A stretch of DNA of 64,000 nucleotides from Monocercomonoides exilis PA203. Lineage: Eukaryota > Protista > Preaxostyla. The notes under the pieces are model-generated. The model made no database searches and was not told the DNA's origin. It saw only the letters and a list, made by a program, of their open reading frames with translations. Where the stretch lies: the NCBI GenBank assembly GCA_001643675.2, contig LSRY02000046.1:248001-312000 (forward strand). The letters run 5' to 3'. Every line of letters begins with the position of its first letter. The stretch's first letter is position 1. Positions 1 to 64,000 of the stretch are shown here, piece by piece. The translations under genes and the position numbers were made by a program.

Positions 1-3000
1 ATCATTGGAGGCAACCAACCTGTTTATGAGTTCCCTCCGTTCTTTTACTCACCGCGGTGGATGAAGAACACAACAGAAGAGGTGAAGTTCTTTATCACCT
101 CACATGGCTTGTCGGAGTATGTGTTCTCTTCATCAGATGTGTTAACACCAGATATGCTCTTCCAGTCCTCTTTCCTTCCGCTTCGCTACATCAGTCCTGA
201 AGGTTCAATCGACCCCTCATCTTTGCTTGTGTCGCAGTTTACTCCTTCTCCGACAACGCCCACGCCTGCACTTCCTAATGCACCTTCATCGTCCTCGTCG
301 TCTTCGTCTTCATCTTCTTCTGGAACGTCCACTCCAGAAGTCCGTGCAACCACACCTTGTTCCACATCTTCTGCATCTGCCTCATCAGCCTCGTCTATAC
401 AATCTGCATCATCCAATCCTTTTGCCACTCCAATTTCACTGGCACACCGCAGAGAACCAAAAAGAAAGCCAGAAGTGGTCGATCCGGTGCGTGGATCGTC
501 GCTTGTGAAGCAGCTGTGCGATCAAATGGCATCGAACTTCGAAGGGAAGATCAATGGACTTGTGGAGAATGCAGTGAAGGCGCTGGTGGAAGTGATACAA
601 GTCAATGTTGACACACCCAATGCTCCTAAAGAATGGGTACAATGCAATCCGTCAGCTTTCCACTTGGATCATTTCTTTGGATTGCTCTATTGGCTTCTCT
701 CCTGCCGCTATTCGTCTCGCTCTGCTGATCCATACATCGTGGTGGCCAAGTCTGAAACTATCAGCCCTGCATTCCTCACGTCGTTGCTTACACTCAGCAC
801 GTATTTGTCGAATGAAGCATTCAAAAACTACATCGATCTCAATCGCCTTTCGTTGATGCGACTGTTTTCATTGATTGCGATGAGGAGAGAGTTTGCAGAG
901 CAGTTATGGGTGTGCAGCCTTGCCACTCCGCAGACAAAGATCATTGGAGTAGAGCTTCCTGTGCCTAAAGCAATGAACATCGAGATGAAGACATACCTGG
1001 ACGAGATTGTGTATGCACAGGTCTCATTCCTTCTGATGCTGTGTGAATGGAGCAGCATGCTTTACAGCGAGCTGCTGGGGAGTGTGGTGCATGTGTCACT
1101 GGCACAGCACATCATATCGCACAGACGCTCATTTCCTCGTTCTTCTGCAGTGATGTTCACCTTCATTGCCCAAGCAATGGCAAGCATCGAAGACGAGAAA
1201 ATCCGCGCATCCACAGGAATAAACATCATCCTCAATGAAGTTGGTATGCCAGCGTTGGATCTGCGCCCATCAGTCAGCCTTCTTTCTCTTGTGTTCTTTC
1301 CCGTTCAGATCATCCAAAAGGGAGCGGCATACCTTTTCTCTCCAACATACACGCACCACAAGCTCAGTCGAGCAACAGTTCCCCAAATCGACCAGATGTA
1401 TGGGACATTCCAAAACGCACTTGAATCTGCTTCGAATGAACAAAGTTCGCCTCAAGTAGATCACCTTTCGCTTTCGACTCTTCCTTCTCCTGTCTCACGT
1501 TCAACAGCTCTCAATGTTTCATTCCCATTGTCTCCTTCTTCTTCTTCATCAAGCAATTCGATGTGTGCCAGTGGAGCATCGACAGTTCTGTCAACACCAT
1601 CAGCCCAGCGATTAACCCAACAACAGCTACAGCTTCAGACAGTTGCTGAAATGCCATATCAGACGCTTTCGTATTCACTGGCTCCATTTTCGAGAGACGG
1701 CACTCTTCGGCGAGCGACACAAAGTACAACAAAGGACATCACACGGCACTTGATATCGACACAGTCACCAGGCCAGCACCAGGAAATCATCATAGATATG
1801 CTGAAAAAGATTGTCTCATCTATCAATCCGCTCGAAGACCCGTTCTTCTCCGCGAACGTTATGTTCTCTGATGCATTTCTGGAGCATCCATCTTCTGTGA
1901 ATCACCCGCTCTTCCAGATACTCGACGTATGCGATGTGATCATAACAGACTGGTTCAGCGAGACCATCCGTGGCTCCAGAAGAGACATGCTGTATCAGTT
2001 TCCTGAGCTATCGATGGCATTGTTTGGCTCTTGTGAACCGCTTCTTTCTCGTGCATATGCGTCTGTAGGCCTTTCGTCATCTTCTGCAGTGCCAATTATG
2101 ATATCTGGACAAACACTAACTTCAATGTTTATCTCACTGGCTTCTCTAACATGTGCCTCATTTCCGCTTTTCGTGCGTGGCAGAGCAACTCGGCTGATTG
2201 TGCTTCTTCTTCCGTCTGTCTGCGACCACACGGCACGAATGGACGAGATGATGCTGGATGCGCTGCTGTGTGCGATGGAGTCTGTGTTTGAGAGAGAGAG
2301 CGACTTTGAAAAGAAGAACCAGTTCTTGAACGACGGAACAAACAACATCATGGCAGGCATTTTGACTCAAGACACAAAGGATTCAGTGTCATCTTCATTT
2401 GAATCAGATGCAGTTGTGCCGTTTTCGTTCTTAATCAACTACTCGTCCAACACGCCACCAGAGTACAATGCGATGCCTTCTCCATTCTCTTCTCTTATCC
2501 TTCCTTCGCGATCGTCTTCAGCCTCGGTATCGTCTTTGTCTGCTTCTACGGTCAATTCTTTCTCTTCTTCCCTTCAAAACACTCGTCCTCACACTAATCC
2601 CTCAGAATGCAACCAACGCAGTGTCGATCTTTTGAGCCGCTGGATGATGTTTCTGTGCTTCAGCGTCGGACATATCTGTTCTTTATCAAGCAAAACAACA
2701 AGAAACGTGTTTGGGCCAGGGGCTGCAATTAGAGGAGATGATGGTTCGGATGAGAGAGAGCGCGAAGGAAGCAAGAAAGTACGTTGGACAACAACTCAGA
2801 TCACAGAAAGAATTGCACCTCTTCTGCCGATTGGCTACAGCGGAAGGAAAGAGGAGCTGAGGAGAGACGAGTGGATCAAGACGAAAGTGCAGCGTCTGAA
2901 TGAGATGCTACTCTTCTTCTCTGTCCATTCAAGTGCAATCACAAATTCCAATCTGGATGCCTCTGTTTCATCTTCTTTTGCGTCTGCATCTTCCTCTGCC

Positions 3001-3999
3001 ACTCTGACTGATACCATCCACACGCACTCCACTGTTTCTGTGAAGCCTGAAGGCGCCAAGTGCTGGCATCCATTTGTGGAAGCACACAACCCGAACATTC
3101 TCTCTTTTACTTCGTACATCGAGGAAAGCCCTGTCGTAGCAGCGAATGTGATGAATCTCTTCCAGCCACCTGACAACTTCCCAGGGAAGGGATTGAAGGC
3201 GTACCAGCCATCGACACACTTCTTCTTGCCTTCCGTGTATCACATCTTTATGCAGCACCCAACCCTTTTCCTTTCTGTGAGGCCGCTCCATTCTCCCAAC
3301 CACAGATCCCACCAGGAATTGTACCGCTTGCTGCTATCTTCTGTCGCTGCATCAGTCTTTTCGCGCTCTCACCCTCCGCTTCTGACACGCTTTTCTGTCG
3401 CTACAGCAACAATGCAGTGGAATATTGTGCGTTTTGCATTTGTGCCTCATCTGACAGGGATTTTCTCTGCAAACAGTTCGAGTAACTCGAGGAACAGTGC
3501 GTCGTGCAGCGGAGATGCAACAGGAACGTCAGAATCTTCCACTGCGCTACATTCGCTTTCGGATACAAACAAGAAGGAGAAGCTGCGCCTTCTGTTTCTG
3601 ACATCACTGGAAAAACGACTGGATGAACTTGATGCAATCTGGTCACAACCAGCCATCCAGGAATCGCTATCATCTGACTGTGATTATGCTGCTGCTATTC
3701 TTCACATTGTGATTTTCTCTCTGACGATATTTTCATTCCCTCATTCTCTTGTTTCATACACTGTGAAAAAGCATTTGTCTTCATTGAGCACTATCATACA
3801 GCTGCTTTGTCTCCATCCTGCTGTGCATCAAACAGACTATTCCGAAGATTCAACGATGTCACAATTACCTGAGGGATCCACAAGAACACGCTTAGGACAA
3901 CCTGTTATTTCGCTTCAGAACCACATAATGCTCAGCGAATGCTATTTGTGGCTTACAAATTTTTTGAAAATTACTGTGCCTGATGTTTCAAATGAATGA
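1..3999 (+). CDS. Large Ser-rich hypothetical protein, probably 5'-partial (long terminal exon)
   Basis: 1312-aa ORF; the frame is open back to base 1; higher GC than flanks; AT-rich 3' UTR follows the TGA. No domain recognised. Confidence 0.8.
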   Translation: MIGGNQPVYEFPPFFYSPRWMKNTTEEVKFFITSHGLSEYVFSSSDVLTPDMLFQSSFLPLRYISPEGSIDPSSLLVSQFTPSPTTPTPALPNAPSSSSSSSSSSSSGTSTPEVRATTPCSTSSASASSASSIQSASSNPFATPISLAHRREPKRKPEVVDPVRGSSLVKQLCDQMASNFEGKINGLVENAVKALVEVIQVNVDTPNAPKEWVQCNPSAFHLDHFFGLLYWLLSCRYSSRSADPYIVVAKSETISPAFLTSLLTLSTYLSNEAFKNYIDLNRLSLMRLFSLIAMRREFAEQLWVCSLATPQTKIIGVELPVPKAMNIEMKTYLDEIVYAQVSFLLMLCEWSSMLYSELLGSVVHVSLAQHIISHRRSFPRSSAVMFTFIAQAMASIEDEKIRASTGINIILNEVGMPALDLRPSVSLLSLVFFPVQIIQKGAAYLFSPTYTHHKLSRATVPQIDQMYGTFQNALESASNEQSSPQVDHLSLSTLPSPVSRSTALNVSFPLSPSSSSSSNSMCASGASTVLSTPSAQRLTQQQLQLQTVAEMPYQTLSYSLAPFSRDGTLRRATQSTTKDITRHLISTQSPGQHQEIIIDMLKKIVSSINPLEDPFFSANVMFSDAFLEHPSSVNHPLFQILDVCDVIITDWFSETIRGSRRDMLYQFPELSMALFGSCEPLLSRAYASVGLSSSSAVPIMISGQTLTSMFISLASLTCASFPLFVRGRATRLIVLLLPSVCDHTARMDEMMLDALLCAMESVFERESDFEKKNQFLNDGTNNIMAGILTQDTKDSVSSSFESDAVVPFSFLINYSSNTPPEYNAMPSPFSSLILPSRSSSASVSSLSASTVNSFSSSLQNTRPHTNPSECNQRSVDLLSRWMMFLCFSVGHICSLSSKTTRNVFGPGAAIRGDDGSDEREREGSKKVRWTTTQITERIAPLLPIGYSGRKEELRRDEWIKTKVQRLNEMLLFFSVHSSAITNSNLDASVSSSFASASSSATLTDTIHTHSTVSVKPEGAKCWHPFVEAHNPNILSFTSYIEESPVVAANVMNLFQPPDNFPGKGLKAYQPSTHFFLPSVYHIFMQHPTLFLSVRPLHSPNHRSHQELYRLLLSSVAASVFSRSHPPLLTRFSVATATMQWNIVRFAFVPHLTGIFSANSSSNSRNSASCSGDATGTSESSTALHSLSDTNKKEKLRLLFLTSLEKRLDELDAIWSQPAIQESLSSDCDYAAAILHIVIFSLTIFSFPHSLVSYTVKKHLSSLSTIIQLLCLHPAVHQTDYSEDSTMSQLPEGSTRTRLGQPVISLQNHIMLSECYLWLTNFLKITVPDVSNE

Positions 4000-5599
4000 A
4001 GCAGTTCGTATATTGTTATGTATATATTTTGATTAACAATTGCTTGACTATTATTTGTAGGCTATGATTTTTATTTATTTAGTTTTGTTAATGTTATATT
4101 TATTGTGATTTTATGTTTAATAAAATAATAACACTATGATGATATTTTTAAAAGTTTTATATTAATCTTCGAATTGTTTCATTTTAACTGTTTCATTTAA
4201 TTCGTTTTTGTTATGTTTTTATTTATAAAACGATTAGGGATTGCGTTTTTTTTCAAATCGAATTTTTTTTTTCTTTATTCTTTTCTTTTCTTTTCTTTTT
4301 AAAAAATACCTTGAAAGGTTTCAAAACTCAAAAGAAAAAATTTGATATTTTGAATGACGATTCGAAATGGGGAGCAGTAACTCATTATTCTTTTTGATGA
4401 TTACTTTTTCTCTTTTAACCTGAAGCAATTCAATTTTTTCACTGAAATTTTGATACTGTTAATAAAAAGAAAAAAGTCAATAAAATAGAAAACATTCACC
4501 TCACTTTTTTTGGGGGGGAGCTTTAATAATAAAAATCTTGATAAAGAGTAAGCTCTCAAGAACAACTGACTTGCTCAAATCTCTTTTGTAAATTGATTAA
4601 CAACAGATACAATGCAGATTGAATCAAATTATTTAAATTGAAAAAATAATTCAAAATTTTGGGGGTTATTTAAAATAACCCCTGTTTTTTTGAATTGACT
4701 TGCTTATTTTTAAAATCTTCATCCTATTTTGAATTGAATGTTCAAAACATGAAAAAAGATAACATTAAATGATTTGCATAAAAGATTGATATAAAATACG
4801 AAAGATTTTTTTGATTCTCTTTTTGCAAAAATTTTGATCTTTCAATAATCAACTTCGAAAAAATATAATAATTCAATAATTCGTTTAAAATGCTATTCCA
4901 ACTTATGTTATCGAATACATGAGTTATATAATGCGAGTATGCATGGTTTTAACAATTAAAAATTCATTTTTCCCAATATACAAATCATAAAAGCTTCATC
5001 AAATTTTTTCTTTGTTTCTTCGCAATTGAAGGTTGTTTCTTTTAAACTGAAGCACCAACAACAACTTCTGTTCCATTTTGATTAGTCCTCGTTAGGTAAT
5101 TACTGCTTTTTTCGTTTTTAGCAACAACAATTTCCAAACAATATTGTTTTTCATTTTTCGCCTTGTTGATAAACAATGTTAAAAATCATAAACAAGAAAT
5201 ATATAAAACACTGAACGTTAAAAGGTATATATGGTTCTTTTTCAAGATTTCGTTTTTAATTAAGAACATTTAATATTATTTCAAAATTTTATTTTTGGAT
5301 ATTTTTCTTCTTATTAAACCGATCACACAATCTATTTTTAATTCCTTCAACACTTAAAACCTTTGGCCTTTGTCTGTTTTAATTTTTATCCCACTTCATC
5401 CAAACGATTACTCACAAACTTAATTTCTATTTCATTTGTGATAGACATTTATTCTCTTACGTTCCAATCAACGGCTTTATCTTCCAGCTCGCTCAAAACG
5501 TCATCAACGAATTTATCATCTCTTCCATCAACAGATCCGACAAATCTCTCTTTGTCTTCAACACCTCCTTCTTCCACCAAACGTGCTCTTTATCAAATG

Positions 5600-6900
5600 C
5601 TTCTATGATACACGAAGGATCAGAAAATAACAGAGAAAAGTCAGGATGATTTACTTCATTCGGACTGAACAGCAACAAATTTGAATGGTGCATATGGTAA
5701 AATACAAATGACGGAAATGATTGGGGTGGAGCACTTCAAGTTGTTTGCGAAAATGCCAATCTCACAATCACTTCTTGTACATTCATCAAATGTTCAACTT
5801 ATGGGGAAGGAGCAGCGTTGTTTTGTTATACTTTGTTGAAAATCAGCATCACAAAATCTAATTTCACAAGTTGTTCGGCTTTTTATGGAGGAGCTGCAGA
5901 AATAATATATCCTCAATCCAATTCTGTTTGGACATTCTCAGAAAACAGAGTGGAAAGTTGTTCAATAACAAATTGGTGCGGAACTGGTAGGTATTTTGGT
6001 GTTGTCGGAACTCTAACAACTCTTCAATTTCTGTTTTCGAAATGCAAGTGCATCTCAAATTCAGGTGGTGATTCTGCCGGTTCTTTAACATTTTATAATC
6101 CTCCGCAAAATAAACCAAGTCAATTTTCAATCAATGATTGTCAATTCATCAATTATAAATTGAACTCTTCTTTAACATATGGAGTTGCCGCTATGTGTTT
6201 TTATCCTCCTTTTTCCTGGATGAGCGGGTTCAAATTCATTACATATTGTTTCTTCGATGGCAACACCGCCAAAAATGGAGGAGGAAACGATGTGTTCTTT
6301 AATGGTAATTCCATAGCTCAATCTCCGTTTGAGAATTGCGGATCAACAACAGCGTCAAAAAGAACGTGGAATGCAGAAACAGCTGACAACGCTGAGAACA
6401 ATGGTTGGCTTTCCCTCTTCGTTCAGAACAAAATCGTCGCAAGCAATGGAACTGGTACTGGTGCCTGTGGCAGACCCCAACAGATCCCATGTTCCACCAT
6501 CAAATATGCACCCAATAAATCACATTTCTTCAAAAATCATCTTTAATGGACATCGGCTCAATCTTCTCCATCGTAAATTGCACCATGAGCTGCTTTTTCT
6601 TTTGACGCAAAACCTTTCAAACTCCATCAAAATGGGTGTTCATCTCATTCACCAAATCCATAACAAAAAATTCCTTCATAATGAAAAACAAACCACTTTT
6701 TCTTTTTTGTGCAATAAAAGTTGAATCGAAGAATGAATAAAAAAAAGAGAGAGAGAAGAATGTTGAAAAAAGAATGGCAACGAAAATTTTTGAAAAGGCA
6801 AAAAGATTACAATTAAAAAAAAAAGTCGGAGTTTGAAATATGTTGAGGACGAAGCATCAGGAGACTGAAGGGAATGAAGGCTCCAATAAAGAGATTTGCG
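5600..6900 (+). pseudogene. Decayed PMP/pectin-lyase-fold surface protein family member
   Basis: ORF 5818-6546 has GGA, FxxC and FDGNTAKNGGGNDVFF motifs and a CG..PC.TI motif; related sequence on both sides is broken by stops and frameshifts. Confidence 0.6.
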
Positions 6901-7059
6901 AGGTGAAAAGAGAGTATTTGTTTTCAATAAAAGTGAAAGAATGCTATGGAAAATTTTGAAACTTGCATAAGAGAGAATATGAGGAGAATATAATTTAGAA
7001 AGTTGGAAAGTGAAAAATGAACATGAAAATTTTCAACAATGTTGCAATTTCAACATCAT

Positions 7060-7306
7060 TTTGAAACGTTAATTGCGATTGAACACAAAAAGCAATCAAA
7101 TCCAAAAATAAAGTTTTTTTTTCGCAACAAAATAGATAAAATTTTTCCATTTTCAATTGATTATTAAAGTGAATTTGATAATAATCTAAGCAATTAATTA
7201 TTCTTTGTTAAAAAGCTCAAAACTGTAAATTTTTCGCAATATTTTCAAAATTGTTTGTGCACAATTTTGTGATAATTTGTATTCAAATTACAAACAATGT
7301 TTCAGA
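7060..7306. repeat. Degenerate inverted repeat (old MITE)
   Basis: TTTGAAACGTTAATTGCGATTTGAACACAAA at 7060 pairs imperfectly with TTTGTATTCAAATTACAAACAATGTTTCAGA ending at 7306. Confidence 0.45.
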
Positions 7307-8101
7307 TTTGGCAACCACCAATTTAAAAAATTAGTTGTTTCTTTTGATCAAAGAAAAAAATTTATGTTTTAAAAGACATCTTCAAATTGGAATTGTTTTT
7401 GTGCGTTCCATTTTTGAGATACACGGAAATGCAACCTGAATTTAGTGATTTTTTCATCACAGCAATGAACAAAAAACATCTAGAATGCAAATCTGTGCAG
7501 ATATCAGCTATCTGATTAAAAACTGTTCTTAAGAATTTTAAAAAATCTTATATCCCAAGAAGAGAAAACAAAAATTGAAAATAAATCGTATATTAAGTTC
7601 TTGTACAATGACAGAAAAAAATATTGACTGGGTTGAAAAATCTTTCCAACATTCCTCTTGAAATTTATATTTTCTTCAACAATATATGTTTGAGTTGCAA
7701 CTGGAAAATAAAACCTTTCAAAACACAAAATTTTTAAAACATAATTCTTATTTAATCCTCAAATTATCTTTTTCTTTTTCCATTCTATCAATTGTGAAAT
7801 TGAAGCGCTCCTGCTTATCACAAATATGCTCCACATTTTTTTTGCACACTCTTCACTTGACTTTACGAAGAAAATACATCAAATGTTTTCATATGTTTTT
7901 ATTTATTTCATTTTTCAGTGATGAGCTTGGTTTATTCAATGATTCAACAAAATCATAACATTGGAACTCGATAAAAATTTGAACAAATCTTTCTTATCTT
8001 TCAATAATTTCACCAAGTAATGATAAATGCATTCGTCAATTAGATGGAAAATGCTAATTCATCTTTTTCAAACAATTTATAATGGACGAGAGATCTTTTT
8101 T

Positions 8102-8773
8102 ATGGGGTTGTTTTCTTTTTTAAGTCGTCTAAAGGCACAAAAAGCAAAACTTCGTGTTCTTGTTCTGGGATTAGACAATGCAGGAAAATCTACAATATTA
8201 GCATCGTTGGCGGACGAGGAAATTTCTACTGTTACACCAACAGCTGGCTTAAATATAAAAACTGTACAACATCAAAAATATGAGCTTACAATGTGGGACA
8301 TTGGTGGACAAAAATCGATTAGAAAATACTGGAAAAAATATTACAAAGATACAGATGCAGTTGTTCGTATTTTAGTTCTTTTTCATGAAAAATCAAAACT
8401 TTTTAATGAAATTTCAATTTACTTTTTTTCTGTGCAGATCTATGTTGTTGACAGCTCTGATGTTGCTAGAATTGGTGAAACTTATGCAGAATTTTGTCAG
8501 CTACTTCTAGAGCCGCAATTAAGTGGTTTGCTTTTTGAAGCCTTTTTTTGTTAATTATTTCTTTAATTTACAGGACATCCAGTTCTCGTTTTCGCAAATA
8601 AACAAGATTTAAGTTCCGCACTAACTCAGGCAAAAGTGGCAGAAGAATTACATTTGCCATCAATTTCGGATCGACCTTGGCAAATTCAAGCATGCTGCGC
8701 TAAAACCGGAGAAGGACTTAAAGAGGGGATGGAATGGATGTTGGAAGCTGTTTCAGTGATATCATCGAAATGA
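8102..8773 (+). CDS. ARL3: ADP-ribosylation factor-like GTPase (Arl3-like), 3 exons: 8102-8362, 8438-8525, 8574-8773
   Basis: MGLFSFL myristoylation-type N-terminus; [19 protein letters not shown] and FANKQDL motifs; [15 protein letters not shown]-terminus. GT-AG introns at 8363-8437 and 8526-8573 restore the frame. Confidence 0.88.
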
Positions 8774-9046
8774 CACTTCGATTCTTAAAAGTTAATGAAA
8801 TTTTGGATTTATTTAATTAAAGTTTTAAAAGAAAAGTAATTTTGAAAATTGATTCTTCAAAAATTATTCTTGTTACAAATTTTGATAAAAATGCAAAAAG
8901 AAACATATATCTAAATTAGCATGAATGAAAGCATTCTTTCATATTATTTTTTTAGATTAATAGGAATATTTTTAAATCACACGTTTTTAAACAATTGTTA
9001 TAAAAATTGGGTTAGAGTTTTTTCTTGTTCATTTTTCTAAATACTT

Positions 9047-9252
9047 GGCTGATCCTTTTTGAAATCATACTTTCGTTCGAGTTTTGATCAAAAATTTAAT
9101 CTCAATGGGATTTAGAAAAAAATGAGTTGAAATAGTGAACACTTATTGTTAATGACATTGCTACTGCAAAAACAAATTTTTATTCAAATCCCATTGAAAA
9201 CAAAATTTTGATCAAAACTCGAACGAAAGTATGATTTCAAAAAGGATCAGCC
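9047..9252. mobile_element. MITE family A (GGCTGATCC TIR), copy 1
   Basis: About 45-bp perfect TIR GGCTGATCCTTTTTGAAATCATACTTTCGTTCGAGTTTTGATCAAAA; ACTT on both flanks; second copy at 46956-47160. Confidence 0.85.
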
Positions 9253-9889
9253 ACTTATTAAAAAATGAGGTTTTAAAAATGTAAAAAAAAATCAAATTTT
9301 TCGAATAAAATTATTTCAGAATTAATGTTTCAATACTTTTCATTTTTCCTTCAGCTCGATTCATTGAATCACACAGTTAATCATTATCAGAATCGTCACA
9401 ATCGATTTGTTTCAAATTTTCTTTTCTCCGTTTTCTTTTCTACAACAGCTGCTCTCACTTCATTTTATTTCATTTTCGTTCATTTCAATTATCGAATTAA
9501 ATTTTCAGCTTTAAATGATTTTTCGGTTTTTGTTGAAGACTTTCATCAATTAAATTTTTATATGCAGATGTTTTATCTTCAATCTAAACTGAAAACATTC
9601 ACATCAAATATTATCAACGTTGGTGTTAATCACATTTTTGTGTGCAATAACATATCTCGTACGTTTTCATTCATTTTCCATGGTTCATAATAACTCGGCT
9701 GAATAAGAATGTTTACAATTATTTTTCACGATGAGTGGATTTTTAATTTTGAAAAATCGATTTTTTGATCAAAAATTGCTTATATTCGAATTTCAAATAA
9801 TTCTTTTGTGACATGACATGTCAAAAATCATTTATCTGTCACAAAGAAAAAAGAAAGAAAAAATTCGAAATTCGAATTAACAATCAAAT

Positions 9890-10620
9890 CTATCCTTGCC
9901 CTCTCCTTTGTGCGATCTTTCAAATGTCTCCATATCTCAACATTTCACTTAACTCCTCCATTTCCTCCTTCATCCCGTCTCGTTCCAACAATCTCCACAA
10001 CACTTAATGTTCTCAATCTCCATCCATTTTTCATCACATTTGCAGAAACCAATTTTCCATCAATCTCTTTCTTCAGACATATCAACACCTTTTCCCACTG
10101 CTGCTTCATGGTGCATTTGCCCATCTGTCGTCTTTTCTCTTTTCGCATCTTTCATATCTTCCGTTGCTTTTTACTGAAATTCTTTGTAGCAAAATGCAGC
10201 TTATTTAACTTCCATCACAAACAATCAATATTACATAGAAGTTCATTTTATGTTAACGAGCATTGATTTGCGGTAAACAAAACACTCCTTTGAACCTTTC
10301 ATTTCCCCAACATGTAGATTTTTCATTGTTTCTTCTGTTGGACATGTTCATTTTCTTCCCCAGCTGCGCTGAATATCCTTTTATCTGTTAAACTGCTCAT
10401 CTCCTTGCAAACTTCCTCCTGCATCCCTTGAAGCAAATAATTAAATGTCAATTTCATCTTTCTCCTCATCGTTTTCGATTCTACTTACTTTTTTTGTTCA
10501 TCGTTTCTTCTCATCTTGCTTTTTCATGACTCTGTTCGAGTTTCTTTTGCACTGCATGTTCACTTCCATCCCGCATCACTTCCTTCCTTTGAAAAACAGT
10601 GTCAATAACATCAATCATTT
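9890..10620 (-). pseudogene. Decayed fragment of a repetitive surface-protein family
   Basis: Purine-rich, coding-like minus strand with short broken ORFs (e.g. 9945-10148, EGGNGG motif). Confidence 0.3.
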
Positions 10621-12301
10621 TTTCAATCGTTTTGTATGTGACATGAATAAAGGAAAAAAAAACATAAGATTATAATAACTATATTTCTTTTAATAAAAAA
10701 TAATAAATACCATATTCGCCTTTAGAAATTGTTGTTTTTGACTTTGCACTAAATGCAACACGATAATTGTGTGAACGCAAGAATATGTTTCGAATAGAAA
10801 ATCAGAAAAATATTACGAAATTTTTCTCAAAACAGGAAGAAAATTTCCCCAGAAAACAGTGATAATATTTTTTCTTTAACAATTTCGAAGATGAAGATTT
10901 TCTTTGTTCATTAAAAAGTTTGTAAATTGATATTTTATTAGATCAGAATAGAACTTTAACAATTTTGTTCAATAAATTACAAATATTAGATCAATTTGAG
11001 TTTTGTCCAACTTTTTTGAATTGACTGAATCAATTCTGATTTGGCTCAATCTTGTATATTATCAAGAATTAAAAATCTTTATGACAAATATGATCAATTA
11101 TGATAAATTTTAAACTTTGATTTTGTTGTATGACAGTTTATTTTAATCAACATTTTTGTCTATAATTCGCACGGCAGTTTGTTATATATTATTGGTGTGT
11201 ATTTAGCTCTTCAATGTGAAAAAATATGAAAATATTGATGTTATTTTTATTGTTTTATCGTTCCAGACAGCCTATGGCAAATGTTTTTGCTGCTTAAAAC
11301 TTTTATAATCAACGTATTTTTTTTAATTTCTCCTTATCTTAAATTTCTCCTTATTTTTAATTATGTTAAAGAAATATATGAAGTGTTCCAATAAAATTTT
11401 CGTTGTAGACAAATTTTTTGAAACTATTTTCGTTTACCATAAACATATAACTTATTACAAAAGCTTTTTATAACATTGTGAAGTTCATATAAATTTCAAT
11501 AGTGGTTGTTTTTTTGATTTCTGATTTATTTTAAATTTTGTTTTATCTGTAATGATTAATTGCATTTAGCATTTCAAATCAATCATCAATTAAGAATAAA
11601 AAAAGAATATCATTGAATACTTGTGTTTTAATAGTTTGAACAACAGCAACAGTTGAATATCGATTTTTTTAAACATTGAATCGGTGAAGCTTCGCTTTAA
11701 AAAAAAAATCACCGACAAATTGATTCAAATGCATTTGGAATGCATTGTTTAATGGAAATCTTTTGATAATAGAGAGCAAAAAAACAATCAAAAAAGATGA
11801 TCATTTTCACAAAAGAGAATCAATCAACATTGACTCAATCAATTCAAACAAAAACAATTCATATCAAATTTTTATCTTTCTTTTTGGCTTTGCTTAGGCA
11901 ACGCCATGTGATTTATCCAAACTGAATAATGTCTTTCAAAAACATTATGAGTCTTGAAAAACAAATAAACATTTGTGACAGTATTTTTTTTAATTTTATG
12001 AAAAAATCAATAATTTGTTCCAAACTATTTCAACTTTGAATTAATGGAATTGAAGCATTCTCGTGAAAAATAAAACAAAGAAATTTCAATATGTTGAGAA
12101 AAATTTTTGAAAGCACTCAATGGAACAAAAAACATAAAGTAAATTATTTTGTACCATTTCAATTTTTTGATTAAAAATTTCGACTTCTTCCATCAACAGT
12201 GCGCTGATAACAATTTGAAGCACTAATAACAATTTAATAATAAAATTTTTAAATGCCTTTTTATCTGTTTCAAAATTAACTTAAACCTAATAATAATAAT
12301 A

Positions 12302-12659
12302 CAGTTTGCACAAAAAATACCGGACAAGATCGATTTCTCAATAACCGCAAGATGAATAATTCTGACAATATTCCTCAAAATATATCTCATCAATGAAAAC
12401 TCACATGATATACAAGACTTTCAAAATATCTTCATTGGCGCTCAGAAATATCAATTTTTTAAATATCGGAGAAATGGAATTTTGAGTTTCTCCGAAATTC
12501 TAATAATTATTTATTTCTGAGCTCAAGTGAGGCTGTTTTGATAGTTTTGTATATCATGTGAATTTTCATTAATGAGATATATTTTGAGGAAAATTGTCAG
12601 AATTATTCCTCTTGCAGTTATTGTGAAATCGATCTTGTCCGGTATTTTTTGCGCAAACT

Positions 12660-12660
<1 letters not shown>
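12302..12660. mobile_element. Tc1/mariner-type MITE family B, copy 1
   Basis: TA|CAGTTTGC...GCAAACTG|TA with imperfect arms of more than 110 bp, inserted in a (TAA)n tract; related copy at 44464-44816. Confidence 0.85.

Positions 12661-12700
<40 letters not shown>
12661..12700. repeat. (TAA)n microsatellite
   Basis: About 13 TAA units; a shorter tract lies on the other side of the MITE. Confidence 0.95.
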
Positions 12701-12726
12701 TATATAAGTGAACCTTAATAAGATAT

Positions 12727-12966
12727 GTCTAAATTTTTTTGAAAAGTTCCTTTTGTGAAATTTTCTAATAAAATAAAAATTTCATATTTCGATCAAATTT
12801 ATGTTCCCAATTATGAAACTTCACAAAAAATGTAATGATAACATTCTTTTGGATTTATTTCCATTTTGGTGAAGTTTCATAATTGGGAACAAAAAATTGA
12901 TGAAAATATGAAATTTTTATTTTATTAGAAAATTACACAAAAGGAACTTTTCAAAAAAACTTAGAC
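12727..12966. mobile_element. MITE family C, copy 1
   Basis: ATAT|GTCTAA...TTAGAC|ATAT with about 100-bp imperfect arms; related copy at 43786-44023. Confidence 0.82.
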
Positions 12967-13173
12967 ATATGTGAATGTTTGACGTTATGGTTTGAAAAAT
13001 ATTAAGATGGGCTTCATTTTCATTATTGTTTGAAAGATTTCATACCACTTTCTCAAAAGAGAAATGTTAATAACACTTCGACTTATATCCATTGAAGTGT
13101 AATAAACAGATCAGTGATGTTTCTTACGGTAGAAAAATGTTTTTTGTCAATTATCCTCACGTTCAAATCAGTG

Positions 13174-13943
13174 CATCATATATTATTCAAATTTTGTATA
13201 CTTATTATTCGAAATTGGTCAACTAATTATTCAAAATTAATTAAAATCAGTATATTTTGAAAAAAATTATTTTGATATAATATGATCACTGGCTGAGTGT
13301 CAGAAAGTGATTAAAATGTTTTGTTCTTTTCATTATTCTTAGAAAGGATGAAAAATTGAACCTTTAATATTATTATTTGTCGAAAAACATGAAGTTTTTT
13401 GATTTTTCAGAAAAAATTCATCACCATAGAAATCGGATTATTTTCAAATGAATAAACCTCACATTGCTTAACAAAACATCATTCAATCAAAATATTTTAT
13501 TTGTGTCAATTTTACAAACTGGAAACAAGAATTTTTTATCAGTGAATAAATCCATAAATGAATTTTCGGAGTTCTCCTATTGTTATTTATTGTTTATCTT
13601 AAGATTTTTAATTTATATAACATTTCATGATCGAATTATTCATTATTTTTCATAGTGAGGTGAAATAATACAAATATTATCCGATTTCTATGGTGATGAA
13701 TTTTTTCTGAAAAATCAAAAAACTTCATGTTTTTCGACAAATAATAATATTAAAGGTTCAATTTTTCATCCTTTCTAAGAATAATGAAAAGAACAAAACA
13801 TTTTAATCACTTTCTGACACTCAGCCAGTGATCATATTATATCAAAATAATTTTTTTCAAAATATACTGATTTTAATTAATTTTGAATAATTAGTTGACC
13901 AATTTCGAATAATAAGTATACAAAATTTGAATAATAAATGGTG
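13174..13943. mobile_element. Long fold-back element
   Basis: Arms 13181-13438 and 13679-13936 (258 bp) read as exact reverse complements; 240-bp spacer; imperfect terminal extension followed by TA on the right. Confidence 0.85.
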
Positions 13944-14121
13944 TATTTGTATTTCGTTAATATCAAATTTTTTGAATTTTTATGCAATTCTTTCTTTTTT
14001 CTTTCAGATTTGTTTGAGTTGAAAGAAGGATTTTCGTGCCAAGGAAGATTAAGAGGGATATTTTTTGAACAATGAAAAATGAAACATAATTTGAAATCTT
14101 GAGAAATAAATAATGTGATTT

Positions 14122-15447
14122 ATGGTTAATTATGATGATCTTTTCTTTGGTATTGCTACATATCCGGCAATGTTAATTGATGAAAAATCCAATCAAGCAG
14201 TGCAAAAGTTCAATTCTGTTAAAGTTAACTCAAAAAAACAGATTGATCTTGACGTGAACAAAGGAAAAGTTAAAGCAAAATCAAATTGTCATCGAGACAT
14301 TTCTTTAGATGTTATGAAAAGCGTATCTGCCTACCTTGTTGTATTGACGCACACATTATTTTTTGGGAGAACTGAATATAAAGATTACGTTGCACATGGT
14401 GATGAGTATAAATGGCACGTATGTGCATTTTATACATCATTTGTCCGATGTGCAAATGCAGTTTTCATGATGGTTTCTGGTATATTACTCCTTCATCCTT
14501 CTCATTTGAATGACTCACCAGACGTTTCACTGAAAATGTTCAAAAAAAGAGGTATGAATTATTTGATTTGGAATATTATACGCCGCTACGATAGTTTGAA
14601 AAAAATGAACTGGAAATGTCAATTTAAGGATTCACTTTATTCATCAACACTACGAATAATTAACGGAGAAGGTTCTTTCTGGTATTTGTACACTCTCTTG
14701 TTTGTTCATCTGGCAACTCCCTTCTTTCAGGCGACACTCAAAACAATCACGCGAAGAACGTATGAATACTGTTTGCTTTCGTATTTTCTTATGTATCAAG
14801 GATTGAATGGATTACGATTGCTGATGAATGGATGGACTTTGAGCACACGATTCACAAATATGGCTTTTTTCGTTTTAGCTGGTCCGTATATTTATAGTTT
14901 TGCTGAAAAAGCATCTCATCCTGAAATTGTTTCGGGATACCATTTTGTAAAAGATGAAGATGGGATTTTCAAAAAATTGACCTGTATTAATTGGAAAAAA
15001 CCTTGGGCCAGAGCTGTTTCTCTCTTCGTATTTATCTCAAGTGTTTTACTTATGTATAAAATTTGGTCTTACAGAACCACTCATGGTCTTCCAAATGGTG
15101 CTTTTCTTTTGCTTGATCACAGTCCATTTAACACAGTTGCAGCATTTTCTTTATTTTTATTCCTTTATGGACGTTATTCTAATTGGACGCCAACATCAAA
15201 ATTTGGAAAACTTCTGTACAAATTTTTCACTTCAACAGGATCATGCACTATGGGGATATATATGTTGAACGAATTTTTTATTTACCGTCTGATACCATTT
15301 GTTATTCCGAAATGGACCGGAAAAGAATTAACCAGTTTTAATCCATGTTGGTTCCCTCTTTTCGTCGCTGCGATAGTGTATTTGATATGTTGGATTCTAA
15401 CTCTCATGGCTAAAAGAATTCCTTTTTTTTGCGAACTGTTAATTTGA
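14122..15447 (+). CDS. Acyltransferase-3 family membrane O-acyltransferase (WecH/OafA-like)
   Basis: RDISLDVMK-X10-H motif, FMMVSG, FWYL, GIY; multiple TM segments; intronless. Confidence 0.85.
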   Translation: MVNYDDLFFGIATYPAMLIDEKSNQAVQKFNSVKVNSKKQIDLDVNKGKVKAKSNCHRDISLDVMKSVSAYLVVLTHTLFFGRTEYKDYVAHGDEYKWHVCAFYTSFVRCANAVFMMVSGILLLHPSHLNDSPDVSLKMFKKRGMNYLIWNIIRRYDSLKKMNWKCQFKDSLYSSTLRIINGEGSFWYLYTLLFVHLATPFFQATLKTITRRTYEYCLLSYFLMYQGLNGLRLLMNGWTLSTRFTNMAFFVLAGPYIYSFAEKASHPEIVSGYHFVKDEDGIFKKLTCINWKKPWARAVSLFVFISSVLLMYKIWSYRTTHGLPNGAFLLLDHSPFNTVAAFSLFLFLYGRYSNWTPTSKFGKLLYKFFTSTGSCTMGIYMLNEFFIYRLIPFVIPKWTGKELTSFNPCWFPLFVAAIVYLICWILTLMAKRIPFFCELLI

Positions 15448-16070
15448 TTTGTTTATTTGTATTTCAGGACATGTGATTATCTTTTCTCTAATGTTCTCGC
15501 TATCTTTATATTCCATTTATCTTGTCTTTGTGTTTTCAAACTTTTTCAAAATGGTATTCCGATTTTTTCTTCAAAGTAGTTGATCAGTGAATGAGTACAT
15601 GCTGTATTGCATTTCTTATTTTTATCTTGAATTCACTTATTCAGCAAGATTCTATAATGATGCTATTTTACATTGAAACGATGAACATTGATTATCCTTT
15701 TTTCAATGCTGAATGATTATTAACTGAGATTTTGTTTCCAGCTCCACTTATCACTTTTTGAGATAAACTCCATATCTATATTCATAGACAATGAAAAGAA
15801 ATGTGTGTTTCATTTTTTGATTAAATTTCTTTTATGAAGAGTTTCTATGTTTTGTTTTCACTAAGATCATCGAGATGAATGTTCAAATCATCAAACTTTG
15901 TTTTAGATTTCTCAAGCATTCATAATTTTTTCTATCTCGCTTTTTCATGAACTGAGGATGATGTGGATTGCGATCATTCAAACATGTTTTGGAAATGAAG
16001 ATGATAACGTATATTTGAAGAGTCAGTCGATTTCACTGAACAAAAGCAAATAAGTGAAAAATAAACCTTG

Positions 16071-16113
16071 ACAAACTCTTCAAAACATTTTTTAATTGTT
16101 TTGAAGAGTTTGT
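16071..16113. repeat. Perfect 17-bp stem hairpin between convergent genes
   Basis: ACAAACTCTTCAAAACA, 9-nt loop, TGTTTTGAAGAGTTTGT. Confidence 0.8.
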
Positions 16114-16361
16114 TTTCACAAGATCAGTTTTCTTGAATGCGGTTGCAGTCTTTTGATTTATTATTTGAAAAAGAAAAAGAAAGAAAGTTCAAAAAAGATA
16201 TGGGCCACAAAAAAGAAATAAATTCCATTGATTGGCTTTTTCGTGATGAATAGATTAAGTATTCTATTGATGAATACAAAAAAAAAGATTTCCTTTCTCT
16301 GACATTTGATTCACTTTTCGAAAATGCAATAATGACAAGTGTATGTAATTTTTTTATGGAC

Positions 16362-17843
16362 CTACATTACGAGCTTTTTCAAGACAGGAATTCTCTTTAG
16401 TATGCATGTTGCTATCCAAGTCAAATGGAATCCAAGAACTGCAACGAGAGGGCAAAACCACAGTGGATTCATCTTGAAGAAATCAATTTTTAACTTAATT
16501 GGGAATAAATATTCTGTGACGAAAACATTTATGAAATATTCATTAAATAGGTATATTCCAAATGTGCATGAACCAACAGAAGATATGAAGCTCGCTAGAA
16601 TTTTATCTAGGAATGTTGTTGGAGTCCAATTTGATGCAAATGCATTTATCATGCAGAAAAATGAAACATAAGATACTGGAATTAAGCTGCTGTACAGTTG
16701 ATAAATATTTCCGAAAAATGGATTTTTAAAATAGTGCCCAGATATGACTGTTAATCCAAAGTTAAGCAAGCAAGAACTGACAAAAATCAAAAGGCAAGCT
16801 ACACCAGTTCTTGAACTTTGCCAATTAATCCGTTTTATCGAATGGAAATATCCATCCTCTTCAACCCATTTCGGATGTGGCCCATGAGGATTTTTTTGAT
16901 ACTCCATGATCGTCCATATATAATGCCCCAGCAAAAATGAGAGCAAGACCGAAAAAAAGAAATCATTCACAGCCAAGCACTTCATTAAAGTTAAAAATGT
17001 TTTGACACAGTGAGTTGTTATCCATATCGCAATGATTGAAAATTCCAAAGATTTTCTTGTTGTTGCTTGGATTGCCTGCCTCACAAATGGGACAAATAGA
17101 AGAATCTTCATCACAACTTGCAGATACCAAAATGTTCCAGGATAAATGAAAAATCCTTCGATTATATTTTTTATTCCCAAGAATTTCGTTTTCATTTTCA
17201 ATCCGTCGCTAATTCTTTTTCTGTGATAGGGAATGCTCCAGAAAACATATTGAATAAGTCTTCGAAATACATATTTTAAAGTGCTAGTTTCTGGCTCTTT
17301 CAATCTTCTCGGAGATAGCATTATCAATCCAGTCACCATCATGAACATATGTGATCCAATTCTTCCAAATGCGCACCAGAAATTTGCCCATAGCCAATAA
17401 GGCAACAATTTGTTCGATAGATAATATCCATATGCAAAACGTTGTTTCTGGCATGCATGGCTCATGTTCACAGAAAAAGCAGCACAACATTTTACAAAGT
17501 CAAGAGTCCAATTTCTTGCCTTTGCTTTATTTTCTGAGTTATTCAACGAATTCAATTCAGATGTTTGGCTTTGATGTAATTTGATTTTTTTCTTAAGATT
17601 TGGATCTTCATTTATTGCGGCTTCTGCAATTTGTAATCGATCTTGAACACCTGAATGACTGATCTCCAAGTCCGCTTTTTGTTCATTGAAACCGCCTTTG
17701 CAATTGAAAAAATGATTTGGAAAAAACAATTTTTTGAGCAACAAATGTTCAAAATCAAGTTTCACACTTTTGAAATTTTCTTCTTCACTTTTCTTCAAAT
17801 TTCTTCTTTCACTTGCATCTCGATGGTTGTTATTGTTTTTCAT
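16362..17843 (-). CDS. Acyltransferase-3 family membrane O-acyltransferase, paralog 2
   Basis: RNWTLDFVK-X10-H, FMMVTG, FWYL, SCTFGIYLFNE; colinear with paralog 1 up to the KRIP C-terminus. Confidence 0.85.
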   Translation of the reverse strand: MKNNNNHRDASERRNLKKSEEENFKSVKLDFEHLLLKKLFFPNHFFNCKGGFNEQKADLEISHSGVQDRLQIAEAAINEDPNLKKKIKLHQSQTSELNSLNNSENKAKARNWTLDFVKCCAAFSVNMSHACQKQRFAYGYYLSNKLLPYWLWANFWCAFGRIGSHMFMMVTGLIMLSPRRLKEPETSTLKYVFRRLIQYVFWSIPYHRKRISDGLKMKTKFLGIKNIIEGFFIYPGTFWYLQVVMKILLFVPFVRQAIQATTRKSLEFSIIAIWITTHCVKTFLTLMKCLAVNDFFFSVLLSFLLGHYIWTIMEYQKNPHGPHPKWVEEDGYFHSIKRINWQSSRTGVACLLIFVSSCLLNFGLTVISGHYFKNPFFGNIYQLYSSLIPVSYVSFFCMINAFASNWTPTTFLDKILASFISSVGSCTFGIYLFNEYFINVFVTEYLFPIKLKIDFFKMNPLWFCPLVAVLGFHLTWIATCILKRIPVLKKLVM

Positions 17844-19280
17844 AATTAATTATCTTACTTTCAAAAATAACGTTTCACAATTTTTGATAAAACCAATTCC
17901 GCAAAAAATGGGAATCAATAATGAATGAATGGGCTTGAAAATTGTTTGCAGCATTTTGTTAGGCAAAGGTTTTGTTATTCTTTTAATGTTGCACTGTATA
18001 AAAAACTCAAAAATTTTTATCATGAAGAAATCACGCAATAAATCTTCATGAATTATTTAGAAAAGTTCTGTTCGGATTTGACTTTTCTCTTTTTGAAAAA
18101 AATATTTTTATGGAAAAAACTTATTTTCAAAAAAAAAAATTCTTAAAGAAGCTCAAAATTTTTATATATTTTTGCAAAAGAGTTGAAAATTTGCATTTTT
18201 TTATAAGCTCAATATTATTTTTCTATTAGAAATAAACCTTTAACATTTAATATCCACGTTCTTTTTTGTGAGTTTTTTGTGATATGAGTCTAAAAGAGAA
18301 AATGTTTGTTTTTTCAAAGAATGAAATATGCACATTCAAAAATCGAAAATCACATTTTATTAAAGTGTGTGAACAATAAAGAATATCCATCGAAAAGATA
18401 AACCATTCGATTATCATTCGATATTTTGTTGTATTTTATAAAGCTCGATTACATGCTTTTTTTTAATTTTTATTCATAAATGGAAAATAGAAAAGCTTGC
18501 ATTTTCATCACCAACTATTTTCAAAGATCAATAAAACAAAAAAACTTTTAAAAAAAAGTTTCGGTATATCTGTTTAAAATGATAAAGAAAATGAAACATT
18601 CAGAAAAAATTATGGATTCTTTATTCTTCATTCCCAAAACGCCATCACCTTCATTATCTCGCCTCAAGGCAGTGAACATCTGATCACAAATTGTTGTGCT
18701 TCTCATTCACCTCGTCTTCCCCTGCCAGCGCATTTTCGGTTAACAGAACCACTTTTTCCACCTGCTGTGTGAGTAAGTTTTTAAGTTTAGGAAGAAGAGA
18801 CGGGGATCTCATGATCGAGTTCAATCAAGGCTCATAGGTGTCAGAATCCTCCTTTTCCAAGGCTAATGTGGTATTTTGGGGAGACAAGGCTAGTGTCGGG
18901 TGAGTTATGTATTTTGCATGTGAATCCCTTGTTGCTTTTTCTAAGGAACCCATGTTCGTCTTCGTGATAAGAATCTCTCAAAAAGACAACTCGATTGTTG
19001 GGAATGCCGAAATGGAAGAATTCAGTGTTTGTGAAGTGGACTTGTTTGTATTTTTCGATGGAAATATGGCTTACTTAGTGTATGTTGATGGAACATCTGG
19101 AGTGGAAGAGATATATTTTTCGAACTTGTGAAGACTCCATGCAAAAATGTGAATTTTGAAATGAAACATTTGAAGAGAACACTAAACACAAAAGAGGAAA
19201 TAGCAACGTGAACAAAATCAACAATGACTGGATGCGTTGATGTGGGAGGAATATGTGTGAAGTCCTAATCTGATACAATC

Positions 19281-22200
19281 GTGTGCATAAAATGTGAAAG
19301 AGAAGTTAGCGGATTTTGTGAAGAACTTGTTCATAAATCAGCGTGGCTGACAGAAATGGAGATTGTTGGGATTGTTGTTCCATCGAGTTTAAGCAGATCA
19401 ATCTCAGCAGTGATCGAATCAAGTACTCAAAATGGTGAGTTGTTCATGAAGAACTGCGCAATGAGTATTGCAAAAGAAAAGGAAAACATAATTGGTTATT
19501 TCTTAATCAAATCAACAGGGAAGATGGTTGAACTGGACTTTGTCACTATTTCAGATGTGAAATCAACAGTCTCATTGTTTTCATTTAACGTTTCATCAGC
19601 AAATATGAACGATCATTAATACAAGGTGAAACTTTTAAATTGTACACTGCAAAGATTGGAGATTGATGGAAGCGGAGAGGCAACTGTATTTGGAGGGAAT
19701 ATGGGTGTTGGGATGGTGATGAATGGAAGCAAGATTGAAAGGGCATTGTCAGAGAAGAGCAAAGAAGGTGGAGCACTGAAGATGGTGATGAGTGAAGGAG
19801 GATATGTGACAATTGAAAACAGTTCATTTACTGGAAGTATTTGCGAGAATATGAGTGAGGGAGGAAAAGGAGGAGGGATGTATCTGGATTGCAGTTCAAA
19901 GGAAGAAGAATTTCAGCTTTCATCGAAATCGTTTTCTGGATGCTCAGAAACAGTTGGGAAGAACATATTTGTGATGAGTGGGAATCTGGTGAACAGCATG
20001 AAAATAGAGCGTTTTGCATTTGATTACTCGGGATATTCTAATGATGAGAATGCATTTGTTGGGGAAGATGGAAAATATGGAGAAATGGATCTGCGAGTAT
20101 TTCTTGTTTCTTTGAAGTGGATAGTCGTGTCTGTGTCGACAGATGGACATGACACATTGGGGTGTGGAAGTGAAGTTTTCCCATGCAAAACGATGAAAAG
20201 TGGAATTGACCACACTGACAGAAGTGGAACAGAAGGAGAGAGGAAAGTGAAAGTGAAAGATGAAGGGACAATTTAAGATATTTATTCCTTCACAGATGCA
20301 CTTGTGACTGATGGATGTGCGAATGAGGGAGATGAAATTCAACGCAAGCCTATTCATTTTGAAAAGACTATCAATGGTGATTCAGCAACAACTGTTATTT
20401 CATTATCAGTTTCACTCAGCTTGTTTTCTTTGAAGTTGCAGATTCCAAGTCAATTTACACCAAGTATGAATTCCTTGATCTCTTCGAGTAACAATCTTCA
20501 ACTTGAAAACTGTTTATTTGACATTCAATCATCAACAGATATTGTTCAATACTCGTTGATATCCACAACCACTGGAAGTTGTACATTGACAGGATGCAGT
20601 TTGGCAGATTGTTCATTTTCAAATTCTCCATTTGTAATGGCTTCTTCTGTTTTGTTTGAAAACAGCAACTTTTCAAACATTAAGAACACTGGAAAAGGTG
20701 AAGACGGAGGTGTTGCAAGAGTGACATTGCAAGGGAATGAAAAATTGATGATAAAATCAACAAATGCAACATCTTGTTCACTTTCTTCAAACAATGGAAA
20801 AGGAGGATTCTTGCATCTGGATTGCCAAAATTGTTTGGAAGAAAAGCCTTTTCTTTTGGAAACAGCTACGTTTATGAACAACAAAGCTTCCATTGGAAAA
20901 AACGTGCTCATTTTGGGAAAGGATTTGAATAGTTCTGTGACAAATAGTTCATTCAAATTTGATTATTCCTCAATGATAAATGACAGCAATTTGTTTATGG
21001 GAAGTGATGATTTTCATTCAGACAAAGATCTGTTCATGTTCATCGTTCCATTCAGCTCGTTTGAGATATTTATCTCATCTGAAGGATTTGATGTGGCTCG
21101 TTGTGGATGTGAGGAAGAGCCATGTTTCACGATGTGGAAAGGGATGAAAAACATGAAAAAGGATATTGGAAATAAAACAATTCAGATTGAAGGATCAACT
21201 TTCATTCGAGATTCATTCAACTTGTCCAATTATCAGATCAAAAAGGCTCCATCAATGGGAGAAGAAGATACGAAAGCAACTTTGAATTTTGAAAAAACAA
21301 TTGGAAGTCAACTTGAATATTTAATGGGAAATGATCATCATCTTGAATTGTCCAACATCCAACTCCAACTGACATCTAGATTTGACAACTCAGCCAAAAC
21401 GATTATTTCAAATAGTATTGGAGATTTGATGATAACTGGATGTGCATTCCATTCAGAAGCGGGAGTGAACAATGGATTTGATTGTGTGTTTGTGGATGCG
21501 ATTGGAGGCAGTGTGGAAGTGAATGATTTGTCGATGGAATCGTGCAATGTTGGAAACAGCATATTTGTCATTCATGATTCTGGAATTGTTTGCCATTTTG
21601 TGAATGTTCGAGTGGAATCATTGAATGAAAGTGGGGGATGCATTTTATTGATCAAGGAATCTGAGCCAGGATTGAAGATAAATGAAGAATGTGTAAATAT
21701 TGAGATTGACAAATCATCATTTTCAGGAGTGAAGAAAAGTGACAATGGGCCAAGCATTTTGGAATCAAAGAGTGAGAATAAGATGGATTTGGTTGTGAAT
21801 TCGAGCAGCATAACTGAAGACAAAGCAGAATCAAGTGAAAAAGGAGGGGCAATATTCTTCACATTGGGAAAGTCTGGTTCAATGAAGATGATTGACTCGA
21901 CAATTAGCCATTGCAGCTGCAGTCTCAGTTCGGGAAGAGGAGGAGGAGTGTATTTGGCAACAAAGGAAAGAGGGGAATTGGATTTTTCATATGTGGGGAT
22001 GAAGTTCAGAGACAACGAGGCAAGAGTGGGGAATGATATTTTCATTGAATGCTTCAATATCACATCGCAGATCAATGAAAGTCAATTTCAGTTTGATCTT
22101 CGAGAGAATCATTATTCACGAATTAATGCGATATATGGAAGAGATGAATGCGATCATCAAACCGATACGAATCTGATTGGATTTGTGACAATTCATCAGA

Positions 22201-25094
22201 GTGACACAATCATTGTGAGAAGGATGAATGGAACGAATGACAGACAATGTGGAACATATGCTCTTCCATGTGATTCAATTGAGCATGGATTGGTGCATCT
22301 GACTTCAGATTTTATGAGCGTGATGATTGTTATCGAAGAGAGCATGATAGGTGGAGAGATAGAACTGAATGAGATGAGTTTGAGCTCGAAGAACAGGGAA
22401 AAATGTGAAATTGAAGTGAATTCAGGGATTGAAAAAACAAGAAGGGAATCGATTTCAACAAGAGAAACAGTTTCATTGGTGAAAGTGAATTTTGTGTTTG
22501 ATTCAAATTTCATTTCTCAACATGAATCACTGATATCACCCGAAGGAGGAATTCTTGAAGTGATGAATTGTTCATTCACAACAAAACAATCTAATGAAGA
22601 AGGAAATGCAGAATTTGCAACTATTCCATTTCACATCATTAATATGGTAAAAGGAGAATTACAACTTGACGGATGCACAATATCAAATCTCATTCTTCAT
22701 GAATCGTCATTGCATCTTTCATCTTCTCTTCCATCAGTGATTTATTTGTTTGAGATATTCAATTCAATAGTTTCTCATTCGCTTGTTGAAATTATTGAAT
22801 GTTGACAATTAAACATGGAAAAGTTTCATTCAGAAAATATCACAATTAAAGGAAATGAAGAATCAATGATATCTTGCTTGTCATTGAAAAAGACAATGCA
22901 GTTGACAAATTGCACAAGTGGTGGAGTCAGTTCATAGACAACAAAAGTGAAATTGATGAAATTAGAGAATTGTTTGGATATGAAAATGGAAAGCTGCGTG
23001 TTTGATGGAAATTCAAAAGGAAGAAATGAACAAGCTCGGAATAAAGAAGAAGATTTGTGCAGATGGGAAGGATCTCTTGTGGATGTTGTGAAGAGTTCTG
23101 TGATGATGAAAGGCGCAACAATTACCAATTCACCAGAAGGAGGAATAACAGTGAGTGGAGGATCTGTGTCGATTGAGAAAGGAGAGTTTTTGAATAACAA
23201 TCCCTCAATTGAAGGATATCCATCACTGAGAAGAAACATCATCTGCTCAGATTCAGGAACATTGAATGTGATGAGTTTGAAAGGAGGGGATGGATGGAAG
23301 GATAATACATCACTTTGGATGTTGAATGATGGATGCAGTTTTGAAGGAATTGCTTCCGAAAGGGATTCATCATTCTTCATTCCTGTGTTGGAAAGCGTTG
23401 AAGCAAGGGAGAAAGGATAAGAAATGGAGGCGGTGTTCAAAGGGAAGCTTCTGCTTCCATGCAATCTGTCATTCATGGTTGTGAAGCAAATTGGAGAAGA
23501 AAAACAAATTGAAAAATATGGATTTGGTGAAAGTAGACTTATATCGGAGACTGCAGCAGAGGGGAGGATGCCAAAGGAAAGGATAAGAGAGGCGGAAGAT
23601 GAAGCAGAAGTGAGAGTGAGCATCCTGTTTGGGGATTCGAATAAGCCATCGACCACTGATTCTTTCATTGTGAAGAACAAAAGCGAAACTCAAGTGAAAG
23701 GAAATGGAAAAATCGTTGAAGGAGGAAAAGAAGGAAAATCATTTTGGCCAATAATTGTTGTTGTTTTGGCTATTGTTCTTTTTATTGTTCTTATTGCATC
23801 TATTGTTCTTGTTGTTCGATGGAGAAAACAAAAGAGAAGAACTGAAGAACTGGAAGAGATTGTGAACGATAACATCAGAAAAGATCCGAAGGCATTTGAG
23901 ATGGTGACAATGGAAATGTCTCCAGAGGGGCAGTGGCGAAGAGCAGAGAGGGAGGCGGAGAAGAAGAATGAAGAGAGGATAAAGAAGAGGGCGAATGAGA
24001 AAAGCTTGGGTCATTCAGAATCATCGGAGCATCTTCTATCTGAGAGCGGCTCCACTGAATACATCCTTGGAAGGGATTCAGACAAGATTCCTGAATGGAT
24101 GCTGGAAAAAGTTGAGGAAAAAGAAGATATTTCGAGAAAACGAACTCCCTCACCATCCATTTCATCCACTTCAACAACGGACACTTCAGACTCAGATTCA
24201 ACTTTTGTTCGTGGGGAGGATTTGTGTCCAACCACCTCGTCGATGTCGAATCTGGTGGATGCAATGGCATGTTCATCGCCTCACGAGAAGCTGATTGTGG
24301 ATTTGAGAGATTCGCTGTTCATGCTGCTTCATGGAAGGAATGAGAAGAAGGAGATGGCAATAGGAACGCTGAAGGAGAGGGAGCTGACAGCTGCTCAGAT
24401 CCTGTTCTGGGTGGTGAATGGGGCACTCCACTCCTTCGAAGAATGTGAAGTTCCACTTCAGTCGCTGACAAATCTGAGCCCTCACATTGTGCTGTTCTCA
24501 GAACACATGGTGATCTGTGTTGCGATGCATTCTGACTGCTCTTCTTCAGATTCAGATTCATCTTCCATCTCTTCATCAACTGTTGTGACGTCTGCAAGTG
24601 ACGATGACAGTGACTCCCTTCCTTCCTCAGCGTTTGAGGATGAGGATGATTTCAAAAAGGAGTGTTTGAGGTGGAAGGCTCCAGAGCTGCTGATGAACAG
24701 GAAGATGGGAGCGTCAAAGAAGTCAGTTGTGTTTTCGATTGGGATGATGCTGTGGGAGTGCCTGACGCTGAAGGTCCCGTTTGGGGAGTATGAGGCAGAG
24801 ACAGCAGGGCAAAAGATTGTGAATGGGGAAAGGCCTGCGTTGGAAAAGCTGCCAGTGGAGTTGCAGAGATATGTGGAGGCATGCTGGAGCGGGGAGAGGA
24901 AAAGCCGGCCGACGCTGGTGGAAGTGAAGCGAGCGCTGTTCGGAAGATTCCCGAAGGATGGAGCGATGTTCACAGTGTCGGATGCAATCACATATCTGGT
25001 TCCATCGAGGAATGATGGGCAGGGCAGCATGGAGAACGACAGCAGGGAGACGGTTGCAACAATCAATGAAGTTCAAAACATTGATATGAAATGA
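19281..25094 (+). pseudogene. Receptor-like pseudokinase gene (beta-helix/PMP-like ectodomain, TM helix, degenerate TKL-like kinase domain) with in-frame stops
   Basis: Five ORFs in the same frame; stops at 19617, 20274, 22803, 22935 and 23418. GGA/GGG repeats, TM segment WPIIVVVLAIVLFIVLI, RWKAPE and VFSIGMMLWECLT motifs; HRD/DFG absent. The 5' part (about 18600-19280) is more decayed. Confidence 0.8.
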
Positions 25095-26426
25095 AAAACT
25101 GAAAATAAAAAAAGATCACACGAAATAAAAAACTTGTAATGTTATCATTTGTGAAAATGAATTCCACTTCACTTGCAAGAAGCAAAGCTGGAAATAAGAA
25201 GGAAACGTTGCAAATATCTCAGCTCTCACAGATGTTCGTTCATTGATGCATTTTGTGCAGAATGCCGAATTGTCGAGAATGGAGGCATCGATTTGCACCT
25301 GATGCGTTGTCTTTTGCATCTCTGATCATTTATTTTCGTTTTGAAAAGTGTTTTGGCTTGTTGAATTATCATCAACTTGATGATTGGAAGTTTTCCATTC
25401 GTTTGAGTTGTTGTTCAGAAGTTTTCTTTTCTGTTTTTTCAAATGGTCACTGTTTTTGATTTTTGAGAGGAATTGAGACAAAGAAATCAACGAATATTGG
25501 AAATGAAAAGAAATGTTTTTGTGTATGTGTGCATTGTCGAATTTTTTTGAAAATAAGGAAGATGAATGAGGCATTTCCAATGACTGGGCCTAGCTCGGTC
25601 ATTCTTGAAAAACAAATTGGAATGGTGCTTGCAACAAAAAGAATACTCACAAAAAAATGAATCCAAAAAGAGATTCGAGGAAAAAACTGCTGTTGATTTT
25701 GCTTCAATTATTCATTGGCTCATTCAAAGTGGAGTGTTGTGAGCATTTTGAAATGCATTATTTTGAATTCATAAATATATTTTTCTTCATCAAAAGAAAG
25801 GTGTTTGTTTATTCTTTTGAAGAAATAATTCTTCAACACGCACAAATTGCAGAGAATAACTGATTTTTTGAGCAGTTATTCAAAAAAAAAATTGATTTAT
25901 GATCTTGAGCATTGGTTGGAGCATTCGCTTTCACAAAAACGTTAATAATGCCAAAATCTTTGGAAGATAATTTTCTCGTGATAAATCTTTCTGGCAACAT
26001 CAATTCTCATCCAAAACTGGAGCAAAAACATATCGCTCCAATCAGAACAAACAACGGCAAAGAGCATCCAGAATCGAGAATCAATGCTTTGCCAACAGAA
26101 AATTCAGAGCAGCTGAGCAAGCAGCCATTCTGTGCTTTGAAAAAATAATCAATCTGCTGATGCTGTGTTCATGTTGATGATATTATTCAAAACCTTGCAT
26201 CAGCAACAAATAGTCAACACATAAAAAATCCATTCAAAAAAATAAATAAATAAATAAAAAGACCAATAATAATCGTGGGAAAAAACTTCAAGCAACTTCA
26301 GTGATGCTGATAAATAAATCCAAGCGCAGCACTCGCACAGCACCGCGGAAGCAGGTCAACTCCGGTTCCTTGTGGCCTGCTGCAGCCTCAGCAAAGGCAG
26401 CCGCCCAGCCCCCGACGAAAGCCCTT

Positions 26427-27205
26427 TTAGCACTTCTCTTGCCGCAGAAGCGCAATCTCCCCGTCCAGCTGCTCCAGCGTCTTCTCCTTTTTCTCCACCG
26501 CCTCAAACATCCCAATCACGTCTGCAACGCTCTTCTCTTCCTCCACCTGCTCCTCTTCAAACCACTTGATCAGCTCCGGCATCTTCAGCCCCGGATGCTC
26601 TTTGTCGAACGGCAGGATCTTTTCCCCCAGCTCGTGGATCAGGCTCGTCACATACTCCTCGTGGTGCAGCGACTGCTTGAAAACCTCGACCGGGCTGTCC
26701 CACCTGCAGCCCCAGCCCCCACAAAAACGAAAAAAATAAATAAATAATTAAAGAGTTGAAGAAAATATATGTTGTTGGTTAGTTGGTCGGTCAAAAAAAA
26801 AAAAATGATGATGATGAAAAATAAAAACGGCCATTAAACGTTGCACACACCACTGGACCTCCGGAGCAGGGATCGGAAGAAGATTCACTTTCTGGCCTTT
26901 TGTGGTGAGCCACTCCATGAACTTGAACGCATGCTCCTGCTCCTCCCGCGCCTGCTTGTACATCCACCGCGCCATCCCTGCAGCCCCAAACAAACCCCAA
27001 AAATCCACAGCCCCCGCACTCAAACACAAAAGAAACACAAAGCAAAAATACCTGGAAGCCCTTTTGCCTGGAAGCACGCCCCCATCGAGTTGTACAAGTA
27101 CTGCGAGTAGAGCTCCTTGCTGATCTGGAAGCAGATGGCCTCCACCACGGCTGGCGGCACAGGCGCAGGCGTGGGCTTCGCAAACTGCTTGAAAAGATAT
27201 GGCAT
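26427..27205 (-). CDS. ftnA: Prokaryote-type non-heme ferritin, 3 exons: 27205-27052, 26977-~26851, 26703-26427
   Basis: Spliced product MPYLFKQ...ISKELYSQYLY...REEQEHAFKF...WDSPVEVFKQSLHHEEYVT...WFEEEQVEEE has the complete ferroxidase ligand set. Introns are GT-AG; the intron-2 donor is ambiguous by 3 nt. Confidence 0.9.
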
Positions 27206-27298
27206 TTCTCTTTTTCGATTTTTCCTTATGGGGCGTCGAATTATTTGGAGCGCCTTTGTCCTCCGCAGGCTCGCTCTGCTGCATCGGCAACACGCACA

Positions 27299-28827
27299 AT
27301 GTGGATCGACGCGATTTACGGGGCGGTGCTGGGGAGCTTGGCGCCGCTGGGGGAGTGGTCGGGAGCGCTGATATTCCTGGCTGGATTGTATTTCCTCGGC
27401 TGCGACGCCACGGCCCGCCAGGGGCCTCCCTCGCTCGCATCTGCGCTTTTTGTCTGCTCGTTTGGGAGCATTCTCTCGGCTGTTGTTTTTACGGGTGCGC
27501 CTCCGGGTTTGGCGTTGCTGTTTTGATTTGCTTTTTTTTTCAAGAATTGCTGTGCTTTTCTGCTTTTGCTGTGTTTTTTGTGTGTTTTGTGTGTGAATGC
27601 ATCTGTGCTGCCACCTCGCTGGGAAGCGATTTTGTGGAAGAGGGCGTATTTTGAGTGGTTTGTGCTTGCCCGTGTGGCGTATTTTTGCCTGCCGCAAAGC
27701 GCTGTTCAGAAATTGGGGCGAAGGCCTCTTCGCGGGTGGCTGTTTGCGAGCGCATCAGTTGTGCTTGTGCATGAGATGCACGAGTGCTGTGTTGCGTGTG
27801 CGCACAGCGAGGGAGTGAATGCGCTTTTGGCGGTGGGAGCAACTGGATATGCTGTGTGTGTGCTTCCGCTGCAGATGTTTTGCCGCCTTGGCCATTACGG
27901 CTACGAGGACGAGGTTACTACGTATGAATCTGAATTTTTTGTTTGTTTGTTTGTTTGTTGTGCGAGACGATTTGTGTCATTTTTTGAGATGCAATTTTTG
28001 TGTTTGTGCATTTTAATTGATTTTAAATGGAATACGATTTTTTTCATTGATTTTGAATTTTGGAATGCTCATGGATTTCGTTTGTGCAATGTTGTGTGCA
28101 TGTGTATTATTAACTGTGTGGGCCATGATGATTGGTGCGTTGCGTGTTTTTGCGCAGGATGGCATGCATCGCGGGTGTCTCGGGGGTTGTGCAGCTGGTC
28201 AGTTTGTGGTGTTTTGAGATGGCAGGGAGCGGAGCAAGGCTGGCTGGCGGAGCAAATCCTTCAAGTTTTTCCCGCTCTGCGGATGCGTTGTTTGGAAGGG
28301 TGTGGAGCAGAAAGAAGGAAGGAGAGACAGGAGATGGGCGTGTGGACTCTGTTTCGCTGCTGATTGCTGCCACGGGGCATGGTTTTGCACATGTTGTTGC
28401 AACTGTGTGTGTTTCTGCTGATGCGTTTTTTTATTTATTTTATTGAGAGGCTGAGAGGTTGGGAGGTTGGGGGGTTGGGGCTTGAGGAGTGAAAGTTGAG
28501 AAAGAGCAGAAAAGCAATGAGGAAAAGAGAAACATTGCATGAGCTGTTGGAATGCGGCTGCAGATTGGCTCGTTCTCTGTTTATGTTTTGTTTCTGGGTT
28601 TTGAGGAAGAGTTTTGTGAATATGCAGCATTTCAGAGGATTTGTTATTATCTTATTTTTTTTTTTTTTTGATTTGAACAAACGCAGATGAGAAGGACAGC
28701 ACGGATGCGGAGCCTTCAGGAGCGTCGCAAGGCGAAGGCAGCGCTTTTGGATGAGCTGTGTGCTGAGCAGGAGCAGCTGCTGGACGAGCTGGGCCCAAAG
28801 GAAGGCGCTCGGAAAAGGGGGAAATGA
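27299..28827 (+). CDS. Putative multi-exon membrane protein divergent from ferritin
   Basis: GC-rich exon-like blocks (MWIDAIYGAVLG..., KLGRRPLRGWLF..., MACIAGVSGVVQL..., MRRTARMRSLQERRKAK...TGA) separated by T-rich GT..CAG stretches. Exon joins not fully resolved. Confidence 0.45.
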
Positions 28828-29586
28828 AGGTGCCTTTGTGGCCATCCAGATGCCCATTTGCTTGCACTTTGAAATGGCTTTGTGTTGTTTGGCGAGGAGA
28901 AAGAATGGCCAAGCGGGGCTGGGGAAAAGGAAGGAAGAAGGCTCGAAATAAGTTGGGATTGAGGAATGGGGAAAGGGAAGGGAAAGCGAACAAAATAACT
29001 GCTTCATGTGCATGTGTGCTCGTGTGAAAAAGAAAGACTCTTTTAAGCGTGTTGAAGAAATGCTGGCAGAATGTTGCAAGAGCACGCAGAATGAATGTGC
29101 TTTTGGGGTGCATGTTTTTGTCCCCTATTGAATATTTTGTTTACACACGTCACCGATAATTCGAAAAAGCAAAGCCAAAACTCTATTTTTTTCAGTTGAT
29201 GAATGTTGCTTGCAAAAAATGGCTTGCACATCTGCGTCATAGATTTTGTTTGACAGAATTGTTTGGGGCGTATCAAGATATATTCTAACAAGACAGTTGT
29301 TTTCAGAAAATATTTGAAATGGGAGAAAAAAGTTTTTTTCTTGCTAATTCTTAATTTATCGAAATTATTCATCAATACATTCATTTGTTTCGATCATTCA
29401 ACAAAGTTTCATTTGAAGCGTAATTTTTGAAATCACTTATTTTTTTCTTTGTTTGTCCTTTTTGGCCGTGCAACAATATTAATAAATTCTTTAAAATTCA
29501 AACTCATTCCCTTTCAACAATGCAATAAATAATTGTTTGTTGTATTTTCATGTGAATTACTTCTCCTGGATTAAATAAGTTCATTT

Positions 29587-29843
29587 GGGTGAATATTTTT
29601 GTAATCATAACTTTTTTCGGGGTATTAATGTTTTTATATGTTATTGACCATCTGGAAGAGATTTTGAATTCAAATACTGAATTCATCACGACTGTTTTAA
29701 AAAAACAAATGTGAAAGCTAAAAAAAGACGAAGATCTTTTTTATATGCTTGTTTACTTTTCAGTGTTCATTTGTTGATATTCTCGGATATTTTTGAAACT
29801 GAAAATTTAGATTGAAGAAATTTGATTTCAAAAATAATCACCC
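29587..29843. mobile_element. MITE family D (GGGTGATTATTTTTGAAATCA TIR), free-standing diverged copy
   Basis: Ends and length (257 bp) match the MITE nested at 45442-45699; an orphan TIR lies near 29976. Confidence 0.75.
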
Positions 29844-31246
29844 ATATATAAAAACTGTATTTGTCCATTTCTGATTTTTGTGGCTTCTGAAGTTATATCC
29901 CATTTTTGTGCTTGCTTGTTTTGAATGAAGTTGGAATCAATGATGGAACATATTTATCATTGTTAATGTAATGTGGGTGATTATTTTTGATATCGTATTT
30001 CCTCCTTCTCCTCACTCCACGAAATGTTGATTCAATCAAAGAATCGAATCATTGAAATTCCAATTCATATAAAACTATTCTGTGCATTTTATTTCCTTTC
30101 GAAAAAGGTTATAAAGTGAACGTTAATAATGGTGGATACTCTCAATAACAGTGGAAAGTGGAGTTTTTTCAACAACTTTTGATGGTTGCACTTCAACAAA
30201 TTTCTCAGTTATTAAAACATCGTGCGAACAGACTCGTAACACACAGAACTTTAACAACTTGTCTCATTGCGTTTTGAAAAAAAACTAATATTTATGATGC
30301 GTACATAAACCTTCACTCCATTACAAGATGATGCTTGATTAACTGATTGTGAGATTTCATCAAAAGTGTTTATTGTTGAAAAAGACTGAAAATATAATAT
30401 TTGCGTTTTTTCCAAAAGGAAAGAAAGAATGAACAAGCACTCAAAATTAGTTTTGTCATTTTTAACTTCTGATGAAAATTTCATTCTGAACTTAAGCACA
30501 AAAAATAATTCTAAATAAAGAAAAATAAACAATAATAATAATTAATTTTCATAATAAAATATTTTTGATATGTGGGATGGATAACTTTTGTTTTGTGGTG
30601 AAATTTCTCTTTATTTGAATTTCATTAGAATACTTTGTTTATCGATATTAGAAAAATGATGAATTTCTTTAAAAAAAAGAAAAAGAAAGAAAGAAAGAAA
30701 TGAAAAGAAATTTAATAACAATTTCAAATATTTGAGGAAAAAAACATGTTTTCTATGTTTAATAAAGAAATGATTTCATTTCAGATTCATTTCACTGACT
30801 TTTGACATTTTTGAACAAAAAGATCTGAGATTATGGAAAATCCTCAATAAAAACAAAATATATTTTTTCTGAATGCAAACAGTAAGAATGAATCATTTTT
30901 GAATTTCATAAATATCCATCAATTTATTTGGAGATTTATTCTGAAGAATTTGACAAAAAATAAGATTGATCTCAACCCAATGATTTTTTTGAACAATGTC
31001 AACAACTGTTTTGCTGATTTCTGTTGGAGTGCTCTGCATAGAAGAAGCACGCTTCACATGGTCACGACGGCACGACAGTGGGACGTGACGAGCACTTGGA
31101 GAAGGAGTTGGACGCAGGAAAAAGAAGGGTGTATGGGAGCAATCGTGTCATTTCGATGAGAAAAACACGTCAAAAGAAGAATTATGGATTTGAATTAAAT
31201 AAAACAAATTCAGTCGTAGAAGGCACAGCTATTGTTAACACTTGGA

Positions 31247-31654
31247 ATGGCAAAGCAAGACATGAAAAGCACGAAGCAAATAGTTGCAAAAGAGGAAAAA
31301 AGCAACTCAGGAGATGTCGTCCAGCGGTTTCATGAAGAAGCAAATGCCGGGAAAAAGAAGCTTACACAGAAACAAAAGGAGCAAAAGATATTGTCAAAAG
31401 ACGCGAAGAAGAATGTTGGAGTCAAAAGCGGAAAGGATAAAACGAAAGGAGGAAAGCCAGGAGGGAAAGGAGGGAAAAAGAGTTCGAGCTCAGGATGGAA
31501 GGTTGCACTGGTGACTGGGGTTTGCGTGGCTGCTGCGGTTGGAGTGTTTGCAGGACACTATTTCATGGGGGATAAGTTGAATGTTATGTCTTGGATAAAG
31601 ACAATCACGGCCCACAACCCAGATAGATACCCCGCGAGACAAACTGCCAACTAA
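31247..31654 (+). CDS. Small Lys-rich protein with a C-proximal TM helix
   Basis: ATG at 31247; charged N-terminal region followed by WKVALVTGVCVAAAVGVFAG; an upstream exon is possible. Confidence 0.65.
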   Translation: MAKQDMKSTKQIVAKEEKSNSGDVVQRFHEEANAGKKKLTQKQKEQKILSKDAKKNVGVKSGKDKTKGGKPGGKGGKKSSSSGWKVALVTGVCVAAAVGVFAGHYFMGDKLNVMSWIKTITAHNPDRYPARQTAN

Positions 31655-31860
31655 TAACATTTGAGACCACTTTTATTTTATTGATTCAAAATGTTTGAAT
31701 TTTTTATAGTTGTGGTTGTTGGTGAAAAGATTTTAATTTTAATTAATGTTGTATCTCATAAGCTATTAATAAATTTTTAGAAGTTGTCATTTCATAAAGA
31801 TATCTTTTATCTTCAATTAAAAATTCCATAAGTTTTTCTTATTTTTTTTGATATTTTATT

Positions 31861-32632
31861 ATGGAGAATTGTACTTCAAAAAAGGTTGCATTGGATGATA
31901 ATGGAAATATTTTAAAAGGTAATTTATTTGTATTAAACAATTTGTGTTTTAATATTATTACATGAAAATAGCGTCTCCTGATTTTATTATTCAAATTTGC
32001 GGCTCTTTTCTTGTTGGGGTTTTTCTTATTACAACCTCGAATTTTTCGATAAGAAATAGCAATCCAATTATGCGCTTGGTTTTGAAGTTCTTGTTATTTT
32101 TAAGTGTATAATTTGCCTTGTGAATTATTTTTGATAACTTTTTTATTCTTAGTTTGGATTGATTTCATTTGTAACATTGATTGCTTTTGAGGTATCAAAG
32201 ATTTTATTAATATTAAAGAAAAATACGAATTTGTTTTTTTTTTCACAGTATCTATGGAATGCATCGACTTTTTCTTCAATAATTAGTTTAGATAATACCA
32301 AAAAAGAAATAACAATTACAAAATTGCCCGTTGGTTTTGCGAAAGCTTTGGGACAGCGAGAACGAAAGCAAATTATAAAATTGGATGAAATCAAACAAAT
32401 ATGTTTGAAAACGAAAGAGATTGCAGAAGCATTTAAGAATCTGGGTGTTAAGCTTGTTGATGTAAATCATTCGTTTATTATAATAATGAAAAACGGAAAT
32501 GTTGTTGAACCTCATTGTAGAATAGAAAACATGAGTGCACTTGAAGATTTTATTGCAAAAGTTAGATCATTAAACCAAAAAGATCTTGAGAAAATACATA
32601 ATCAAATTGATGAAAGCTTGAAAAAGAGTTGA
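31861..32632 (+). CDS. Hypothetical small membrane protein, about 4 exons
   Basis: ATG at 31861; short GT-AG introns near 31919-31970, 32104-32152 and 32192-32248; hydrophobic exons; last exon open to TGA 32632. Confidence 0.55.
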
Positions 32633-33109
32633 AAATAATATTTAAATAGTTTTTTTTTACCTCAGATGCAAAAATTGTTTGTGATATTTTACGCCACAAA
32701 AAATTGTCATATTTACGTTATTGTTTTCTATTTTATTCAGCAATATTTGCTTTTTGAAGAAAGATTTCAATTTTATTTTTTATTAAGTGGAGATAATTCA
32801 ACAAATTCTTTTTTTAAAAAAACCAATGTGAATCACATGAAACAACGAAAATGTTATTGAAATGAAAGTACAGCAATAACAACAAGCTGATAAAGTCATT
32901 TAATAACAATTGTTATGTATGTATGTATTGAAAATATTACTTATGGCATAAGCAGACAAACAGCGAAGGAAAATGAATGAATCCACAAAATAGAAAGAGA
33001 GTACTTTCTTTTTTCTTTCTTTTCTTTTCTTTTTGGAGCTTGATAAATCTGAAATTGTGATGCAAAAATTTCACAAACATGTAAGAAATTGAACTCCAGA
33101 TAATAATGA

Positions 33110-38342
<5,233 letters not shown>

Positions 38343-38719
38343 TTTATAAAATGAAGATCACATTCTTAATCCATAATATTTTTGTTCTTTTTCTTAAAAA
38401 GAGAGTGAAAAAAACTCCTGTTAATAAAAACAAGAATTAAAGTTTGAAAATTGATTTTTCTTTTGATCGTTTTATTTGGGATTTATGACATCTCTCTTTA
38501 AGTTTGTTTGAAAAAAAAAAATTTAACCTTATCATTCCCCAATAAATCATTTCATAAGATGCGCAGGGGAATGTGAAATATATATATATGGTTCAGCGTA
38601 ATTGTCATAATAATTAAACATCTGCATATACATTCATTGTAAGAGATGAATTTTTTGGATCTTTAAGTCCTATTTTTTCGATGTTATTCAAATGAAGTGT
38701 TGCGAGGTGTATTGATAAA

Positions 38720-39686
38720 TCATACAACTATTCTGTAAGTGACATATCTTCCAGCTGTTTCGGATGGTCTAACTATTTTAACCACTTGCCCTTTTTTCAA
38801 TCCAAAATACTTCGCAACTGGATCTGCTTGCTGAATTCGAGGTAGCTGAGCTTCTTTGACTTTGCTAAATTTTTATGCAAATTGAATCATTAAAATTTAT
38901 TATTGAAAATGCACCATTGTTGATAAGAAAATCATTTTTATCTTGTTAAAACGAATAAATATATATGCAAACTATTTTGTGAGAAGTGCAGCCTTTTGTT
39001 CATCTGATAAGGGAATATGTTGTGGAACAAGAATCTTTTCGATAATTGAAATCATATTTAAGCAATTGCTGCAATAAATGAAATTACATACATGTTTTGT
39101 AACATTAACACGAAGTTCGCTTTCCAAAAACTGTTCAATGGTGTATCCCTTCAAAGCCAATGCTGCGAGAAACTATTGTATATTATTTAATTTCAATGGA
39201 AATGAATGGGGAAAAAATCTTCCATACGTCTCTTGCATGTGAAAGAAAGCCTTCTTGAGCAATTAAAATTGCATGTTTTACTCCTTCATCTTTGGCATAT
39301 TGAATGTATCTAAAATAATATTTTTTATATCATACATAACATCGCGCTTATAATTATTTGGAAATTTTTATGCACACTTTCTAGCAGATATAATTCTCAC
39401 TTTTGGTTCAGCGCAAAAGAAAACCATCACATGTTCATTTGTAACTCTATGGCTTGCCAGAATAGTCAAATCTTCACGTCTATAATGTGATTCATCAATG
39501 TATAATATTAGCAATTTTTCAACTTAAATATGCACACGAAACAGAGCCAGATAACTGATCACGAAAAGTAGCCAATGTCATCTCCAAATGTTCTTTACTT
39601 ACATTATAACCACGATCATCCAACATTTGCCATACTGTTCTTCTTATTCGATATAAATGTTCAACGGTGGTTGCTTGAGTTGCCAT
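38720..39686 (-). CDS. RPB5: RNA polymerase I/II/III shared subunit RPB5, 6 exons
   Basis: [79 protein letters not shown]. Confidence 0.96.
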
Positions 39687-39924
39687 TTAACAGATAAAAT
39701 ATATCAACAAATAAATAAAAATTGCATAAAGGGGATAAACCATTAAAAAAAATAATTACAGTTTCAATGAAAGAAAATAGAAATAATTTGTATTCTTTAT
39801 CATCAATTTTTGAGATAAATGATATTCTCTTAAAGTCATTAAATAGCGGTTATGTTCGAAAAAAAACACTCGAAGTATTTGAAGGATTTAAAACTATTTT
39901 GATGTTAAAAAGACAAAAAGAACT

Positions 39925-39995
39925 TGCAGTAACCGGGACTCGAACCCGGGTCGCAACGATGGCAACGTTGCATTCTACCCCTAGACCATTACTGC
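39925..39995 (-). tRNA. tRNA-Gly(GCC)
   Basis: GCAGTAATGGTCTAGGGGTAGAATGCAACGTTGCCATCGTTGCGACCCGGGTTCGAGTCCCGGTTACTGCA folds as a cloverleaf with anticodon GCC. Confidence 0.96.
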
Positions 39996-40188
39996 TTGTT
40001 GAAAAAAAGTTGATTTATTTCATACTTTATTTAATATCATTATCTTATTCATTTTAGAAAAAAATATTTTTTATATACTTTATTTTTTGTTATCTTTGCA
40101 ATTTGTAATTGCTCTTTTCAATCTATATTTTTAGTAACCCTGGGTGACGTGAAGAAAAAAGTTCGTTACGTCCGTCACCAATTTTCCA

Positions 40189-40190
<2 letters not shown>

Positions 40191-40252
<62 letters not shown>
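40191..40252. repeat. Poly(A) run, 62 nt
   Basis: Homopolymer just inside the left piggyBac-like end. Confidence 0.95.
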
Positions 40253-40254
<2 letters not shown>

Positions 40255-40665
40255 CTTTATTTTTATTCAGAGAATAACAACTTGAAAATTTAAAAAATAA
40301 ATATACGAACATTAATAATACCTTTTAAGATTTTTTGTGAATGATCAAAATATCCCATTACAGAATAATCAATTTTTTATATAAAAATTATCTTCGAAAT
40401 GGCTTATTTGTAGAACAAATCAGTTTAATTTTGGTATGAATTCAAAATTTTTCACACTTATTTTTTTTTTTGAACATTTCAATTTCTTTCTTCTTTATTA
40501 ACGTGTGTTTATTTTGTTTGAATTGTTGAAGTGTGACACTTTCCAACTGCAATATTAGCAAAAAATAAAGGAGAAGAATATTGAAAATACGTTTTGGGGT
40601 TTGCATTTTATGTTAATGCTGATTTTTTTATGATTGTGATAATGTCTTATTTATTTTATTCAGAA

Positions 40666-41940
40666 ATGTTTTCTGAGCTTGAAAGATGCAATGGAGATGC
40701 GCAGACAGCAAATGGAAGAAATGCTTGGAATAATTGAAGCAATGTGAGACAAAGGATTTAATTTGTTCTCACAAAAAAAAAGTTTGATAATATATACAAA
40801 ATGATCGAACATAAAAAATTGTGTCTGGCACTGCAGCTGTGTTTCTGGAGCATGTTGAATATTGGAAAATTATGATGAGCGTGAATATTTATGGTTTGAA
40901 CGGTTCGTTTCTTTGTGAAATATAAGAAAAGTTAATTCTCGAAAAATAGAAGAAAGGAGAAGAAAAGAAAGAAACGCTCTGGTTTATCTTTGTGATTGTT
41001 ATCTGCTGCTCTCTAATGGTTTAATTTCTAAAGAAGTTCCTTCCATTTTTGTTCCTTGTCTTTTGAAAGCTGTTTTGAACAAAGACGAAAATGAAGAGCT
41101 GCAAAAAGAAGTGGAAATGTCATTGGTGGTCTTGAGTTGCTTTTGTGCAGAATGTGTGAACATTTTTATGTAATTTTCAATGTCAGGTTTTTTTGTTTTT
41201 TTAAGTTTGTCGAGCAGAAGCTGTATCTGAATGGGAAGCGGGAGTAATCCAATGTAATCAGGAACCCAACATTCTTTCTCATCTTAACTATTATTTTATT
41301 TGGGTATTTCGGATTCAAAAATTCTGTTTCAAAAGAAGCTTGGAAGATATTGTGTAAATGAGCTGCATTTTGCGAGAGAAGCAGTGAGAGAACTTGAAGA
41401 GCTGTCGAAATGTGTGGATTGGAAGAGAGGAAAAGAAACCAAAGAAGAATTCATTTTATTGGGATGGTTCGGAACGTTGGACTCTTTCTTTAGGGAATGC
41501 AAATTATGGAATGAAGAATTTGCTTGGCTTATCGAAAGCGTTGTTCGGGTGCTTCGAACAGCAATGGATAATTATGGAGAAATTAGCAAATAATGCTTTG
41601 AATTAATAAGAAGAGCAGCAGATGGCACAGGCGTGAAGTTTGAAGACTTTTTGAAAGGGGGAGCAGTTAAAGTTGTTTTGGAGGACATTCAGCAGCAAAC
41701 AGTGAATGACAGAACTGTGAGTGATCTATTGAGTTTTTTAATTTCATTTCATGGGGAATGAAAGAAAAGACTGGTAACAAAATGAAAGAGGCAAAGAGAA
41801 AGACAACCAAAAGGGAGATGCTCAAAAAGATGGAAGAAGAAGGATATGAAAGTATCATCGCTATTTCTTTGCGAATTGCTTTATATTTTTTATAAAAAAT
41901 ATTTTGTTTAATTGCCGATGAATATTTTTGTCTATTTAAC
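40666..41940 (+). pseudogene. Decayed member of an expanded helical hypothetical-protein family, inside the piggyBac-like ends
   Basis: Broken frames: MFSELERCNG, VPCLLKAVLNKDENEELQKEVEMSLVVLSC, ELHFAREAVRELEELSKCVDWKR, KMEEEGYE. Confidence 0.6.
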
Positions 41941-43785
41941 GTTTGATTGAGAAAATAAGAAGAAATGAATATTGTAACTTTAATGTTTTATTTTTCTTTT
42001 TTTGCCATTTCACAAAATTGAAAGCAGATTATAATTCGAAATATGAAAAAGTTTTGTATGTGAATTTTTTTCCTTTTTTTTATTGAAAAAAACTTACAAA
42101 AATAGAAACAAACAAATAATCTTATTGCTTCTTTTCTTCTACATATAATTTCGAAATGACTGGCTGGAACACCGTTGTGCTAAAAAGAATTCTCACACTT
42201 GTTCGTTTGTTAAATATTTCGTCCCCTTTTATGCTCTTTAGAGTAATTAATTAAACTTTTGGCCTTTCACAGCTTTGAAAATCATAAGTGCAAAAGCGTT
42301 CTACGGTTGCACGTAATTCATCAATTTTTTCAGTCTGTTGTAATTAACGCTTCGCTCATCATTAAATGTGAACGTTTTTTCTTTATTTGAACTTTTTCAA
42401 TCCAAGAAACAATCATTTTTAGACTATTCATTTTCTTCAACAACTGAATTAATCTCCAACAGTTTTTCTATAACAAAGATGTTGAATTAACTTAATATTC
42501 ATTTTTCTTTCAAAGACAATTTAGCAGTTTAAGTCATGATTGAAAATATACAAAAGAGATATTTTAAAAATGAATAACAACAAAATCTAAACCTCGACAA
42601 CAAGTCATTCTCAATGTTGTGCTATTGCGTTGAGAAAATAATAAATAGCATTATCATGTTCTTTCTTTTAATGTATGTATTTTACTTAGAAAAAAATGGA
42701 GAATTGAGGGGAAAATTAGAAAAATTATGGAAATAAAGCAGAAAAACAAAATCAATAACAATTCTTTAACACAACTGACTATTTGGTTCTTCTTCGCATT
42801 TTCAAAGCATAAACACATTTCTGACTTGGCGTGACGTCAGAGACAGGTGACGTCAGTGACGCGTCTAAAATCCGATAGCCGCTTACACGTCAGTGAAAAA
42901 TGTGTAATGGATATTTTGATAAAATATTTTTATTTTTCCTTTTTTTTTATGTGACGTGGAAAAATCTGGCACGTCCGTCAAAAATCGAAAAGGTCACGTC
43001 AGAAGTCACCACGTCACCCAGGGTTAATTTTTAGAATTGATATTTCTATATTTTGAAAATTATAATGATTTTTCATTTTTAATTTAGGATATTTTTTTTT
43101 AAAGACAACTTTATTATTCATATAGATTTTATTTTCTTAAAAATGTTTAGGAATCTTGGGATGGTATTTGTCTTTTCATTATTTTTGCATCACGTAATAT
43201 TTTTGAATATTTTTCTCTATTTTTTAAAAATTTCTGCTTAATACAACATTGTGATGGAAGATTTATTATGACATTATTGCAGAAGAAGTGAAAAATAAAT
43301 CTTTATTTTTTTCATGAATGCAAGTATTTTCCCTCATTTATCAAAAAGCATTGAAAAATGATAACTCCATTTTCTAATAAAAACTTTTTTCGTACCTTAA
43401 ATATTGACCTTTTTACTGATAAACCGTATTCAACATTTTCATTAATAACTTCTTGTGAAAGGCAAAATCCATTTTTTTAAATCAACTCCCAATAAAAGTT
43501 TAAATATCTTAAATTTTCATCCATGTGTAATTTTTATGTTTTCTGTATGGTTTCAAGTTTTTTGAATTGAAAAAACGAACATTTGTTTTTTAAAGCCGAG
43601 ATATGACTCATTTGTTTCGTTATTTTTCTTTTGTTGTATTTGAAATTTAAAAAATACGATATTTTTATCATGTTCTCGTTCCCACTCACGAATCTTCACA
43701 AGAATGAATACAGCAGCCATATCACGTTATGGTCTTCATTTTCATAAAAATTTCATGAGTCGGAACAGTTGTTTGATCAAAATAT

Positions 43786-44023
43786 GTCTAAATTTTTTTG
43801 AAAAGTTCCATTTGTTTAATTTTCTAAAAATCAAAAATTTCATATTTCTTTCAAATTTCTGTTTTCACTCACGAAATCACACCAAAACGGATATAATAAC
43901 GTTGTCAAGGATTTGTTTCAATGACAGCATAATTTGGTGAGCAGAAACAGTAATTTGAATGAAATATGAAAATTTTAGTTTTTTGAAAATTAAACAAATG
44001 GAACTTTTCATAAAAATTTTGAA
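43786..44023. mobile_element. MITE family C, copy 2
   Basis: Shares GTCTAAATTTTTTTGAAAAGTTCC with the copy at 12727; ATAT flanks. Confidence 0.75.
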
Positions 44024-44463
44024 ATATTTTTTTTATTCCATTTGATAATTATGTTGGATTACTATTTAAAAGAAATTGGAAATTTTTTCTTATTTTCAAC
44101 ACATAAATTTTTCACCAAATATTATTTAACATGAACAATTTTTATTCGAAATCGAAAAAAAGAAACTCAAGATCAAAAATATTGAATTCAAAATCGAAAA
44201 TTGTTAATCACAAAAAAATTCAAAAATGGTCCAAAATTCAGTTTCATCTGTTGTTATTCTTTTTGTGAATGAAGAGAGAAATATAACAATTTCGAACTTT
44301 TTTTTTAACTTTTTCGAAGTTTTTTTGGTGTTCGATTGTGTGCAGATGCGTTATTAGGAAAAATATGGATTTTCATAATAGTCTTCACATGTGCTCAGGA
44401 GATAATAAGAAATTTTGTCAATAAAATAAAAGAAAAAAAGAAAAAAATAAAAAAAAAGAAAAA

Positions 44464-44816
44464 GATATCGTAAAAAATACCGGACAAGATCGATTTGACA
44501 ATAACTGCAAGAGAAATAATTCTGACAATTTTCCTCAAAATATATCTCATCAATACAAACTCATTTGATATATAAAACTTTTAATATATCTTTATTGGTG
44601 CTCAAAAAAAATTAATGATTGAAATCTCGGAGAAGCTCAAAATCCAATTTCTCCGATTTTTAAAGAATAATTTTTTGAGTACAAATGAGGCTATTTTGAA
44701 AGTTTCGTGTATCAACTGAGTTTGTATTTATGAGATGTATTTGGAGGAAAACTGTCAGAATCATTCCTCTTGCGGTTATTGAGAAATCGATCTTGTGCGG
44801 TATTTTTTGCGATGTC
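44464..44816. mobile_element. MITE family B, copy 2 (different extreme termini)
   Basis: AAAAAATACCGGACAAGATCGATTT and the interior are colinear with 12302-12660. Confidence 0.8.
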
Positions 44817-45441
44817 CGGTGTTTTGTGCAATATTTGTTCAATTGTTCATAATCTTGTATCACCCTCAAAAAGACAGAAATTAACTCGTATATTTGAAAC
44901 GAAATGCTTTTAACAAGGTTAGTTTAACATAAAACAGAAAAAATTGACCTCTTTGATTTTATTATTGAGTGAAGGATTTATTCATATCTGTCTTAATCAT
45001 GGAAAACAGTTGCAGAGAATAAAAGAAAAACATTCTCAAAAAATTAACATTAGTAATTTTCAACATAAGTTTCAATGTAATTTTCTTGGTTTTCACTTGA
45101 ATTGAATATCTGTATTCATTGACTGCTTTTTCGATTTTGAATTTAAGATTTTGATGTCGAATAATCTTAGTGTGGTTTTTTCATCCGGACTTTTTTTTTA
45201 TCCGGACAAAAATTTAAAATTAAAATATCTCAACAAACATTCAATATCAATTTACAGAAATTTGCATGGTTGTATATTAACATATGTGACATCTATTCAT
45301 ATACATAATTTTAATAGCAGTGTTGTATAATTTAAGAAATAAATTATTTTTATTTTTGAAAATCCGACTTTTGATGAATTTTTCTATTTTAATAAAATGA
45401 TTTGGTTCGTCTTTAATACATAGTAATTATTTTTTCTATAT

Positions 45442-45699
45442 GGGTGATTATTTTTGAAATCATATCTTTTTTCGGGGTGTTGACTTTTCAATGACTGTTG
45501 GTTTTTTGAAAGAAAATTTTAATACAAAAGAGAAAAAGCATGATAATTGTATTTTGAAACAAATGTTTTTTCCGAATTGAAGATTAAAATGTGTTCAATA
45601 AGCCTTTTCACTTTTCAAATTATTTTTAATTGATATTCAAGAAATATTTTTGCACCGATTTTTTTGTATGAAAAAATATGATTTCAAAAATAATCACCC
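45442..45699. mobile_element. MITE family D nested in the left arm
   Basis: ATAT|GGGTGATTATTTTTGAAATCATAT...ATATGATTTCAAAAATAATCACCC|ATAT. Confidence 0.88.
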
Positions 45700-46198
45700 A
45701 TATTGTAAATTATTCTGATTATTTTTTATTTTCCACAATTTGCTCTTTCAAATGGAATGAAAATCTGTCATATTTGAAAAATTTTTGTCAATGGGACAAC
45801 TTAAAAAATATTTTTCATTAAATGCAACCCCATCGAACTAAAACAAACGTATGCATTAATTAATATAACAGTTATACAAAATTACTGACTAATTGTTATT
45901 CAAAATGTTTCAATATTTATTTCTGAAAACAAATTTAAATTGAAATAAAAACAAATTGATTTGTGATATTTATCATTCATGGATGTTAATCAATTAAAAT
46001 ATCAACTATGTAGTAATTTTGTATAACTGTTATATTAATTAATGCATACGTTTGTTTTAGTTCGATGGGGTTGCATTTAATGAAAAATATTTTTTAAGTT
46101 GTCCCATTGACAAAAATTTTTCAAATATGACAGATTTTCATTCCATTTGAAAGAGCAAATTGTGGAAAATAAAAAATAATCAGAATAATTTACAATAT

Positions 46199-46456
46199 GG
46201 GTGATTATTTTTGAAATCATATTTTTTCATACAAAAAAATCGGTGCAAAAATATTTCTTGAATATCAATTAAAAATAATTTGAAAAGTGAAAAGGCTTAT
46301 TGAACACATTTTAATCTTCAATTCGGAAAAAACATTTGTTTCAAAATACAATTATCATGCTTTTTCTCTTTTGTATTAAAATTTTCTTTCAAAAAACCAA
46401 CAGTCATTGAAAAGTCAACACCCCGAAAAAAGATATGATTTCAAAAATAATCACCC
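46199..46456. mobile_element. MITE family D, mirror copy nested in the right arm
   Basis: Reverse complement of 45442-45699 at the exactly symmetric position. Confidence 0.88.
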
Positions 46457-46955
46457 ATATAGAAAAAATAATTACTATGTATTAAAGACGAACCAAATCA
46501 TTTTATTAAAATAGAAAAATTCATCAAAAGTCGGATTTTCAAAAATAAAAATAATTTATTTCTTAAATTATACAACACTGCTATTAAAATTATGTATATG
46601 AATAGATGTCACATATGTTAATATACAACCATGCAAATTTCTGTAAATTGATATTGAATGTTTGTTGAGATATTTTAATTTTAAATTTTTGTCCGGATAA
46701 AAAAAAAGTCCGGATGAAAAAACCACCCTAGGTGTGTTTAGTATGAAATAAATATTACGTTGAAACCTTCATTATTATATTTAATTAACAAAACCAACAA
46801 AGTGCTTAACAACTCCAAATGAAAGTTTTTTAATTCACTGATAATCGAATTGTTTATTTTACTCAAAAATTTTGTGACAAATTCGATTTCTCTCATTGCT
46901 GAATGATTACGATATCTATAGTGATCATTCAATCAAATGAATGATAAATCAACTT

Positions 46956-47160
46956 GGCTGATCCTTTTTGAAATCATACTTTCGTTCGAGTTTTGATCAA
47001 AAATTTTTTCTAAAGGGATTTTGAAAAATTGAACTAAAACTGATAATACATATAGTTCATGATGATGTAATTGCAGAAACAAATTTAATTTAAAAATCCC
47101 ATTGAGCTTGAAATTTTGATCAAAACTCGAACGAAAGAATGATTTCAAAAAGGATCATTC
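46956..47160. mobile_element. MITE family A, copy 2
   Basis: Same TIR and length as 9047-9252; ACTT flanks. Confidence 0.85.
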
Positions 47161-47196
47161 ACTTATAACAAGATTTTCAAGGATGAAACTGAAAAC

Positions 47197-48607
47197 GGTA
47201 AAAGTGGAATCAATCGACACCTTTGATCTTAATAAAAACTATTCAAATCTTGGATTATTATTTTTTATAAGTTTATTAATACATCGTATTTCTTAAATAA
47301 ATGCTTTTTTTCAAAAACAAAAAAAAAGAACTTTTCAATCCTTTGATCCATCTTATTTTGAAAAAAGGGTTAAATAATTCATTGTTTATTTTTCTTTTCA
47401 AGAGCATGCAGAAAGATAAAGTTGAATTATCGACATATTTTCGAATGTTTAATGATAACAGTTGTTGTTGGGAATGGTTTAGGACTCAAATTCTTGATAT
47501 ATCAAAAGCAAAGTGCAGTTCATGTGGTTCATTTATGTTTCTTGGAAGAGATTCAATATCATCATTTATTCTTCGCTGTCCTAAATGTAAAAGAAGAAAA
47601 TCACCATTTTCTAATTTGATTAATTATCATTCGAAATTGGGGATTTCAAAATTATTGATGTTACTTCTTTTTCTTTTCCTACGTTTAAATATAACTCAAA
47701 TATCTATTCTACTTAACGTGGACCCATCTACCGTTTCTTTTTACTCAAATACAGCTCGAAGAATAAGGTTGGAGTCATTGCTGTCGGAATCATTGTGGCT
47801 TGGAGGGAAAAATATGATTGTAGAAATTGATGAAATGTTGCTTCGTCGAAGAAAGTACAAAAGAGGAAGAAGGAAAAAACAGATTTGGCTTTTTGGGATG
47901 GTTGAAAGGAATGATTTGGGCAAACAAGGAAATTTTACGATTGTCAGAGTGAGAAATAGAAAAAAAGAAAGCCTGATTCCTATTATTATTACAAACATAA
48001 GAAAAGATAGCATGATTTACTCCGATGAATGGCTTGCATATAGATCATTACCTGAATATGGATATTCCCACAAGACAGTATGTCACAAGTATCGTTACAG
48101 AACTGAAGACGGAGTGTGTACAAATATGATTGAAGGAATATGGTCGCAATTTAGAAAATTTTTATGTACAACAGGTATCAGAGATCGGTTCATAGATGAT
48201 ACAATTGCGGAATTTATATCTTTCAAAAGAAAGAATCTGGATTTCGTCAAATTTTGTCAAAAAATTTTCTATTTTAAAGATAACGATACCCATAATGAAA
48301 AAAAAGATAATAGTGATTCTGAAAATACAGATGATGAATCAAGTTCAGATGAATTATCTATTGTTGAGGATTCTATCTATTATGATTCCGATTCAACAGA
48401 AATTGAAGACGGAGCCAGTGCATCCGAATACAAAGAAGATCACTAAATGAAATTTTCAAATGAACCTTTTTTGTCTAACGTTTCATTTTTTCAAATAACA
48501 ACTAATAAACATTTTCTCTCATCAATTATTTATTTATTTTAAGGTTTTGAATCAAAAATACTCAAAAATGCGATTATTAAAAGGTGTCGGTTGAGTCCAT
48601 TCTTACC
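47197..48607 (+). mobile_element. Full-length Merlin (IS1595/ISXO2-like) DNA transposon
   Basis: Imperfect 28-bp TIRs (GGTAAAAGTGGAATCAATCGACACCTTT and AAAGGTGTCGGTTGAGTCCATTCTTACC); perfect 8-bp TSD CTGAAAAC at 47189-47196 and 48608-48615. Confidence 0.93.
47406..48446 (+). CDS. Merlin/IS1595-family DDE transposase
   Basis: CxxC..CxxC zinc ribbon, HTH-like segment, VEIDE, IYSDEWLAY, TVCH, TNMIEGIW; uninterrupted ORF (alternative ATG at 47301). Confidence 0.93.
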   Translation: MQKDKVELSTYFRMFNDNSCCWEWFRTQILDISKAKCSSCGSFMFLGRDSISSFILRCPKCKRRKSPFSNLINYHSKLGISKLLMLLLFLFLRLNITQISILLNVDPSTVSFYSNTARRIRLESLLSESLWLGGKNMIVEIDEMLLRRRKYKRGRRKKQIWLFGMVERNDLGKQGNFTIVRVRNRKKESLIPIIITNIRKDSMIYSDEWLAYRSLPEYGYSHKTVCHKYRYRTEDGVCTNMIEGIWSQFRKFLCTTGIRDRFIDDTIAEFISFKRKNLDFVKFCQKIFYFKDNDTHNEKKDNSDSENTDDESSSDELSIVEDSIYYDSDSTEIEDGASASEYKEDH

Positions 48608-48925
48608 CTGAAAACATTGAAAAACTAATTCGTCCGATATTCGACATTGCACTATTAGATGCTTGCTTCCAGATATGAATAATTAACAATCATTGCTTTG
48701 CTGCAATCTTTTTAATGGTGCAAAATAAAATGGTGAAATGAATCATCATCAAATAATAATAAAATCAAATATTCAAAATGAAAAAAATATGAAGATGAAG
48801 AATTTTCGAATAACAAAATGAATAATTAATAATGCTGTGTTTAAGAAAATATCATTCGAAATAGAGAAGATCATTGGTAGAGTGTTATTTGAACGAAGAT
48901 TAGAAGTGTGTGATGCAGTTGATAA

Positions 48926-51669
48926 TCACAAAGAAGATAAACGTGTGCTTTTCAGCTTGTTGTAGCCAATAATTAGAGGCTTCACATCAACACCCTTTGC
49001 TTTTGCTCTCTCAATTTCCTCTTTTAGAAATTGTTCACTTGTAAAATTTGATATTTTGAGAAGGAAGAATTTCGTTGTCAAAATAATCATTCAAAACCAC
49101 AACAAAAATACAGGAACACATAAAATATTAAATTATAGCATTTTTTATGTTTCAATAAAAAAGCAAACCTTTCATCTTGCATTGATTGAATCATTGTTCT
49201 GTCTCGTGCGAGTGTACGCGTCTTCTCAGCCATCTCTCTTTCTCTTGTTTCTTCCTAAATATTTGAAACAGCAAACAAAAATACATCATAACATTAAATA
49301 AATAAATAAATAATTAAATACAAAATGAAGTAAATGAAAATCTTATAGAGGTATGGAAAGTCATGAAGCGATAAAGCACATATAATTACAGAACTCATTT
49401 CTCCAATCACCCAAACCATCTGTCTTCTTCTCATCTGGTCGACTTCAATTGCCTTCTGCCTCTTTCGTTCTGTCTCTTCCCATTCCTGCTGCTCCAATTC
49501 TCTTCTTATCTGCTCAGCAGCTATCCTTTCCTTCTCCTTTCGCTGCCTCTCTTTCTCCTGTTTCGCTTTCTTAAGCGCTTCTTGTGCTGCTCTTGCCTCT
49601 TGCATCGCCTTCAGCGAACGCGCACGCTTCGCCTTTTCAGCTGCCTCCCGCTCTGCTTCTTTGCGGTCGTGCTCTTCAATCTGAAAAAAGACAAGTGGGA
49701 AAATTCAAACAGATATATTTTTTGATTTAAAAAATTTGTTTGAATAGATTTCAGTTCAAATGATTAAGTTAAAAAGAAAAATTATTTATTCATCAAATAT
49801 ATAAAGAATATTTAAAGTTACGAAATCACAACATTTGCCTCAATATCAAACCTGTCTTTGCAACATTTCTCTTTCCTTCGCAGTCTCATCAACTTGGACT
49901 TTTTCCAGTCTTTGACAGATATCATCACGCCTCAGCTGCTCCAATCTGATGAAAAACGAATATATTGCAGATTGTGTAAGACAAAGCAATAAAATCACAA
50001 AATATGATTCAGTTATAAATGAATAAAATAACATGATATTCACATATTTTGTGAATAATTTGTGATATATCATATCACAATATATTGAATAATAAATAAA
50101 AATTTGATAATTTCAAGTTAATCTAATCATCACTTCCTTAGCAATTGAACAAACCTTTGCTCTTCTGCAATTGCTCTCATTCGATCAACCATCTCTTCAT
50201 CCTTCTTCCTCTGATCTTCGATTCTTTTTGTCTCTTCTTCAAGTGCCTTCTTCTCGTCTTCGATCTTCTTCAGCTGTAAAGACACAAAAAATGAGTGATT
50301 AACGTATATAAATAAATATCATGTAAAAAAGGAATAGAAATGAATATTTTTTAAATGATATTTCAATATAAATTAGTTTTATCCGAATATCTAACTCATC
50401 TTTCAATCACAATTAAATGAAAAATATTCCCATCATCTTGCTGTAGCACCAACACACAAAGCAAAAACTTAAAGTATTTCTTTTTTCTTTTTTGTTTTTC
50501 TCTCCTTCTTTTTTCTAATTCGCTTTTTTTTTCAAACCCTCATTTCGTGCATGATTCGATCATTTTCGTATCTCATTTTTCTTGCTCTTTCTCTTCTCAT
50601 TAACTCATTTGCTTTTTCCTCTTCTTCAGCCTTAATAGCAGCCTGACGAATTCTTTCCCCTTCCTCAAAGTTATCCTGTTATTGCAAATAACACATATAA
50701 GTATAACATTTACAAATGGTATGCCCATATCAATTAAATCCATTTGCGTTTTCATTTATCTTTTAAGATGTTTACAATTCTAAAAATATCAAACTTCTAT
50801 CTCTCTTCTTCTTTGCTCAACGTGCTCTAATAATTGCGCTTTTCTTTCTTCTGCAATCTTCCTTCTAATTTGATTTCTTCTTTCTTCTTCCTCTTCGGCT
50901 TGCTGATTTTCTCTCCTCAATTTTTCCATCGTTTGCAGATGATATTGTCTATCTTGCTCTTTTTCCATATTTTCAATCCTCATTTTTGCTTCCCTTTGCA
51001 TAGCAGTTTCTTTTTGTGCTTCTGCAAGACGTAATTTTGAAGAGAGCATTCTTGCAATGTCGTCTTCTCTCTTTAACTTTGAAGCAGCATATTCAAGCGC
51101 TTGCTGATGTTGCATTTCTAAACAGACGGAAAAAAGTTATAACCAAATAAAAAAAAATTTTTTTTTAAAATTACAACGCACCCCTCAATTTTGCTTCTTG
51201 TTCATCAAGTGCCTTTAGTTCGTCTTCCTTTGTTTTTAACCTAAATTCTCGTTCTCTAAAATTGCCGATTAAATTTTTTGAAAAAATGAAAAAGCAAAAA
51301 ACCGTATTTTTTGCTCACGTTTTGATTCAAAAGAATCTGCCCAACCACGAGCACGTTGAAGTGAACGCTCGTGTGCTTCTTTTTTCTGGAAAAACCAAAG
51401 ACATAAAAAATTTGTAAGTCCATTTCATTAAGGCAAGTAAAAAAAATGTAGATCACAAAAAAGGAAAACCTTTTGCTCAAACGAGCGGTCAGCTGTACTA
51501 GGCGATGCTTCCCTCCACATCTTAAGATATTCAGGCCTCGTTAAAACGACCGCAGATTGAGAATCTATTTTTCCAGTTCTAATCGAAAATTCGCAATGAT
51601 TATCATAACAACAAAAATAGTTTACAATAAAAATACAACTTTACCACACCCTGTTCTTATAGAAGCCAT
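48926..51669 (-). CDS. CFAP210: Coiled-coil axonemal microtubule-inner protein, CFAP210/CCDC173-like, many short exons
   Basis: EAHERSLQRARGWADSFESKREQK near the N-terminus, E/R/K/Q-rich exons and C-terminal AKAKGVDVKPL resemble CFAP210 as recalled; not verified by search. Confidence 0.6.
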
Positions 51670-52219
51670 TTAAAAGGCAAAAATATTCTAACCGTTCCCA
51701 TTATTCAACTCTCATCGATCAACTTTCAATCAATAATTTCAATTAATTTTAAAACAAAAATTTCGATATGATAGAGTGAGATAAAATAAGTGGATTTCAA
51801 AATCATTAAAAGAAAGCCAAATTACGTTTCAGAAGAAGAAAGAAATAGAAAAATAAAACACTCTAAAAATTTCAAAACAAAACAATAAAAGAGCACATTC
51901 GAAAACAAAAAGACAAACATATTTAAAATAAATAAAATAATAATAAAGTTTGTTGCATATAAGGTGATTTTAATGCAAATTCTAAACATCCAAGTTATAT
52001 TAACAGACGAACAAACAGTCATAATGAAGTTGAAGTGATGAAGCAAAAACATATGTAGATATGCTTAACAGCTCTGAAGAAAGAACACAAAATAAAAACA
52101 TACTGTGAAATGAAATCGTTTCCCATTTTATTTTATTTTATTTTATCCTTAATTTTTGAGAAAAAAACAAGCCGAAGACGAAAAAAAAAACGAAAAAATA
52201 ACAAATAAATTCTTTGAAA

Positions 52220-54817
52220 TTACGATGGAGCAAATGATTGTATTTCAGACAATATGAATGTTGGATCATCGTTTGGGTGAAGTGAATAAGGTGGGAGCTG
52301 CACAGAAGAGCTGGAAGAAGAGGAGCTTGAAGATGTTGATAGAAACGACGAAGCAAGCAAAGAAGCAGCAGCAGTAGAAGATGAAGAAGAGGAAGAAGAA
52401 GAAAATGAAGAGGAGCTGTTGATGGCCGTTGCATTTGCAGCAGAAGAAGCAGAAATGGCAGCATTTGACGTGAAAGGGAAGGCAGAAAACGGAATGGGAT
52501 GAGAAGAGCTTGAACGTGATGGTGACGCACAACTCGGTGAAGCAGACGATGCATATGGATACCCTCCAAACCCATCAGCATTGATGGAATAGTTGTCTTC
52601 CTCACTTATTTCTTTCTCTTTCTCCTTCTCTCTTTCCTTGTCTCTCTCCTTCTCTTTCTCCTTCAGCACATTTCCCGCTGCGAAAAACGCGCCACTAATT
52701 GGCATGTACCCCTGCTCCTTCAGCACACCCACCGACGACGCCAGCGAAGAAGGCAGTGTGATGTCTTCATTGCCTCCTCCTCCTCCTCCTCCTCCTCCTC
52801 CTGTCCCATCTGCCCCTTCCCCAAACACACCAACCCCACTCGCCCCGATGTTCTGCTGCTGCTGCTGCTGTTGTTGTTGCTCCTCATGTCGCAGCATCGC
52901 CACCGTTTCCTCGTTCTCGCTTCCCTCCACACGCTGCCTCTCCCTCTCCCTCTCCCTCTCTCTTTCTCTCTTCTCCCACTCTCCTCTCTCTTTCCTCCCT
53001 TTGTGTCTGTGCCCGTGTGTGTGCACATGCACATGGTGCTTTCCATACGATGCTCCGAATGCTTCTCTCGCTTTGCTCGACTGGTTGGACACAGGCGAAG
53101 GCGAATGCACAGCTCTCCTTTCTCCACTGCGCATGTCGTTCTTCGAGTGATGTATGCCTCTCTCTGCCTGCTGCCCTGCTCCACTTTTCTCTCTCTCTCT
53201 GCGTCTGTCTTCTCTTCCCCTCTCACTCTCGCTTTCTTCTCTTCTTTTATGCCCACTCTTTGCACTCCCTTGCTTGTACCTCCTGCTCTGACTTCTGACT
53301 CCTCCTTCCTCATTCGAGGTGATTATCACCTGTGTACCGTCCTTCATATCGCCTTCGTATGTCCGCGTGCGGCTGTCTCTGCTTCTACGCTTCCCGCTTC
53401 TCTCTCTTTCTTTCTCTCTTTCTCTGTCTCTTGTCTTTCCTCTGTCGCTTCCACCCATTCGTGTGCCTTTCTGCTTCTGGAAGACAGCCTCCGTCGGCAG
53501 CACAGGCAGCACAGCTATCCCGTCGATGTCTGCGCCGTGCTTGGCTTTGGAGATGTAATACACTTTGCTTGCTGCACGTGAGTCAGACTTTGACTTGGGC
53601 GAGTGGAGCGATAGCACGAAAAACACAGACAGAAGAAGAAGTGAAGGGACGATCTCGAATACGCAGAAAAACAAGCAGTAGTATGTGTAATAATATGCCC
53701 TGAGATAACAATAAGGAAAAAAATAAGAAAGAAAAAGAAAAAGAAAAAGAATATTAGATGTTGATGCATCAACATTACAAAATAAATGTTATAATTCAAA
53801 AATCATGTGTAAAAAGAGGGGGTAAATGTTTATAATTTGTTTGAATCACAAGAGATTAATAAGAAAATGAAAGTGGATATGCAGATAAAGAAAGCAAATA
53901 CCAGATACAAGTATCATTTATGAATGAAAAATTATCTCAAAAATATTATTGCGCAATAAAGTCATACCATCTTTGCTGTCCTTCTTTCACTGAATCCACA
54001 AGCTGGTTAATTAATGGTGCAAATACGTTGCAATTTGTTAAAGTTGTTAAAGTCCAACAAAAACGGATACAAAATATTCCGAACATGCAAAATATCAAAA
54101 TTAAGAGTATCCTGATTCTAATCCGAAAATCATCCGATATTTTGAATTTTAAAAATATCTGAAAAAGTCTTATTCCGTATATCATTATAGATACAGTGAT
54201 GATAAAATAATTTATTGAGTCAACAATTAAAAGAAGACGATTATGATCCCATTTGTCCGAAGAGCCTCGAATCTGACAAAGTTAAATAACAATATTTTCA
54301 AAATTGTAATTTCAAACCGTTATCAAAATGCACAAAGCAATTGTTATTGCGAATAAAGCAACAAAAGTTAATATAAACAATATTGTTAGCAAATTGCAAG
54401 AACTTTTACTGTGTGACAATGTTGAAACAACCGCACTCCCAAGCCATAAAGCAAGAAATTCCCATGCAAGAAACATAAGATATCTCGGGAATTCATCGCA
54501 AAGAAAGTAGAACGAAAATGATTCATACGGCAGAGGGATTGTAAGCAAAAATGAACGAAAAAATAAGAACAGAGAAATAAGAACTAAAAATAATTTTTCT
54601 ATTATATTTGATTTGGAACTTTGCTTGTGAAAAACTAAAACTGCTTCTTTTACGGACAAAAGAAGGCACAAAGAATACAAAACAAATAAAATAGTCACAG
54701 GAAAGCTATCATGGTTTATAATAACTGCAAAATGAATTAATAAAATTCATATTATAATAATATCTATTAACCTGGACATTCTAATGAGATTATCTTTTGA
54801 GGAACATAATTTACCAT
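52220..54817 (-). CDS. Multi-TM protein (THH1/TOM1/TOM3-GPR137-like) with a long low-complexity cytosolic tail, multi-exon
   Basis: About 7 hydrophobic segments across ORFs 54312-54698, 53946-54185 and 52220-53674, ending in FEIVPS; a further 3' exon near 52020-52075 is possible. Confidence 0.65.
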
Positions 54818-55003
54818 CAGCCCCACTTATTTATTATTTATTCTGAGATTTTTGATCTTCATCATTACAGAAAATTTCAAGAAAATAATGAATAAATTAA
54901 AAATAATTTTTAACTGCGCATAAAAATATTAGCATAGATAGATAAATGCATTTGTGTTGAAATTCTTTTATGAAAAATTGTAAAAAAGAGTTTGTTGAAA
55001 AAA

Positions 55004-55075
55004 TGCTCCTACCTGGATTCGAACCAGGATTACAGGATTCAGAGTCCTAGGTGCTAACCATTACACTATAGGAGC
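55004..55075 (-). tRNA. tRNA-Gln(CTG)
   Basis: GCTCCTATAGTGTAATGGTTAGCACCTAGGACTCTGAATCCTGTAATCCTGGTTCGAATCCAGGTAGGAGCA; cloverleaf with anticodon CTG. Confidence 0.95.
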
Positions 55076-56345
55076 TTCAGACGTTTAAATTTTCGTATAA
55101 TAGATTTATAGCTTGAATTTATAAGTATAAAAAATAGTCTTTCACATTTTTAAATGGTATTTGAATGATTTTAATAAGTATTATTTTGTTTCAAAACATT
55201 TTCAAAATCGAAAAAAAAAATTTTTTTAGGAGTTTGATAATTCGACATTTGATCGAAGTGAATATTATTATTAGAATAATCTCATTTCTCTCCAATTTAA
55301 CCAGTAAATTTGAATTGAAAATTTTGATTATGAGCAGACGGGATTATTTTGGAAACCACTGTATTATTCCAACGAAACCTTCAACAATATTTTTCTGATG
55401 CTCTTTTCAAAAATAAGGAGCGAAAAAATAGATTAGATCAACTTTGTAACTCGTTATTACAAAAAAGAAATACTTTTCTTTTCTTATATATTGAACAGTT
55501 ATTACCTGCCATTAATAAAATTGAAAACTAGTGAGGACAAAAGAAAAGATTGGATGAGTTTCCGATATCCATGATTTTTTTTCAAATCGAAGAGATTGTA
55601 TTTTCTCAAATCGGAGCAATCAACGATCATATGGAAAAGATGAAGAGTGTAACTTATTGAAAGGAAAATTGATTGTAAAGCGAGAAAAAGAAGAGAAATT
55701 TGTTTAATTATTCAAATAACAGATAAATCAAATTCTGAACAAATCATAATTTCTAAGCACTTAACTGCAGAGAGGACTTTATCAAAATTATTTTAAGGTT
55801 TCAGGAGCAGAAACTGGAGGAGGAGAGAGTGTGCGCATGCTTGAGTGATGTTTCACTTTGCGCTCGATTCCAAGCACATGTGGAGGAGGCATGCTTTGTG
55901 AAACTGTTCCTGCAACACATTCAAAAAGAGGAGCATTCAATTCATTATCATTTCTCCTTCTTCTATTAATGCAAATACTTAGCCAATACCCCATGCAGTC
56001 ATGAGATGATATTTCTGAATTTTCCTAATTCTTTTTGAATTCTGGATATTCGATAATGAATGTCACACCAAAAATGACAACGACAGAAGCATATGATATG
56101 TTCATATCTTGTTGGCTATATGAATGTTTCGGCACACCAAGAAGAAGGAATAGCTAAAGAAAGGAATTCTTATTCAGTTTGTGGAAATTTATGGATGTTG
56201 AACTGGCGAGCTATGCGAAAGAGATGAGTCAGAAACATTCAAAAAAATAAGCGTTACGAAAAGTTGGAACATGATCAATGCGAGCTTGGAAAAGATGCTG
56301 TTTCAGGAAATCACGAAAGCGAAGCAACAACAATTTAATTTGGTA

Positions 56346-57409
56346 CAATGAGTAAAATACCCGGAACATGGTAAAAAACACGGAATTTTTATTAAAATTC
56401 ATATATCTCGACAAGTTTAAAAAATTAAATTATAATAATTCACACATTCATACATCAGTATATAACACATCTAACCATATTGAAATTTTTATTTGTTGTG
56501 TTGTATTAATGAAGAAATAAATAATTATTATTTTTGATAATCTGACTTTTAATGAATTTTTCTGTTTCAACAAAACGATTCAATTCCTCTTTTACACATG
56601 TAACTTATTTTTTCTTTGTTACAAACTGTTCGGATTATTTTTCATTTTTGGCAATTTGCTATTTCTGACGGAATGAAAATCTGTCATTTTCAAAAAATCA
56701 CAGTCAATGGGATAACTTAAAAAATATTTTTTGCAAAACACAAAAACATCCAAGTGAATTTAACACATGCATCAATAAATATGATAGTTATATAAAATTT
56801 CTTCATTGTTAAAATTTGTAATAATACTATTATTATTTCAAGAATAAAAATTGTTTTCATAATTGATAATTTTAATGATCATTTTCATAGATTTTACAAC
56901 CAAATTGTATTTTGTGAAATACCTACTGAATCATTTTTAATTTTAACAATGAAGAAATTTTATATAACTATCATATTTATTGATGCATGTGTTAAATTCA
57001 CTTGGATGTTTTTGTGTTTTGCAAAAAATATTTTTTAAGTTATCCCATTGACTGTGATTTTTTGAAAATGACAGATTTTCATTCCGTCAGAAATAGCAAA
57101 TTGCCAAAAATGAAAAATAATCCGAACAGTTTGTAACAAAGAAAAAATAAGTTACATGTGTAAAAGAGGAATTGAATCGTTTTGTTGAAACAGAAAAATT
57201 CATTAAAAGTCAGATTATCAAAAATAATAATTATTTATTTCTTCATTAATACAACACAACAAATAAAAATTTCAATATGGTTAGATGTGTTATATACTGA
57301 TGTATGAATGTGTGAATTATTATAATTTAATTTTTTAAACTTGTCGAGATATATGAATTTTAATAAAAATTCCGTGTTTTTTACCATGTTCCGGGTATTT
57401 TACTCATTG
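56346..57409. mobile_element. Long fold-back element (471-bp arms, 122-bp spacer), TA-flanked
   Basis: TA|CAATGAG...CTCATTG|TA; 56346-56816 is the reverse complement of 56939-57409; same family as 45170-46728 but without the nested MITE. Confidence 0.92.
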
Positions 57410-58689
57410 TACAAAGAAGATTTCAGTCATTGAGATTAACGGAGAGAAGAATGTGATTGGAACGAAATTTCTTTCTTCTTCATCTTTGTCTTTGTTTTCT
57501 TCTTCAACTTCTTCTTTTGCTGCTGATTCTGAAAATTCTGCACAAATGAATGATGCTCAGTCATAAAATCGTATCAAAGATAAAAAGAAAAGTAATTCCT
57601 CATTTCCTAATTTGGCACCAGAAAACATAGAGCTGCACTCATCGTCTGCTTATTTCTCACAGAAAAATAATATTTATTGCATGCACAGCAGCTGTTGATG
57701 TTCGGCCAAATGAAGAGCATATGGAATAATGGATCTTTTTTTTCCACGTTGATTTTTGAAGAGAAGGTAAAAAAATGCATATTGATGCTTTTCGATAGGT
57801 TGGGGTATGAAGAGTCTGGAAAGCAGTTGCAGAAGCTTCAGCAGGAGAAGCTCGACTTGAACGAAGATATGGAATGGATTTTTCTGAATATGATGAAAAG
57901 ATCAGTTAAGAAAAAGGAAAAAAAAAAAAGAGGAGAAAGATGAAAGGGAAGAGGTTTTGATGAAAAATTTGGGGAAATGAATTTTTTCCAGAAAAAATTC
58001 AAAATTTTGGAGAAAGTTCTCAAAAGAAGATGAGAATGACCTCCAGAATATTTATAAAAAGGAAAATCTTTGAGGATGGAGATTACAAGATGTTTTATTT
58101 TTACTGGAGATGACGGAAGGGATGAAGAGACATGGAATGCAGCGATTCTTTGACAAAGTGAGCGAGAGAAAGGGAAACAAAGGTTTGACATTTTTTAAAG
58201 TTATTTTATTTGACCTATTTTTAATATGATTTATTGTTTTTTCTTTTTATTTGTTTGAACAAAATTGTTTTTGCTAGCGTTTTCGTAAAACTTCAAGGGA
58301 GTGAAATTACATCAAACGATAGAAAGTGAAGGACAATGGAGGAATTAGCTTGGGAAAGAGCTTTATAGGATCATCATTATAAAAATGCATTGACAGCGAA
58401 GGACTGTCATATTTTTTTTATGAGATTCATTATATTTTCAGCAGAAAGAGACAAGAAAAGGGTTGTAAGATTTTTGGGGTTATAAGAAATATTTTATTGA
58501 GAGATATTGGGAGAGAATGAGAGGATGGGGCAGAAGATGAGTGAGAGAGAAGGCGGAGGAGGAATAGGAGGATGGGGAAGAGGAAAAGGAAGTGAAGGAA
58601 AAGGAAGTGAAGGAAGAGGAGGACAACGAGGAGGTGAAGGAAGAGATGGAGAAGGAAGAGGAGAAGGAAGAGAAGAAGAAAGCGAAGGA

Positions 58690-59170
58690 GGATGAAGTGT
58701 ATGGCGAGTGAGTCAGATTTCTCATCTTTTTGTGTGTCTTCAGCCCCACTTATCTCATCGCACTTTGTATGTCTTTCCCAATTAGAATTCTTCAACATCT
58801 CCACAAATCCATCGAAAGCCTCACATCTGGCTGAAGGGCCGAGTGAAAGAGTATTTCTGATGAGCAGCTGTTCCTTTTCGTCAGTTTGGGATGTTTATGA
58901 TGGGGGCATTGTCCCCTCTCTCAACAGTCCTTCATCTTCATTGTCTGCCTCGAACACCTCATTTATCGGATGTCATCGATCACAGAATGTTGCAGTCAAT
59001 GGGAGTGAAGGGAATCCATCGAAACCAGCGAGACAAAATCAGACAGACAATGGGGCGAATTCTTTCACTTGGTGTGCGTGGAACGACTCAAATACAACTT
59101 TGAGCGTGTGATTTTTATGCAAATAGCGCTTACATGTACATTGCCCCTCCATTTGATGATCTATCATCAG
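58690..59170 (-). pseudogene. Decayed gene fragment
   Basis: Coding-like frame (TLKVVFESFHAHQVKEF...EMLKNSNWERH) interrupted by several stops. Confidence 0.3.
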
Positions 59171-59255
59171 AAACGCTTTCTGTAAAATATTACTCATTAG
59201 ATGACCGCATCACATGTTCTTGAAAGTTGTTTTTGCATTTTCAACTCATTTTCCG

Positions 59256-59336
<81 letters not shown>
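59256..59336. repeat. Poly(A) of 47 nt followed by (GA)n
   Basis: Directly visible. Confidence 0.95.
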
Positions 59337-59338
<2 letters not shown>

Positions 59339-59762
59339 ATATTTTTGAAACTGATTGGAAATTGAGCGCAAACGTTCAAAAAGTACAATCATTTCCAATA
59401 AAATCCTATAAATTCCATAAAAATGGTTTATTGGGATTTTATTATGTGACTATAAAAACATCATTTCTCAATCTTTCTTTGGTAATTGGAACGAAATTTT
59501 TTGTTTTAGAAAATTTGTTCCATACTTCACATTCCTAAAAATTTTCTCAATTTGTTTATTTTTCAGTTATTTTTAGTATCATAATGAAAGACTTTTTCTG
59601 ATACAATTGCAGAAAAAGCTTGGAGCAAATTGATATCTTTTTGAAAAACACAAATATTCAGTACCAATTGGAAAAAATAACCATATTTAATTTTATTTTG
59701 ATGTCCCTTTAATTAGTGATTTTGATCAATCTGTGAATATCTTTGTGTATAACATACCAGTA

Positions 59763-62700
59763 ATGTTTATATGCACAATATTTTTGTATTCCTTTTTACT
59801 GCAAAGCGAAATATTTAAAGAAATCGAAGAGAATACCGATTTTACTTACTTATTTTTTGATGATAAAATTTCCGACAAAGATTTGAGAAAGAACTTTTCT
59901 GATTCGCATGAAACTTTCAAACAGGAAAATGTTAAGCAAAATCAATTTAGAGGGATTAACATAGATTTACAACAAACATTTGTTTATCCAGTTACGAATT
60001 CATTTTCATCGATCAGTCTTAAAAATTCAACTTTGACCTATGAAATGATGAACATAATTCTTACATCTTCAAAGCCATACGCAAATTGCGATTCAACATC
60101 CAAAATTGTTCTTTCAAGCGTCTCTACCATTACTACCGAAAAATTTCCTTCATTTATGTTTTCTGTTGAAGGAGGAAAAGTTTTTATTTCGAATTTCTCA
60201 ATCCATTCTTTCACTTCGAAAAATCTTGTATTTGGATCTTTGATGAAGTCAACACAATCGAACTCGTTATTATCTGTCGAAACAAGTAACTTTAAGGAAA
60301 TTTGCATTGCCAATAATAATCCATTTTTTGGTGATGAACTCACATCAAGAGTGTTACTGACAGATGTGCATTTGTCGAATATTTCCTTTTCTTCTTCTTA
60401 CAAATTATATAACCTTTCAACGCAACATAATATCAAACCTACAAGTGCCTTATGCAGAACAACAATCATCGGATGTATTTTCGAATCAACTGAAGGAAAC
60501 TTCTTCGGTTCTATCGTGTCTGACAAATGTTCATATGACAAGTTTTACGTGCAAAATACCACTTTTACACGAAGCAGAACATCTTACGGCCAAAGACAAG
60601 AAAAAACTGGAATAAAAAATTCTCTTTCCTTCGAAAATTGCGATTTCGTCAACATTTCCACAATTTCAAACGTGAATGGCGGAGCACTTTATGTTTCAGA
60701 AAATGGAGCTGCGGAATTAATTTTGAAGCACACATTGTTTGAGAATATTTCTTGTATTTCCAGTGAAGTTGGAAGCAATGTTGGACGAGGTGGTGCTGTC
60801 TGGATGAAAATGAGCGAAACGGTGATTGAGGGCTGCGTCTTTCGAAGTTGTCTATCAAGTGGATTAGGTGGCTGTATTTGTTCCGAGGGAAAGCAGATAA
60901 AAATAGACAGATGCCATTTCATTGAAGGAAGTTCACAGAACACAGAAGCAAGTGGAGTGTATGTTTCATCGGGACAAAGTGAGACACTGAATTGCTGGTT
61001 TCACAAATGCAATTCACAAGGTAGCGATAAGGGAAGCACTTTGTCTGTTCCTTGCTTTGATGGGGCAATGAAAATTAAGTTTTGTCTGTTTTCTGAGTGT
61101 GCTGCATTAGCAGAGACTGGAGGAATAAAAGTTGTGGAAGTTTCTCGAACATATTCAGCTTCTTCTTTTTCATCGTCGACAATTCAATCAATCTACAATG
61201 CCTTTAATGATGATGAAACAGAAATCTCATTCTGTTTGTTTATGATCAACAAAGTGAATTCAGTATCAGGTCCGAAAGGATCAGATGCTCTTATTGTTTC
61301 ATCAAGCTTCAGTTCTTCAAGCTATCCATTAAAAAACTGTGCATCAACCTCTGTCGAACCTCGGGTACGTATTAACCAGCAAGAACTAACTGGGATTATA
61401 CAAGATGCCGCAACAAAAAAAGATATTATTGTTGAAAGTGTTTCATCTTCATTTTCTTCGCATCGAAGCAAAGAAAACAACGAAATTGACTTGTCAAATG
61501 AAACGAAATGCCTTTATCAGGTTAGAATCAATTGTCGCCTTTTTGAAACAGCAGCAAATAATCCATCGGAAACAATGGAAACTATCTCTTTGCTGAAAGG
61601 AAATTATCAAGCTAAGTTCCATCTATGGGGTCTGTGCTAATTCGTTATTTTTTAATTTTTTGATTCTAATTTATTTTTAATTTATTTATTTTTTATTTTA
61701 TTGTATAATATTTAATTTTTGTAAAAATTTTTCTTTTCTTTCAATTTTATTCTAATTTTCAATTTCTAACTTTTTTTCAAAACCTTTTTATTCATTTCAT
61801 TATTAATTTGTTTATTTGCTTATTTTCCACAACATTTAGAAAGACCTCTTCTTCTAACTGGACCTGCCCCAGTCAAACAAACCGAATCGGCCGAAACATC
61901 TTCATTTATTGAACCAACAGCCACAATTTCCGCTTCTTCCCCTTTGACTCTGAAAGGCTCAGAAAATCCAGCTAATCCAATGAATGTGCCAGCTACTTTC
62001 ATTCTAAAGGGGATAATTTCTGTCAAATACATCACTTTTCTTCATCAACCGAATTCTGAGGCATTTAATGCTCTTTTTGAGATAAACTCGGAAAAAAGTG
62101 GAGTTATAAACGTTATTCAATGCAAATTTATGGCAAATTCCGAAATGGAAACAGAAAAATCGAATAAATCTCCTGTTTTTCTTGTCACAAGAGGAGATTT
62201 GTGCATTGAAAAATGTCTATTCACTGACCTCTCTTTTTCTGGTGAGTCAATTATAAGTTGCAAAGCTAAAGAAAACTGCGCAGTTCAAATATGGGTTAAA
62301 GATTCGGATTTTAATAATGTTAGTACAATTCATGCCACTTCTGAACAAGGAGAATTAAAGCCATCTTCTTGTATTTCTGGAGTTTTAAATACGAAAACTA
62401 TTTCAGATGAAGAAATGGGGCAAATCAATGCAGGAGATAAATTAAGTATAACTGGATGTTCATTCAATGGCTGTTGGACGGCTATTTCTTCAAAGGGAAC
62501 AGGAGGAGCAATAGGAATGAAAATAGAAGGAGAGCAAGCTGTGTTTATTGTGCGAAGTAGCTCTTTCAGTCATTGTGGAGTGGTTAATCGTGTTCCAAAA
62601 TCAGAAAGCGACGAAAGCAGTCTTTCTGGTACAGGAATTGGAGGAGGCGTTTATGTGAACATGGATTGTAATGAAAATCACGTGAAATTTGAAAAAGTGC

Positions 62701-64000
62701 AATTTGATAGCAACTGCAAAGGAAGCGAAGGGAAAAAGCTATTCATTCAGAACACAAGTTCGATTGCTTTGAGCTACTATCATTTTGCTGATGTGTTTTT
62801 AGACACTGAACTCGGTCGGCCTGACACATACGATAATCTCTACATGTGTGGTTCACCTTCTGGCCCATCAATCAATCTTTTGACTGTTTGTGCAGGGAAT
62901 AAAGTGGATTATGTTAGTGAATTAGGTGAAGATGAGCTTGGATGTGGGCATTATGGCTCATCAGGAAAAGCATGCAAATCATTGGGAATGGCTTTGCAAC
63001 AATGCAATTGGAAGACACACGATGTTGAAGTGAGTGGGACAGTTTATTGCGATTATGCTGTTAACACGGGCGACACTTCATGGACGCTCCGAGCACCTTC
63101 TTCAGGAACGGCTGAGGTACAATTTGCACTTAGCGAAGCACCAGCCACAAGAAAACAAGCAAATGAAGTGACTCAAACAGAATTTGATGAAGCATTTTCT
63201 TTGTTTTTCAATGCTGATCCTTTGTACAACACTTTTATCACCTCCACAGGGGGAAGAGTGGAATTCAAATCAATAGCCATTGCTTTTAATCCAACTACAT
63301 ACAGCAGTTCAAGAATAAGAAACGGATTTAGAAAGACAAATGGAGAATTTGTGATGAACAACGTGGAAGTTAAAGCAATATCAGGTTCTCCTTCTCCTTC
63401 TCCATCAGCTTATCTCGAGTCATATTTAAATATTACATCGAATTTGATTACTATTAAAAGCTGCAACATAAACTCAGTTTCTCACACACATAACTCAAAC
63501 CCAACAACTCCCTTTCGCTATGAAGTTATTCCATTTATTTCTTCAGATGGAACAATAAGCAATGGAAAGATGACAATCACTGGAGGAACATACAAAGGAG
63601 TGAAGACATCATATGGCAAAGGAGCATGTTATAATATTGTTCTGAAGGATAAAAGCTCACTTTATATAAGTGGAGCCATTTTTGGAGGAGATCCCGCAAA
63701 TGAAGCCATAAGTGCAGTTCAAGGTGGATGTATTTATGTTGAATGGAAGGAAACGGGAAGCAAGAATTTATTGAATAATGCTAAGAACAAAGGAAATAAT
63801 GAAATTTCTTCAAAATTTGAAGAAATTTCAATGAAAAATTCACACTTTCCAAATGCTGAAGCTGACAATGATCAAATTGTCTCCATCACCGATTGCTCCT
63901 TTACTAACAGCAAATGCACTCCTTCATCAAGTTATATAACCAATGGTGTTTATCCATTGGGAGGCGCTGTATATGTGACAGCTCCGCCTGAGGCGAAAAT
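59763..64000 (+). CDS. Large PMP/pectin-lyase-fold surface protein, 3'-partial; intron 61630-61839
   Basis: Signal-like N-terminus; repeated GGA(L/V/I) and FxxC motifs; a phase-1 GTCTGT..TTTAG intron joins to a frame that appears open to the window end. Confidence 0.85.

Follow-up and report, generated by a model that had tools for sequence, protein, structure and literature searches.

Among the described fold-back elements, Tc4 of Caenorhabditis elegans and the Tc7-type elements, which borrow the ends of another transposon, are ~1-1.6 kb long, non-coding, and built of two long arms and a short loop, with the transposase encoded elsewhere; the target duplication of Tc4 is TNA at CTNAG. The palindromes of sex chromosomes (e.g., Y) and the inverted repeats of plastids have arms that are kept identical by arm-to-arm gene conversion. 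In Drosophila, the Galileo/Foldback transposons carry long terminal inverted repeats (TIRs), whose identity within a copy is 98-100% and which differ between subfamilies, and for Galileo the repair of breaks in one repeat off the other, including growth of the repeat, has been proposed (PMC3573991). Template switching between short inverted repeats likewise homogenises the arms, and it can make the repeat larger (PMC8604942, PMC13100816, PMC7202029). Metamonads lack Ku70/80 and DNA-PKcs and are expected to rely on homologous repair (PMC8516963).

Here, we analysed a window of 64,000 nucleotides from the oxymonad Monocercomonoides exilis PA203 (contig LSRY02000046.1, positions 248,001 to 312,000; window coordinates below count from its first letter), in which inverted-repeat search and direct alignment delimit a palindromic, hairpin-shaped, and non-coding element of 1.56 kb at 45170-46728, hereafter FB_A (Table 1). 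The original prediction that its 717-bp arms are reverse-complementary was borne out by both approaches, with a sole mismatch at base 2 of the element (45171 T vs 46727), and an inverted repeat of this length and fidelity is beyond the reach of chance. The loop between the arms is asymmetric. No ORF of at least 60 aa lies within 45170-46728, and a search for tandem arrays inside the element found none. A TA target-site duplication borders the element; when the two sides beyond both TAs were compared, the flanks showed no inverted-repeat relation and their sequences were unrelated.

Table 1. Positions of FB_A, its parts, and related sequences in the window
Feature	Position	Strand	Remark
Left TA target-site duplication of FB_A	45168..45169	.	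From sequence; TA beside nearly all family copies
FB_A left arm, 717 nt	45170..45886	+	Terminus GTGTGGTTTTTTCATCCGGAC, variant form of the family's GGGTGGTTTTTTTATCCGGAC
Nested 260-bp MITE, left-arm copy	45441..45700	+	Own TAs at 45439-40 and 45701-02; 271 nt from FB_A end
FB_A loop, 125 nt	45887..46011	.	Homologous to loop region of closest relative
FB_A right arm	46012..46728	-	Left arm reverse-complemented, 716/717
Nested 260-bp MITE, right-arm copy, mirrored	46198..46457	-	Own TAs at 46196-97 and 46458-59; 276/276 to left copy
Right TA target-site duplication of FB_A	46729..46730	.	
Related fold-back element, other subfamily	56346..57409	.	Termini TA followed by CAATGAGTAAAATACCCGGAAC; both arms with empty site
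Diverged member of the MITE superfamily	29580..29847	.	Clear likeness in termini only

Each arm of FB_A holds a MITE with termini TGGGTGATTATTTTTGAAATCATA and a TA on either side, and the two copies, on opposite strands, are identical together with their flanks. The mirror placement that had been predicted therefore stands, while the predicted size of 258 bp does not. Approximately 1,158 copies of this MITE family occur in the genome (from 2,316 termini), the best genomic match to the nested copies being C12:383194-383453 (99.2%), and the sequence at 29587-29843, which had been taken for an independent copy, turned out to be a diverged relative only, with termini 80-94% alike and a poorly alike interior. 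Since the 2-bp target duplications of the family vary (GG, CA, AT, TA, AA, TT), the nested MITE is probably mobilised by an enzyme other than the pogo-type transposase described below. Mobilisation by that transposase (both sequences start GGGTG) was rejected on these duplications, which are variable 2-bp ones and not TA, and derivation from Merlin, considered because of a neighbouring Merlin-type ORF, was rejected on the absence of an 8-9-bp duplication. Paired MITE copies lie 350-750 bp apart on contigs C2, C9, C11, C25, and C80.

The closest relative of FB_A elsewhere in the genome (G000:C15:1282829-1283893, 89-91% identity) has an empty MITE site in both arms, as have all other aligned family copies at the same site. 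Positions 533-1031 of the FB_A query match C15:1283098-1283621 in one continuous stretch of 86% identity that runs through the loop, and such continuity over inner arms and loop, in a relative with empty sites, shows that the palindrome predates the MITE, the arm-loop-arm plan being older than the insertion. The element at 56346-57409, which had been put forward as the homologue, does have the empty site in both arms, but it belongs to a different subfamily (~75% identity to FB_A, other termini), so the C15 relative is the better comparator. The arms of the element at 56346-57409 are perfect at inverted-repeat positions 4-477 (counted from 56340, the first six being flank), with mismatches at position 3 and at 478-509. 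These comparisons bear on the possibility that the palindrome arose anew when a lone MITE-bearing arm was duplicated in inverted orientation, e.g., by fold-back priming at a break, with no role for the ordinary family structure. Both family arms stem from the left end of the autonomous element described below, and an inverted duplication is needed at the birth of the family; for FB_A itself, however, the unbroken match of loop and inner arms to an empty-site relative, together with an arm-loop-arm plan and TA on both sides in all relatives, makes such a recent origin extremely improbable.

That the MITE entered each arm separately, hitting the corresponding TA in mirror orientation both times, had been called implausible beforehand, and the numbers agree: ~7e-6 insertions are expected at a given site and orientation from 1,158 copies in 82.3 Mb (own arithmetic). 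In another family copy (L024, below), a different 2-kb transposon sits only a few bases from this arm spot, which hints that the spot is perhaps a favoured target, but the variable duplications of the MITE indicate no strong sequence hotspot, and a double insertion would leave both the 716/717 identity of the arms and the mirrored substitutions found across the family unexplained. We consider its chance negligible.

A search of the genome (82,301,135 bases in 101 contigs) places FB_A in a family of more than 100 non-coding fold-back elements. The family terminus, TA followed by GGGTGGTTTTTTTATCCGGAC, gave 171 matches at no more than three mismatches, with 0 for the reversed control, and TA flanks nearly all of the 27 family copies inspected. 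Two further subfamilies have other termini, homologous inner arms, and TA flanks as well. Past the TA, the bases on one side of family copies differ from those on the other, which excludes a Tc4-like 3-bp duplication. Pairs of the same terminus ~2.04 kb apart, with short inverted ends of 32-35 bp, mark a putative autonomous partner, whose 403-aa ORF matches Pfam DDE_1 (PF03184, pogo/Tigger type) at 1.1e-15 and whose left end matches both fold-back arms over 52 bp at 98%. With a TA duplication, the termini of a DDE element, and no coding capacity, FB_A has the features of pogo-related non-autonomous elements, and by its sequence we classify it as a likely non-autonomous fold-back relative within the Tc1/mariner-pogo group. 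Some family copies contain a 17-bp subterminal unit 2-5 times. The comparisons that follow draw on a sample of ~75 loci out of a few hundred, picked by similarity; one further candidate (L064) was set aside as a long-armed member, since it is a larger palindrome with only 84 nt of family arm per side.

Across this family, the two arms of a copy resemble each other far more than copies resemble one another. In 21 A-type copies, arm-to-arm distance was 0-0.068 (median ~0.01) vs 0.016-0.19 to the nearest other copy, and private substitutions were mirrored in 173 cases and one-sided in 42. Within columns 40-280, no arm-to-arm difference was found in 16 copies (3,840 positions compared), where the copies diverge from each other by 8-24%; comparing arm-vs-arm with copy-vs-copy divergence, as had been advised at the outset, thus gave 0.000 vs 0.08-0.24. 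In the same 16 copies, arm-to-arm divergence climbs from 0.6% to 16% approaching the loop, and the loop is as divergent within a copy as between copies. Copies of the B and C subfamilies are homogenised further inward, with 10-14 of 14 lacking any difference in every 40-nt bin up to the loop.

Pairwise comparisons reveal the same pattern at the level of single changes. All differences between columns ~45 and 345 are mirrored in close copy pairs, and FB_A differs from its closest relative by 35 mirrored and six one-sided differences, all six of the latter being confined to columns 1-34. The copies L045 and L046, which occupy separate loci and are 99.8% identical, differ solely at positions 294 and 776 (of 1,069); these mirror each other exactly and carry complementary bases, a coincidence with a chance of ~3e-4 (own arithmetic); on this sequence comparison the pair most plausibly records one mutation copied onto the opposite arm. 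Their near-identity at different loci also points to recent movement of the family, for which the transposase responsible is putative. Two further loci (L052 and L076), considered as segmental duplicates, have differing flanks and so provide no test of conversion in place. Selection for pairing was rejected as the cause of arm identity, as it needs mismatched intermediates and none were seen in the outer arms.

Larger rearrangements in the sample offer additional views of how arms are copied. In one element on C14 (L028), the order is outer arm, old centre, a 242-bp MITE, mirrored old centre, and outer arm. As reverse complements, its two centres agree at 183/186 positions, and either one aligns over the full centre of ordinary copies. 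Initially a candidate for a second mirrored nested insertion, this element instead has its own centre mirror-duplicated around a central MITE, and its structure is as expected if breakage occurred at the nested MITE's edge and repair then copied from the opposite arm through the old centre. Repeat growth of this kind has already been proposed for Galileo (PMC3573991). Together, the arms that are identical where copies differ by 8-24%, the mirrored differences, the L045/L046 pair, and L028 uphold the central claim of the original prediction that, once the MITE had inserted, one arm was remade using the other.

Not every insertion is mirrored. One copy (L024) carries a TA-flanked pogo-type element of 2,010 bp in one arm only, at position 275 and a few bases from the FB_A site, and another (L078) a 256-bp MITE-like insert in one arm only, 60 nt from the end. 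These one-armed insertions indicate that mirroring is not automatic, i.e., the copying of insertions between arms is neither fast nor obligatory. Both inserts fall within the stretch where homogenisation is otherwise perfect. Nested insertions at or adjoining the loop make up 6/9 of those in the sample, in a zone of ~9% of the length (P ~3e-5, own arithmetic), and this central excess may reflect either a target preference or the erasure of insertions in the arms.

Arm identity also appears to vary with arm length. Within the window, short palindromic elements (arms of 95-174 nt) have 8-16% mismatches that are evenly spread, while long ones (arms of 327 and 513 nt) are perfect save for the outermost 7 nt or fewer and the innermost 35-50 nt. 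Pooled inverted repeats have a median identity of 85-87% for arms of 60-150 nt and of 99.2% for arms of 350-800 nt, in a sample that is biased by the choice of loci, and part of the arm-length dependence may be an ascertainment effect.

Because the genome was assembled from Nanopore reads (Canu, Nanopolish, and Pilon in ten rounds; 101 contigs, 82.3 Mbp, N50 1,379,369; PMC8767320), we considered whether assembly or polishing equalised the arms or doubled the MITE. Such an artefact could arise where short reads that map to both arms are used for polishing ten times (PMC8767320). Short reads from four runs of one sample, probably the one assembled, were compared as unitigs over 2,101 letters. 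Both flank junctions are matched by exact unitigs (44957-45196 on the left, 46687-46981 on the right); another, of 185 nt (45857-46041), spans the loop plus the inner end of each arm, and a further one (45359-45465), assignable to either arm, covers an arm-to-MITE junction. Depth at this last junction is swamped by the 1,158 MITE copies. Among the 15 joints listed for the short-read unitigs, none was a precise empty site. The placement of the MITE in both arms comes from the Nanopore assembly, since the short-read junction fits either arm and no read spans the element.

Several observations nonetheless speak against an artefact. Nanopore reads with an N50 of 8.9 kb at ~150x cross 1.56 kb many times, and a 262-bp insertion cannot arise by polishing. 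The exact unitigs, from runs of 2016 and 2022, confirm an arm-to-MITE junction, both flank junctions, and the loop, and unitigs of the arms have ~2x the depth of those of the flanks. Because the short palindromes of the same window retain arm differences of 8-16%, the assembly pipeline does not equalise inverted repeats as such, and mirrored substitutions between copies at different loci are not something that polishing can produce. We therefore regard an artefact as very improbable.

The reading that we favour, at a probability of roughly two in three, is that templated break repair between the arms, i.e., intramolecular gene conversion, copied the MITE insertion and runs continually in long-armed copies. 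Under this model, the 260-bp MITE would have entered a single arm in one event, its target being a TA that lies 271 nt inside the end of FB_A. A break arising later in the opposite arm would then have been repaired in place off its MITE-bearing partner; such synthesis-dependent repair would have duplicated the 262-bp insertion and produced arms that agree at 716/717 positions. In every long-armed copy, a new mutation in one arm would be either erased or copied, such that arms stay identical while copies drift apart. Long homology is apparently needed, arms of at least ~300 nt being kept identical and those of 175 nt or less not, and conversion that is poor at the edges of homology would let the region beside the loop decay and the loop widen. 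Gene conversion is favoured because it accounts for an identity that is all or none in most copies, for the apparent dependence on long homology, and for poor conversion at edges.

The host background may also be relevant. A six-frame search of the M. exilis genome found no match to a Ku domain, and in a host without Ku-dependent end joining breaks should be pushed toward templated repair, for which the partner arm, less than 1 kb off, is the nearest template. We tie the absence of Ku to the homogenisation of arms as a correlation only, which is soft evidence, and a Ku-less host allows a test of whether the loss of end joining drives the upkeep and growth of palindromes. A palindrome on C91 that is unrelated to the FB_A family has arms of at least 3.19 kb that are 99.3% alike.

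A different route to the same arms is snap-back self-templated synthesis coupled to mobilisation, in which a strand copies an arm and the loop, folds, and then copies its own first arm outward, such that each refill of an excision gap from the sister copy or each new copy would yield freshly identical arms, nested insertions included. The gradient in the A-type copies, with the outer arm most homogenised and the loop side least, would follow if the inner part were copied from the true template before folding back, yet most B and C copies are perfect up to the loop, so the gradient is not general. The shifted symmetry axis of L028, which now lies at the nested palindromic MITE, and the recent mobility suggested by L045/L046 (99.8% alike at different loci) also agree with such synthesis, but the genome holds no second MITE-bearing composite, and so there is no sign that FB_A moved after mirroring.

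The flanks of other copies are relevant to this alternative as well. At five of ~75 loci (L030, L040, L047, L053, L062), the 200-bp outer flanks are perfect inverted repeats of each other, although at L047 part of the symmetric flank may still be element. Palindromic flanks of this type lie at C10:965,510-966,978 and at the L053 locus (C50:519,386-520,792). Synthesis that overshoots the element would be expected to leave perfect flank palindromes of the kind seen at L030, L040, L053, and L062, above all at L030, whose symmetric flank is otherwise unique in the genome. Against this, the flanks of FB_A itself are not symmetric, and flank palindromes could be insertions into the centres of other palindromes, which is the case at L062, where the flank is a member of a repeat family. 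The near-identical arms of the unrelated C91 palindrome further point to the host rather than to a single transposase. On balance we hold snap-back synthesis to be unlikely, if worth serious consideration. Its more specific form, in which fold-back elements renew their arms by terminus-anchored self-templating when the transposase cuts and overshoot makes the flank palindromes, seems to us quite unlikely; if true, terminus-anchored renewal in the absence of end joining would make transposons generators of identical-arm palindromes.

Template switching at the replication fork within the inverted repeat, in effect a large-scale quasipalindrome correction with neither break nor transposase, would deliver the same end product as gene conversion, and published cases of template switching include homogenised arms, inverted spacers, and enlarged repeats (PMC8604942, PMC13100816, PMC8794818). 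It has been described, however, for repeats of tens of bases, and a copy of at least 700 nt with a precise return is not documented. It should moreover act on short palindromes too, and the apparent requirement for arms of ~300 nt suits recombination better, which renders this explanation improbable.

If arm-to-arm gene conversion is indeed the process at work, the markers in this family (i.e., more than 100 replicate palindromes, a copied 262-bp insertion, the axis shift of L028, the one-sided controls, and the mirrored L045/L046 substitution) jointly bound the tract length (at least ~700 nt), map the parts of the arms that are homogenised, and suggest a homology threshold. They also caution that dating or annotating such elements by the divergence of their arms badly underestimates age.

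Among known systems, the FB_A family is like Tc4 and the Tc7-type elements in plan, in size, and in sharing only terminal bases with the autonomous element, and is unlike Tc4 in its TA duplication, its lack of any sequence relation, and its oxymonad host. With sex-chromosome palindromes and plastid inverted repeats it has in common arms that are too alike for their age, a unique spacer, and changes and insertions present in both arms; those repeats, however, range from kilobases to megabases, bear genes, and are immobile, whereas the FB_A family is a 1-kb transposon whose more than 100 copies serve as many replicates. Galileo belongs to the P superfamily and has 7-bp duplications and TIRs of tandem subrepeats, whereas the FB_A family has a pogo-type partner with a DDE_1 domain, TA duplications, and arms of unique sequence. 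FB_A further differs from Galileo/Foldback in that a nested transposon marks the copying and the only repeat is the 17-bp subterminal one. The cause of TIR identity in fold-back transposons has been debated for Foldback/Galileo without a clean marker, and the FB_A family supplies several. Quasipalindrome correction acts on tens of bases, whereas in the FB_A family the copied tracts span 700 nt or more, with short palindromes going uncorrected. The suggestion that the mirrored insertion is an undescribed phenomenon does not hold, given the precedents for repair and homogenisation in Galileo (PMC3573991) and in template switching (PMC8604942, PMC13100816). FB_A is instead a clear new example, in a new family and a new host and with unusually clean markers, and not a new class.

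Two sister copies of the fold-back family at separate loci, L045 and L046, each have perfect 496-nt arms, and the sole difference between the two copies is one substitution that appears mirrored, at positions 294 and 776. Farther out, in the outer arms, one-sided differences chiefly concern the copy number of a 17-bp subterminal unit (TTTTTTTATCCGGAC followed by two bases), which is found at element ends (e.g., in copies L023, L027, L031, L065, and L073) and differs in number from one end to the other within a single element. Five short MITE-like palindromes in the window, listed in the table, provided a control for arms that are not homogenised; their arms measure 69-174 nt with a complementarity of 83-91%. 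The larger palindrome at 13174-13943 has arms that are perfect at positions 8-276 and decayed beside the spacer.

Coordinates of palindromes, transposons, and open reading frames discussed in this section (C, contig of the M. exilis assembly, G000)
Feature	Location	Strand	Remarks
Short palindromic MITE-like elements	window 43779-44030, 44464-44816, 46955-47171, 9034-9265, 12288-12970		
Palindrome	window 13174-13943		327-nt arms, 116-nt spacer
Sister copy L045	C91:1733625-1734633		
Sister copy L046	C16:417117-418125		
Fold-back copy L030	G000:C10:965510-966978		
Two fold-back copies (L040, L041)	G000:C54:348326-352014		periodic arrangement, 1,146 bp between them
Large palindrome (L099, L100)	G000:C91:1059980-1068201		arms at least 3.19 kb, 99.3% alike
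Its paralogous copy (L098, L101)	C91:1518692-1523787		457 kb from the L099/L100 copy
Putative autonomous pogo-type transposon (L058)	G000:C1:1240256-1242284		~2.04 kb; TA flanks, inverted ends of 32-35 bp
Merlin-type ORF	window 47301-48446	+	381 aa; IS1595/ISXO2-like DDE domain match, E 1e-22
Overlapping inverted matches (many)	window 33671-33828 and 36712-36809		60-100 nt, 71-77%
Serine-rich ORF	window 61-3999	+	1,312 aa, uninterrupted; GC-rich DNA

Symmetry also extends beyond some copies, as the 200 bp outside both ends are perfect mutual inverted repeats at L030, L040, L053, and L062, and the flank sequence of L030 is otherwise unique, with no further occurrence in the genome. Such flanks arose in one of two ways: either the element landed precisely in the middle of a palindrome, or the palindrome expanded into host DNA. 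The spacer between L040 and its neighbour L041 likewise carries inverted copies of the same 200 bp at its borders. On contig C91, each arm of the large palindrome contains a Merlin-type DDE fragment together with 84 nt of fold-back arm; its left side is shared by the paralogous copy at 98.5%, but symmetry in the paralogue ends ~130 bp past the same point.

Elsewhere in the window, the inverted matches lie ~2.9 kb apart on either side of a GC-rich 799-aa ORF and look like low-complexity periodic sequence.

As for a pogo-type partner, the putative autonomous transposon L058 encodes a 118-aa ORF followed by a 403-aa DDE_1 ORF, its left 52 bp are common to the fold-back family, and a search with the family terminus recovered at least 12 other terminus pairs resembling it in the genome. 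The Merlin-type ORF lies in AT-rich surroundings to the right of the 1.56-kb fold-back element, 570 bp from the element's right end. The domain that this ORF matches is typical of Merlin transposons, the presence of which in metamonads has already been published (PMC8101967).
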